A stretch of DNA of 52,352 nt from Candidatus Hermodarchaeota archaeon (GCA_016839365.1 JAEOUH010000058.1:1-52352); one strand, 5' to 3'. Numbered from the stretch's first letter, positions 1 through 52,352 are shown. Made by a program: numbers and translations. Notes: generated by a model not told the origin, from the letters alone.

Positions 1-2
1 AT

Positions 3-542
3 CAACTCCGCTACTTTGGCGATGGATTCGAAGACCGAAAACGTGTAGGAGACAAACTACTTGCCTGGCGGATTCCTGTCATCGAAGGCGAATTCGTCAT
101 TGAAGAGAAATTTGGAATTAAATCAGGCGTTGGTGGTGGAAACCTGATTCTAATGGGCAAAACCCCCAAGGCGACGCTCAAAGCCGCTGAAACTGCTGTT
201 GCGGCCATTCACACAGTTGACGGGTGTGTGGCACCATTTCCTGGCGGTATTTGCCGCAGTGGAAGCCAGGTAGGCTCCAAATACGATTTTCTGAAAGCTT
301 CAACGAATGTTCGCCTTTGTCCTACGCTTCGCGAACATGTCCCTAATAGCCTTGTCCCCCCTGGTGTTAATAGTGTACTCGAAATTGTTATGAATGGTCT
401 CAGTAAGAATGCGGTCCAAGACGGTATGCGTGCTGCGCTACAGGCTGCTGTTGAAGTTCCTGACCTAGTGAAGGTTTCAGCTGTGAATTTTGAAGGGAAA
501 CTCGGAAAACATAAACTCCATCTGAAAAGTCTACTTGACTAG
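3..542 (+). CDS. ftr: Formylmethanofuran--tetrahydromethanopterin N-formyltransferase, 5'-truncated by the window edge
   Basis: The frame is open from nt 3 (QLRYFGDGFE...WRIPVIEGEF..EEKFG..SGVGGGNL), then FPGGICRSGSQVGSKYDFLKASTN, EIVMNGL and SAVNFEGKLG, all characteristic Ftr motifs. The ORF-track start at 153 is internal. Confidence 0.93.
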   Translation, partial: QLRYFGDGFEDRKRVGDKLLAWRIPVIEGEFVIEEKFGIKSGVGGGNLILMGKTPKATLKAAETAVAAIHTVDGCVAPFPGGICRSGSQVGSKYDFLKASTNVRLCPTLREHVPNSLVPPGVNSVLEIVMNGLSKNAVQDGMRAALQAAVEVPDLVKVSAVNFEGKLGKHKLHLKSLLD

Positions 543-704
543 ACTCAATTACATCAACCTACTTCTCTCCCTTTTCGCAATCATGCGTAGAGGATATGCT
601 AGCCCAACGAAAGACACTTATCCTAATTTTCAAGAGACTAAAAGTGAGAAGAGGTTGGGGAAACAGACACTTCTCCATATATACCCATCTATGGGTGGTT
701 TACT

Positions 705-2141
705 ATGCCTACCTCTAAAATCGATGTCAGTAAGTTGGAAAAAGCTGAAGCTGAGTACCGTCATCTTTTTGAGAGTGTCCCAGTTGGTCTATTCAGGACC
801 AAACCAGGAGTGGGGGAAATCCTCGATGCAAATCCTGCCTTGGTCACCATGCTAGGCTTCCCAAATAAGGAAGCACTCCTGAAACGAACGTCTTCTTCGT
901 TTTATGTTGATCCAAATGCCCGACGAGAATGGGAGCAAAAGGTGGCAAAAGAGGATGTGGTCGTTGGGTTTGAGGCTCAATTTCGACGACTGGATGGTCG
1001 TTTGATCTGGGTTCTTCTGAGTAGTAGAGCGTTTCGAAATGCTCAAGGCAAAGTCCTCTACTATGAAGGCACCATCGAAGACATTACAGATCGTAAACAC
1101 GCCCAAGAGGCTCTCGCTGAAAGCGAAGAACGATACCGGCTTTTCTTCGAAAACCTGACTGATGTTCTCCTCCATTTGGACACGAATTTGAACATTATCG
1201 ATGTATCACCATCAATTGAGGCCCATTTAGGGTACCATCCCGATGAAGTGAAAGGGAAATCATATCCGAGCTTAGGCTTTATCCCGCCTGAGCTCCTTCC
1301 ACAAGCTCTGGAAAACACAAAAAGGCTCTTTGCTGGTGAAAAGGTAAGTCCCCATGAATATCCGTTCATTGCCAAGGATGGCTCGCGGGTGTGGGGTGAA
1401 ATGAGTAGTAAACAGGTGTATCGCGATGGGAAAATCGTGGCTCTCTATTCGCTAGTCCGGGACATTCATGATCGCAAGCTAGCTGAAATCGAATTAAGGA
1501 ACACAAATCGTGACCTCGAACTCTATGCAAAATTGCTGCGCCACGATATAATCAACGACATTCAGGTTATCTTCAGCAATACTGAGCTAATGGAAATGCA
1601 AATCCCTGAGGATTCGGAACTTTGTGATTTTCTCGAAGCCTCCCGGGGCGCAGCGGACAGGATGATTCATCTTCTCAATCTCTTACGACGTCCAGAACAA
1701 GAAGTTGAAAAAGAAATCGTGATTCTCATCGAAAGGGTGGCAAAGCAGGCGATGCAAACCCATAAGCAACTCACTGTGAAGGTAAATGCCCCGAAAAAAC
1801 TCAAAAAAATCCGTGTAGTGGGGGGTCGCCTCCTCCCTGTAGTTTTTGTTAATCTCTTCAGAAATGCCGCTCAACATGCTGGAGTAAGACCAAAAGTCGA
1901 TGTCACAATTGCTCAGAAGGCTGAGAAAATTCAAATCGATGTGACTGATAATGGCCCAGGTGTACCGAAAAAGCTCCAAGCGAAACTCTTCGAACGCAGT
2001 ACCGCCACGGATGGTGGAGGCTTAGGGTTGAACCTCGTCAAACGCGTCCTTGAAGCCTACGGTGGCTCAATCGAATTTATCTCGAAAACTAGCAAAAAAG
2101 GTGCTTCATTTCGCATCTTCTTACCAGTAGAGGAATCCTAA
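705..2141 (+). CDS. Cytoplasmic PAS-PAS sensor histidine kinase
   Basis: Two PAS/PAC repeats (YRHLFESVPVG...EDITDRK; YRLFFENLTD...RDIHDRK), phospho-His box LRHDIIN, and HATPase boxes NLFRNAAQH, DNGPG, GGGLGL. No TM segment. Confidence 0.92.
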   Translation: MPTSKIDVSKLEKAEAEYRHLFESVPVGLFRTKPGVGEILDANPALVTMLGFPNKEALLKRTSSSFYVDPNARREWEQKVAKEDVVVGFEAQFRRLDGRLIWVLLSSRAFRNAQGKVLYYEGTIEDITDRKHAQEALAESEERYRLFFENLTDVLLHLDTNLNIIDVSPSIEAHLGYHPDEVKGKSYPSLGFIPPELLPQALENTKRLFAGEKVSPHEYPFIAKDGSRVWGEMSSKQVYRDGKIVALYSLVRDIHDRKLAEIELRNTNRDLELYAKLLRHDIINDIQVIFSNTELMEMQIPEDSELCDFLEASRGAADRMIHLLNLLRRPEQEVEKEIVILIERVAKQAMQTHKQLTVKVNAPKKLKKIRVVGGRLLPVVFVNLFRNAAQHAGVRPKVDVTIAQKAEKIQIDVTDNGPGVPKKLQAKLFERSTATDGGGLGLNLVKRVLEAYGGSIEFISKTSKKGASFRIFLPVEES

Positions 2142-2377
2142 GTTTCAACTAAACGATATCCTCATTAGAGTCTCCATTAGGAAGCATACTTATCTGGGTT
2201 CTTTTCGAACTCTGATTTACAACCAGGCGCGCAGAAATAGTAGGTTTTTCCTTTATATTTTGAAGTCCACTTTGCTGTTTTCTCGTTGACTTTCATTTTA
2301 CAGATTGGATCAATTGCCATCAAATCACCTCGTAGGGTTCTTTGATTTTTGATTAGGTGTATAACTTCATTATATTA

Positions 2378-2397
2378 ATATATCGGATTAGATATAT
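2378..2397. promoter_or_regulatory. Candidate operator palindrome upstream of the padR-copA operon
   Basis: ATATATC-N6-GATATAT perfect inverted repeat in an AT-rich promoter region, ~40 nt before the TTG start at 2436. Confidence 0.45.
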
Positions 2398-2435
2398 CCC
2401 TCTCGTAATATAATACTTCTTCAGGGTGAACGGGC

Positions 2436-2891
2436 TTGAGCGAAAAACCATTAGACACGGTATTAGACGATCTGACCAAACTGTATATTCTCTTAGTACT
2501 CCATGAAGGGCCAACTCATGGATATGGCATAATTCGAAAACATCACACACGAACTGGTCGATCGCTTAGCGCCGGAACCCTTTACCCCTTCCTCCAAAAA
2601 CTAGAGCAACAGGGTCTGGTCACATCTGAAGACAAACCCGTGGGTAAACGCCCTCGGCGTGAATATTGTCTTACTCGCCATGGGCGTCGTTCAGTAAGCC
2701 AACTATTGAATCGGTTTGCCTCAATCACTGCTGCAGTCTTTGAGTCCAATTTACAGGTGTGCGCAAGTTGCGGTTGTAAAGTCTATGAAGGGGCGCATAT
2801 GGAAGAGATAAATGGCAAGCAAATGGTTTTTTGCTGCCATCACTGTGCAACTGCATATCAAAACCAGCTCCAAAACCGAACAGACAATTAA
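2436..2891 (+). CDS. PadR-family transcriptional regulator with C-terminal TRASH-like metal-binding domain
   Basis: PadR wHTH (GPTHGYGII...SAGTLYPFLQKLEQQGLV...RREYCLT) followed by CASCG...FCCHHCA. Sits directly upstream of copA. Confidence 0.85.
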   Translation: MSEKPLDTVLDDLTKLYILLVLHEGPTHGYGIIRKHHTRTGRSLSAGTLYPFLQKLEQQGLVTSEDKPVGKRPRREYCLTRHGRRSVSQLLNRFASITAAVFESNLQVCASCGCKVYEGAHMEEINGKQMVFCCHHCATAYQNQLQNRTDN

Positions 2892-2907
2892 CAAAAGGTG
2901 AGTAACA

Positions 2908-5370
2908 TTGAAGGAACAATCGAACCAGGAACCAGAAACAGAACGGCTTTCAATGCGCATAAAAGGAATGCATTGTGCTGCTTGTGTCGCCACAATCGAG
3001 AAAGCTTTACTCCAACATCAGGGTGTTGCCAACGCCTCAGTTAATCTATTGGAAGAGAAAGCTACCATTGATGTTATTCCGGGGAAAGTGACCCGTCAAG
3101 AGTTGGAAGAAGCCGTTGTGTCAACAGGTTACACGCCAAAACGAGCCACTATGACACTGACTCTATCCCCCTCACCACGCTCAGATGAATGGTCATACAT
3201 CAAAGAAACTGTTCTGAATATCAACGGCGTATTGTCAGTCTCGGAGCATGTTATGTCTGGGCGATTAGTAGTCGAATACGATGAGGTATTGGTTACGCTG
3301 AAAATCGTGCGAAACAGTCTGAAATCGATAGGGTTTGACATTGCAGCTGATGTGACCACAGAGATTGACCGTGAAGCCATGAGCCGTAAACATGAAATCC
3401 GCTATTATTCGTGGCGCCTGGCTTTTACAATCTTTTTCACCGTTCCCATTGTCCTCTTCTCATTTTTCCCGCATCTTCTTACTCCCTATCTTCCTCTGGG
3501 AATTACCCCTGCTGTAGTTCTGTTTCTTCTCACGACACCGATTCAGTTCATTGGTGGGTACCCATTTTACAAGTCTGCTTTGAATGCCGCGAGACATGGA
3601 AAAACAAACATGGACACGCTCATTATGTTGGGGACAAGTGTCGCCTACTTCTACTCTGTTGTAGCTACCTTCCTTCTGATAGGTCAGGAGGTCTTCTATG
3701 GCTCTGCAGCCATGCTGCTTAGCTTCATTCTTCTTGGGCGAACGCTAGAAGCAATCGCGAAAGGACAAACTTCCCAAGCGATTCGTGCGCTCATGGACTT
3801 ACAACCCAAAACTGCCATCGTTCTCCGAGACGGTGAAGAAATCACCATCCCAACAGATGAAGTCGATGTGGGGGAGAAGCTGCTTATTCGCCCAGGCGCT
3901 CAGATTCCCGTGGATGGCTATGTGGTTGAAGGTCAATCCTCGGTCAACGAGGCCATGATTACAGGCGAATCCGTTCCTGTGAGTAAAAAGGTGGATGATG
4001 ATGTCATCGGTGGAACGATTAACGAAACGGGAATACTAGTAATTGAAGCAACTAAGGTCGGATCAGACACCGTACTGGCTCAGATTATTCACATGGTTGA
4101 AGAAGCCCAAACCCATAAGCCGCCAATTCAACGAAAAGCTGATGCCATAGCCGAAAAGTTCGTACCTTTCATCATTCTCCTATCCCTCATCGTGTTCAGT
4201 GCATGGCTAATCCTAATCGTCTTCACACCTTGGTTTCCAGGACTTACTTGGGTCGCCGCAATGGGCTTTTCAATCGCAGTATTAGTTGCCGCTTGCCCTT
4301 GTGCACTTGGGTTGGCTACGCCTGCAGCTCTAATGGTAGGTATTGGTCGGGGTGCACAGCTTGGGATTCTAATTAAAACTGGCGAAGGTTTAGAAGTTAT
4401 TCCCCAAGTGGACACAATGGTGTTTGACAAAACCGGCACTCTAACCATCGGAAAACCAACAGTGACCGATATTTACACAGCGGGAGACTTCGACGCCAAA
4501 GAAGCCCTTTCGTTCATTGCATCAGCCGAAAAATACAGCGAACATCCCCTCGCGAACGCAATAGTTCGTTATGCAGAGGAAACCGACATCCCGTTTTTAG
4601 AAATCAATGACTTTGATTCTATTACAGGAAAAGGTGTTCAAGCCGTAGTAGAGAAACGTACGATTCTTGTTGGAAATGATCTTCTTATGCAAGAACATGG
4701 GGTTGATATCACGGAGCTGGAATCACATATTGTTCCACTTCAAAAAGATGGAAAAACCACAATCTTTGCCGCTAGAGACGGAAACCTTCTCGCATTAATA
4801 GCCATCGCGGACGTTCTCAAACCCGACTCAAACCAAGCTATTACACAACTTAAGAAGATGAATATCGACGTAGTCATGCTTACGGGAGATAAGCAACAAA
4901 CCGCAGAAGCGATTGGTCAACAAGCAGGCATCAGTAGTGTTATCGCACAGGTTCTACCTGAAGAAAAAGCTCACGAAATCCAAAAGCTCCAAGCGCACGA
5001 ACGTACCGTCGCCATGACTGGTGACGGGATCAATGATGCCCCTGCACTGGCTCAAGCAGATGTTGGAATCGCTCTAGGTTCTGGAACGGATGTCTCTGTT
5101 GAAACCGGTGACATCGTTCTTGTCCGAGACAACCTCCTTGATGTAGTGGCTGCAGTTCAGCTGGGAAAAAAAACTGTCTCCAAGATTCGGCAGGGCTTTT
5201 TCTGGGCTCTAATCTATAATATTATTCTTCTCCCAATTGCGGCTGGCGCATTCTATCCCTATATCTTCCTTCGTCCTGAATGGGCCGCATTAGCCATGGC
5301 TCTGTCCAGTGTAAGCGTTGTTACAAATGCCCTACTCCTCCAACGATTCAAGCCTCTCCTCGACTCCTGA
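2908..5370 (+). CDS. copA: Cu(I)-translocating P1B-type ATPase
   Basis: N-terminal GMHCAAC HMA domain, TGES, CPC, DKTGT, SEHP, GDGINDAP, and YN / MALSS transmembrane Cu ligands. Confidence 0.95.
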   Translation: MKEQSNQEPETERLSMRIKGMHCAACVATIEKALLQHQGVANASVNLLEEKATIDVIPGKVTRQELEEAVVSTGYTPKRATMTLTLSPSPRSDEWSYIKETVLNINGVLSVSEHVMSGRLVVEYDEVLVTLKIVRNSLKSIGFDIAADVTTEIDREAMSRKHEIRYYSWRLAFTIFFTVPIVLFSFFPHLLTPYLPLGITPAVVLFLLTTPIQFIGGYPFYKSALNAARHGKTNMDTLIMLGTSVAYFYSVVATFLLIGQEVFYGSAAMLLSFILLGRTLEAIAKGQTSQAIRALMDLQPKTAIVLRDGEEITIPTDEVDVGEKLLIRPGAQIPVDGYVVEGQSSVNEAMITGESVPVSKKVDDDVIGGTINETGILVIEATKVGSDTVLAQIIHMVEEAQTHKPPIQRKADAIAEKFVPFIILLSLIVFSAWLILIVFTPWFPGLTWVAAMGFSIAVLVAACPCALGLATPAALMVGIGRGAQLGILIKTGEGLEVIPQVDTMVFDKTGTLTIGKPTVTDIYTAGDFDAKEALSFIASAEKYSEHPLANAIVRYAEETDIPFLEINDFDSITGKGVQAVVEKRTILVGNDLLMQEHGVDITELESHIVPLQKDGKTTIFAARDGNLLALIAIADVLKPDSNQAITQLKKMNIDVVMLTGDKQQTAEAIGQQAGISSVIAQVLPEEKAHEIQKLQAHERTVAMTGDGINDAPALAQADVGIALGSGTDVSVETGDIVLVRDNLLDVVAAVQLGKKTVSKIRQGFFWALIYNIILLPIAAGAFYPYIFLRPEWAALAMALSSVSVVTNALLLQRFKPLLDS

Positions 5371-5612
5371 ATAATATTCGAATCGAGCATAATTGAAAGG
5401 AAACTTCAAAGAAGTGTTCAAATCTTTTCGAAATTCAGGCAAGCAAGGAAATCTTATGTCTAAACCGAAATGGAAACATAGGATTCACAAGATGAACACA
5501 ATACTCTTAACCCTGAATTACCGAGCAATCAGTGGGCAACGCAAGCGGGGATTTCTTGCAACACCTACATTGTAAACCAAACGAGATGTAAGTGAAACGG
5601 ACAGTGCAATCA

Positions 5613-5978
5613 ATGGCATCAATCTTCATCGTTGATGACGAAGAGAACCTGCACCAAATCTACAAGGCTCTCTTCCAGATTAGGGGTCACAAGGTAATCG
5701 GCTCTGCTTTTGATGGCGACGAAGCAGTCCAGATTTTTTTAACAATGGATCCCAAACCCGATGTCATTATCATGGATCATCGAATGCCTCGTATGGACGG
5801 AATTATCGCGACAAAGATGATTCAAGAAATTGATTCGCACTCTAAAATCATCTTCGTGAGTGCTGACGAAACTGTCCGCTCAGAGGCTATAGATGCAGGC
5901 GCTACAGTTTTCCAAGTAAAACCCGTGCGTGCGAAAGAGCTCTTTAAAATCATTGAAATGATAGCTGAGGACAACTAA
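5613..5978 (+). CDS. Stand-alone response regulator receiver (CheY-like)
   Basis: IVDDE, DVIIMDHRMPRMDG, FVSA and KP motifs. ATG at 5613 preferred over GTG at 5592. Confidence 0.92.
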   Translation: MASIFIVDDEENLHQIYKALFQIRGHKVIGSAFDGDEAVQIFLTMDPKPDVIIMDHRMPRMDGIIATKMIQEIDSHSKIIFVSADETVRSEAIDAGATVFQVKPVRAKELFKIIEMIAEDN

Positions 5979-6014
5979 CAGGCCTCTGCACCTGAGAGAC
6001 TGGAAAAAGAAGTG

Positions 6015-6052
6015 AACCAGTCGAAGAGTACCCGATCACCATTCGACTGGTT
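6015..6052. terminator. Hairpin between convergent genes (candidate terminator)
   Basis: AACCAGTCGAA-N16-TTCGACTGGTT, an 11-bp perfect inverted repeat between the stops at 5978 (+) and 6060 (-). Confidence 0.6.
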
Positions 6053-6059
6053 TCCTGAG

Positions 6060-6986
6060 TTAGGTTCTGCTCCGCTTTCGGACCAGGAGAAAAGCTGTCC
6101 CTACAACCACAATTACCGTGATGACACCAATTACAATCAGAATTCCCCCTATACCACCTAATGGGTTCGGTGGAGGGGTTTCTGATGACTCATCGATGAG
6201 CCATTGAGTCACCTTTTCTAATAGACCCCATTCGGAGTCGGGATCATCAAGATAATCATATTGAGTGGTTCCGTCCCGGTCGCTGCCTTCTTCAAATTCA
6301 GGATGGGGGCCACAGATGAATGTGGTTCCATATCCATAGTGAGAAACACACAGAGCAATACCATCATTTGCGGCATATGACATGATGGGGATTACTTCTT
6401 CCAGATTAGTTGGAACGAAATAATGAGAACCCCAGTAGAGAGATTGGTAGGAAGCTGGTTCATCACTTAAATCAGGACCAGTGGAAGCTTGATTAACATC
6501 CATCTCGATTAATTGTGGACCTCCAGAAATTCCTGGAATGGGATATATCCATTCACCTTGACACAACCTAAGCGTTTGTGTAGCAAGCATTCCACCCCCA
6601 CAGATTCCGAAATATGAACCACCAGTAGCAACAAATTGCAGGACAAGCTGAACTCCCAAATCTCCAAGATAAGTCGCATAGAGGTAGGGCGACCCACCTG
6701 GAAATGCAAGCAAATCAAGAGTAAATAGGGTTCCATTATGAATGCTTGTCTCGTCAACCCAGATAACTGTCGGACCCATCCAAACCATTAGGTTGTACAA
6801 AGCGATCGCACAATCATCATCGGCACCTGGTCCATTATACACACCGACATGAATCTCTGCTAAATCGGTTTGCGCTTGTACTAACATTCGGTCAGGTGCA
6901 AGAGGTAGAAGGGAACTAATCAGGGCAAAACCTACTAGGAGGTAAAAAATTCCTCGAGTTAGTTTCTTGGAGGAAATATTGGTCAA
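6060..6986 (-). CDS. Surface-anchored BPL_N / class I glutamine-amidotransferase-like protein
   Basis: Signal-like N-terminus, VYNGPGA, FPGG, YFGICGG (nucleophile elbow), GPHPE, Pro-rich linker, C-terminal TM helix and basic tail RKRSRT. Confidence 0.75.
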   Translation of the reverse strand: MTNISSKKLTRGIFYLLVGFALISSLLPLAPDRMLVQAQTDLAEIHVGVYNGPGADDDCAIALYNLMVWMGPTVIWVDETSIHNGTLFTLDLLAFPGGSPYLYATYLGDLGVQLVLQFVATGGSYFGICGGGMLATQTLRLCQGEWIYPIPGISGGPQLIEMDVNQASTGPDLSDEPASYQSLYWGSHYFVPTNLEEVIPIMSYAANDGIALCVSHYGYGTTFICGPHPEFEEGSDRDGTTQYDYLDDPDSEWGLLEKVTQWLIDESSETPPPNPLGGIGGILIVIGVITVIVVVGTAFLLVRKRSRT

Positions 6987-7156
6987 TTTTTTGTTCTCCT
7001 CTGTTATTCAGCCTTCGCGTCCTATTCGAACCGAACAGCTATTCCTTTTGGTAACAAAATCTCTCAAATATCCTCGTTAGCCGGCAGGTTCGGAATCATG
7101 TCTAAACCTTGTTGCTCTTTGGTTTTTTTCGAACAAATTGGTGCGAAAAAAGTAAA

Positions 7157-7576
7157 CTAGGGGGTTCTTCTCCGGAGAACGAGAAGCCAACTGCCTCCAA
7201 GGAGTGCTCCAAGCAGGATAGGCCGTACCTGTGGCAATACAAATTGAATAGTAAATGCCAATATCATAAGGGGCCATCCAATCTCATCGCCCCATTTCTC
7301 AAGGAATGTGTGCTTGTCGTCCTCTCGGTGTCTTTCATCCCATCGTAGTAAGACCCAAAGTCCGATAGTACAGACAATTAACCCAAGGCTGAAAAGAACC
7401 CAATAGAGGTACAAAGGCCACAGCCCTAACAGTTGGTCAATGACCACAAGGATTACAATAAATACAGAAATAATAAACGTAGCAAATATCCGCAGTTTGG
7501 ATTTGGGAATATCGTTCTCGGGTAAGCTAATTTTTGGAAATGCTTCACTAGCCGAAGGTTTTTCATTAGTCTTCAT
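7157..7576 (-). CDS. Small hypothetical membrane protein (~4 TM)
   Basis: Four hydrophobic segments; overlaps the stop of the upstream gene. Confidence 0.6.
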   Translation of the reverse strand: MKTNEKPSASEAFPKISLPENDIPKSKLRIFATFIISVFIVILVVIDQLLGLWPLYLYWVLFSLGLIVCTIGLWVLLRWDERHREDDKHTFLEKWGDEIGWPLMILAFTIQFVLPQVRPILLGALLGGSWLLVLRRRTP

Positions 7577-8006
7577 ATCGGTCCTCTCGGGCTAACTCGG
7601 TAGAGCCCGTATCGAAATGCTCTATCTTTCGTTGCCAGGCTCGCCCCTCACGGCCCTCCATGAAATAGAGTTCTGCAGCAGTAATCTCATCGGCTTCTAA
7701 CAGCTCATCTAGAGCTTCCTCATCATAAATCTCTCCACCGGGTCCAACCTCGTTTCGTTGGACTTCTTGTAAACGCCGCCCGACGAATTCGAATCGCAAA
7801 GCGAGTTTCTGGGCTGATTTGGCATCACGTTTCCTTAAGCTGTCTAAAACCATGCTTCGGATGATATCAGCGGAAGTCTTTTTGGTTGAACCCTTTATCA
7901 CTTCGGTTGCCACTTCATCCGCAACTCCAGCGGCGATATTCAACTGAAGGAGTAAATCCATGATTTGTAACTTGAATTGACGCCGATCCTTTGGAACCTT
8001 TGACAT
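7566..8006 (-). CDS. Hypothetical protein with ATP-cone-like N-terminus and acidic C-terminal motif
   Basis: AGGAG RBS 9 nt before ATG 8006. VADEVATEV...ADIIRSMVLDSLRKRDAKSA resembles ATP-cone helices; C-terminal EIYDEEALDELLEADEITAAELYFMEG. Confidence 0.6.
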   Translation of the reverse strand: MSKVPKDRRQFKLQIMDLLLQLNIAAGVADEVATEVIKGSTKKTSADIIRSMVLDSLRKRDAKSAQKLALRFEFVGRRLQEVQRNEVGPGGEIYDEEALDELLEADEITAAELYFMEGREGRAWQRKIEHFDTGSTELAREDRYED

Positions 8007-8147
8007 GAAGCTCATCTCCTCTGGAATATAGTATTGTATAGTGAATACAAACAACACTTAACATCTTTGCTTCTTGCTAGTCCTGAACAGCTAAAGGCAC
8101 CTTGTTGCTATCAACCACTATACTTTCAACGAAAGGAGAAATCGGTT

Positions 8148-9005
8148 ATGGAACTGAAACAGGTAAGTAAATCCACCTGGGCTGTCGTCGACGGATCAAC
8201 CTTCGGGAATGTTGGGTGTATCCGTATCCCCAACCACATCGTCGTCATTGATACGGGCATGACGCCAGGAATCGCCAAGGAATTCCATACCCGCATTCAA
8301 GAAGACGTAGGGACACCGATAACCGAGGTTATCCTCACCCATTATCACTCTGACCATGTTTTCGGTGCCCAAGAGTTCCAGCAATACCCACTCATCGCCT
8401 CAATCAAGATGGCTGAACTGTATCCTGACCTTCTGGAAGAAAGGTGGTCCCCACAGAGTATTGAGGCGATGAGGAAAGCTTATGCGGAAACCGAACCCGA
8501 ATTCAGTCAACAACTCGAAAACCTACAAATCATTACACCAGTAAATACATTTGAGACATCACTTATTTTGGGAGAGAATGAAGAAATTCAGGTTACCCAA
8601 ACTGGTGGGCATACTGTAGGGCATTCTACGGTCTATTTCGTTCCCGAACGCATCCTCTTTGCCGGTGACCTCATCTTCTGTCAACAATACCCATATGCTG
8701 GCGATCCAACGAATAATCCCCAAACTTGGATACAAGCCTTAGAAGAAATCCTCGAAATGGATATTGATACGATTGTTCCAGGGCATGGTCCGTTATGTGA
8801 TAAGGCTGAAATCCGATTGCACCTAGCATATTTCAGAGCCCTTGAACATTGGATTTGTAGCAAAATCAAATTAGGGGCACCCCTTTCTGAAGTTCAAAAA
8901 GACAAGGAAACTGGACCATCTCCACCCTACCAGCTGAAAGCAGAGAGACGGTTTGAAGCAACCATTCAGCGTTGGTATAACTTCTATTCGGAAATTATAC
9001 ACTAA
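8148..9005 (+). CDS. MBL-fold metallo-hydrolase (cyclase/glyoxalase II-like)
   Basis: VIDTG, THYHSDH, GHTVGH, LFAGDL and VPGHG motifs; AAGGAG RBS before ATG 8148. Confidence 0.9.
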   Translation: MELKQVSKSTWAVVDGSTFGNVGCIRIPNHIVVIDTGMTPGIAKEFHTRIQEDVGTPITEVILTHYHSDHVFGAQEFQQYPLIASIKMAELYPDLLEERWSPQSIEAMRKAYAETEPEFSQQLENLQIITPVNTFETSLILGENEEIQVTQTGGHTVGHSTVYFVPERILFAGDLIFCQQYPYAGDPTNNPQTWIQALEEILEMDIDTIVPGHGPLCDKAEIRLHLAYFRALEHWICSKIKLGAPLSEVQKDKETGPSPPYQLKAERRFEATIQRWYNFYSEIIH

Positions 9006-9166
9006 GGTCCCTACTCCATTCATTCACTTTGGTGTGAAAGTTACTAGTTTTTTCTTATCGAATCTACTCATATTCATTGAAGTACAGCAAATTTAAGAAT
9101 GGTTAGTTATTGTTTAGTACAACACTAGCCCATTGCTAGAAAAACTGGAAGTGCATCCTTAGAAAA

Positions 9167-10234
9167 ATGAAAAAGGAATCCGATACAATTAGTCAAAGAG
9201 TCGCAAATGAACTTTTTACACAACACAGACCTGATGACTGGGATAATCTCCAAGAACGGCAATTGAAACTCAAGCGCCAGCTTTGGCGTAATATGGTTGG
9301 TAACACGATTTTTCTTGAAGCACGAAATCTTGCACCTATTATTGGCTGCGAACGAGTCTATCTAAAGTTTGAAGGAAGTAACCCAACTGGAACTCAAAAA
9401 GACCGAATAGCAATGGTCCTAGCTGATCATGCCGCCTGTCAAGGCTTCAACGTAATCACAACCGCAACTTGTGGTAATTTTGGTGTTGCCCTAGCCTTTG
9501 CTGCAAAACACTACGATCTCACTGCTCATATCTTTATTCCCAAAAAATATGATGTTCCTAAAGATCGACAAAAAAGAATGGAAGCCTTTGGTGCCCGAGT
9601 CACACTCGTGGATGGGTATTATGAGGATGCGGTTGAGTATTCCATTCATTCTGCTGCTGAGAAAAGTTGGTTTAATGCTAATCCCGGATCAAATGGTATC
9701 CCCGAGTTATCAATTACCGCCTATAGCGAGATTGCTTACGAGATCTTTCGTGATCTTCGTCGAGTACCCAACTATATTTTCTGCCCAGTTGGGAATGGAA
9801 CGACATTCGCGGGAATCTATGCAGGGTTCAAAAGATTACTTCTAATGGGCAAAACAATGAATGTTCCCAAAATGGTAGCTACAAGTACACGCCGAGGTAA
9901 TCCCATCATTAAATCATTCAAAGAAAATAAAAAAACCATTGCTGATCTAAAGCCCGAAGAAATCAAAGAAAGCAAAATCAATGAACCTTTGACAAACTGG
10001 CGTGCCTACGATGGTCAACTAGCCCTAGACGCGATAAACGAATCATTAGGGTTTGGGGAATATGCCTCAGATTCTAGAATGATTGAGTTCTCAAAGCTTG
10101 TGCGATCTGAGGAAGGTCTAAGCGTGCTTCCGGCTTCTGCAAGTACACTTGCGGTCATGGAAACACTTGGACGTGAAGGATTTATCGTAAAAGGAACCTA
10201 TGTCGCGATCCTTACAGGACGAGACTTTTCCTAA
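9167..10234 (+). CDS. PLP-dependent fold-type II enzyme (threonine synthase-like)
   Basis: LKFEGSNPTGTQKDR (PLP-Lys), TATCGNFG, PVGNGT phosphate loop, ILTGR. Confidence 0.85.
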   Translation: MKKESDTISQRVANELFTQHRPDDWDNLQERQLKLKRQLWRNMVGNTIFLEARNLAPIIGCERVYLKFEGSNPTGTQKDRIAMVLADHAACQGFNVITTATCGNFGVALAFAAKHYDLTAHIFIPKKYDVPKDRQKRMEAFGARVTLVDGYYEDAVEYSIHSAAEKSWFNANPGSNGIPELSITAYSEIAYEIFRDLRRVPNYIFCPVGNGTTFAGIYAGFKRLLLMGKTMNVPKMVATSTRRGNPIIKSFKENKKTIADLKPEEIKESKINEPLTNWRAYDGQLALDAINESLGFGEYASDSRMIEFSKLVRSEEGLSVLPASASTLAVMETLGREGFIVKGTYVAILTGRDFS

Positions 10235-10279
10235 TGCCAACTATCTTCACCCAATCTATAAACCTAACAGATTCAAAAT

Positions 10280-10891
10280 TCATTCATGATCCCGAGAGTT
10301 CTCATTTACAGCGCAAGTATTATCAAGGTCAAGTCGCATAGTGAGATCTCCCTGCTCTGTCCGAGTGATTGCTTTGAATCCATGTTCCTCATAGAAGTGC
10401 TGTAATGGTATTCCCTTCTCGTCTTTTTCTTCCGTATCTAACACAATCGCTTGGTAAATTCTATCACGTGCTCGATTGATAACAAATTGTAAAACTATAT
10501 CACCAATCCCTCGTCCACGCTGGCGAACGGCTATCGTATCTAGATAGAAAGTTGGAGGCTCATAATCTGGCAATCGATAGCCTAGAACTAAAATTTCAGG
10601 GGTCTCCTGGATAAGAACGAAAAAGAAAAGCACTTCTGGATTGTTCAAGCGTTCAACGATTTCTTGACGAGTATAACGTAAATCAAACCGAAAATCTTCT
10701 TCTTCGAGGATTTGAAACCAGCGGAAACATCGTTCATCACACTCTTTTGGCAAAACAAGCTCAAGTTCCCCAGAATATTTCATGGATAATTCGTCTTTAA
10801 ACTGGAACCATCTTTCCTTTTCCTCGTTTTCAGGAATTTGCCACAAAATTTGAATTCCCACCTTAAATCTTTGAATAGTTATCGGCTTCAT
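10280..10891 (-). CDS. GNAT-family N-acetyltransferase
   Basis: YLDTIAVRQRGRGIG acetyl-CoA motif A and FYEEHGF motif B. Confidence 0.85.
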   Translation of the reverse strand: MKPITIQRFKVGIQILWQIPENEEKERWFQFKDELSMKYSGELELVLPKECDERCFRWFQILEEEDFRFDLRYTRQEIVERLNNPEVLFFFVLIQETPEILVLGYRLPDYEPPTFYLDTIAVRQRGRGIGDIVLQFVINRARDRIYQAIVLDTEEKDEKGIPLQHFYEEHGFKAITRTEQGDLTMRLDLDNTCAVNENSRDHE

Positions 10892-10908
10892 TCAGCGTTC
10901 CACGCTTA

Positions 10909-11934
10909 TCACAGCTGAAGATTGTACCTGGCACATGCGGACTCAAGTAATCGTCGAATCAGATCATCATATGTGTAGCCTGCTTTCATAGCCATGTAAG
11001 GATAGAATGAAAGGTCATTTTCAACCGTATCAAAGTCCATTCCTGGTAATGGATTCACTTCAAGAAAGAAGATTTCGCCCCGTTGATTCATTCGAAAATC
11101 AATTCGCACGAAATCACGAATTTCCAAAGCATACCAAATTTTTGTTGAAATCTCTTCTAATCTGTTTCTCAGGGTTTTAGGAATTTTCGCAGGACAGATG
11201 TAGTGATCAAGGGAGTCAAGGATGGTCTTAGCTCGTTGTCCAAAGACTCCATGGACCTCCGGAAAAAGAGAGAAATCAATTTCAAGCACTGCTAGCATTT
11301 CTGGGCTTTTACCAGGACGTCCTAACAAGCCTGTACTGAATTCTCTTCCCTCAATGAATTGTTCAATCAGGATTGGCTGTGAATATTCATTAAGCATAGA
11401 TCCAAGCTTGGCTTTGAGTTGGCTGTGATTTGAAACAACATTGTCTTCATTGATTCCCATCGAAGAGCCCTCCTCGATGGGCTTCAAAATATATGGGTAT
11501 CCTTCTTTGACCTCTCCAACTTGTTTAAGGGTGGAATAGACAAAAAATTGAGGGGTCTGGATTCCATGATACATCAAGATTTTTTTGGTCCACGCCTTGT
11601 TTAGCCCAACTGCTGTCGTTATTACATTTGAACCCACATATGGAATATTGAGCATTTCAAGAATGCTTGGAACATGTGATTCACGACTATCACCTCGCAA
11701 TCCTTCGGCCCGATTAAAGGCTAAATCGGGTTTAATCCGCTTCAGCGTCTCGACAAAATTCTCATCGGCTTCGATGAATACGTAGTCATGACCAGTTGCT
11801 TCAATGCCATGTTTAATGAGTTCAACTGTATGAGGTGGATCGTATTCAACCTGAAACTCAGTCTCCTCGCTTCGCGTGTTTAAGATTAGTGCAATTCGCA
11901 TATTCTTTCCCTTCATTGGGTTTTCTGACAGCAT
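10909..11934 (-). CDS. D-Ala-D-Ala-ligase-like ATP-grasp amino-acid ligase
   Basis: FNRAEG, IPYVGS, NKAWTK, ILKPIEEGSSMGI, IEQFIEGREF, RIDFR, LEVNPLPG. ATG 11934 lies 1 nt after the upstream stop (alternative start 11901). Confidence 0.85.
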   Translation of the reverse strand: MLSENPMKGKNMRIALILNTRSEETEFQVEYDPPHTVELIKHGIEATGHDYVFIEADENFVETLKRIKPDLAFNRAEGLRGDSRESHVPSILEMLNIPYVGSNVITTAVGLNKAWTKKILMYHGIQTPQFFVYSTLKQVGEVKEGYPYILKPIEEGSSMGINEDNVVSNHSQLKAKLGSMLNEYSQPILIEQFIEGREFSTGLLGRPGKSPEMLAVLEIDFSLFPEVHGVFGQRAKTILDSLDHYICPAKIPKTLRNRLEEISTKIWYALEIRDFVRIDFRMNQRGEIFFLEVNPLPGMDFDTVENDLSFYPYMAMKAGYTYDDLIRRLLESACARYNLQL

Positions 11935-11935
11935 A

Positions 11936-13297
11936 TTAGATTTCAAAGGATGCAATTTCTTCCTTAAAAATTGACAAGACCTGGGGTTTCAATTCCTTTG
12001 GAACTGAAATTGATTCATAGATTGAGACAAAGGTTTTGATAAGCTCTTCTTCGCGTTCCTTTGCTTCTTCAAAAAGTTTTCCTGTTCTGAAATCGTCAAC
12101 TAGCCTTCCTTGAACTCCTTTTAGTGAGGCTAGATAGAACGCGAACAGTTGCTCATCACGTCCCACTTTCGTATGGGCATAGGTGAGTGTTATCGCCTTC
12201 CCTCCAAATAATGTGAAGAATTGTTTATACGGGCGTTCAAGCATATTTACGTGAAGCCCGATACTTTTTGGATCAATTCCGCTCGCTACGCACATTAGAT
12301 ACATTTTGGCACAAATCGAGCAGTTGTGACACCAACGGTAATCTCGCCCTGCCTCAGTTTCGGTAAAACAACTCATTTGGTACTTGGCGATTTTTGGATA
12401 ACGATGAGCAAGTGTTCGTTGAATCATCATATCCATTAACGGTTCAATCAAACTTCCTGTGTGAACAGAACCTCCTGAAAACATCTGAGAGATTTGATCA
12501 ATATGGATCGTCCAACGATGGGATTGATCGTAACAAGGATGAATTACCCATCTTCCCTGGGCATCCATATACGAGGCCGCTGTTGTTTGCTCATTACCGA
12601 AAAGAAGATACTTTCCTTGGTCAGCGTAAGCGAAGGGAATGAATTCAAGAGCGTATTCTGTTGTTTGTAATCCCCACCCTAATTCCGTTATGGGAAGTCC
12701 CAGATATGGATAATCACGGAGTTTCCCAGTTTCATGTTGTAGGATTCGCATTTCTTTTCCGAATTCTTTTTTGAATTTCTGGGCTAGCCTCGTTTTATGT
12801 TTCTCTTCATATGTCATACTGGCTTCGACAACATAGACCATTTCTGGTTCAAGACCAATTTCTTCTGCCACAGCGTAAGTTAAGAGACTGTCTTTCCCGA
12901 AACTAACCCCGACAATCGCTCGAAAGGGTGAATTCACCGGTTCAGGATCAGGTCTAATAATGACCGAATCCTGGAATTGATAATCGATATTATAGAATCT
13001 CCGCACGACGTCATCGGTTGATGTTCCGTCAACGACTGTACATGAGGGGATGTCCTTCAGGAAGTTTTGGACGAAGTAGGGTTCAAGGAGTGGTCGGCCT
13101 GAATGATATGTGATGGTATTTTCCTGAAAAACAAGAGGCAAATGCATCGTGGTTGCGAGGGCTAAGTTATCCTTGAGGGCCATCCGGGTTTGAGTTGGCG
13201 TGGCTCCCCAAACTGACTTCGGATAGATTATAGGATAGCTACTATCGCGAAATCGTACTACTATCCCGTTGTCAGTGCGTTCTGAAATGATTTCCAT
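11936..13297 (-). CDS. PP-loop ATPase resembling the MurL glycopeptidyl-glutamate epimerase / QueC superfamily
   Basis: SFGKDSL PP-loop, FGNEQT, YDQS, SLIEPL, then the Cys cluster SCF...WCHNCSICAK. About 450 aa. Confidence 0.6.
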   Translation of the reverse strand: MEIISERTDNGIVVRFRDSSYPIIYPKSVWGATPTQTRMALKDNLALATTMHLPLVFQENTITYHSGRPLLEPYFVQNFLKDIPSCTVVDGTSTDDVVRRFYNIDYQFQDSVIIRPDPEPVNSPFRAIVGVSFGKDSLLTYAVAEEIGLEPEMVYVVEASMTYEEKHKTRLAQKFKKEFGKEMRILQHETGKLRDYPYLGLPITELGWGLQTTEYALEFIPFAYADQGKYLLFGNEQTTAASYMDAQGRWVIHPCYDQSHRWTIHIDQISQMFSGGSVHTGSLIEPLMDMMIQRTLAHRYPKIAKYQMSCFTETEAGRDYRWCHNCSICAKMYLMCVASGIDPKSIGLHVNMLERPYKQFFTLFGGKAITLTYAHTKVGRDEQLFAFYLASLKGVQGRLVDDFRTGKLFEEAKEREEELIKTFVSIYESISVPKELKPQVLSIFKEEIASFEI

Positions 13298-13338
13298 GAA
13301 TACAACCAAACTTAACAAAGGGCACTTATTGATAACTG

Positions 13339-15045
13339 TTACACAGCTGCCTTTAATCGTACTGGCGCAGAACGATGGAGATATCGTTTAGATACAGGAT
13401 AGTTTTCAAAGGCAATTGTGTAGGAGCTTTCGAAATATTCACGAATCTCTTTCTCAACGACCTTTGCTAATTCTGGCTCTGGTGGTGCATCAACCCAATG
13501 AGTGCTCCCTTTCGGCGTTGCGATCATTTTACCCTCTTTTTGAACCATGATTCCATCCTTGATAGTCATCCAAGCTTGGCTAAGCCCGTTCACCAGCTTA
13601 TCAGGATTTTTCCCATAGTCTTCCTTGGGGTCGATGTTATAGATGGCAATATCCGCATCTGCACCTGTGCCAAGATGACCTTTCATCGGTAAGCCCAATA
13701 TTTTAGCGGGACCCGCCCGGGTTCCTATGATATAGTCCTGTAGTGACCATTCTGTTTCAAGTGCAGGAAGCACCATACGTTTCTGAGAAGATTTTCTAAT
13801 ATCTTTGAACACCATATCACGTGCCTTTCGACTCATCAGCCATGCGGCAATCCATGGATAATTGATGAAGGTTCCCGCATTGGGGTGGTCTGTGCTGGGG
13901 ATGACACGCCATGGATCGTTTACAAGGAGGGCAATTTCGAGGCCGATTCCCCATTGGATTGCATTCACTCGGGAGCTTTTCTTGAACACATAGGGAACTA
14001 CTCCGCCCCCGCACTCAATTTCAATGTCATCGTTAACCCAACGGCTTCCACTAATCCCTCTCAAAATCCACTCCCAGGGGCCATCAGCTGTCATAGTAGT
14101 GGTGTCCGAAAAGACAATTTGTCCGAGATCACAGCTGACATTCTGATGATTCTTTAGATAATTCGCAATGGGTTCACTACCTGACTGAAAAGTGACAAAA
14201 CTGTCTCCTCCATAGGAGTGAAATTGAATATGGGTCATATGGAGATTGTAGCCAGATTTCCGTTGAATCGATCGATTTTCTGCAATTTTCATCGTTTCAA
14301 TTGTGATATCTGTGTTACCAGGTCGTCCTAGCATATTGGCGTGCAAGTGAAGCGAATGGGGGAGACCTAAGCGTTCTGCGGCTTCAATTAAAGTTATAAT
14401 GGTATCGCGGGCTGTCACATCAAAACATGAAATCTGCTCATCCAAGCTCTCAACATTACCACCCCACGACCAATCGCACACGCCTGTAGGATTCACTGCC
14501 TTCACAGCATAGCCTTTAGTTGCTTGGAGCATCCAGGCTACAAAAGCTGCGGCTTTGTCATATTCTTTTTCACGCGCATAATCCATGATTTGAACATGAT
14601 TCCCGAAGAGTGGAAACATGATTTTATCATGGGGTTGAATTTCTCCCAGCTCCTCATGGGTATGACGTGCAACAATCCCTGCAGTTGCAGCTTCTGTTAC
14701 AAAGGTGTAGCCCATCTGAGAAAATTTGTAGCCCGTCATGAAAGTTGGGGGAACGCTTGCCCAAACTCCAGCCCGGCAAATATCCGAATATGTATAGGGG
14801 TCCATTCGGGATTGATCACATCGGAGAACACGACCCGAATCAACCTTCGGTGTTGCGAGGTGAGCATGAATATCTACACCACCTGCCACTACCATTCGAT
14901 TTTCAGCATCAATGATTTCAGCGGATTCTGGACTAACTGAATCAACTATTTTTCCATCTTGAATGGCTAAATCCATAATTTCGTAAATTTCGTTTTTAGG
15001 ATCAACAACATAGCCATTTTTTATGACAATATTACGCGGTTTCAA
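13339..15045 (-). CDS. fwdA: Formylmethanofuran dehydrogenase subunit A
   Basis: GGVDIHAH, MGYTFVTEAA, LGLPHSLHLHANMLGRPGN, THIQFHSYGG, TMTADGPWE, STDHPNAG and GHLGTGADADIAIY. Confidence 0.95.
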   Translation of the reverse strand: MKPRNIVIKNGYVVDPKNEIYEIMDLAIQDGKIVDSVSPESAEIIDAENRMVVAGGVDIHAHLATPKVDSGRVLRCDQSRMDPYTYSDICRAGVWASVPPTFMTGYKFSQMGYTFVTEAATAGIVARHTHEELGEIQPHDKIMFPLFGNHVQIMDYAREKEYDKAAAFVAWMLQATKGYAVKAVNPTGVCDWSWGGNVESLDEQISCFDVTARDTIITLIEAAERLGLPHSLHLHANMLGRPGNTDITIETMKIAENRSIQRKSGYNLHMTHIQFHSYGGDSFVTFQSGSEPIANYLKNHQNVSCDLGQIVFSDTTTMTADGPWEWILRGISGSRWVNDDIEIECGGGVVPYVFKKSSRVNAIQWGIGLEIALLVNDPWRVIPSTDHPNAGTFINYPWIAAWLMSRKARDMVFKDIRKSSQKRMVLPALETEWSLQDYIIGTRAGPAKILGLPMKGHLGTGADADIAIYNIDPKEDYGKNPDKLVNGLSQAWMTIKDGIMVQKEGKMIATPKGSTHWVDAPPEPELAKVVEKEIREYFESSYTIAFENYPVSKRYLHRSAPVRLKAAV

Positions 15046-15238
15046 GCTTATCCACCAATGGTCGAGGAGATGTATTCTAGGTTTCGGCGGTTACAACGGA
15101 ATACAGTGGCACAGCTAATTAAGCGTTCTGCCATTCCGAATTTCCCGGAACTAGCATAATATGGGGTAAAAATCGGAAGCCTTATACGGACATAACCTGA
15201 GGGGGGTAGTCGCTCGTATTTGAGTAGGAGAACCCAAT

Positions 15239-16249
15239 ATGCGTCAATTTCAAATAACGCTCCCAGAAGAAAAAGTTGGGCAAGTGATGGAGTTTCTCGA
15301 AGAGAAAGAGGCAGTGCGCAATATCGCCAAGATTCACACAGCCCCAGGGTTCATGCTCATCTTCCGTGTTTCAGACGCAATGAGTTCAAAAATTCTCACC
15401 GATCTTGAAGCCATCGGGGTCGGGGTCCACTATGGTATAATCGACGTGTTGCCCGTTGAAGCCAGCAAACCCATGGCTGAGGACAAGGTCAGCATCAAAC
15501 CAACCGAACGCCTTTCCGTCGAAGAAATCTATAGCAAAATCGCTTCTGGTACACGCCTTTCTTTTGACTTTCTAGCCCTCCTCGTCGTCTCATGTATCAT
15601 CGCCGCCATCGGACTAGCTACCAATAGCCCTGTATTCATCGTCGCAGGCATGCTTCTTGCTCCTCTAATGGGGCCGATCCTCGGGCTCAGTTTTGGGGTA
15701 CTGATTAGAGACCGACGCCTCGTCACCACAGGTATTAAGAACGAAGCCCTAGGGCTTGCTATCGCTGTTATTATGGGTCTTATTATGGGTGCCGTCCTCA
15801 TTCCGTTGACTCTAATTCCAGGCTGGCCCTGGCCCTGGCCTACCGCAGAAATGGTTGCTCGAGCATCTCTGTGGCTGCTTGCACTCGGAATTGTTGTCGC
15901 AGCCGCCTCAGGTGCCGGCGTGGCACTCGCCGCCACAAGGGGTGATATCGGAAGTCTTGTTGGTGTCGCAATTGCTGCATCGTTAATGCCTCCAGCAGTT
16001 AATGCTGGAATGAATGTCATCTATGCAATCTTGTCTTTCATCCAAGGGAACATTGCCCTGTTCTACTTCGGATTAAGCGTCGCAGGACTCAGTTTCGTGT
16101 TAGTTCTCTTGAACATCCTCCTCATCAACATCGTTGCCATGGGCGTCTTCAAACTCAAACAAGTCGCTCCAATCAAGAGTAAATCCATCTTTTGGCACGA
16201 TCTTCCACAGCTGGATAAACGACGGCGCGACGAGCTTTGGCACCGATAA
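15239..16249 (+). CDS. DUF389 / TIGR00341-family membrane protein
   Basis: IAAIGLATNS..IVAGMLLAPLMGP and LVGVAIAASLMPPAVNAG motifs; 7 TM segments plus an N-terminal soluble domain. Confidence 0.88.
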   Translation: MRQFQITLPEEKVGQVMEFLEEKEAVRNIAKIHTAPGFMLIFRVSDAMSSKILTDLEAIGVGVHYGIIDVLPVEASKPMAEDKVSIKPTERLSVEEIYSKIASGTRLSFDFLALLVVSCIIAAIGLATNSPVFIVAGMLLAPLMGPILGLSFGVLIRDRRLVTTGIKNEALGLAIAVIMGLIMGAVLIPLTLIPGWPWPWPTAEMVARASLWLLALGIVVAAASGAGVALAATRGDIGSLVGVAIAASLMPPAVNAGMNVIYAILSFIQGNIALFYFGLSVAGLSFVLVLLNILLINIVAMGVFKLKQVAPIKSKSIFWHDLPQLDKRRRDELWHR

Positions 16250-16350
16250 CGAAAAGAGTGTTCTTCTTCACCGCCAAATCGATGCCTTCTTTCCTTTCAT
16301 TTATCCTGGCTTTCAAGCGTAATGCTTAATAGCTTCTGAATATGCCTATC

Positions 16351-16380
16351 TTATAATATGCACCGTCGTGCATATCATAA
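16351..16380. promoter_or_regulatory. Palindromic operator candidate for the ECF operon
   Basis: TTATaATATGCAC-cgtc-GTGCATATcATAA, 12 of 13 positions complementary, 31 nt before ATG 16412 and overlapping a TATA-like TTATAA. Confidence 0.6.
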
Positions 16381-16411
16381 TTAGCCCTGTAAACCACTGG
16401 GGTTTCAAACC

Positions 16412-17527
16412 ATGTCAAATACGGAACAAGGTTTCAGATACGGTCTAATTATCGTCATTATTGCAGTCATAGTCGCAGCAGGCGCGATTCTCGGAATCGG
16501 CATCCTGACGACTCCGCCGGCTGAGCCCCCACCAACTGGCGAAGTCGATGTTCAGGTAATCAATGGCAGCAACACATTCAATCTCAATTACTCTACTCTT
16601 CTCACTCTAACCTCAATTGAAGGGATTTCATCCTATCAAAATCGATTCGGTAACTGGCGAGGAACAGGAACCTATATTGGTGCACCTCTGTCTTCGATTG
16701 TTGATCTTGTTGGAGGAATGGACAGTAACGACCTCATCAGGGTCAATGCAACCGATGGTTACTTCCAATATTATACCTACGACAATCTCTATCCCAATTC
16801 CTCGTTTAGAACCATACAAGGTAATTTGGTACTTGCATATTCATATAATGATACAATTCCCACTTCGTGGGCAGACGGTCCCCAATCGGCTTTCATTCCC
16901 GTAGATGGAGCCTTTAGCAACGACGATGCCAACCAGACAACCCATCCTGCGTTCTTCTTTGGCAGCGCTGGTGCCCGATGGGTGAGGAATGTCGATTCAA
17001 TTGAAGTTATCCCCGATGTCTATATTCCAAGCACTTATCATGTAACTGTGATCGATGGGGATACTGAACGGGACGTTTATCCGGTTGATTTTGCCCTAAT
17101 ACCTAATTTTGAAAGTCTCACCGGCTTCCAAAACATGATGGGGAATTGGCCAATGAACGGCACCTACAAAGGCGTTTTACTCTCTGCAATCATAGAACTG
17201 ATCACTACAATTGATACTGATGATATCGTCAACGTCACAGCATCAGATGGAATCTACGAACAATCCTTTGCCTACTATAATCTCTACCCGAATTCATCAA
17301 TCTACGCCTTACAAGGTGACCTCATTCTCGCTTACATCTTTAATAGCACAGTAATGCCAACTTGGGTTTACGGTCCAATGATAGCCTTCTTACCTACTGA
17401 TGGAGGTTACAGCAACATAGATGCTGGTGCGACGACAGAACCTGTCTGGTTCTCTGGCAGTGCCGGTGCTCGTTGGGTACGAAATGTGCTGACAATAGAA
17501 ATCATCCGCGATGGTTTTCCTCCCTAA
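16412..17527 (+). CDS. Membrane-anchored extracellular protein with two tandem molybdopterin-oxidoreductase (SUOX)-like domains; putative ECF substrate-capture protein
   Basis: N-terminal TM helix plus Pro linker. Internal duplication (GTYxGxxL...A.DG...NLYPNSS...QG.L.LAY...GP...SAGARWVRNV..IEI). Many N-x-S/T sequons. Confidence 0.7.
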   Translation: MSNTEQGFRYGLIIVIIAVIVAAGAILGIGILTTPPAEPPPTGEVDVQVINGSNTFNLNYSTLLTLTSIEGISSYQNRFGNWRGTGTYIGAPLSSIVDLVGGMDSNDLIRVNATDGYFQYYTYDNLYPNSSFRTIQGNLVLAYSYNDTIPTSWADGPQSAFIPVDGAFSNDDANQTTHPAFFFGSAGARWVRNVDSIEVIPDVYIPSTYHVTVIDGDTERDVYPVDFALIPNFESLTGFQNMMGNWPMNGTYKGVLLSAIIELITTIDTDDIVNVTASDGIYEQSFAYYNLYPNSSIYALQGDLILAYIFNSTVMPTWVYGPMIAFLPTDGGYSNIDAGATTEPVWFSGSAGARWVRNVLTIEIIRDGFPP

Positions 17528-17548
17528 TTTCTAAAATAAGGTGAAAAG

Positions 17549-18601
17549 ATGAATAGCTCCGTTCCATCCTATTACTTCACAACTCGTGATTTAGTCACAA
17601 TCGCCGTTCTTAGTGCACTAGGCGGCGCTTTAAGCACCTTTGTTGGGTATATTGGGCAGCTCTTTAACGCCGCAGTGGGCACCCCGTTTGGCGCTGGACA
17701 GTTTCTCAGTGGCTTACATGTCTTCTGGATTATTTTAGCTGCTGGTCTTATCCGGAAAACCGGCGCCGCGACCGCAACTGGTCTTCTCAAGGGATTTGTC
17801 GAATTCTTCACAGGAAGTACCCATGGAATCATCGTTGTGTTAGTCAGCCTATTCCAGGGCCTCATCATTGACATCGGTTTCTATGCAATAAAACAACAGG
17901 ATTCTCTTCCACTTTGGACAATTATAGGCGGTTTCGCCGCCGCCTCCAATGTCATTGTTTTTCAACTTTTCTTCTTCTCTGGTGCCCCGCTGATATTCCT
18001 AGCACTTCTCGTCATTCTAGCATTTACATCTGGGATCATCTTTGCTGGTTATTTCGGACATGCTACAACCCTTCTTGTCTTAGAATCCAGAATTTATCAC
18101 TCAGCTGCTACAATGAATACTATTACGCCAAAATCTCCTTGGCAGCGTCTTGGACCATATCGTCTTTCTGCGCTAATATTCTTGATTGTGATTGCCTTTG
18201 GAGCAAGTCTTTATGCTGTCTTTGTATGGCGCCCTGTCCTTGATCCCCTCAGCTGCGAAGTCGTGGGCCAAGTATCCCATCCATTCCGATTTTCATACCT
18301 TAGCTATTCGGGTCAAGAAGTAACAATCGAAGCAGAACTCATCGGATCGGTAACCTATCTTCCTCCCCAAAATTACACTGGGATTCCTCTGACTGTCATC
18401 CTTGCTGACGCTCAGCCAGTCACATCAGCGACTACACTTCAAGTCATATCAGCTGACGGATATAGGGCCGCCTTTAATCTCACCACGGTGCTAAGCGATT
18501 GCGAAATCATCTTAGTAATCGATGATGGCCTTCGTCTAGTAGCAAAGAATTACCCGGGATGGTTCTGGGTTCAGAAGGTAGTCAGCCTTGTCATCATCTA
18601 A
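17549..18601 (+). CDS. ECF transporter S-component fused to a C-terminal SUOX-like domain
   Basis: YFTTRDLVTIAVLSALGG, six TM helices with RKTGAA, an extra TM, then VVGQV...YTGIPL...SADGY...LRLVA...WVQKVVSL. Confidence 0.78.
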   Translation: MNSSVPSYYFTTRDLVTIAVLSALGGALSTFVGYIGQLFNAAVGTPFGAGQFLSGLHVFWIILAAGLIRKTGAATATGLLKGFVEFFTGSTHGIIVVLVSLFQGLIIDIGFYAIKQQDSLPLWTIIGGFAAASNVIVFQLFFFSGAPLIFLALLVILAFTSGIIFAGYFGHATTLLVLESRIYHSAATMNTITPKSPWQRLGPYRLSALIFLIVIAFGASLYAVFVWRPVLDPLSCEVVGQVSHPFRFSYLSYSGQEVTIEAELIGSVTYLPPQNYTGIPLTVILADAQPVTSATTLQVISADGYRAAFNLTTVLSDCEIILVIDDGLRLVAKNYPGWFWVQKVVSLVII

Positions 18602-20171
18602 CGCCTCCTCGCCCATACCTATTCCTCTAATTCGAATCTCGAACTTAACCTACACCTATGAGGGAAGTGACAAGCCTGCTGTACGTAATATCAATCTGGC
18701 ACTTCATCAAGGCGAGTTCACTATCCTTGGAGGGCCTAGTGGTTGTGGCAAAAGCACCTTAGCTCGTTGCCTCACAGGGTTCATTCCTCATGAATATCCA
18801 GGCACTTTCCAAGGAACAATCACAATCCGAGACCAAGATACCCGGGCTCTTGCAATCCGCGAATTAGCTCAATCAGCCAGCCTTATACAACAAGATCCCG
18901 ACAGCCAACTTGTGACGCTCAACGTCACAAATGAAGTTGCATTTGGGTTAGAGAACTTCCAACACTCCCCCGCAACAATTGAACCACGCATCCAATGGGC
19001 ACTAAGAGCGGCAAATGCAGAAAATCTTCGATCTCGTAACACCCACACACTCTCAGGCGGTGAAAAACAGAAAGTAATCATCGCTTCATTTATCGCGCTA
19101 CAGTCTCCCATCCTTATTTTAGATGAGCCCACCGCTAGACTCGATCCTCATACAGCAACGGAAGTTCTCAAAACCCTCCAAAAACTGCATAATCAAGGTG
19201 CCACAATACTAGTAATTGAACACCGAATCCAACCCTTTCTCTCATCCGCTTCCCGTGTTCTTCTCATGAATGAAGGAACAATCATCTACGATTGCAGTCC
19301 AACCCAACTCTCTGCAAATCCTGCGCCTCTCAACGACTTGGGTGTGTACCTGCAACCATCAACATATTCAGAGACCATTCAAGCCAAATCAAAAATAGAA
19401 CAGGAAACATTGAGGATTCAGGGTCTCACCTTCACCTATCCTCGGATAGAAGAGCATAATTCTCCGAGACCTACTCTGGGGAATCTGTCCTTCTCTCTCC
19501 ACTCAGGGGAAATCATTGCATTAATGGGTCCAAATGGGTCAGGAAAATCAACGCTCCTCCTCCAACTTATGGGGCTACTAACACCTGATGCGGGAACGGT
19601 TCATCTCAATCAACAGAATATTCATGATCAACCCGTTTCCCAGCTAGCCCGTCAGATAGGATTCATTTTTCAAAACCCTCTCCATCAGATATTCGCTCAC
19701 ACAGTTAAAGAAGAAGTGCTACTTGCTACGAAACATCTCGGGCTCTCCGAATCCTCAGAGATCAAACTTCGCGCAGAACAACTAATGCGAAGCTTTGGCC
19801 TTCTCAAATATCAAGATCAATCCCCATATGCTTTAAGTCTGGGAGAGCAGCGTCGACTAACCATCGCCTCCATCCTACTCCACAAGCCGCAAGTTCTCTT
19901 ATTCGATGAGCCTTTCATCGGTCAAGATTATCGTAATGTGCAACGTCTCATGGGTGTCATTCGAAGTGAAGCGGCTCAGGGAACAACTGTGTTACTCGCC
20001 ACCCATGACGCGGCTATCGCTGAAACCTACTGCTCACGACTCCTCTTCCTTTTTGATGGACGACTCCTTATCGATGCTCCAGTTAAGCAAGGGCTGGAAC
20101 ACCTCACCATATTATATCAAACCAGAGTGTTAGATGAACAAGGGTCATTGGGGGTCGAAGCGGAAGAATGA
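18588..20171 (+). CDS. ecfA: ECF transporter fused double ATPase (A-A')
   Basis: Two ABC domains: GPSGCGKS / QDPDSQL / LSGGEKQ / LDEP and GPNGSGKS / FQNPLHQ / LSLGEQR / FDEP. Confidence 0.93.
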   Translation: MSSSNASSPIPIPLIRISNLTYTYEGSDKPAVRNINLALHQGEFTILGGPSGCGKSTLARCLTGFIPHEYPGTFQGTITIRDQDTRALAIRELAQSASLIQQDPDSQLVTLNVTNEVAFGLENFQHSPATIEPRIQWALRAANAENLRSRNTHTLSGGEKQKVIIASFIALQSPILILDEPTARLDPHTATEVLKTLQKLHNQGATILVIEHRIQPFLSSASRVLLMNEGTIIYDCSPTQLSANPAPLNDLGVYLQPSTYSETIQAKSKIEQETLRIQGLTFTYPRIEEHNSPRPTLGNLSFSLHSGEIIALMGPNGSGKSTLLLQLMGLLTPDAGTVHLNQQNIHDQPVSQLARQIGFIFQNPLHQIFAHTVKEEVLLATKHLGLSESSEIKLRAEQLMRSFGLLKYQDQSPYALSLGEQRRLTIASILLHKPQVLLFDEPFIGQDYRNVQRLMGVIRSEAAQGTTVLLATHDAAIAETYCSRLLFLFDGRLLIDAPVKQGLEHLTILYQTRVLDEQGSLGVEAEE

Positions 20172-20998
20172 AAATGCGAACATCCTCCTTTGGCTATCTG
20201 CAACGTAAATCCTTTGTTCACCGGCTCAACCCGTTGACAAAATTCACTGTCCTTATTCTCATCGTGATTTTAGCTGTAACGTTGGTATCCGATATTATTG
20301 CCCTGTGTATTTTTAGCTTCTTGCTTCTGGGCTTCATCGGTGCCGGGATTAGTCTCCGCTATGCATTCGGGCGCCTTCGCCGGCTTCTAACATTAATTCT
20401 TCTCATTGCTTTAGTGCAACTGCTTTTCACGCCCTATGGCGCCGTTCTTTTCTACCTCATTCCACCCCTTGCCCCAGGATTTGGTCCATTCCTCCCCATT
20501 ACAACTGTCGGAATATCCAATGCTTTCAATCTCGCCTTCCGGCTCATCAACATTGTATTAGCAAGCGCACTGTTTGTTGCATCAACCGATCCCAGCCGTT
20601 TTGCCGCTGCTTTAACCTCTATTCGAATCCCTTATCGTTATGGATACACTCTCGTTCTTGCCCTACGGTTAGTTCCACTCTTTGATGAAGAATCCAATAC
20701 AGTTCAGTCCGCCCAACGAGCCCGAGGGATCCCCGTTGATCAAGGCGTCATCCGTGGCTTCTTGCGACGGATTCGTTACACCTTCATGCCCATGCTGTTC
20801 TCAGCGTTAGGTAGGGTTGATTCCCTCACACTGGCCATGGACGGTCGAGGGTTCGGGTATGCTCCAACCCGCACCTTTCTCGTCTTTCCCAAATTCACTC
20901 CTACCGATTGGCTCATTGTGATTGCCAGTGTACTCCTAACTGGTTTCTTTCTTTGGAATTTCCTCTTTGTTACTGCCTTGCCTCACATTATCGGATAG
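20168..20998 (+). CDS. ecfT: ECF transporter transmembrane T component
   Basis: SFVHRLNPLTK, STDPS, LALRLVP, AQRARG and AMDGRGF coupling motifs; ATGA overlap with the ATPase gene. Confidence 0.93.
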   Translation: MKMRTSSFGYLQRKSFVHRLNPLTKFTVLILIVILAVTLVSDIIALCIFSFLLLGFIGAGISLRYAFGRLRRLLTLILLIALVQLLFTPYGAVLFYLIPPLAPGFGPFLPITTVGISNAFNLAFRLINIVLASALFVASTDPSRFAAALTSIRIPYRYGYTLVLALRLVPLFDEESNTVQSAQRARGIPVDQGVIRGFLRRIRYTFMPMLFSALGRVDSLTLAMDGRGFGYAPTRTFLVFPKFTPTDWLIVIASVLLTGFFLWNFLFVTALPHIIG

Positions 20999-21251
20999 GA
21001 TTAGTCACTCGGATATGAAACTGGGTTGGTTTCAATGAACACGGGAGAGAAGAGAAAGAAAATATGAATTGCCCATAACTCGTCACGATGGTCTGGTTCA
21101 AGCCTGTCAATACTTGGTTCAAGTCTTCAGTGAGATCTTCGCAGACTGCCAGCGAGGATTCTGTCAGACGCCCTCATCCTTGTAAGGAATTTCATATTGA
21201 CGACGAATCGTTTAAGAAGAAGACCGAAGTTTCCATACACTGGTGGAGCGT

Positions 21252-21923
21252 ATGGGCAAAGCTGATAGTGTATTCGAAGTCATCGGTCCCATTATGATCG
21301 GGCCCTCAAGTTCACATACTGCTGCCGCAGTACGAATTGGATTGATAAGTCGTGCCATCCTAGGTGAATCCGTGAAAAAGGCAATTATCCAATTACATGG
21401 CTCCTATGCCCTAACAGGAAAAGGACATGGCACCGACAAAGCACTCATTGCGGGGCTGTTAGGCCTTGATGCTGCCGATGAAAGAATCAAGTCTGCCCTT
21501 GAGATTGCCAAGGACGTAGGAATAATCTTTGAATTCCAAAAGGTTGACCTCGGAGACGACTTTCCTCCGAATACGGTTCGACTGCTCATCGAGGGTCCAA
21601 CTCAAGTACACTTTGAAATCACAGGCGTATCCGTTGGTGGAGGAAATATCGGAGTCATCGAAATCAACGGACTCTCCGTGCAGATTTCTGGCGAATACCA
21701 CACACTCATTTCCATCCATAACGACCGCCCTGGCATCGTGGCAAAGGCAACCGCTATCATCGCCCAACACAAGGTTAATATTTCCAACATGTGTGTCAGT
21801 CGACAACGACGGGGAGGATTGGCTGCTATGGTTGTGGAAATGGATCAATCCTTACCGCCCGAGGCATTATCAGAGTTAGAGGACAAAGCCCAAATCGTTC
21901 GACTCATCCCTCCAATCTATTAA
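21252..21923 (+). CDS. sdaAB: L-serine dehydratase, iron-sulfur-dependent, beta subunit
   Basis: SVFEVIGPIMIGPSSSHTA, TGKGHGTD, SVGGG and a C-terminal ACT domain (HNDRPGIV). Confidence 0.95.
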   Translation: MGKADSVFEVIGPIMIGPSSSHTAAAVRIGLISRAILGESVKKAIIQLHGSYALTGKGHGTDKALIAGLLGLDAADERIKSALEIAKDVGIIFEFQKVDLGDDFPPNTVRLLIEGPTQVHFEITGVSVGGGNIGVIEINGLSVQISGEYHTLISIHNDRPGIVAKATAIIAQHKVNISNMCVSRQRRGGLAAMVVEMDQSLPPEALSELEDKAQIVRLIPPIY

Positions 21924-21942
21924 TTACTTGAGGTGAACTGGG

Positions 21943-22803
21943 ATGGATTATAATTCGATACAACAGCTATTGAAACTAGCCGCCCGTAACAATAAACGAA
22001 TTGGCGAAATCGTCTTGGCAGTTGAAGCGGAAAAGGAAAACGAATCTCCCGATACCATCCGTGGACAGATGGTCATATCCTGGGAAGTTATGAAACAATC
22101 CCTGAAAAAAGGCGTCACCGAAGATATTCGGTCCATCAGTGGACTCTCTGGTGGGGATGGAAAACTCTTCTTCGCGCGGCAGCCTAAGTATCTGAGCCCT
22201 CACATCTCTAAAGCCGTGGCGTGGGCATTAGGTGTAGCTGAAGTGAACGCTGCAATGGGCCGTATCGTTGCCTGTCCAACTGCAGGTAGTTCTGGAATTG
22301 TCCCAGCGGCTCTGATGTTAGCGAAAGAACGTTTAGCAGTTGACGAGGAGAAGATCATAACTGCACTTTTTACAGCAGCAGGCATTGGAATCATCTGTTC
22401 AGTCAATGCTTCCATATCGGGGGCAGAAGGCGGCTGTCAAGCTGAAACTGGCGTAGCTGCGGCAATGGCAGCGGGAGCTCTCACCGAGCTTGCTGGGGGT
22501 AGCCCAACTATGGTTGGGCATGCTGTTGCTTTATGCCTAAGTAATATGTTAGGATTAGTCTGTGATCCTGTGGCCGGATTAGTTGAAGTTCCTTGTGTTC
22601 TGCGAAATGCCGGTGGATTAATGCAAGCTGTCCTCGCCGCTGAACTAGCTCTCTCTGGCATTCAAAGCCGGATACCCGTTGATGAGGTTATTGAAGCAAT
22701 GAACGAAGTTGGTGACTCACTCCCTGAAAGTCTCCGCGAAACGGCCCTAGGTGGGCTCGCGAACACCCCAACGGGGAACCAATATCGAAAGAAGGTTCAA
22801 TAA
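21943..22803 (+). CDS. sdaAA: L-serine dehydratase, iron-sulfur-dependent, alpha subunit
   Basis: EVNAAMGRIVACPTAGS, SGAEGGCQAE, GLVCDPVAGLVEVPC and LRETALGGLA. Confidence 0.95.
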   Translation: MDYNSIQQLLKLAARNNKRIGEIVLAVEAEKENESPDTIRGQMVISWEVMKQSLKKGVTEDIRSISGLSGGDGKLFFARQPKYLSPHISKAVAWALGVAEVNAAMGRIVACPTAGSSGIVPAALMLAKERLAVDEEKIITALFTAAGIGIICSVNASISGAEGGCQAETGVAAAMAAGALTELAGGSPTMVGHAVALCLSNMLGLVCDPVAGLVEVPCVLRNAGGLMQAVLAAELALSGIQSRIPVDEVIEAMNEVGDSLPESLRETALGGLANTPTGNQYRKKVQ

Positions 22804-22820
22804 CTCGCTTCGCTGAGGTC

Positions 22821-23162
22821 TTAGTCGAGAAGCGGAATTACACAAATGAAGACCAGGGGAGTCTCACCGGTATTACGGTATCCGTGTTCTTCGTTGGGTG
22901 GTACATATAGAAACATGTCTGCTTTGATGGGCACTTCCTTATTGGAAGTAAAGGCTATACCCTCACCTGAGAGGATGTAAATCTCATGGTCTTCCTCATG
23001 ACCGTGAAGAGGAATTTCTCCACCAGGTTGCACCACAAATCTGCGCATTGCAAATGTCCGTGCTCCATTATCCCGATTAATTAACCAGCGAATTGTTGTT
23101 CCAGTTGACCCATAATTGGTTACCTGTTCTTCCGGACGTTCATCAAATCGATCTACAATCAT
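22821..23162 (-). CDS. Cupin-domain protein
   Basis: FAMRRF..PGGEIPLHGHEEDHEIYILSGEG...VPPNEEHGYRNTG..FICVIP. Confidence 0.9.
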   Translation of the reverse strand: MIVDRFDERPEEQVTNYGSTGTTIRWLINRDNGARTFAMRRFVVQPGGEIPLHGHEEDHEIYILSGEGIAFTSNKEVPIKADMFLYVPPNEEHGYRNTGETPLVFICVIPLLD

Positions 23163-23331
23163 AATTCAATCACCAATCTTGAAGACTTAAATACACATAG
23201 TACACGGAGAACTTCAGCGGAAACCTGCTAGATTAAAAAGTCGACCGATGAATTACGAGAAGACTTAATTGGTCGCAAACCCACGCATACAAGAAAACTG
23301 GAACATACAATATAGCCTGGCGGGACGGATA

Positions 23332-23691
23332 ATGACGAGGAAGGACTTGGTCAAGCAGACTCTCCTTTCACTTCTACAAGAGGCTGAACCCGCCGTTACT
23401 GATGATGCTCTATTTCTTGGGAAAATGAAGATCCATTGCACTGAATCAGGCTATGCCAATGTTCAAATCAGTCGCCCCCTCGATATCGAGTATGTAAAGC
23501 AATTTTTCCAGGGCATGGACGTTTACGCCGAAGCTAACCAGGCCAGTATCATCATCAAAAAGAACGCCAATGTCTTCCTTTATTCGGAACCCAACGATAG
23601 TCAGCGTATAGCCTTCGGACCAGTCATGGACTATGAGCTCCTGGTCCTTGTCTTCAAATACATCCGACAGGTCATGACCCGCAACGCATAA
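23332..23691 (+). CDS. Hypothetical protein
   Basis: Fills the gap between the cupin gene and cdd with normal composition. ATG 23332 preferred. No motif recognised. Confidence 0.55.
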   Translation: MTRKDLVKQTLLSLLQEAEPAVTDDALFLGKMKIHCTESGYANVQISRPLDIEYVKQFFQGMDVYAEANQASIIIKKNANVFLYSEPNDSQRIAFGPVMDYELLVLVFKYIRQVMTRNA

Positions 23692-23711
23692 GCTTGCATC
23701 GAGGGATCAGG

Positions 23712-24128
23712 TTATTTTTCGGAATTTAGGCGAAATCCTTTCGGGTAAAGGTCACCAAGTTTCATTTTTTCAATCTGCCCTGATGAACTGACAGCAATAA
23801 TTTCCAAATCGGGAGCGAATTCGAACAGAACGCTTCGACAGATTCCACAGGGCATGACTGGGTCATCACTGTTAGAAACAATCACGATTTTACTGAAGTG
23901 ACGTACGCCATGGCATACCGCATTGGCTACGGCAGTCCGCTCAGCACAGAGTGTAGCTCCGAGCGTCGAATTTTCCACGTTGCATCCCAAAAAAATGCGC
24001 CCATCCTTTGCGAGGAGTGCTGCTCCTACAAGAAACCTGGAATAGGGTGCATAAGCATGTTGCTGAGCATCTCGAGCTTTTTGAATTAGTTGGTCTTCTC
24101 CGAGGGACATTATGGGCTCCGCTTCCAC
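23712..24128 (-). CDS. cdd: Cytidine deaminase (homotetrameric, 3-Cys type)
   Basis: AYAPYSRFLVGAAL, GCNVEN, CAERTA and PCGICR. The start may instead be ATG 24110. Confidence 0.93.
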   Translation of the reverse strand: MEAEPIMSLGEDQLIQKARDAQQHAYAPYSRFLVGAALLAKDGRIFLGCNVENSTLGATLCAERTAVANAVCHGVRHFSKIVIVSNSDDPVMPCGICRSVLFEFAPDLEIIAVSSSGQIEKMKLGDLYPKGFRLNSEK

Positions 24129-24420
24129 TAAATGTGACTAGCAGTCGATACTCCATCAAGGGTGTATAAGAGCTCGTCGGTTGTCATGCGTGAGAAGGAC
24201 TCATCCACCCGTGCCGCATATTACTTACATTATAAATGAAGCGTTTAAAGCCCTTAAACCTTGAATTCTCTTATAAATCGGCTTATAAGCCCAAAAAATC
24301 AGATAAGAGTGTCTCTTCCAATTTTCGGGAGATTTAGAAGAAATTAAGCCTCTATACCGAAATCCAAGGGTTTAAATACCGTCTTTGAAGCGATTAAAAT
24401 GAGGATAAACATAGGATGTG

Positions 24421-24606
24421 ATGAAAACGACAGCCGTGGAGTCTAGCGCGCTAAAATCAATCAAGCGCTCGACCAGCAAATCCATCACATGCCCTGCTTG
24501 TGGGCAAACCAACTTCCTCAAAAAGAAACTCTACTACTGGCTTCTCACCAAAGAGAAAAAGGCACGATGCATGCATTGTGGCCGATCTATTCCAATCCAG
24601 ACGTAA
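24421..24606 (+). CDS. Small basic zinc-ribbon protein
   Basis: CPACG...CMHCG pair; TATA-like TTTAAATA at ~24371 upstream and a T-tract downstream. Confidence 0.6.
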   Translation: MKTTAVESSALKSIKRSTSKSITCPACGQTNFLKKKLYYWLLTKEKKARCMHCGRSIPIQT

Positions 24607-24860
24607 TTTTTTAACTTTTAACCCCCACCGATGACGCTGAAGCCATTGTTACACTCGGTTTTACATAGGATCTCTCTCGGAGACCAGCTCGTATTCGCGT
24701 TTCGTCAAATCTGAAGCCTTATCAATAATACTTGAAATACACTGTAATTTATAGAACTAATCATTAGTTCTCAACTTATTTTTGTTTCAGCTATCACACT
24801 TAAGTGGAGAATAGGGCACACTCCTTTTCGTTTCCAACCTCGAGTCTGGGGTTTTTGGTT

Positions 24861-26153
24861 ATGAGTGAAGAAAAGAAAAAGTTTAGTTGGCTGACAATTT
24901 TTCTCATTGGCTTAGGCTTCTTTACCACTGGTATCTCTTGGTCACTATTCAACTCCTATGTGCCAATCTATCTGCAAGCGTCAATTCCTAGTGCGATTCC
25001 AGGATTTCTCTTTGTCACAGCACTTGCTGGGTTCATTATGGGGTTGGATAACCTCATTGCTATCATTATGAACCCGCTGATGGGGGCTAGATCCGATAAG
25101 ACGTGGACTCGCTTAGGACGCCGAATGCCCTATGTAATTATTGGAATTCCTGTGGCAGCGGCATTCTTGGTGGGATTACCAATTGTGGCAATCGTGCCAG
25201 GTATGCTTGGTTTGGTATCTCTGGTCATCTTGATTTTAGGCTTTGATATTTCGATGGCGATTTATCGTGCACCAGTAGTGGCGATGATGCCTGACTTTGC
25301 CCCTCCGGAAAAGCGGAGTCCGGCGAATGGCATAATCAACCTCATGGGTGGAATCGGTTCAGTAATCGCCTTTGTTCTGGGTGCCTTCCTTTATGGATTT
25401 TCACCACTTCTCGCATTTGGTGTCACATCATTAATCATGGTCCTCTTTCTGGTCATCATGGTGGTCTTCGTCAAGGAGCATGAAATTCCACAAGTAGTTG
25501 AAAAGGTTGAATATCCACTAGGGCAGGCGGCTCGTGAGGTAATCAGTGATCGATCTATTCTCAGCCTTTTAGTTGCTATCTTTGCATGGTTTGTGGCGTT
25601 CTACACCTTGGAAACTTGGTTCACATCCTATGGTGTGTTCTTCCTCAATTGGGCGCCGAATATCGCCTCTTTTACAATGACACTTTTTGCCCTCTCCTTC
25701 GTTATCTTCGCTGTACCGGCGGGATTAATTGCGCTGAAGCTTGGCCGAAAACGAACTATCATGATTGGCTTAATTGGGTTAATCATCGTCCTATTCATCG
25801 CCGCCTTTGTTCCTCAGCAATTACCTCTGATGGCGATACTTGGGGTGGGTGGATTCTTCTGGGCTTTCGTAAATGTCAACTCAATTACCATGTTATGGGA
25901 AGTGAGTCGGAAAAAACAAGGCGCTTATACTGGAATCTATTACATCTTTAGTCAGCTAGCTGCAGCACTCGGTCCAATCTTATTCGCATTATTGGTTGAC
26001 TTAATGGTCATCCTTTTGGGAGCAACACTTGCAACGAAATGGGTTATTTTATGGCCGTTCTCAATAATCTTCCTTGGCCTAGCCTTCGTCGCCATGTTCT
26101 TTGTACGACGTGGTGAAGCTGGAGAAGAGTATGAGATGGTAGAAGAAGCTTAA
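24861..26153 (+). CDS. MFS transporter (SLC45/GPH sugar-symporter-like)
   Basis: GARSDKTWTRLGRRMPY, AMMPD..P.EKRS.ANG and KLGRKRT motifs; 12 TM segments. Confidence 0.88.
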   Translation: MSEEKKKFSWLTIFLIGLGFFTTGISWSLFNSYVPIYLQASIPSAIPGFLFVTALAGFIMGLDNLIAIIMNPLMGARSDKTWTRLGRRMPYVIIGIPVAAAFLVGLPIVAIVPGMLGLVSLVILILGFDISMAIYRAPVVAMMPDFAPPEKRSPANGIINLMGGIGSVIAFVLGAFLYGFSPLLAFGVTSLIMVLFLVIMVVFVKEHEIPQVVEKVEYPLGQAAREVISDRSILSLLVAIFAWFVAFYTLETWFTSYGVFFLNWAPNIASFTMTLFALSFVIFAVPAGLIALKLGRKRTIMIGLIGLIIVLFIAAFVPQQLPLMAILGVGGFFWAFVNVNSITMLWEVSRKKQGAYTGIYYIFSQLAAALGPILFALLVDLMVILLGATLATKWVILWPFSIIFLGLAFVAMFFVRRGEAGEEYEMVEEA

Positions 26154-26164
26154 CTTTCCGACTT

Positions 26165-26200
26165 GAGGTGCTTTTTGCACCTCTCTCCAATTTTTTTGGA
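26165..26200 (+). terminator. Tandem hairpins after the MFS gene
   Basis: GAGGTGC-TTTTT-GCACCTC followed by TCCAA-TTTTT-TTGGA and T-tracts. Confidence 0.55.
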
Positions 26201-26277
26201 TCTTTTTCGAGTGGCAGATAGCTTTTTTTGATTGATTGGGTTTTGTTGAAGCACCTGGATTCCTTGGAGAAACGGCT

Positions 26278-26742
26278 ATGCCTGAAATCCTTGACAGAGT
26301 GATGACTTACCTAAAGTCGATGAATCTGTCCTATGAAGTTAAATCAGTAAAGGGTGAGATTCATCGAGTCGTGGTTCCATATTCTGTGCCCGATCCGTCG
26401 TTGAAGTTCGATGTGGTAATTGACGTTTCAGGACAATTCGTGCGCTTCTGGGTTCTCGTCATGCTGGCAGACAGAGTGAAGAATAAGAAGAGGCGTGAAG
26501 AACTCTACACTGAATTGTTACTAGCGAATGGCCAGCTCGCGGAAGTCAAATACTTCATCACCGACAAAGGAGATGTTGGTGTGGTTGGTCACGAAGGAAT
26601 CGAGGTACTCACCGTGGACAATTTTCGCGAGGAGTTTCGGGCTATCCCTTTTGGAATCGTGTATTTTCTTACTGTCATCGCGAAGAAACTGAATCTCTCA
26701 CTTACGCTTCCCACTAAAGACGAACTCTCCATCTATTCGTAG
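26278..26742 (+). CDS. YbjN / type-III-chaperone-like fold protein, paralog 1
   Basis: Short alpha/beta protein with ELY..LL.AN.QLAEVKYFITDKGDV; clear paralog of 26826..27251. Confidence 0.6.
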   Translation: MPEILDRVMTYLKSMNLSYEVKSVKGEIHRVVVPYSVPDPSLKFDVVIDVSGQFVRFWVLVMLADRVKNKKRREELYTELLLANGQLAEVKYFITDKGDVGVVGHEGIEVLTVDNFREEFRAIPFGIVYFLTVIAKKLNLSLTLPTKDELSIYS

Positions 26743-26825
26743 AAGAGAATCCACAATATATCGACCTGAGAAACGTTTTTTTAAATCCTAACCATGATGG
26801 ATTCTCTCCTATTGAGGTTAAGATT

Positions 26826-27251
26826 ATGACAACAACAATGGAAAAAATCGAAGGGTACCTCAAGCAAATGAATCTGACCTATAAGGTGATACCTTCTGAA
26901 GATCGGATTATTCTCCCTTATACTATCGAAGATCGTCGATTTCTGCTTATTGTTGATCGCAGTGATAAATGGGTCCGATTTTTCATCATAATTGTTGAAC
27001 CAGAGGACCTTAAAAATGTGAATAAAGCTGAGCTCTATGCTAGCCTCCTTGAAGCGAATGGCCAGCTCGCGGAAGTCAAGTACTTCATTACTGACCAAGG
27101 TGGTATTGGCGTCATTGGCCATGAAGGTATTCCTTCTCTGAGCTTTGAAGGATTTCAGGAAGAATACAATGCCATACCATTTGCTGTCTCTTTCTTCATC
27201 CAAAATATTGCTACTAAACTTAAAATCGAGGTTACAGGCATCCCCGATTAA
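26826..27251 (+). CDS. YbjN / type-III-chaperone-like fold protein, paralog 2
   Basis: MEKIEGYLKQMNL...ELYASLLEANGQLAEVKYFITDQGGIGVIGHEGI...FQEEYNAIPF aligns end to end with paralog 1. Confidence 0.6.
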   Translation: MTTTMEKIEGYLKQMNLTYKVIPSEDRIILPYTIEDRRFLLIVDRSDKWVRFFIIIVEPEDLKNVNKAELYASLLEANGQLAEVKYFITDQGGIGVIGHEGIPSLSFEGFQEEYNAIPFAVSFFIQNIATKLKIEVTGIPD

Positions 27252-27279
27252 TGGGCTTTGCGAATTCAAAGAGGCCTGC

Positions 27280-28053
27280 ATGGGTGTAACATTCTTGGTG
27301 TTTAAAGCACTCCTCATCGACTTTGACAATACCCTTGTACTCTTCAATGAAGATCAATTCCTCGTTTCCTACGCCAAACTTGCCTACCCATATCTACAGG
27401 ACCTATTCGACGAATCTACCTTCTTTCAAAAACTCCTCCAATCAACACTTCAAATGATTCATAATGATGGGCGTATGACCAACGTTGAAGCGTTCACGCA
27501 CCATTTCATCGCCGACACATCGGCACTGAGCTACGATGAATGTATTAATCGGTTTCAAAAGTTCTATGAAGGATCCTTTCATCAGCTGGAATCAACTGTT
27601 ACTATCGTCCCTTATGGTCGACCGCTCATTGAACGAGCCTTGAAGGAGGGATTGCAGGTTGCTATTGCCACTAATCCCATCTTTCCTGAACTTGCAACAC
27701 AAATTCGCATTGGTTGGGCAAACCTCGCTGATCTGGATATAAGCTTAATGACCCATGCTGAAAACATGTCATACTGTAAACCGCGTCTTGAATATTATCA
27801 AACCATTTTGGACATGATTAACCAGGAACCAGAAAATTGTATCATGGCAGGGAATGATCCAATTAGTGATATGGCTGCATCAGACCTGGGAATAGCCACC
27901 TTCCTAGTTGATTTAGACCAAGAACAAGGTCGGTTGGGAATTCTCTCGAAGGAAGTTGGGAACTCTGCGAAAAAAGGATTACAAGCCTCTCAATATCGCA
28001 TAGATGGATCAGGGACTCTGTGTGACCTCGAACACTTTCTATTTAATGCATAA
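27280..28053 (+). CDS. HAD-superfamily hydrolase
   Basis: DFDNTL motif I, ATNPIFP, CKP and MAGND..SD. The start lies between 27280 and 27298. Confidence 0.88.
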   Translation: MGVTFLVFKALLIDFDNTLVLFNEDQFLVSYAKLAYPYLQDLFDESTFFQKLLQSTLQMIHNDGRMTNVEAFTHHFIADTSALSYDECINRFQKFYEGSFHQLESTVTIVPYGRPLIERALKEGLQVAIATNPIFPELATQIRIGWANLADLDISLMTHAENMSYCKPRLEYYQTILDMINQEPENCIMAGNDPISDMAASDLGIATFLVDLDQEQGRLGILSKEVGNSAKKGLQASQYRIDGSGTLCDLEHFLFNA

Positions 28054-28069
28054 CCGAGGATAACAAACT

Positions 28070-28756
28070 ATGGCACCCTCTTCAGTATCGATTGAAGCAG
28101 TCCTCTTTGATGTCGATGGGGTCGTTGTGGAAAGCGAACTCCTCCACTTGCAGACCTTTAACGAAATCCTAGAACCCTATGGGCTTGAGATATCGGAAAA
28201 TGAATGGAAAACTCGATTCCTCGGTGCAGGTTCTGCCATAATTATGACAACACTTTTCGAAGAAAACGGAATTTCTGACGATCCAACTCCAATTATCGAT
28301 CAACGGCGTCTCCTCTATCGAGAATATGTAAAACGCGGTGATCTACAACCGATTCCAGGGTTCATCGCTTTTTATAAATCCGTTCTAAGTGTTCATCTTC
28401 CCGTTGCGTTTGTTAGTACTGGCCATCCAGTGAGTTTGAATGCAGCGTTAGATAGTTTGGGGCTATTAGGAAAGCACCCGGTTATCGATGTAACCCAGGT
28501 CACTCGGACCAAACCGGATCCGGAAGCCTATCTACTAGCGGCCCAAGCCCTCAAAGTTCCCCCAGGGGATTGTCTAGTCTTCGAAGATTCGCCAATTGGA
28601 ATTGCTGCAGCGAAATCAGCAGGAATGACGTGTGTTGCCCTCACAACGACAAACCCGGCTGAAGACTTAACTCATGCTGACCTTGTCATCTCTAACTTCC
28701 TTGGCATGTCAATTCATTCGGTAAGTGAAAAGTTAGGGAAACGCGTGAAGGACTAA
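28070..28756 (+). CDS. HAD-superfamily phosphatase (beta-PGM/CbbY-like)
   Basis: LFDVDGVVVESE, KPDPEAY and VFEDSPIGIAAAKSAGM. Confidence 0.92.
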   Translation: MAPSSVSIEAVLFDVDGVVVESELLHLQTFNEILEPYGLEISENEWKTRFLGAGSAIIMTTLFEENGISDDPTPIIDQRRLLYREYVKRGDLQPIPGFIAFYKSVLSVHLPVAFVSTGHPVSLNAALDSLGLLGKHPVIDVTQVTRTKPDPEAYLLAAQALKVPPGDCLVFEDSPIGIAAAKSAGMTCVALTTTNPAEDLTHADLVISNFLGMSIHSVSEKLGKRVKD

Positions 28757-28757
28757 G

Positions 28758-30155
28758 TTATTGGGGATAGCGCTTAATTCCCTTCAATCTACAGACCTCA
28801 CGGACCATCATGTCCAGAATCTGGTCATCGCCTTTGATGCCGGGAGGCGCATCAACAATCTTGTCAAGTTGTAGGGGAATTCCATCCATCCGATAAGCGG
28901 TTTGTACGCCATCGGCTTCGATTCCCACATAGGCTGAAGGAATGATAACATCCGCGATTTCAGTCGTTGCGCACCGTTTGGGATCTAGGATGATTACAGG
29001 AATCTTCATCAGTTCCTTAACCGCAGCCATGGGGAATGACGCTGCGGGATCGGCGGCAATGGCGAAAAAGGCATCTGCTTCCCCTCGGACCAACACATCC
29101 ACCGCGCTCGTTTCACCGGGCATATAGTAAGGCGATCCCTGTTCAAGGCTCACCGAAAACGGGTAGCCATAGGTCCAAGTGGATACATGGTTTGACCCCG
29201 TGACATTGAAGTGACCACGTAAAGGCATTATTACAGCTTTTGTGTGATGGTTCAAATCCGCAGTCAAATCAATGGCGGCAGAGACGTTATGGTCCTTGCC
29301 ATGAGTTTGCGTTAATCCCAGTCCAAAGAATATTGTCACAAACTTGGCACTCTTCAAATCGTTCACAAACTCACGGATCTGGCGCACCGGAACACCTGCT
29401 ACTTCAGAAGCCTGCAAATCACTACCATTTAGCAGGGCACGGACGGCTTGAAGGAGCTCATAGTCTTTGTTCGGTTCCACAATTATTGAATTGGTCACCT
29501 GATCCGTAAATCGCGTGGGACGCACATCAATGTGGTACACTTTGCGGTCTTCCACTTGTTGGAATAATCCTTCGATGAATTGTGAATATCGTCGAGTATG
29601 ACGAGGATGTGCTGCAACCGGATTACAGCCCCAGTAAATAATCAAGTCCGAATAGTTCTTGATTTTACCTAGCGTAGCAGTTCCTATACCCACACGTTGA
29701 ACGGCTTCAATACCTGGGCCATGACAGACTGAGGAGGTATTGTCCACAACTGCACCTGATACCTCAGCAAGTTCCAAGGCCTTGACGTTTGCCTCATTGG
29801 ATGTGCTAGCCAATCCATAAATCACAGGACGCTTAGCCTTGGTTAATATCTTGGCTGCTACCTTGATGGCTTCTTCTAATGTAACTTGTTTGACCTCAGA
29901 TTTGTTCGAACCTGAACGTAGCTCTGGTTTGTAAATCCGGTACTCATCTCGAACTTTCAGAAATTTGGTATGTCCAATGCGGCAAGCATTCAACGCCTCC
30001 ACAATCGTGCCTTCGGGAACACGTGGGAGCGGACCGGTCATCGTCACCGCCACTTCTATGTCGTCGCATAAACAGCCACAAAAAGGACAGATGACATGTT
30101 TAGTGATGCGTGATCGCGGAGTCGATAGGATCGCGTCGGTATCTTTGGTAGTCAT
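28758..30155 (-). CDS. fwdB: Formylmethanofuran dehydrogenase subunit B (Mo/W-bis-PGD, Cys ligand)
   Basis: CPFCGCLCDD, NACRIG, TSSVCHGP, WGCNP..AHPRH, PLRGHFNV and AYRMDGIP. Confidence 0.95.
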   Translation of the reverse strand: MTTKDTDAILSTPRSRITKHVICPFCGCLCDDIEVAVTMTGPLPRVPEGTIVEALNACRIGHTKFLKVRDEYRIYKPELRSGSNKSEVKQVTLEEAIKVAAKILTKAKRPVIYGLASTSNEANVKALELAEVSGAVVDNTSSVCHGPGIEAVQRVGIGTATLGKIKNYSDLIIYWGCNPVAAHPRHTRRYSQFIEGLFQQVEDRKVYHIDVRPTRFTDQVTNSIIVEPNKDYELLQAVRALLNGSDLQASEVAGVPVRQIREFVNDLKSAKFVTIFFGLGLTQTHGKDHNVSAAIDLTADLNHHTKAVIMPLRGHFNVTGSNHVSTWTYGYPFSVSLEQGSPYYMPGETSAVDVLVRGEADAFFAIAADPAASFPMAAVKELMKIPVIILDPKRCATTEIADVIIPSAYVGIEADGVQTAYRMDGIPLQLDKIVDAPPGIKGDDQILDMMVREVCRLKGIKRYPQ

Positions 30156-30268
30156 AGCGTGAACCTCAAGTAGCATCTCGGATAAGGGTGTAGTGTACAG
30201 GGCGGTTCTGTCATTTAAGCGGTTCGCCCAAACTACTCTTTTAGTTGGCTAAATTGGTACAAAGGTTG

Positions 30269-31129
30269 CTAGGGAAGGGGTGCACTCCACGGTGTGAGTT
30301 CGGGAAGTTTTTGACGTTGGCTGATGAATTTGATGAGTAGGATAACGATGATGGCGCCGATAATTTCGGTGAAAAGGGTTGTCCCGTAGAGAATGATGGT
30401 CATCAAGCCGCTGGGAGGGAACAGGTAACTGACAGTTGTTATGAAGAGTGTGAAATTCCAAAGCGTGTGTAGAATGATGGGTGCCCAAAGGCTACTGGTT
30501 TTCTGAAACAGATAACCAGTCACAATGCCGAAGATAAACGATGAAGCGATATAATATGCTGCATACCATGCGGCACTAATTGGATCCATGCCCATTAGGA
30601 GGGCGTTGATTGGCCAAACAATATGCCAGAAGCCAAAGAAGAGGGCTTGAATGATATTAGCAACAGTGACATTGGTCTTGGTCATGAAACAGCGCAACAT
30701 GAGCCCACGGAAGAGCCCTTCTTCCATGAACGAGTTGATAATGTAAAACACAAGGAAGTACACAACGAACACTGCAGGAATTACGCTTAGTGTAAACGAG
30801 GGGACTAATCCAAAGACAAGTTCAATGAAAAGCTCAAGTGCTAAAGGAAGAACGAAATAAAGGATGTAGGTGAGAACACCCAGAACAATATTGATGACTA
30901 GATATTTCGTGTGAATCCCAAGAACGGAAAAGGTGCGGTAGACAACGGCAACATACACCAGAAGTATGACGAGAGGAATCACCTTAGATGTAATTATACT
31001 CCAATCTGTTAGATGGAGCTGTAATACGAAGATATCGATTACACGAAATACCATGGCAATCACAAAGAAGAGGATCGCCAACAGAACTGGAGGTACCAAG
31101 GTTTTATGAGGCGGAGTAGATTCGGTCAT
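30269..31129 (-). CDS. CPBP (Abi/CAAX, Rce1-like) intramembrane glutamic endopeptidase
   Basis: EEGLFRG, FGFWH and SLWAPIILHTLWN motifs. Confidence 0.9.
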   Translation of the reverse strand: MTESTPPHKTLVPPVLLAILFFVIAMVFRVIDIFVLQLHLTDWSIITSKVIPLVILLVYVAVVYRTFSVLGIHTKYLVINIVLGVLTYILYFVLPLALELFIELVFGLVPSFTLSVIPAVFVVYFLVFYIINSFMEEGLFRGLMLRCFMTKTNVTVANIIQALFFGFWHIVWPINALLMGMDPISAAWYAAYYIASSFIFGIVTGYLFQKTSSLWAPIILHTLWNFTLFITTVSYLFPPSGLMTIILYGTTLFTEIIGAIIVILLIKFISQRQKLPELTPWSAPLP

Positions 31130-31241
31130 TCAAATCAATCCTAACTAGGGTTAGTGAAATCTTCTGATTGAATTTAAGCATTTGAATTGATGGAATCCGA
31201 TCAGTTAGTAAATATGCATTTGCCCAGAAGAAAAGAGGCGA

Positions 31242-31263
31242 TTCCGAACTAATCAGTTCGGAA
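31242..31263 (-). terminator. Hairpin terminator downstream of hppA
   Basis: TTCCGAACT-aatc-AGTTCGGAA, a 9-bp stem followed on the minus strand by a pyrimidine/T-rich tract. Confidence 0.55.
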
Positions 31264-31313
31264 AGAAAACTCAACGCGTTCATATGGCTCGATTACATAT
31301 TTCTTGATTCAGG

Positions 31314-33497
31314 CTACGGAAGAAAGAGCAAAATGATCCACAGATGTCCGGCCCAAATCAATGGTAGAAAGATGGTTGCTGTTAGGCTTGTTACTGTTAA
31401 TAGAGTGTTGATTGAAGGTCCAGCTGTATCTTTGAAAGGATCACCGATAGTGTCACCTACAACGGACGCTGAATGGATTTCATGATAATTGGGTTTATCA
31501 TGATCATAAGCTGGTGATTCGATGAATTTTTTGGTGTTATCCCATGCACCACCTGCATTATCCATGAACAGGGCTAGGATTAAACCAACTATCACCGCAC
31601 CAGCAAGATAAGCTGCCAGAGCCTCAAGCCCTAACACGACTCCAGTGATGATCGTTGCAATGATAGCAATAATTGTTGCAGGTAAGAGTTCTCGGAGTGC
31701 CCCCTGCGTGGAAATCTTGATTCCCCGATTATAGTCTGGCTTCGAAGTGCCTTCTAAAATACCAGGATCCTCGCGAAATTGTCGACGGATCTCGAGTATT
31801 AGTTTGTCTGCGTTTTTTTGCACACCAAGAATCAGAATTGCGGAAAATGCTGCGGGAAGAATTCCTCCTATGAGCGCCCCAGCAAGGACAACGGGATTGA
31901 GAAGATCGATGAAAATAACAGTGCCCGTTAGCTGGGTAGCAAGTTCAATATACGCGGAGAAGAGGGCAAAGACTGTGAATGCCGTAGCACCAATGGCAAA
32001 CCCTTTCGTGATAGCTTTTGTCGTGTTTCCGATGGCATCCAGTTTATCACATTCTTCAATGGCTTCCTTTGATGCCCCCGACTGTTCGATAATTCCCCGT
32101 GCATTATCGACAATAGGACCGTAGGCATCTGCACTCATGACCAGTCCATTTGTCGCTAGCAAACCCACTGCAGCGATAGCCACAGCAAACACACCCGCTT
32201 GCCAGAACCCAATTGGGCTAGGAATGGGAATCAGCGTTCCAAGGCCAAAAGCAGCGACCAAGGCCACAACAATTCCAATCACTGAGGGGACAACACTTAG
32301 CAGCCCATATGAAATGCCAGATAATGCTAGGGTCCCAGTACTTGTTTCTGCTGATCTCACCATACTTTGCACAGGTTGGAATCTACCCATTCCATAATTG
32401 CTAGTAAAGATATCTGACACAAAACCAATGAGCACCCCAGCCAGCAGCCCAAGTATCCCAGCAACAGCGATAACAATGGGCACTTGAAGCGCTAATAAGA
32501 CAATCACGACAAGAGCACCGAACAAAATCGTCGAATAGTAGGTTCCATGATTCAGCGAGCAATCAGGCTCGCATGTGTCACTTGTCCGTACAAATAGAAC
32601 GCCAATAATGGCAGCGACACCTCCCAAGGATGTGATAATCAGGGGAATTACACCATATGGAATCGTTGTAGAAATACCATTGTTTAGCAGAACCAAATCA
32701 ATGGTCGCTCCTAATATTGCAGCAGCCAAAATCGCAGCGATATTACTGTCAAAAATGTCTGCACCAGTTCCCGCGACATCTCCTACATTATCTCCAACGG
32801 CATCTGCGATAGTTGCGGGATTTCGGGGGTCGTCTTCTGGAATATCATACTCCACCTTACCCACGATATCCGCAGCAATGTCGGCTGTTTTTGTGAAAAT
32901 CCCTCCGCCGGCTCGGGCGAATAAAGCAACACTACTCGCACCGAAGGAGAATCCAATGATGAGTTCCCATAAGGCAATTCCACCATTCATTCCTAGCATG
33001 GGGAAGATAAAATTCCAAAGTAAATACAATCCTGAGATTCCGATGAGGGCTAGTCCACTAATGATTAATCCCATCACTGATCCAGCTCTGAACGCCACAC
33101 GGAACGCTGGGTTCAATCCTCCTAGTGCTGCTGCGGCGGCTGTCCGGCGATTTGCGCGAGTTGCGACCATCATGCCGATATAACCGGCTAACATGCTGGC
33201 AAACGAGCCGATAACGAAGGAAATGGCAAGTGCGACTGCAATGGTAGCTATTCCTGATGCACTAAAGAAGAATTCTGCAAATGCAATGGCAATAGCCATG
33301 GCAATAGCAAAGATGGCCAGAATCTGGTACTGAACACGCATAAAGGAACGCGCACCTTGTTCAATGAGGCTGCTCACCTCACGCATTTTCTCATTACCTT
33401 CATCTGCACGCATGACTAGTCGATAAAAACCCAAGGCAACTAGAACTGCTAAAAATCCAATGAAGAAGGCGATACTTAGAATGATGATTGTAATCAT
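31314..33497 (-). CDS. hppA: Membrane-bound ion-translocating pyrophosphatase, K+-independent type
   Basis: GGGIFTKTADIAADIVGKVE, EDDPRNP, DNVGDVAG, DAYGPIVDNA, GNTTKA (Lys at the K+-dependence site) and GDTIGDPFKDTAGPS. Confidence 0.95.
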   Translation of the reverse strand: MITIIILSIAFFIGFLAVLVALGFYRLVMRADEGNEKMREVSSLIEQGARSFMRVQYQILAIFAIAMAIAIAFAEFFFSASGIATIAVALAISFVIGSFASMLAGYIGMMVATRANRRTAAAAALGGLNPAFRVAFRAGSVMGLIISGLALIGISGLYLLWNFIFPMLGMNGGIALWELIIGFSFGASSVALFARAGGGIFTKTADIAADIVGKVEYDIPEDDPRNPATIADAVGDNVGDVAGTGADIFDSNIAAILAAAILGATIDLVLLNNGISTTIPYGVIPLIITSLGGVAAIIGVLFVRTSDTCEPDCSLNHGTYYSTILFGALVVIVLLALQVPIVIAVAGILGLLAGVLIGFVSDIFTSNYGMGRFQPVQSMVRSAETSTGTLALSGISYGLLSVVPSVIGIVVALVAAFGLGTLIPIPSPIGFWQAGVFAVAIAAVGLLATNGLVMSADAYGPIVDNARGIIEQSGASKEAIEECDKLDAIGNTTKAITKGFAIGATAFTVFALFSAYIELATQLTGTVIFIDLLNPVVLAGALIGGILPAAFSAILILGVQKNADKLILEIRRQFREDPGILEGTSKPDYNRGIKISTQGALRELLPATIIAIIATIITGVVLGLEALAAYLAGAVIVGLILALFMDNAGGAWDNTKKFIESPAYDHDKPNYHEIHSASVVGDTIGDPFKDTAGPSINTLLTVTSLTATIFLPLIWAGHLWIILLFLP

Positions 33498-33528
33498 GGA
33501 ATTCCCCACGTTGCCGAATGGAGGCGAA

Positions 33529-33927
33529 TTAACTCACGCTTTTGCGCATGTCATCAAACAATTCTTGAAGGTTCAAAACCTGTTTATCGGGGGTAGGAGT
33601 GACTATGGCTTTCAGCCCTTTCATGGTGGGCATTCCGGTACTGTCGGTATCTCCACTGATGACACAATTAGCCCATGGACCATAAGGGATGAATCCCATG
33701 CCTTCGCTTGCCCGTTCCGCTAGTTCTGCACGAAGCACCACACTGCCATGTTTCGTAGTAACCTCGACGATATCACCGGGTTCAATCTTCAGTTTCTCCA
33801 AATCACTTGGATCGAGTCGAATTTGAGTAGTAGCCTCATGGTAAATCTTACTGAGTTTTCCTGCTTCGAGTCCCACACCCTGACGACGCGTCCTACCTGT
33901 TAACAAAACAACTTCTATGCTAGGCAT
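33529..33927 (-). CDS. fwdD: Formylmethanofuran dehydrogenase subunit D (molybdopterin dinucleotide-binding)
   Basis: LLTGRT..QG...GK, FIPYGPWAN and TDSTGMPTMKG. Confidence 0.9.
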   Translation of the reverse strand: MPSIEVVLLTGRTRRQGVGLEAGKLSKIYHEATTQIRLDPSDLEKLKIEPGDIVEVTTKHGSVVLRAELAERASEGMGFIPYGPWANCVISGDTDSTGMPTMKGLKAIVTPTPDKQVLNLQELFDDMRKSVS

Positions 33928-34018
33928 AGACTAATTACACTCCACTTCTGATTGTCACCGATAACTGATAACCTCTAATAAATCTCTTGCTAAAGTCCAA
34001 AGCCGATTCCCCGCCTCA

Positions 34019-35065
34019 TCAGGATGAAGGAATTCTGACAATCCAACCCTGAGTTGAAAGCGTTCCCACAACCACATGATTGCGAATAACATTTCCTGCC
34101 GTATCACGAATCGCTTCAACTATTCCCCTGATGCGCACCTGATCTCCTCGATTGAATACAGCAGAAAAAATACCTTCAAATGAGAGAACCTCCGTTAAGG
34201 CAGGTAATTCTGTATCCCCCTCCTCTATGGTAATATCTCCGACCAAGTAATGGGCTGGCACGAAAAGGTTGTCCTCATCTTCCATAATGGTCGCTGTAAA
34301 TTGAACGCTTTCCACTGGCGAATAAGTCTCAGCCCCATACTGATCCATAATTTCCCCATCCATACGAACAGGACTAATTGAAAAAGCTGTTTGTCCAAAC
34401 CGTCCCCGTTGCCAATGCGACCACGAAATCTGTTCTGCATATCGTGCAGGAATCCCCAAGATACGAACTTGCCGCAATTGCCACGCTTGAATCTCTTCAC
34501 CTGAAAATGGTTTGAATAGTTCTTCACCAAATAAATCGTCCATCACGTTCCGAACGCGGTGTGCGTTTTCTTGCCCGTAGACAAGCAAATCAATATCTGA
34601 GAACATTGGATTGTGAAGTTCAAGTAAAATCGAACCAGAAATACCAAACCGGTTCTCATCAACACCACTTCTTTCTGACAATAATGTAACAAGAGCTTTC
34701 GATTTAGATTCCAACGGATCCTGTGGATCGCGCAGAATTTCAGCTAATCGCACTTCAGGCAAATAATAGGCCATGATGTTCTCCCATGGAACTAAAGGAA
34801 GCTTAATCCCCCGTACAGGGTCAAGCTGAATGTATTCAGGGTGATGATCTAAGAGCCATTTACTACTAGATTCCACCTCGGCGGCGCTATACACTTGCAT
34901 CATGCGCTGATACTTCACACCTTCGCGTTCCCATTTTCCCTTCGAATCTGGACGATACTTCAGATAGGCAGTATAGGCATCAGGGGGATGCAAGTATCCT
35001 ACAATCGTGAAGAAAAGCCCCTCATTGGTTTCGACATAATCTTTGTCTTTTGGAAGACGTGCCAC
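34019..35065 (-). CDS. Pol-beta-superfamily nucleotidyltransferase (COG1665-like), paralog 2
   Basis: D.VET.EGLFF..VGYLHPPD...AYLKY, GISGS...SDIDLLVYG, and a C-terminal OB-like segment (V.SF.G.F....G.VE). Confidence 0.8.
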   Translation of the reverse strand: MARLPKDKDYVETNEGLFFTIVGYLHPPDAYTAYLKYRPDSKGKWEREGVKYQRMMQVYSAAEVESSSKWLLDHHPEYIQLDPVRGIKLPLVPWENIMAYYLPEVRLAEILRDPQDPLESKSKALVTLLSERSGVDENRFGISGSILLELHNPMFSDIDLLVYGQENAHRVRNVMDDLFGEELFKPFSGEEIQAWQLRQVRILGIPARYAEQISWSHWQRGRFGQTAFSISPVRMDGEIMDQYGAETYSPVESVQFTATIMEDEDNLFVPAHYLVGDITIEEGDTELPALTEVLSFEGIFSAVFNRGDQVRIRGIVEAIRDTAGNVIRNHVVVGTLSTQGWIVRIPSS

Positions 35066-35086
35066 CCCTAAGCCTCCACAACCTAT

Positions 35087-36127
35087 TCAAAGAACATTCT
35101 TCGGTAATAAGATATCCGTCGGATCACTTCCCAACACGAATCGTCCCCATTTCTCCTTCCCATGTTCAACCAGTTCCACAGTGCCTTGCACAATTGCTTC
35201 TTCATCTTGGCGGACCTGCTCAGAGAACCGTCCACGAAAACTCACGATTTCCCGTATTTCAACATCAAAGCGCCCTTCTAGTAACTTCATCGCTTCGATC
35301 TCATATCGGCAAGGCGTGAAGAGTCCATCACGATCATCCATGATTCTACAATATGCACGTGCTCGACCTAGTTGACGAAACTTGCTATCGCCATACTGCT
35401 CATGGACTTCATCCCACTCCAAGACCGCTCGAACAAAATAATGATGCCCACCAAACACCCCGTGCATGGCCTTCAATCCATCCACCAACAACATCTTTTC
35501 AATAGAAATACCCGAGCCTGACCAGCGCAGGTTATAAACTGGGAGGTAGGTTTCCAGACGATACCCTGAGATTCCTTCTTCAGGCAACAAATGTGCCCGA
35601 CGCAAAGCCAGTTGAACTGCTTGTGCTGCACGACGCCCATAAACGATTAAATCGATATCCGAGGTCTCACCGTGAAGATTGACTTGGATACTTCCTGAAA
35701 TCCCCAACGAGTTTGGTGAAACACGGGCAGTTTGCTCGAGAATGTTCGCAAAGGTCACCACGTCCTGTTGCAACGCATCCCGTTCGTCCTGCTCAATTAA
35801 CTTCCGTAGGCTCTCTTTTGGTTGATAGGTGTGCTTAATAGCAGAATGTTGAACCCCCTGTAATTCTTGTCCGAAAACTGCATCCTTGTATAGATATTTG
35901 GGGTAATGTTGTCGAAGATAATCAAACCGCTCAACAAGATGGTAGACCTTATCATACCGCTGGTTTCCGCGTCTACGCTTCCCTTGGGGCGTGGGATAAT
36001 AGCGCAGGAATGCGATGGTACGGTCTGGTGGATGTATGAGTCCCTTCACATCAAAAAACAGCCCTTCAGTGGTTTCGATGAAATCCCCTTCACGAGCAAC
36101 AATCGTTTTATTGATGTCTACCACCAC
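35087..36127 (-). CDS. Pol-beta-superfamily nucleotidyltransferase (COG1665-like), paralog 1
   Basis: REGDFIETTEGLFFDVKGLIHPPDRTIAFLRY, GISGSIQV...SDIDLIVYG and IVSFRGRFSEQ...VQGTVE. Confidence 0.8.
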   Translation of the reverse strand: MVVDINKTIVAREGDFIETTEGLFFDVKGLIHPPDRTIAFLRYYPTPQGKRRRGNQRYDKVYHLVERFDYLRQHYPKYLYKDAVFGQELQGVQHSAIKHTYQPKESLRKLIEQDERDALQQDVVTFANILEQTARVSPNSLGISGSIQVNLHGETSDIDLIVYGRRAAQAVQLALRRAHLLPEEGISGYRLETYLPVYNLRWSGSGISIEKMLLVDGLKAMHGVFGGHHYFVRAVLEWDEVHEQYGDSKFRQLGRARAYCRIMDDRDGLFTPCRYEIEAMKLLEGRFDVEIREIVSFRGRFSEQVRQDEEAIVQGTVELVEHGKEKWGRFVLGSDPTDILLPKNVL

Positions 36128-36188
36128 CGAAGTGCGCTTGGATTTTTACAATGAATCTGAGCAGGAAAAATCCTTTCGAAGATCGATT

Positions 36189-37625
36189 CTAATACTCCAG
36201 TCCCAAGGAGGGAATAGCGAATTCGTCTTCAGACCAAGTCCAATACGAGCCATTCCACTTTGAGGCAAGTTGAGCAGGACCATAAGCTCCCATGTTCTTA
36301 AACTCTTGCATCTGCCACACCTCATCAACACCATCTTCTTCAAGGGTCATCGAAATAGCATTGAGAATAGTTCCGAGGCTCCGTGAAGGAGCATAAACGT
36401 GGAGAATGCATCCAATCTTGGTAATTGATGCAAACCCCTGAGGCATTTGGGCAACTGCTACAGTTAGTTGCTCTGCGATATGGGGTTCACATCGAATCGC
36501 AAATGTCATGAAAAAGGGAAGTTGGGGCGTTGAAAAGGTGAAGAAAGGTTCCATTGTTCTTTCCTTGTATAGCCGGTTCTTCCGAGTTGAAATAGTGGTA
36601 CGTGGCGCCTCAATATCAACGGTCTTCAACCGCTCCATTATTTTCTTCATTGAAGCATTAGCATCTCCAACAAGAAAAGATGTAAGATAGAAATCTAGTT
36701 TATCAAAGGGTCGGGCTATCGTATTGGATAATCCGCGGGGTTTGGGGAGAATAGCCCAGTTTTCTCGAACAAAATTAAGAAGTCCAAGCGTAGAAATATC
36801 ACCCTCAATCATCCAGGTGCTCGTATCGTAGTCAAAATAGTCAAAGCATATAGATTGATGGTACTTTGTGATTTGATGAAGCTGATGCCATTCAAAGAAG
36901 TGTTCACTAAGAAATTCTACCTGTTCTAAGAATAGTTGAACTGGTTTCCCCTGATCAGGAATACGAAAGGCAGCAAATCCTCGCTGTAAGGATGTATCAA
37001 AGTTTACTGTCGATAGGTAGGTTGCCATCTCTTTGTTGAGCACATTGGCAAGATGTCGGGACACATCAACACCCTTTGTATTAAAGATAAGCCCATAATG
37101 GCGTAGCTTAAAGCGGCCCCAGTCGATTAAATTCGCGAATCGTAAATCGATTTTTTCTTCCAATGATTTGATGTCTTTTCGTATTGTCGGAAGGCTAACT
37201 TTCATTTCTTTGGCAATCTCTCTTTGTGGCGTCGTTGGACGTTGATATAGCAAGGTCATTAACCGGATTTCTCTTCCGGTTAAGCGGTCAACTTCATCAG
37301 ACACCAGCCCGCGCAACAAATCTCGGGTAACCTTCTCATAAGAGGTGATGTTGAAGCGAAGGATTACTTTCAAGCGCCTAAGTAATGAGTTATAGATTCG
37401 ATCGCGTGGTGTCACGACCAACCCTGAAAAGTCCTTGTATGGTTGAAGTCGATAATCTTCATCAGAGAGTGGGATGCCTTTAACGCGCTTTGCATAGACT
37501 CTTAAGTTCTCAAGGAGAAGGTCGATCTCGAACAGTTCTTCACTTGGACGTAGAACTTCATGGATGCTGCGCTGTAATGTCGAGAGCAAATCAGCTACTT
37601 CAACCATTGATTGCACGCGCGCCAC
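36189..37625 (-). CDS. Large winged-HTH / Lrp-AsnC-like tandem-domain protein, paralog A
   Basis: LTGREIRLMTLLYQRPTTPQREIAKEMKVSLPTIRKDIKSLE is an HTH. A second HTH-like segment follows FDKLDFYL. Aligns with 41318..42748 and 42767..44164. Confidence 0.72.
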   Translation of the reverse strand: MARVQSMVEVADLLSTLQRSIHEVLRPSEELFEIDLLLENLRVYAKRVKGIPLSDEDYRLQPYKDFSGLVVTPRDRIYNSLLRRLKVILRFNITSYEKVTRDLLRGLVSDEVDRLTGREIRLMTLLYQRPTTPQREIAKEMKVSLPTIRKDIKSLEEKIDLRFANLIDWGRFKLRHYGLIFNTKGVDVSRHLANVLNKEMATYLSTVNFDTSLQRGFAAFRIPDQGKPVQLFLEQVEFLSEHFFEWHQLHQITKYHQSICFDYFDYDTSTWMIEGDISTLGLLNFVRENWAILPKPRGLSNTIARPFDKLDFYLTSFLVGDANASMKKIMERLKTVDIEAPRTTISTRKNRLYKERTMEPFFTFSTPQLPFFMTFAIRCEPHIAEQLTVAVAQMPQGFASITKIGCILHVYAPSRSLGTILNAISMTLEEDGVDEVWQMQEFKNMGAYGPAQLASKWNGSYWTWSEDEFAIPSLGLEY

Positions 37626-37629
37626 ACCA

Positions 37630-37674
37630 TCGTCAGAAAGAAAGAAACGGATATATAATGTTTCCTTTTGACGA
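37630..37674. promoter_or_regulatory. Imperfect inverted repeat bracketing the TATA box of paralog A
   Basis: TCGTCAGAAAG..GAAAC-[GGATATATAAT]-GTTTC-CTTTTGACGA. The minus-strand TTATATAT lies ~26-33 nt before the GTG start. Confidence 0.45.
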
Positions 37675-38052
37675 AAACCCTATTGTATACGAGTTGACTT
37701 AAAACTCAATTACTTGAATACATCAATAGAAGCAAGTTTAACGCTTATCCTACGCTTTGGATGCTTCTTTTGGCAGAAATGGCGTTTTTGTCCGCTCCTT
37801 TGGGGGCTCTCTAAACGGGTACTTAAAGGCTAGTGACCATTGTTGAGATAGATTCCAGCAAACACACTCGCAAGGGAAAACATGTCGGAAGTGAAAAAGA
37901 AACAATGTCTCCTGGTCGCGATGTAACCTATCCCATGTGAACTGGACTAACATCTGAGTTTGGCTTGCTCAGTGGTCTTCCGCGATATTAGGTGTGCATT
38001 GTTTTGCTTCAGATTTTTTTCCCAAGTTGTGTTCAGAAAGGTGGAGAAAAAA

Positions 38053-38316
38053 GTGGCTACAGAACTGATGGAAGAAACCCAGCGAATGATTGGCATTACT
38101 GATGCCTATCCAATCGACATCGATATTACCCCGAAGACGGGGTGTGAAGACATCCGAGAAATCGGAGCGATTGGTACCTTGCTATTAGAATTAGTTAAGG
38201 ATACCACCGGCCTGAAGGGTCGGATCATCGTCGAGGCGACTCCTGGTGGAGTACGCGTCCGCGTTGAACCGACTGGTCATGAAGTCTCTAGCGTCGCCAG
38301 CATTGGGGGTGCTTAG
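38053..38316 (+). CDS. Small hypothetical protein
   Basis: GGAG RBS at 38043 before GTG 38053 (alternative ATG 38068); protein-like alpha/beta pattern; stop lies 1 nt before the next ATG. Confidence 0.6.
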   Translation: MATELMEETQRMIGITDAYPIDIDITPKTGCEDIREIGAIGTLLLELVKDTTGLKGRIIVEATPGGVRVRVEPTGHEVSSVASIGGA

Positions 38317-38317
38317 C

Positions 38318-38665
38318 ATGGCGACTCTGAGGGGAATTGCCGTGACCACAGGGACAGAAGACACAAGCGACCCAATTGTACGCTTGGCCCGATCCTATTT
38401 GCGGTCGCAAGATGTCACGGACAACCTTGACCAACTCAAGAAGGTTGAAATGAACGACGTGTTCCGCCTCCTGGAACGCCTTTCTCAGCAAGTCGATAGA
38501 ATAGAAATGCGTCGGCTCTTTGACCTTCTTACGGAGCTCGCCGTTGTTCGCGAGAATCATCTGCTCGTGAAAAAAGCGTCGCACGAGGCCCGCCTTATCA
38601 AGGCCATCGAACACACGGGTCGATTGGGAAAATTCGTTTGCTTAGTCCTCGATGAAGCCACTTAA
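38318..38665 (+). CDS. Small helical hypothetical protein
   Basis: ATG 38318 immediately follows the upstream TAG (coupled); amphipathic helical pattern. Confidence 0.6.
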   Translation: MATLRGIAVTTGTEDTSDPIVRLARSYLRSQDVTDNLDQLKKVEMNDVFRLLERLSQQVDRIEMRRLFDLLTELAVVRENHLLVKKASHEARLIKAIEHTGRLGKFVCLVLDEAT

Positions 38666-38676
38666 CCAGTCAAATG

Positions 38677-38715
38677 GCTCTGACCCAGTGTTTCTCGCCT
38701 GCACTGGGCCAGAGC
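38677..38715. terminator. Strong GC-rich hairpin after the two orphan ORFs
   Basis: GCTCTG-A-CCCAGTG-N11-CACTGGG-C-CAGAGC, 13 bp with one mismatch. Confidence 0.55.
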
Positions 38716-38862
38716 TCAACTGGGTTAGACCGGTGGTTTCGGGACCTAGCAAAAAAGACCAGCGGGAACGAACCAAGAAGGGCTTTGGGGTCTACGATTA
38801 AATTAATAGAAAGAGGTTTCTTCCTCCCTTCTTGGGATCCAACTCTTTTCTTGCCATTCAGG

Positions 38863-39471
38863 TTATTTGAGGAGTTTGAAGAATTCCTTGGGTTCTTCGC
38901 CTTCTTCGATGATGATCACTTCTTGGTGGCCTGACCGTTGGGCATCATATCCTTCGGCGATTCGCATTGCTTCCCAGCGTTCGAAGGCCGTCGATTTTTG
39001 TCCTCGCCATATGTAGATGGTATTATACGTGTCAAGTAAAAAGACATCATCTGAAGCGAGGGAGTCTTTGGAGCGTTCGACCTCATAATACATGTTTAGC
39101 TCTTCTTCGATGTGAACTCGAAAGAGTTTGAACTCGTGCTGTTTGAGGGCTATTCGTTTCAAGATTCCTTCAGTGTCTTGGTTAGTCACTGTAATCTTGC
39201 CATCGAAGAGATTCAAGAACTCTTTGGGCTCCTCGCCTTCGTTTACTGTGACTAGTTTTGAAGCTCCCTTCCGATCTTGGTCAGTCCATACGGATGTAAC
39301 AGCTCCAATGAACTGTTCATCTGGAGTAGATTTCTTACCCACCCACGAATAGATAGTAGGGCCCGTATCTACTAGGTATACATCACCGGTTCCAAATTCC
39401 TTCAGATATTCTTGTGGAACCCGAACTAACTGATCTTTTTGAATATGGTATTTGATGAATTTCTTAGGCAT
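38863..39471 (-). CDS. Two-domain gelsolin/villin-like actin regulator (Asgard 2DGel type)
   Basis: Two gelsolin repeats: FGTGDVYLVDTGPTIYSWVGKKSTPDE...VNEGEEPKEFLNLF and LASDDVFLLDTYNTIYIWRGQKSTAFE...IEEGEEPKEFFKLL. Confidence 0.9.
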   Translation of the reverse strand: MPKKFIKYHIQKDQLVRVPQEYLKEFGTGDVYLVDTGPTIYSWVGKKSTPDEQFIGAVTSVWTDQDRKGASKLVTVNEGEEPKEFLNLFDGKITVTNQDTEGILKRIALKQHEFKLFRVHIEEELNMYYEVERSKDSLASDDVFLLDTYNTIYIWRGQKSTAFERWEAMRIAEGYDAQRSGHQEVIIIEEGEEPKEFFKLLK

Positions 39472-39619
39472 GGCTCTCACGCTCAAAGCACTCTACTGAG
39501 TATGGGTCAGATGCTAGGATTGCTGCAGTGGTTCTCGTCTTTATAACTTTCCTTCCTTCGTTAACTTCTAAGTCGGCAAACTCTTAAGCTGGCAGTACGG
39601 AGTCCCGACAGACCCGAAT

Positions 39620-40402
39620 ATGCCACCATCCAAAGTCACTCCTTCCAAATCCTTTTCTGTTCATGCACTACCAGGGCTAGGGATAATCCGGAAAGGTGAT
39701 GATGTAGGCATCCACATATGTAAAGCTAGTAAAAAGAGCGGGTTCCCCCTACAAAACGGAGACGTCTTGGTTATCGCACAAACTATTATTTCTCGAGCCG
39801 AAGGTCGAACTGTTGCGCTCTCGGACATTACTCCTTCTCCTAAGGCGAAGGCTTTAGCACAGCAACTCGGCAAAGAACCTGAGTTAGTGGAAGTGATTCT
39901 TCAAGCCTCAAAGCAAATAGTTCGAGCAGAGCAGGGCCATCTCATCGTTGAGACACCACATGGATATATCTGCGCAAATGCAGGAGTCGATGCTTCGAAT
40001 GTCCCGGAGGATGAGTGTGTGACCTTACTACCCGAAGACCCTGATCATTCAGCGGAACAGATACGAGAAACCATCAAGGCCGAATTCGGTATAGATGTCG
40101 TGATCATCATTTCCGATACGCATGGGCGACCATTCCGTGAAGGGGCAATTAATATCGCAATTGGGGTTGCAGGCTTTATTCCCGTTAAGAGTTACATTGG
40201 ATTGACCGATCTCTTCGGGTATGAATTACGAACAACCAAAATTGCTGTTGCTGATGAACTCGCTTCAGCCGCTGAGTTATTAATGGGCGAAGCCGATGAA
40301 GGAAACGCCGTCGTTGTGATTCGTGGATATCGATGGGAGAAAGGTGAGGGCTCAGCTAGGATGCTAGTTCGGGATGCACAACGAGATATTTTTCGACGGT
40401 GA
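39620..40402 (+). CDS. cofE: Coenzyme F420-0:L-glutamate ligase
   Basis: GDVLVIAQTIISRAEG, ICANAGVDASNV, LLPEDPD.SA, SDTHGRPFREG, ADELASAAELLMGEADEG and DIFR. Confidence 0.93.
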   Translation: MPPSKVTPSKSFSVHALPGLGIIRKGDDVGIHICKASKKSGFPLQNGDVLVIAQTIISRAEGRTVALSDITPSPKAKALAQQLGKEPELVEVILQASKQIVRAEQGHLIVETPHGYICANAGVDASNVPEDECVTLLPEDPDHSAEQIRETIKAEFGIDVVIIISDTHGRPFREGAINIAIGVAGFIPVKSYIGLTDLFGYELRTTKIAVADELASAAELLMGEADEGNAVVVIRGYRWEKGEGSARMLVRDAQRDIFRR

Positions 40403-40408
40403 AACGAG

Positions 40409-41311
40409 ATGGGTAAAGAGATCCGCCGAGTAGGAGTCGCTTCTGTTGAACCTGAAGGTTGGGAAACAAGTCGGGTCGTAAATCAGATTCAACAACGAGA
40501 CGCTGAATGTGTCGTATTTGATCTCACCGAAACCGTTGTTCGTGTTGGAGGAAAACGTCCACGAGTGCAATACAAAAAAGAGGATTTAACAAATCTTGAA
40601 GGGGTATTCACACGGGCTGTTCCTGGTGGCTCACTCGAACAAGTTATTTTGCGGATGGATACCCTTCATTGTCTTGAACGACTAGGTATACCCTTTATGA
40701 ACCGTCCACATGCAATCGAAAAAGCCGTAGACAAATACTACACCCTACGCCTCCTCGAATTAGCAGGTGTCCCTGTACCCCATACAACAGTAACCCAATA
40801 TACACGTGATGCTCTTCGTGCATTTCGAAGATACAAAGACGTCGTAGTCAAACCCCTTTTCGGATCAGGGGGTGTGGGCATGACCCGTGTTTCCGATCCC
40901 GAAATCGCCAGACGAGTGTTTAGGGCACTCGAGGCGAATCGTTATGCCATCTATATTCAAGAATTCCTCGAACATGGAAATCAGGATATCCGGGTTTTCG
41001 TAATCGGAGACAAAGCGATTGCAGCGATGACTCGTGTAGGTGATAATTGGAAAACTACTCTCCGACAAGGAGCTCAGCCTCGACCCTGTCGCTTGACATC
41101 TGAATTATAAGAACTTGCAACAAAGTGCGCTGAAACGATAGGCCTTGAATACACAGGCGTTGACCTCTTAGAAACAGAAAAGGGACTTGTCGTCACCGAG
41201 GTCAACAGCAGTAGTGGTTGGCAAGGTTTGCAACAGGTTACTGAAATTAACATCACAGAACAACTGGTAGAACACTTCTATTCAATAATCCAAGCCCATG
41301 CGAGTGTATAG
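40409..41311 (+). pseudogene. RimK-family alpha-L-glutamate ligase (MptN/CofF-like) interrupted by an in-frame TAA at 41108-41110
   Basis: DKYYT, VVKPLFGSGG.G and YIQEF..HGNQDIRVFVIG precede the stop. The same frame continues ELATKCAETIGLEYTGVDLL...VTEVNSSSGWQGLQQVT to TAG 41311, giving 300 codons. Confidence 0.85.
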
Positions 41312-41317
41312 CATGAA

Positions 41318-42748
41318 CTAGATGTCGCCTTTTCGGAGTAGCCAACGTTGTCGGCTCTCGTCCCATCTATCTGCTGTTTGCGTAAACAACTGAGGGCTGA
41401 AGCTGGGCTCATACCGGAAAATTGTGACGTTCGAGACCCCGTCAATCTGTTCGAAGGTTTGAACTAAAAGTCCCGTTATCGAAGAACAACGACTGGGTCG
41501 ATGGAACGAAAATGTCACCCCTACATCGGTCTCTACTGAATAGGTATATGGCAGAATTGAGATTAGCCGATAAATAGGTTCCAAAGCCTTAGGCGAACAT
41601 TCGATGCAGAATTTGACCAGCTCTTCTAACTCTGGAGTATCATACCATACTGAGGGATAAAACACACCTGCCTCTATGAGTTTCTTTTGACGGTTCCAAA
41701 TTGTTTTCCTGGAAATGGAATATCCGTGTTGTTCCAACACCTTTTGGCGAATTTCGGTGTGCTGCTTTTCTCCGAAAACATAGGGTGTTGACGCAAGGAT
41801 GTAATCAATTCTATCAAAATGAATCGGTTCAGAAAAAAACTGTTTTCGTGGTGGTAAATGTTCACGATCATGGTTTGAAATGAATCGTAGCAGGTCTATG
41901 GAGTATGTGTCATCATTCAATATCCAATTTCCGGTCAATACGTTATAGTTTTCGAAGGAAATGTCAATACGAAAACTACGCATTCGAAAATAGGTTGATT
42001 TCTCAAGAAAGTTTGATTTTAGCCACTTCATTCGTTGTTCAAGCATTTGAAGGCCGGAAGGCTGGTCTGGAACTGAAAAATGGAAAAAGCCATCACGATA
42101 ATTATGGTCGAAGTTTATCCGGCGAAGAAACAATGGTGGCGTTCGTCGAAAATGCCTTTCCATCTCTTCTGAGGCGTCAAGAGAGCGTGTTCGAAAATCG
42201 ATTTCAAATAATGCTAGTCGGAATTTTCCGAAATCTAGATTATATATGACAGCAAAAGAAAATGCCTGTCGTAGTTGTGTTAACTCATTCCTAACAATTC
42301 GTGATGTTGTTGAAAGTCGTTGAGCAAGTTCATATTGGGTCAATTCAGGATTTTTATGTAATTCTTCAATAAGATGAATCTGTCGTGGAGTTAGCTGTCC
42401 CTTTGGAGTTGATACAGCTGTGGAGGCTATGATGTTGATTATTCGTTGAGTGTTCGTAATTTGGTATCGATCAATAATATTTAGTCGATATTTCAAACCA
42501 TCTGCAGTACTTCGACCTTTACGGAAGGTTAGGTGTGAAAACTGTGAATGTGATGGATACAGCTTTTCTTCCTCTGTAAGGTCTATGCCATCAACGCGTT
42601 TGAGGAAGAGAAGCACATTGGTGAGGAAACAGCGTAAATTCTCTTGATCTTCAACTGGTTCAGAACGGGTAATGATTTTTTCGATCAATTTCGTGTCAAT
42701 AGGGTTTTCCCAATTCTTTGAGTTGGTGGGTCTACTTTTTCTGGCCAT
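41318..42748 (-). CDS. Large winged-HTH / Lrp-AsnC-like tandem-domain protein, paralog B
   Basis: LTPRQIHLIEELHKNPELTQYELAQRLSTTSRIVRNELTQL HTH; second HTH-like segment SISRKTIWNRQKKL; GGAGGAG RBS. Confidence 0.72.
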   Translation of the reverse strand: MARKSRPTNSKNWENPIDTKLIEKIITRSEPVEDQENLRCFLTNVLLFLKRVDGIDLTEEEKLYPSHSQFSHLTFRKGRSTADGLKYRLNIIDRYQITNTQRIINIIASTAVSTPKGQLTPRQIHLIEELHKNPELTQYELAQRLSTTSRIVRNELTQLRQAFSFAVIYNLDFGKFRLALFEIDFRTRSLDASEEMERHFRRTPPLFLRRINFDHNYRDGFFHFSVPDQPSGLQMLEQRMKWLKSNFLEKSTYFRMRSFRIDISFENYNVLTGNWILNDDTYSIDLLRFISNHDREHLPPRKQFFSEPIHFDRIDYILASTPYVFGEKQHTEIRQKVLEQHGYSISRKTIWNRQKKLIEAGVFYPSVWYDTPELEELVKFCIECSPKALEPIYRLISILPYTYSVETDVGVTFSFHRPSRCSSITGLLVQTFEQIDGVSNVTIFRYEPSFSPQLFTQTADRWDESRQRWLLRKGDI

Positions 42749-42766
42749 GCTCAGTTCTCCTCCGTC

Positions 42767-44164
42767 CTATATGTCTCCATCCTGAATTTGCCATTTCTGT
42801 TCTGCTGTATTCCAACGCTTAACTATCCCGGGAAAATACTTCCTTGGCAATCTTACTTGATAACGAAGTAATTTCAAATCCGAAACTCCTCTTTGATGGT
42901 GGATTTTTCGAATTAATTGAGGGGTAAGAGTTGCTGAGTGGACAGGACGCTGGATTATTAACACGCATCCCGAATCTGTATTGACAATCATGACAGAGGG
43001 AAGAAATGCAGAAATTGCACGAATGGATGAAGTAGCCTTTGAGGTGCAAAACACGACCAGAACCAAGTCTTCATCAAAAGCGGGGATTTGTAGTCCAATT
43101 GTTGGGAATCCCGCTTTTTCTTTTCGAAGGCGCTGTTCTTTCTTCCAAATCGATTTTTTTGAGTAGTTAATGCCATACTGCTTCAAGAGTGTCTGCTTAT
43201 AATCAGAATGACCGATTGGTCCAGATGAATATAACGTGTCAACTAAGAGAAAATCTGCGTGGTCAAACCAGAACGGCTCTGTAAAGTCAAATCCTCGTGG
43301 TTGGGGAAGTGTGTCTAAAGAACTGTGGCCGTAATCAAAAGGAACCTGTGAGACAATTTCAGGCTCGATCGAAAACCCATGTGTAGAAGGATCATACATC
43401 TCGAACGTTATGGATTGATACAATCCGAGAGCCTGAACAAGATGGCATTCCATGAAGAACTCATCTTGAAGCCAACGCACCCGCGCTTCAAACATTTTAT
43501 CTGCATCATGTTGGTTGGGATACCGGTAAATCAGGGCTCCTCGCCGCATATTTTGATCGATACGATATGTCCGGAGAAAACCCCGGTGTCGGTCTACGTA
43601 ATCCTCAAGTTTCTTTGTATGTTCAATTGATTTTGTTTCAAAAAAAATCATCTTCATAATGAGGTGAAATCGATGTGGGTCCACCCGGGTTAAAATCCGA
43701 AAGGCATAATCTTGTTCTAGTTCTGACAAATCCTTTGTTATGGTTCTAGGTGTTGTTCCCACCCTCCTTGCCAGTAAATATTTTGGGAGAGTTGGATCTT
43801 GGTTCAATTGCCAAAGAATCTGTGCCTTTCGTGTAGATAATGTCACTTGGCCCCGTGTGGGAACATTGCTGGTTAATAAATCTGCCATCAAATCGGGCTT
43901 ATCTAGGCAGTACAAATCAATTAGCCGCAAGCGATAATACAAGGCTTCTGCCACGTTTTGCCATTCTGTCTGGTCAATATGCGAAAAATGCAAATTAGGA
44001 GGGAATTTCTTTTCAGCGTCGGTCAGTGATTTATCTTGAATGCACTTAATGCAAAGGATTACATTCTGTAACAGGTTTTTCATATCACTCTGATCAGAGA
44101 TGTCCAAACGGGATAGAATGCGTTTCTCCAGCGTTTCTAAAGGTTCTTTAGATCCAATGGCCAT
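42767..44164 (-). CDS. Large winged-HTH / Lrp-AsnC-like tandem-domain protein, paralog C
   Basis: LSTRKAQILWQLNQDPTLPKYLLARRVGTTPRTITKDLSEL HTH. It ends RWNTAEQKWQIQDGDI, like paralog B (RWDESRQRWLLRKGDI). Confidence 0.72.
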   Translation of the reverse strand: MAIGSKEPLETLEKRILSRLDISDQSDMKNLLQNVILCIKCIQDKSLTDAEKKFPPNLHFSHIDQTEWQNVAEALYYRLRLIDLYCLDKPDLMADLLTSNVPTRGQVTLSTRKAQILWQLNQDPTLPKYLLARRVGTTPRTITKDLSELEQDYAFRILTRVDPHRFHLIMKMIFFETKSIEHTKKLEDYVDRHRGFLRTYRIDQNMRRGALIYRYPNQHDADKMFEARVRWLQDEFFMECHLVQALGLYQSITFEMYDPSTHGFSIEPEIVSQVPFDYGHSSLDTLPQPRGFDFTEPFWFDHADFLLVDTLYSSGPIGHSDYKQTLLKQYGINYSKKSIWKKEQRLRKEKAGFPTIGLQIPAFDEDLVLVVFCTSKATSSIRAISAFLPSVMIVNTDSGCVLIIQRPVHSATLTPQLIRKIHHQRGVSDLKLLRYQVRLPRKYFPGIVKRWNTAEQKWQIQDGDI

Positions 44165-44575
44165 AAATAAACCCTCAGCTAATCCAATGTTATAGTCGCG
44201 CGTCGAACGAAGTTGGAATTGGTCCGCAGGCGACTTTTATGCTTCCAAGTTCTATTTTATTGTTATATTTTCTAGATATGCGCAGGCAGATTTGAAAAAT
44301 AAGGTATTTCCATTCTCTCTTTGCCATTTCAACTTCTCTTATTCATTTTATTCTCGAAATATTCCAAAAATTGAGGTTATAATGGATTTGAACGGTTAAA
44401 AACCCTCATTCTTTTGATTTATAGCCATAAAGGAGGATGTAAAATAAGCATGGAGGGGAGACCACTCTCCATGTGTTTTCTTTTGCCTGTTAATTTTAGG
44501 TATACTCATCAGTACATTTAAAACAAAGAGGTTAGTTGATGCCGCCCAACGATTGGGACGTCGTGTTGACTGGAA

Positions 44576-45211
44576 ATGACTGTGAAACCTGTTAGTATAG
44601 CAATTCTTGCTGGTGGTCAAAGCGATCGTTTCAAGCCCTCCAAAGCTCTTGCCTCGGTGGCCGATAAACCGTTGTTTCTTCATGTAGTAGATGCCTGTGA
44701 AGCATATTCGGATGAAATTTTTGTTGTCGTCCATTCAATGACTGAACGTGACCAATTTTCAGCACATTTTCCCAAAGAAAAAATCATCACAGATATCGCA
44801 AGCGACGTACGTGGTCCATTAGTTGGTGCACTCACGGCATTTGAGCATGCCCAGAATCCATACACGCAACTCCTGCCTTGTGATTCACCCCTCATCCACG
44901 AGATGTTCTTTGAAATCATGTGGAGTATGGTAGAAAACCATCATGCCGCTGTTCCACGCTGGCCTAATGGGTGGGTGGAACCACTGCACTCCGTCTTCGC
45001 AACCGAGATTGCTCAAGAAGTTGCGGCACAATGTCTCGAAAACCATGAACCCCGAATGCAATGCCTAATCGATAACATTGGACGGGTCATCTATCTTTCA
45101 ACCAAAGCCTTGGCGAGGTTCGATTCCAAACTATTCACATTCACGAACGTCAACACCCCCTCGGATCTTTATCGCATTGAGCAAAGCCTTCGTCGTCAGC
45201 CTCAGCGTTAG
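44576..45211 (+). CDS. mobA: Molybdenum cofactor guanylyltransferase
   Basis: ILAGGQSDRF..SKAL, GPLVG, LPCDSP, EPLHSVF and FTNVNTPSDL. Confidence 0.9.
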   Translation: MTVKPVSIAILAGGQSDRFKPSKALASVADKPLFLHVVDACEAYSDEIFVVVHSMTERDQFSAHFPKEKIITDIASDVRGPLVGALTAFEHAQNPYTQLLPCDSPLIHEMFFEIMWSMVENHHAAVPRWPNGWVEPLHSVFATEIAQEVAAQCLENHEPRMQCLIDNIGRVIYLSTKALARFDSKLFTFTNVNTPSDLYRIEQSLRRQPQR

Positions 45212-45314
45212 ATGAAGCTCACATTTTTGTGATAAATAAAGCTTAGCTCTAACACCGGAAGCCTATTGGGGGAGTCTCGTATAGAAACTACCACTGAGCT
45301 AGGAAGTGTGTAAT

Positions 45315-45947
45315 ATGGAAATCAAAGTTTTAGGGATCTGTGGGTCTCCGAAGAAAGAAAAATCAAGCTCAGAATACTTACTCGCCCAAGCATTGGAAGC
45401 AGCAAAAACCATTGGTGAAGTCGAAACGGAGCTCTTGCGTCTAGCGGACTATAGCATCCTGCCGTGCACAGGATGTGACAACTGCGTTCGACAAAAACCC
45501 TGCCCTGAAGACGCTAAAGATGATGTTCCCAAGGTGCTTGATAAAATGGAGGCTGCACAAGGCATCATCTTTGCCAGCCCCTCCTACTTTTCTACTGTGC
45601 CTGGTCTTCTCAAAAATCTTATCGACCGCTCGCGAACCCGAAAAATGCTTGATCATAGACTCCGCGACAAAATCGTTGGAATCCTCGTGGCAGCAGGTCT
45701 CCGACACGGTGGTCAAGAAACCACTGCAAGCACGATCATCAATTACGCGCTCAGTCAAGGAATGATTGTGGCTGGTGGCGTTGGAAATCCTGTGACGGAA
45801 GCCTGGGCTGGAATGACCGGATTACAAGCCGATGGTTTTACCTGGCGAGGAACCCCCAAAGATGAAATCGCCATCAGGAACAGCCAACTAGTCGGTGAAC
45901 GGATAGCAACCCTGGCGCAATTAATTTCCAGAAAACCTGAAACATGA
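45315..45947 (+). CDS. Iron-sulfur flavoprotein (Isf / multimeric flavodoxin family)
   Basis: GICGSP, PCTGCDNCVRQKPC, FASPSYF, KNLIDR and RHGGQE. Confidence 0.88.
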   Translation: MEIKVLGICGSPKKEKSSSEYLLAQALEAAKTIGEVETELLRLADYSILPCTGCDNCVRQKPCPEDAKDDVPKVLDKMEAAQGIIFASPSYFSTVPGLLKNLIDRSRTRKMLDHRLRDKIVGILVAAGLRHGGQETTASTIINYALSQGMIVAGGVGNPVTEAWAGMTGLQADGFTWRGTPKDEIAIRNSQLVGERIATLAQLISRKPET

Positions 45948-45955
45948 TAAATAGA

Positions 45956-47314
45956 TCAACCAACTCTGTAGCCTTTTTCTTCCCAGATTTTACGCATCAC
46001 GGGGTGCTCTTTCAAGAAGGCATCGACTTCCACCTTAGGCACTCGGTTAAATGGACATGAGAAGTTCACGCACCGGAGACACAACCACCCAAAGAGAATA
46101 GCTCCCAGGACGATAGCGCCAAACAATGCAAACACCAAGAACAACCATTGTTGAGCCCACACCAGAAAAGGAAAGGGGAATCCAATCATAATCGCAACCC
46201 CAATAACCGTCTGGACCTGCTCGGATCGGCTCATGGGCGCTGGATTATACTTCCATAGCTTGAAGAGCCCATAATTGGCATGACACCGGAGAGTTCGACC
46301 TTCGTTGCCATAATGGGGACAATGACTGCAAAGAATCTTATTCTCCCAAATCTGCAGAAAGAAAATCGCATAAACAATCCAAATGAGAAGGAAAATCCAC
46401 ATTCCGGCGAGTAATAAGCCTAGCACTACTGGGATGAGGATGGTCACGAAACCCAAAGCAAACATCACTAGCGGCTTCGCTTCGAACATTCGGAGCAGCT
46501 GTCCTTTCGCATCTGAGGTTCCAATCCACGTGATAGCAAACAGAAACAAGAAGGCCACTGTCCCAATTAATCCGGCTTCAGGTCCCACAATGCCCCCCGT
46601 GAGTATTTCTGGACCGAGATTTTGATACTGGTACAAACCTTGGCCCCGGATTCCAATGATATAATACAGGACGAAATTCCATCCGAAATGTAGACCTATT
46701 GGCAACCAAAGGTTTCGAGTGCGAGCGAAAGATAAGCCTAACCAGATACCCGCGATGAAAAGGTTGCAAAACATGATGATGGCTGGGACTGGCGGAAGCG
46801 CGAAGAAGAGGAAGATACTTGGAGTGTGGAACATTGCGAACATGAATGCTGTAATGAGGATCGCAAACGGCGCTGTGATCCGGGTTGCTAGGTTCTGCTG
46901 AATGTAACCTCGGCTACCCATTTCCTCTCCGATTGCTACTATGGCGGTGTTTAACCCATACACCGTCAGGGCTCCTAAAAGAAGACCCAGTGGCTGGCCC
47001 AAATAATCGGGAGTGAGGCTGATCCAGCCTAAGAGGACTTGAAGCCACATTACAAGGAAAACCACGAGACCAGCGAATACAATACCTAGGAGCAATTGGA
47101 GCCACCAGGTTCGGGAAAAGCGAAAACCCAACTCCTCAGGCTTCTGTTGGTCCACGTATATCCACAGGAGCAAGACAACGAGAATGAGGATATAGTAGTA
47201 AAGCTCTCCCACAATAGGAATTAAGTATGTCAGCGTGGTGAGTATCAAAGTGAAGACGAAGAAGACTACGGCTGTTAGCCATCGTGGAATTCGAGGTTCC
47301 GCTGACTCAATCAT
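45956..47314 (-). CDS. CPBP intramembrane protease fused to a Cys-rich membrane domain
   Basis: EEMGSRG, FAMFH, NLWLPIGLHFGWN and GPEAGL, then CSHCPHY...CHANYG...CLRCVNFSCPFNRVP with additional TM helices. Confidence 0.8.
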   Translation of the reverse strand: MIESAEPRIPRWLTAVVFFVFTLILTTLTYLIPIVGELYYYILILVVLLLWIYVDQQKPEELGFRFSRTWWLQLLLGIVFAGLVVFLVMWLQVLLGWISLTPDYLGQPLGLLLGALTVYGLNTAIVAIGEEMGSRGYIQQNLATRITAPFAILITAFMFAMFHTPSIFLFFALPPVPAIIMFCNLFIAGIWLGLSFARTRNLWLPIGLHFGWNFVLYYIIGIRGQGLYQYQNLGPEILTGGIVGPEAGLIGTVAFLFLFAITWIGTSDAKGQLLRMFEAKPLVMFALGFVTILIPVVLGLLLAGMWIFLLIWIVYAIFFLQIWENKILCSHCPHYGNEGRTLRCHANYGLFKLWKYNPAPMSRSEQVQTVIGVAIMIGFPFPFLVWAQQWLFLVFALFGAIVLGAILFGWLCLRCVNFSCPFNRVPKVEVDAFLKEHPVMRKIWEEKGYRVG

Positions 47315-47407
47315 GGCGTGAACCTGTATCGTCTTTCCATAAAACTTTAGGTGCTCATGCAAACTCTCGATGCGAACCCTTAGCTACTCTCCGAGGAGGA
47401 ATAAATA

Positions 47408-47656
47408 ATTCCGCGGCAAATCAAAGTCACTGTTGAAGAAAATCTGTGTAAAGGGTGTGGCATTTGCATCCTCTTTTGTCCTACCAAAATCCTTGAAGAG
47501 GGAAGAATCACAGCGTGGGGAGGACAAAGCCCTTGTCTCAAAGAGGGGGGTGCAACCAAATGCATGCTAGTCCAAGGCAAGCAAGGCGTAGCTTGTCGGC
47601 TTTGTGAGAAACGGTGTCCTGATGCAGCAATAGTGATTGAGGTGGAAGAACAATGA
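47408..47656 (+). CDS. korD: 2-oxoacid:ferredoxin oxidoreductase delta subunit (2x[4Fe-4S] ferredoxin); non-canonical start, absent from the ORF track
   Basis: IPRQIKVTVEENLCKGCGICILFCP...C-x10-CRLCEKRCPDAAI...EEQ*. GAGGAGG RBS at 47393-47399, ATT at 47408, in-frame TAA at 47402. TGA overlaps the korA ATG. Confidence 0.88.
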   Translation: MPRQIKVTVEENLCKGCGICILFCPTKILEEGRITAWGGQSPCLKEGGATKCMLVQGKQGVACRLCEKRCPDAAIVIEVEEQ

Positions 47657-48789
47657 AGGCTGGATTGCATTTTGTGGATGGTGGCACTGCCTGCGCCGAA
47701 GGTGCAATTTACGCGGGGTGCCGCTTCTTTGCAGGCTACCCCATTACTCCTGCGACAAGTATCGTTGAGTGGATGGCCAAACGACTCCCCCAAAAGAAAG
47801 GTTACTACCTCCAAATGGAAGACGAAATCGCCTCCATAGCCGCCATCATTGGAGCCTCCTGGGCGGGAGGGAAAGCGATGACTGCCACCTCAGGACCCGG
47901 TTTCAGCCTCATGCAAGAAAACCTCGGTTATGCCTACCTCACGGAAACACCGTTGGTTGTTGTCGATGCCCAACGATCAGGTCCTAGTACTGGCCAAGCT
48001 ACCATGCCTGGCCAACAAGACATTATGCAGGCAAGGTATGGGACACACGGAGACGTAGCGCCGATTGCTTTCTGTCCATGGTCAGTGCAAGAAATGTTTG
48101 AGTTTACAATTCATGCATTCAACTACGCTGAGCGCTTCCGGACACCAACTCTTGTCATGACGGATGGCGAAATCAGCTATATGCGGGAAGCTCTCCAGAT
48201 TCCCAAATCCGGCGAGTTCCCCGTTATTGACCGGCAACGCCTTACAAAGAAACATTCCTCTCCAGATGAGATCTTCTTACGCTACGAAATGCCACGGTTT
48301 GGCGATGGAATGAACCTCCTAGTGACAGGTTCAGCCCATCGACCAACTGGAGTTCGCGATTACACCCCACATTTTCATCGAGCAACCATTAACTGGCTGT
48401 TTGAGAAGAGTCGCCAGGCTGGAGTTGCCCTGAATGCGGAGGGACTAGATGTGGATGTCTTGCATCTCGACTCTGCATCCACTGCTGTACTTAGCTTTGG
48501 AGCCTCAGCTCGACCCGCTTATCAGGCAGTCCTTACTGCAAGGAAGAACGGATCCGATGTCGGTTTTGTTCGGTTGAAAACACTATGGCCCTTGCCTGAA
48601 CAACGGCTCCTCGAGGTTTTTGCTAATGTTCAGCGGATCTTCGTTGTGGAAATGAACATGGGAATGATGGTCAACGAAATTGCTCGAATTGCTAAACATG
48701 CCACAGTTGTCAGCATACCAAAAGTGGCAGGGGAGGTCCATCAATCGAGTGAAATCCTCGATCGAATCATGGAGGATGAATCTGTATGA
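47653..48789 (+). CDS. korA: 2-oxoacid:ferredoxin oxidoreductase alpha subunit
   Basis: AGYPITPAT, QMEDEIAS, TATSGPGFSLMQE, QRSGPSTG and VEMNMG. Confidence 0.93.
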   Translation: MKAGLHFVDGGTACAEGAIYAGCRFFAGYPITPATSIVEWMAKRLPQKKGYYLQMEDEIASIAAIIGASWAGGKAMTATSGPGFSLMQENLGYAYLTETPLVVVDAQRSGPSTGQATMPGQQDIMQARYGTHGDVAPIAFCPWSVQEMFEFTIHAFNYAERFRTPTLVMTDGEISYMREALQIPKSGEFPVIDRQRLTKKHSSPDEIFLRYEMPRFGDGMNLLVTGSAHRPTGVRDYTPHFHRATINWLFEKSRQAGVALNAEGLDVDVLHLDSASTAVLSFGASARPAYQAVLTARKNGSDVGFVRLKTLWPLPEQRLLEVFANVQRIFVVEMNMGMMVNEIARIAKHATVVSIPKVAGEVHQSSEILDRIMEDESV

Positions 48790-49691
48790 CCCAACCCAAT
48801 CCATCTATAGGCAAATCCCAGCGGTACTATCGTGAAACCTATCTGCGGAATCTTCCTAGCGCGTTTTGTGCTGGATGCGGAAATGGAACTATCCTCAACG
48901 CCTTTGTTAGAGCAGTCGATGAACTGATTACAGCTAAAGAACTCAAACAGCAAGACATTCTGGCAATTTCGGGCATTGGCTGTTCAGCTTGGATTCCGAG
49001 CCCACATTTCCGGGGCGACACCCTACACACAACACATGGTCGCCCAATCGCCTTTGCCACCGGCGCTAAAGTCATGAACCCCAAATTGAATGTCGTTGTC
49101 TTTACAGGCGATGGGGACGGGGCGGCGATTGGTGGAAACCACCTCATTCACGCCGCTAGACGAAACATCCCAATGACGGTCATCCTGGTAAACAACCTTA
49201 ACTATGGCATGACGGGAGGCCAATCAGCTCCCACCACTCCTCTCCACGTTCAGACCTCCACCTATCCCCAGCATCCAGAAGCACCATTTGATCTCACCCG
49301 ATTGGTGGAGGGAGCCGGAGCAAGCTTCATCGCAAGGTGGACAACCTTCTATGTTGATGAACTCATCCGAACCATTAAAGATGCGATGCTGCATCCAGGC
49401 TTTGCGTTCATTGAAATCATTGCCCAATGCCCCACTTATGCTGCCCGGTTCTTAACCGAGTATCAAGGCACCTTGTCTCCTGATGAACGGGAACAATATC
49501 GCCGCCATCCAGGGGCCTGGATGCTCAAGGCCCTGAAGGGCAAAAAGAAAGGAGAAGCGTTAGGCTATCCCCGATATCAACTCACCTTGAAGGATACGCT
49601 CATGGAATTAGGAATCTTCAAGCGTGAACAACGGCCAACCCTAATTGACCATTTGCAGGGGCTATGGGGTTTGACGGAGGTCGATAAGTAA
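48786..49691 (+). CDS. korB: 2-oxoacid:ferredoxin oxidoreductase beta subunit (TPP-binding)
   Basis: FCAGCG, SGIGCS, HTTHGR, GDGD..AIGGNH, NNLNYGMTGGQ and QCPT. Confidence 0.93.
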   Translation: MTQPNPSIGKSQRYYRETYLRNLPSAFCAGCGNGTILNAFVRAVDELITAKELKQQDILAISGIGCSAWIPSPHFRGDTLHTTHGRPIAFATGAKVMNPKLNVVVFTGDGDGAAIGGNHLIHAARRNIPMTVILVNNLNYGMTGGQSAPTTPLHVQTSTYPQHPEAPFDLTRLVEGAGASFIARWTTFYVDELIRTIKDAMLHPGFAFIEIIAQCPTYAARFLTEYQGTLSPDEREQYRRHPGAWMLKALKGKKKGEALGYPRYQLTLKDTLMELGIFKREQRPTLIDHLQGLWGLTEVDK

Positions 49692-49693
49692 TC

Positions 49694-50269
49694 ATGTATT
49701 ACACAGTACGATTTGCAGGCTATGGGGGGTATGGTGTCGTCACAGCAAGCAGAACTCTTGGTCTAACCTTTACTCGAAAAGGTCTGCATGTTTTACAAAC
49801 TGAATCCCACGGTGCCGCAGCACGCGGGGGTGCGTGTACCGCTGACCTCACCGTCTCCACTAATCCGATATATGAGTTGGGATTCCAAAAACCAAACGCT
49901 CTAATTGTTCTCTCCACACCGGCATTCAGCAAGTGTTGTTCGATTAGTCCGGACTTGAGTAGTGACTTGCTCCTCCTTGAAACTGAAATCGTGGACGACC
50001 CCGTAGTGCAGATGGGCCTAGCCGATTTATCCCCCAATAACGGTACAACGATTTATCAAGCAAACATCCGGGAAATCGCGAGCCTACTCGGGCACATACG
50101 ATACATGGGGGTGGCATCTCTGGGTGCCCTCGCAGCCATAGACGATCGAGTTGAAATCTCTCTGCTTGAGCAGACAATCAAAACGGATAGCAAACTCAGG
50201 CGATTTGAAAAAGAAAACCTGAAGGCCCTGCATGGTGGAGCTGCGGCTGTCAGCATCCACAAGTCATAA
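49694..50269 (+). CDS. korC: 2-oxoacid:ferredoxin oxidoreductase gamma subunit
   Basis: RFAGYGGYGVV, SHGAAARGG and ENLKALHGG; last gene of the kor operon. Confidence 0.85.
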   Translation: MYYTVRFAGYGGYGVVTASRTLGLTFTRKGLHVLQTESHGAAARGGACTADLTVSTNPIYELGFQKPNALIVLSTPAFSKCCSISPDLSSDLLLLETEIVDDPVVQMGLADLSPNNGTTIYQANIREIASLLGHIRYMGVASLGALAAIDDRVEISLLEQTIKTDSKLRRFEKENLKALHGGAAAVSIHKS

Positions 50270-50321
50270 ATGCATTAATTATGACACTCGGACCTCAGAG
50301 AAACCTCTTGAGCGGATTCGG

Positions 50322-51254
50322 TTGAGCACATCTCGAAAGGTCAATTATCTGAGTCTGGTCATCGCCGCAGTCTGCTTTGGGACCATCGCGGTGTTTTCTT
50401 ACTATTTGTCGCTCCTAGGGGTTTCCTCATTACAACAAGCGCTATTTCGTATAGGTTTCACCGTGCTCTTTCTTTTCATCGGGCTCGGTCTTGCTTACTC
50501 TTTCCGAGGGATAACCCTTCAGCGAAAACATCTTTCCTTCTTTGCCGTATATGGATTGCTTGGCATTGCCCTCAGCATAATCGTCTACATCACTGCCATA
50601 GCCATTGGGACACCTGTTGTTGTCGCCGTATCCATCACCTATCTGTACCCGGCTATTACTCTGCTCATGGGTCGTATCTTTCTTGATGAAAAATTAACCT
50701 TCCTAAGACTCATTGCAGTTCCCCTATCAATTGCTGGTGCTGTGATAGTGTCTGTGCCCATCTTCCCCTATGTTGCCGCCGTTCCCATCGCTGGGATTAT
50801 TCTATCATTCTCGAATGCCATCTTCGCTGCTGTCTATGTGGTCTTGGGGCGTAAATGGGGTGGGTATGAAGGGTACCGGCCTTCAGTGACCACCTTCTGG
50901 GGATTCTTTTTTGCCCTGGTTTGGATGGGTCCGATTATTCTCATTATCAGCCTCTTTGTCAGCGATCCTCGTGTTGTTGGCATCCAACTCTTTCAACCAC
51001 TTCCTGTGTGGCTTCTTCTTATGGCATTTGCATTGATTGCCACCACCATTCCGTATTTATTGACGAACGTGGGAGTCGAAAAAGTCGATGCCTCCGCGGC
51101 TTCAATCATCCTCTTGTTAGATCCAATAAGTGCAGTTTTATTTGGGATTATCTTTCTTAGCCAACCAGTGGCAATTTGGCAGGCGTTTGGAGCCGTCCTC
51201 ATTTTCTTGGCTACGGCATTGATTGCGTTAGAACCACGATTCCACACACGGTAA
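50322..51254 (+). CDS. DMT/EamA-family transporter
   Basis: Two EamA repeats (YLYPAIT....IFLDEKLT; ASIILLLDPISAVLFGIIFLSQ). TTG start at ~50322. Confidence 0.88.
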   Translation: MSTSRKVNYLSLVIAAVCFGTIAVFSYYLSLLGVSSLQQALFRIGFTVLFLFIGLGLAYSFRGITLQRKHLSFFAVYGLLGIALSIIVYITAIAIGTPVVVAVSITYLYPAITLLMGRIFLDEKLTFLRLIAVPLSIAGAVIVSVPIFPYVAAVPIAGIILSFSNAIFAAVYVVLGRKWGGYEGYRPSVTTFWGFFFALVWMGPIILIISLFVSDPRVVGIQLFQPLPVWLLLMAFALIATTIPYLLTNVGVEKVDASAASIILLLDPISAVLFGIIFLSQPVAIWQAFGAVLIFLATALIALEPRFHTR

Positions 51255-51343
51255 GATATTATGCGCACTGTGGATGCCAGCAACCAATGAACCGTATCCA
51301 TTATAACCTGCCAAGATGCAGTTTGAGGAGAGGAGGCTAAACC

Positions 51344-52330
51344 GTGACCCTGCCAAAAGGCAAACTTATGTTATCTGATCTTGAACGTCTAGTTTTTCCA
51401 CATTTACCCCGTGTCGATGATCCACGTCCTGTTCTCTTAGACTATGGTTCAGCTCGAATCGATGGGAACGTGGTCGTTGCCTCAGATCCGGTCCTCGGGA
51501 TACCTCTTCAGTTCTATGGGTTTTTTGCGGTCCATTATTCTGCTACTGATGTAGCCATGGCGTGGGCAAACCCCCAATACCTGTCCTTAGGAATATATTA
51601 TCCACCAGACACAGAAGAAGAATGGCTTTCAACAACCATGATCCAATTAGGTCAAGAGGCGAACCAGTTAAATCTCAAAATCATCGGGGGTCATACAGGT
51701 GGTTATGACGGGCTTACCATTCCAGTGTTCACGAGCACTTGTATCGGTATCCTTCCCGATGAAGCCCCTCAAATACCGAAAGTATCTCCAGGTCACGTGG
51801 TAATTGCGGTGGGACCAATTGCGCGTGAAACACTCTGGTTCTTAGCCAATGTGGAGCCATCAACTGTCGATGCAATCCTCTCACGTCCGCGGCGAGAAGA
51901 AATTGCAGGTGACCTAGACCCGTTCTCAGTGGTCCCTCTCATAAAACACCTTCCCCGGGAAAGAATCGCGCTGCTACATGATATTGCGGAAGGGGGGCTA
52001 GCCACGGCCTTGTTTGAGTTAAAGCAGGCGACTAGGCTAGGAATCACAATTCAGGCTAGTGAGATTCCCTGGGATGATTCCAGTCTCCATTTATTCAATT
52101 ATCTACGCTGGAACCCACTCTATTGCTCATCCTTTGGCAACTTTCTGATTGTCACAGAGAGCGAAGCAGCAAACGAAATCATCCAGACGATAAAAGGGTT
52201 CAACAGAAAGGCGGCTGTCATCGGGGCTTTCACTAAAAAGAAGCATGTGATTATTGAGACTGATGAAAAGTCAGAGCGTCTCAAACCTGGAGAAGACCCG
52301 TATACACGCTATACAGATCAAATCACCTGA
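51344..52330 (+). CDS. AIR-synthase-like (PurM/HypE/ThiL superfamily) protein
   Basis: GKL, VASDP, AVHYSATDVA, IIGGHT, LHDIAEGGL and AAVIG. Confidence 0.8.
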   Translation: MTLPKGKLMLSDLERLVFPHLPRVDDPRPVLLDYGSARIDGNVVVASDPVLGIPLQFYGFFAVHYSATDVAMAWANPQYLSLGIYYPPDTEEEWLSTTMIQLGQEANQLNLKIIGGHTGGYDGLTIPVFTSTCIGILPDEAPQIPKVSPGHVVIAVGPIARETLWFLANVEPSTVDAILSRPRREEIAGDLDPFSVVPLIKHLPRERIALLHDIAEGGLATALFELKQATRLGITIQASEIPWDDSSLHLFNYLRWNPLYCSSFGNFLIVTESEAANEIIQTIKGFNRKAAVIGAFTKKKHVIIETDEKSERLKPGEDPYTRYTDQIT

Positions 52331-52352
52331 TCACACTTCGTCTAGCGGAAAA

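Follow-up and report, generated by a model that had tools for sequence, protein, structure and literature searches.

To our knowledge, MurL is the sole member of its protein family to have been characterised, and how it works is not yet clear. QueC is 7-cyano-7-deazaguanine synthase (PDB 3bl5, 2pg3) and acts on a carboxylate with ATP. In the tabtoxin cluster, a GNAT resistance gene accompanies the genes of a PP-loop beta-lactam synthetase and an ATP-grasp ligase. The MurL reaction depends on ATP and Mg, yields AMP and follows that of its ligase (PMC5808125, PMC8788868). N-acetylglutaminylglutamine amide (NAGGN), a bacterial osmolyte of Sinorhizobium and Pseudomonas, is made by Ngg, which has GNAT and ligase activity, and by the amidotransferase AsnO (PMC8070244). 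Here, we compare these systems with a four-gene locus from Candidatus Hermodarchaeota archaeon, an Asgard archaeon without a bacterial-type cell wall.

A four-gene cassette in archaea and spirochaetes

The locus lies in a window of 52,352 nucleotides, the whole stretch of DNA that was analysed. In the ORF listing and the translations, we find the four genes and the motifs that had been described in the initial annotation. The gene of a PLP enzyme (9167-10234, plus strand; 355 aa, motif NPTGTQKDR) converges with that of a GNAT acetyltransferase (10280-10891, minus strand; 203 aa, acetyl-CoA motif region RQRGRGIG), their stop codons being 45 nt apart (10235-10279). A 17-nt spacer (10892-10908) separates the GNAT gene from the gene of a Ddl-like ATP-grasp ligase, also on the minus strand. 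Both of these gaps had been reported before, and the coordinates bear them out. The 1-nt gap reported between the ligase and the next gene would require the ligase to begin at an alternative ATG at 11934 within its ORF (10909-11955). Alignment with 28 orthologues favours the ATG at 11901 (MRIAL...) instead, giving a ligase of 330 aa (10909-11901) and a gap of 34 nt. The remaining gene (11936-13297, minus strand) encodes from its ATG a PP-loop protein of 453 aa, hereafter X, with the motifs SFGKDS, GNEQ and SC-x12-WC-x2-C-x2-C. None of the four proteins is unusual in size, and no membrane segments were noted in them. The HMM matches of the cassette proteins lie far beyond chance level.

Inspecting related loci, we find the X, ligase, GNAT and PLP genes together in about 75 of 80. 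This linkage makes the cassette a real unit conserved across phyla. The co-occurrence in archaea and bacteria that the initial annotation had proposed to examine holds, the hosts being Thor-, Hermod-, Hod- and Borr-archaea, Bathyarchaeia and some Spirochaetia. The genes adopt three arrangements, including a co-directional PALP-X-DDL-GNAT order, with unrelated flanks, and the proteins are 60-75% identical between phyla. The distribution is patchy: the cassette occurs in 36 of 301 Asgard genomes and in three of the 15 genomes of the host genus. In the tree, the cassette of the present genome groups with a Bathyarchaeia clade, its sister group. The cassette is probably accessory and horizontally mobile or spread.

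The adjacency of X and the ligase persists even in subfamilies just 25-38% identical, and in small-genome archaea (0.5-1.2 Mb) X adjoins the ligase in 10 of 17 cases, without the PLP and GNAT genes. Thus, X and the ligase appear to form the core, comparable to MurD2 and MurL. The GNAT gene lies directly 3' of the ligase gene in most related loci; some loci and the small-genome archaea lack it, so the core chemistry would not require acetylation. In the related loci, we see no consistent linkage to an exporter, regulator or immunity gene. In one Bathyarchaeia clade, a zinc-ribbon ORF of 40 aa, with EEE at its end, is found directly upstream of X; this small ORF was found in that clade only and does not occur in the present window.

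The PP-loop protein between MurL and QueC

A Pfam scan of X returned zero families; 477 homologues were found at E<=0.001. Comparing the X family profile with 10 MurL-type proteins by hhalign, we obtained probabilities of 98.7% in the local mode (E 5e-16) and 99.2% in the global mode. The global alignment is collinear over nearly the full length (1-443 of X against 23-444 of MurL, 398 columns) and pairs SFGKDS, GNEQ, SLIEP, MSC and RWCHNCSIC of X with the MurL motifs. We also sought the MurL core motifs in their order (PP-loop, SNE, SLLRP, SSC and RWCxxCxKC in a protein of ~445 aa) and found this ordered set in X; common to both are a PP-loop, (S/G)NE, SL(I/L)xP, SC and RWCxxCxxC in a protein of ~450 aa. 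These profile comparisons uphold the earlier view of X as a PP-loop enzyme with a real, distant kinship to MurL.

Against the MurL model NF041275, whose curated cut-off is 700 bits, X scored 19.3 bits (16.5 bits in the genome search) and representatives of its family 18-37 bits, compared with 770-822 bits for true MurL proteins. In the tree, MurL stands on a very long separate branch. The polar invariants of MurL (NGH, NHQWSK, R283 and HKPFEC) are not kept in X. Using MurL positions in the alignment made for this comparison, none of H207, H252, K256, R283, H372, K373 and C377 reaches 80% conservation among 60 aligned X sequences. Should the bases for epimerisation be among these invariants, X would have another activity. 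The epimerase role considered for X in the initial annotation is weakened by this wide shortfall from the MurL cut-off and by the absence of the His, Lys, Arg and Cys residues proper to MurL. It is weakened further by the fold, which matches just as well that of QueC, an enzyme forming amides/nitriles with ammonia.

The AF2 model of X (pLDDT 96.3) has a QueC fold at its core (residues 124-342). This core superposes on QueC 3bl5 with a Z of 14.3 (rmsd 2.8 Å, 188 of 195 residues aligned) and on Cap9 (9nto), a QueC-like enzyme that performs conjugation, with a Z of 14.2; Foldseek with the same model gives QueC/QatC matches at 1e-4. The fold list also contains many PP-loop relatives that act on tRNA (TtuA, NcsA, MnmA, TilS, ThiI). 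Besides this fold, X shares with QueC a PP-loop and a C-terminal Cys4 metal site (C310, C323, C326, C329). Across 60 aligned homologues, C329 reaches 98% conservation, and G134, C310, C323 and C326 do not vary. With its extra N- and C-terminal domains, X is twice as large as QueC. For the N-terminal domain (1-120) on its own, no solved structure matched clearly, RNase H-like domains coming closest (Z 5.3, 82 residues). The C-terminal domain (343-453), barely probed, is covered by none of the matches listed.

The QueC models PF06508 and TIGR00364 gave no match to X at E<=0.01, and the single QueC-model match of the genome lies on another contig. A queD/queE context is missing around X, whose neighbours are amino-acid enzymes. 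In sequence, X stands far nearer to MurL than to QueC. In the comparison of X with MurL versus QueC, which the initial annotation had called for, the profile points to MurL, and the fold is equally that of QueC. Of the two outcomes that it had named as counting against its reading, neither was found: by sequence, X is neither a genuine QueC nor a tRNA-modifying enzyme, and the genes do co-occur elsewhere. We predict that X is a PP-loop adenylating enzyme.

The partner enzymes

The ligase matches PF07478 (Dala_Dala_lig_C) at 7e-34, and in the PDB, Ddl and VanA match it best (1e-23). No murein pathway was found in the host. It stayed under every Ddl cut-off of NCBIfam, with 179.7 bits against 243 for TIGR01205 and 154 bits against 245.65 for NF002378. 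In the alignment, the counterparts of DdlB K215, R255, D257, E270, N272 and S281 are kept, which we take to be ATP-grasp catalytic residues. Y216 and H63, presumably the D-Ala specificity positions, are replaced by Thr and Glu, respectively, and the GEDG segment of Ddl reads SRES. The family invariants in the 28 orthologues include R10, E19 and N63; compared with Ddl, R10 and E19 are new invariants in the N-terminal domain. Judging from these residues, the ligase is predicted to be catalytically competent, but it is not a Ddl. No Mur_ligase_M match was found in its own genome (84% complete) or in four small archaeal genomes carrying X; for the Hermodarchaeota host, this domain search agrees with the absence of peptidoglycan that the initial annotation had stated for archaea.

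The GNAT exceeds the gathering cut-off of PF00583 (29.8 bits against 20.7; E 8e-07) and weakly matches the RimI, AAC(3) (AAC(3)-XI) and ArsN (ArsN1) models.

The PLP enzyme matches PF00291 (PALP) at 1.5e-58 and passes the cut-off of the PRK06381 model NF004996 (369.7 bits against 266; E 1e-110), which was passed in none of 14 control genomes. On the thrC model TIGR00260, it reached 93 bits against a cut-off of 167.1, and the true thrC of the genome is another gene, on contig C19 (201 bits on the same model). Like ThrC (PDB 1uim, 2zsj), the PLP enzyme is of fold-type II; it has the ThrC-like Asn loop (CGN) and a PLP-phosphate loop (GNG), and it keeps the PLP lysine of Thermus thermophilus ThrC (1uim; K61 for K78). 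In the same alignment, however, R160 is replaced by Ser, S155 by Gly and T88 by Phe, and the segment around R160 has given way to a conserved NPG in 72 orthologues. S155 and R160 of T. thermophilus ThrC presumably form the phosphate-binding site for O-phosphohomoserine, which is thus not kept. Since the phosphate-binding Arg is missing, the substrate is probably not O-phosphohomoserine. By its model scores, the enzyme is a member of the PRK06381 family and not a ThrC; together with the alignment to 1uim, they confirm the atypical ThrC relative first proposed.

Possible products of the cassette

What we observe of the cassette is the fold of its proteins, their family ties, their conserved catalytic motifs and the linkage of their genes. 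The cassette is most likely a non-ribosomal route, by ligation, adenylation and acetylation, to a small peptide-like compound of modified amino acids. We tentatively propose the following scheme, in which X inverts the terminal residue, as possible rather than probable. The PRK06381-type PLP enzyme would make or tailor an amino-acid building block, and the Ddl-like ligase would join two amino-acid units via an acyl-phosphate (ATP to ADP + Pi). With its QueC-type PP-loop core, X would adenylate the terminal carboxylate of the ligase product (ATP to AMP + PPi). By analogy with MurD2/MurL, it would then invert the terminal residue from L to D, followed by hydrolysis of the adenylate, and the GNAT would acetylate the free amino group. 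In this scheme, we infer the substrates, the sequence of reactions, what becomes of the adenylate and the identity of the product. X may either invert or amidate the terminal residue. It is doubtful that X is the first MurL-type, ATP-driven, one-way peptide epimerase outside peptidoglycan synthesis. In summary, the initial annotation is supported in part: the conserved unit, the MurL kinship and the ThrC relative stand; epimerisation by X, a D-amino acid, the order of the steps and the product are hypothetical.

An amidating X would cap the terminal carboxylate as an amide, nitrile or lactam, with free ammonia or an amine in the manner of QueC, to give an N-acetyl-dipeptide amide that would be a functional parallel of NAGGN. 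This is on the unlikely side, but it agrees with the superposition of the core on QueC and Cap9 (Z 14), the Cys4 site of the QueC-type pattern and the loss of the MurL polar invariants. An accessory, patchy cassette is also what osmolyte genes often are. An acetyltransferase, a peptide-bond former and a PP-loop carboxylate activator make up the NAGGN enzyme set (PMC8070244), so that N-acetylation, an ATP-dependent peptide bond and a PP-loop enzyme on the terminal carboxylate are common to both systems. Yet MurL profiles match X where QueC HMMs fail, and the relationship between NAGGN and cassette proteins does not go beyond the superfamily level. AsnO is of the asparagine-synthase type and takes its nitrogen from glutamine, whereas X is of the QueC/MurL type; since X has no Pfam family, no asparagine-synthase or glutaminase (GATase) domain was detected in it by the Pfam scan, and none is present in the cassette. 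Ngg is one bifunctional protein, and the NAGGN route does without an equivalent of the PLP enzyme.

An antimetabolite dipeptide in the manner of tabtoxin or rhizocticin, with the GNAT for self-protection and the PLP enzyme making the warhead amino acid, is improbable. The tabtoxin cluster does resemble the cassette in composition, the substrate pocket of the PLP enzyme is altered, and the weak best GNAT matches include resistance acetyltransferases (AAC(3)-XI, ArsN1). The patchy, transfer-shaped spread (3 of 15 within the genus, Bathyarchaeia as the sister group) would fit as well. However, identities of 60-75% between phyla are unusual for toxin clusters, the exporter, regulator and immunity gene are not consistently linked, and X with its ligase occurs in archaeal genomes of 0.5-1.2 Mb, where secondary metabolism is rare. 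We regard it as very improbable that X and the ligase modify a macromolecule, such as a tRNA base or a protein end, rather than a free small molecule. Many PP-loop fold relatives are tRNA enzymes, QueC-like Cap9 and QatC conjugate onto proteins, the X-ligase pair is retained in small-genome archaea, and the zinc-ribbon ORF of one Bathyarchaeia clade could be read in the same way. That ORF, though, is confined to the one clade and missing from the window, the N-terminal domain has no clear fold match (best Z 5.3), the ligase belongs to the Ddl type, which acts on small substrates, and the linked partners are a PLP amino-acid enzyme and a GNAT. The nearest named families (Ddl, threonine synthase, RimI and QueC/MurL) could also suggest ordinary housekeeping genes (Ddl, ThrC, QueC, RimI) adjacent by chance. 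This is scarcely credible and was not supported: the ligase and the PLP enzyme (thrC model) fall under their curated cut-offs, X has no QueC-model match and only 19 of 700 bits for MurL, a separate true thrC exists, Mur ligases were not found, and the cassette is missing in most sampled Asgard genomes yet linked across phyla.

The X family is a large sister family of MurL with at least 323 sequence clusters, tied to a Ddl-like ligase in archaea without murein, some of whose genomes are smaller than 1.2 Mb. If the epimerase reading is true, Asgard, Bathyarchaeia and small-genome archaea would have, in X and its Ddl-derived partner, a racemase-independent route to a small D-amino-acid peptide, possibly an osmolyte, signal or surface component. 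The identity of the product would give a function to four widespread genes of Asgard archaea and Bathyarchaeia now called "hypothetical" or misnamed ("threonine synthase", "D-alanine--D-alanine ligase"). It would also show the range of chemistry on the MurL/QueC scaffold, and possibly a new archaeal metabolite. Since the AF2 models are confident (pLDDT 96), the proteins are of ordinary size and no membrane segments were noted, the enzymology looks directly testable.

Compared with its closest described counterpart, the cassette differs in its purpose and partners. MurD2/MurL serve murein synthesis, for which genes were not found in the host of X. The partner of MurL is a Mur ligase (MurD2), whereas that of X is an ATP-grasp Ddl-like enzyme, with a PLP enzyme and a GNAT added and with archaea and spirochaetes as hosts. 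Common to both MurD2/MurL and the X cassette is the pairing of a ligase gene with a PP-loop protein of ~450 aa.

Gene arrangement in the window

Listing and translating the ORFs, we find that all four genes proposed at 9167-13297 by the initial annotation are real. The threonine-synthase-like PLP enzyme (9167-10234, plus strand) carries the motif NPTGTQKDR. The other three genes converge with it on the minus strand and encode the GNAT (10280-10891), the Ddl-like ATP-grasp ligase (10909-11901/11955) and a 453-aa PP-loop protein, hereafter X (11936-13297), which has the motifs SFGKDS, GNEQ and SC-x12-WC-x2-C-x2-C. The reported gaps of 45 nt and 17 nt were reproduced, but the 1-nt gap hinges on the ligase start chosen. 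Alignment of orthologues favours the ATG at 11901, which leaves 34 nt between X and the ligase.

X is preceded, 41 nt upstream, by another minus-strand gene, for formylmethanofuran dehydrogenase subunit A (fwdA; 13339-15045; TIGR03121, 686 bits). This fwdA stands alone: fwdB, fwdC and fwdD are all missing from its surroundings. Among the related loci compared, fwdA adjoins X only in the window and in L010, a 93%-identical relative, so that local synteny or read-through transcription probably explains the adjacency. We therefore reject a tie of the cassette to formylmethanofuran/H4MPT chemistry. Near the cassette, the window also holds an ECF/cobalt-type transporter set (ABC_cobalt permease, double ABC ATPase and CbiQ; 17549-20998, plus strand) and a heavy-metal P-type ATPase with an HMA domain (2908-5370, plus strand); their annotation looks ordinary.

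Linkage and distribution of the cassette

Checking cluster conservation across archaea and bacteria, we find that the ligase, GNAT and PLP genes adjoin X in about 75 of 80 loci taken from species-representative genomes. Five homologue look-ups likewise showed the same cassette genes beside X with differing flanks. Three layouts occur. The PLP gene is convergent and downstream in Asgard archaea and one Bathyarchaeia clade, divergent and upstream in a second Bathyarchaeia clade, and co-directional (PALP-X-DDL-GNAT, PALP being the PLP gene) in Spirochaetia, Borrarchaeum and a few Bathyarchaeia. No other universal neighbour was found in the 80 loci; TPR, Lhr helicase, ArsR, OTCase, CBS and Amidohydro_3 genes are each bound to one lineage. 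Divergent members of the X family retain just the X-ligase pair.

Some lineages carry additional genes. At 13 loci of one Bathyarchaeia sub-clade (L071-L086), an AIG2/gamma-glutamylcyclotransferase-like gene directly follows the GNAT gene on the same strand (for example, L072:4347-4793, plus strand), and most of these loci continue with a convergent Amidohydro_3 gene. This arrangement possibly hints at a gamma-glutamyl linkage or at product turnover. In one Bathyarchaeia clade (L003:2323-2445, plus strand; also L004), a 40-aa desulforedoxin-like zinc-ribbon ORF ending in VEEE sits immediately upstream of X, preceded by a CBS-domain gene and an OTCase-like gene. This ORF, which is not found in the window, superficially resembles the LysW-type carrier proteins of ATP-grasp enzymes.

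Searching the protein database for fused forms of X, we found no related protein of at least 794 aa. A Thor-type contig, the same that bears locus L045, has an 803-aa open frame (L137:2183-4594, plus strand) that joins X (1-433) to a complete Ddl-like ligase (473-802) through a low-complexity junction. This frame may reflect either a genuine fusion or a frameshift artefact within the final 20 codons of X. One Bathyarchaeota chromosome has the full cassette and, in addition, a 228-aa ORF matching only the N-terminal 180 residues of X (G306:C1:128053-128589).

In a phylum with genomes of 0.5-1.2 Mb, X occurs in 17 of 301 genomes, and the ligase adjoins it in 10 of the 17. Five of these X carriers were checked and are archaeal by ribosomal protein S3Ae; Mur ligases were absent from all four small-genome archaea checked. 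At five such loci (L124, L125, L129, L132 and L134), the X-ligase pair lies in conserved synteny with a ThiF/MoeB-type E1-like adenylyltransferase and a nucleoside diphosphate kinase, joined by a DUF763 protein in most of them and by a small metallopeptidase-like gene in three. A lysine-2,3-aminomutase-like gene is added at two small-genome X loci. One small-genome archaeon has two tandem X copies adjoining the ligase (L131, on G315:C2) and, on a different contig (G315:C20), a third copy disrupted by four stop codons.

The cassette is patchy within Asgard archaea: it occurs in 36 of 301 sampled genomes and, counting those of high quality, in 9 of 90, and the genus of the window has it in 3 of 15. 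In the tree, the window X and its 93% twin pair with a Bathyarchaeia clade as their sister group (support 99), inside a clade made up mostly of Asgard sequences. The spirochaete clade branches next, and MurL lies far off as the outgroup. This topology points to horizontal spread of the cassette as an accessory unit. Two cassettes assigned to a Krumholzibacteriaceae MAG (L069) and an Actinomycetota MAG (L020) are near-identical to Bathyarchaeia copies (branch lengths about 0.04-0.05); mis-binning of the contigs is a more probable explanation than recent transfer.

Relation of the proteins to known families

As a single query, X matched no Pfam family and no PDB sequence, and its sole NCBIfam match was MurL, at 19 bits against a cut-off of 700. 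An exhaustive search gave 323 clusters of homologues (E<=0.001), many of which are full-length and share 25-38% identity. Across 60 of these clusters, G134, C310, C323 and C326 never vary, and K135, S137 and C329 hardly do. Searching the PDB with the family profile gave only weak matches, to the PP-loop proteins TtuA and MnmA (E 0.016).

The AF2 model of X (pLDDT 96.3) was compared with solved structures. Residues 124-342 superpose on QueC with Z 14.3 and an rmsd of 2.8 Å over 188 of 195 residues, and on Cap9 with Z 14.2; other PP-loop enzymes rank after these two. The N-terminal domain alone (model pLDDT 95.9) gave nothing at E<=0.001 in Foldseek, and its best Z, 5.3 over 82 residues to RNase H-like domains, is within background; judging from the model, this domain has no clear solved counterpart. 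Complex predictions of X with the ligase (alignments A1 and A3) scored 0.39, 0.00 and 0.00, which speaks neither for nor against binding.

For comparison with X we took ten MurL-type proteins encoded in proteobacterial genomes, of which four pass the MurL cut-off; the X profile recovered all ten. Performing hhalign, we obtained a probability of 98.7% locally (E 5e-16, X 72-341) and 99.2% globally over 1-443, the ends being of low confidence. X and MurL have in common the PP-loop, (S/G)NE, a Gln, SL(I/L)xP, SC and RWCxxCxxC. The MurL polar invariants NGH, NHQWSK, R283 and HKPFEC are not conserved in X, which has a conserved set of its own (Y25, W30, E164, K168, R299 and Y300). X is therefore a separate family within the QueC/MurL lineage. 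The earlier label "MurL-like" stands as distant homology but not as membership, and the core is of QueC type, yet the protein is not QueC.

The ligase hits Dala_Dala_lig_C at 7e-34 and solved structures of Ddl/VanA at about 1e-23, and falls below every curated Ddl cut-off (180 versus 243 bits). Aligned with E. coli DdlB, it retains the catalytic Lys, Arg, Asp, Glu and Asn, while Tyr216 is replaced by Thr and His63 by Glu; invariant Arg10 and Glu19 are its family's own. The GNAT scores above the PF00583 cut-off and matches no specific family.

The PLP enzyme passes the PRK06381 model (370 bits, cut-off 266) and fails thrC (93 bits, cut-off 167); a true thrC (201 bits) lies elsewhere in the host genome. 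A PRK06381-level protein was absent from all 14 control genomes. Compared with Thermus thermophilus ThrC, the PLP lysine is retained, and Arg160, Ser155 and Thr88 are changed to Ser, Gly and Phe, this region bearing a conserved NPG in orthologues instead. In ThrC, Arg160 and Ser155 bind the substrate phosphate. By alignment, this phosphate site is lost, which makes O-phosphohomoserine an unlikely substrate. We found no literature on PRK06381 or on Ddl in Thorarchaeota. In membership tests, the cassette proteins fall outside MurL, QueC, Ddl and ThrC.

Candidate chemistry

The cassette combines intact ATP-grasp catalytic residues, a QueC-type PP-loop core, an acetyl-CoA-type GNAT, an altered PLP pocket and tight linkage. 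We propose that the PLP enzyme would supply a building block and the ligase would form an amide bond; X would adenylate the terminal carboxylate of the ligase product, and the GNAT would acetylate an amine. For the fate of the adenylate, we tentatively favour a MurL-type inversion by X, because MurL is the nearest characterised relative, has the extra domains of X and also acts after a ligase. A racemase survey gave mixed, uninformative results. Alternatively, X may cap the carboxylate as an amide with ammonia, which would fit both the QueC fold and the precedent of the bacterial osmolyte NAGGN; we consider this possible and nearly as likely as inversion. Antimetabolite synthesis with self-protection by the GNAT, modification of a macromolecule, and plain housekeeping genes rank lower.

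Our literature search found no published pathway that accounts for the cassette. We class it as a small ATP-dependent peptide-forming system, which in function would be like either the MurD2/MurL pair or the NAGGN route.
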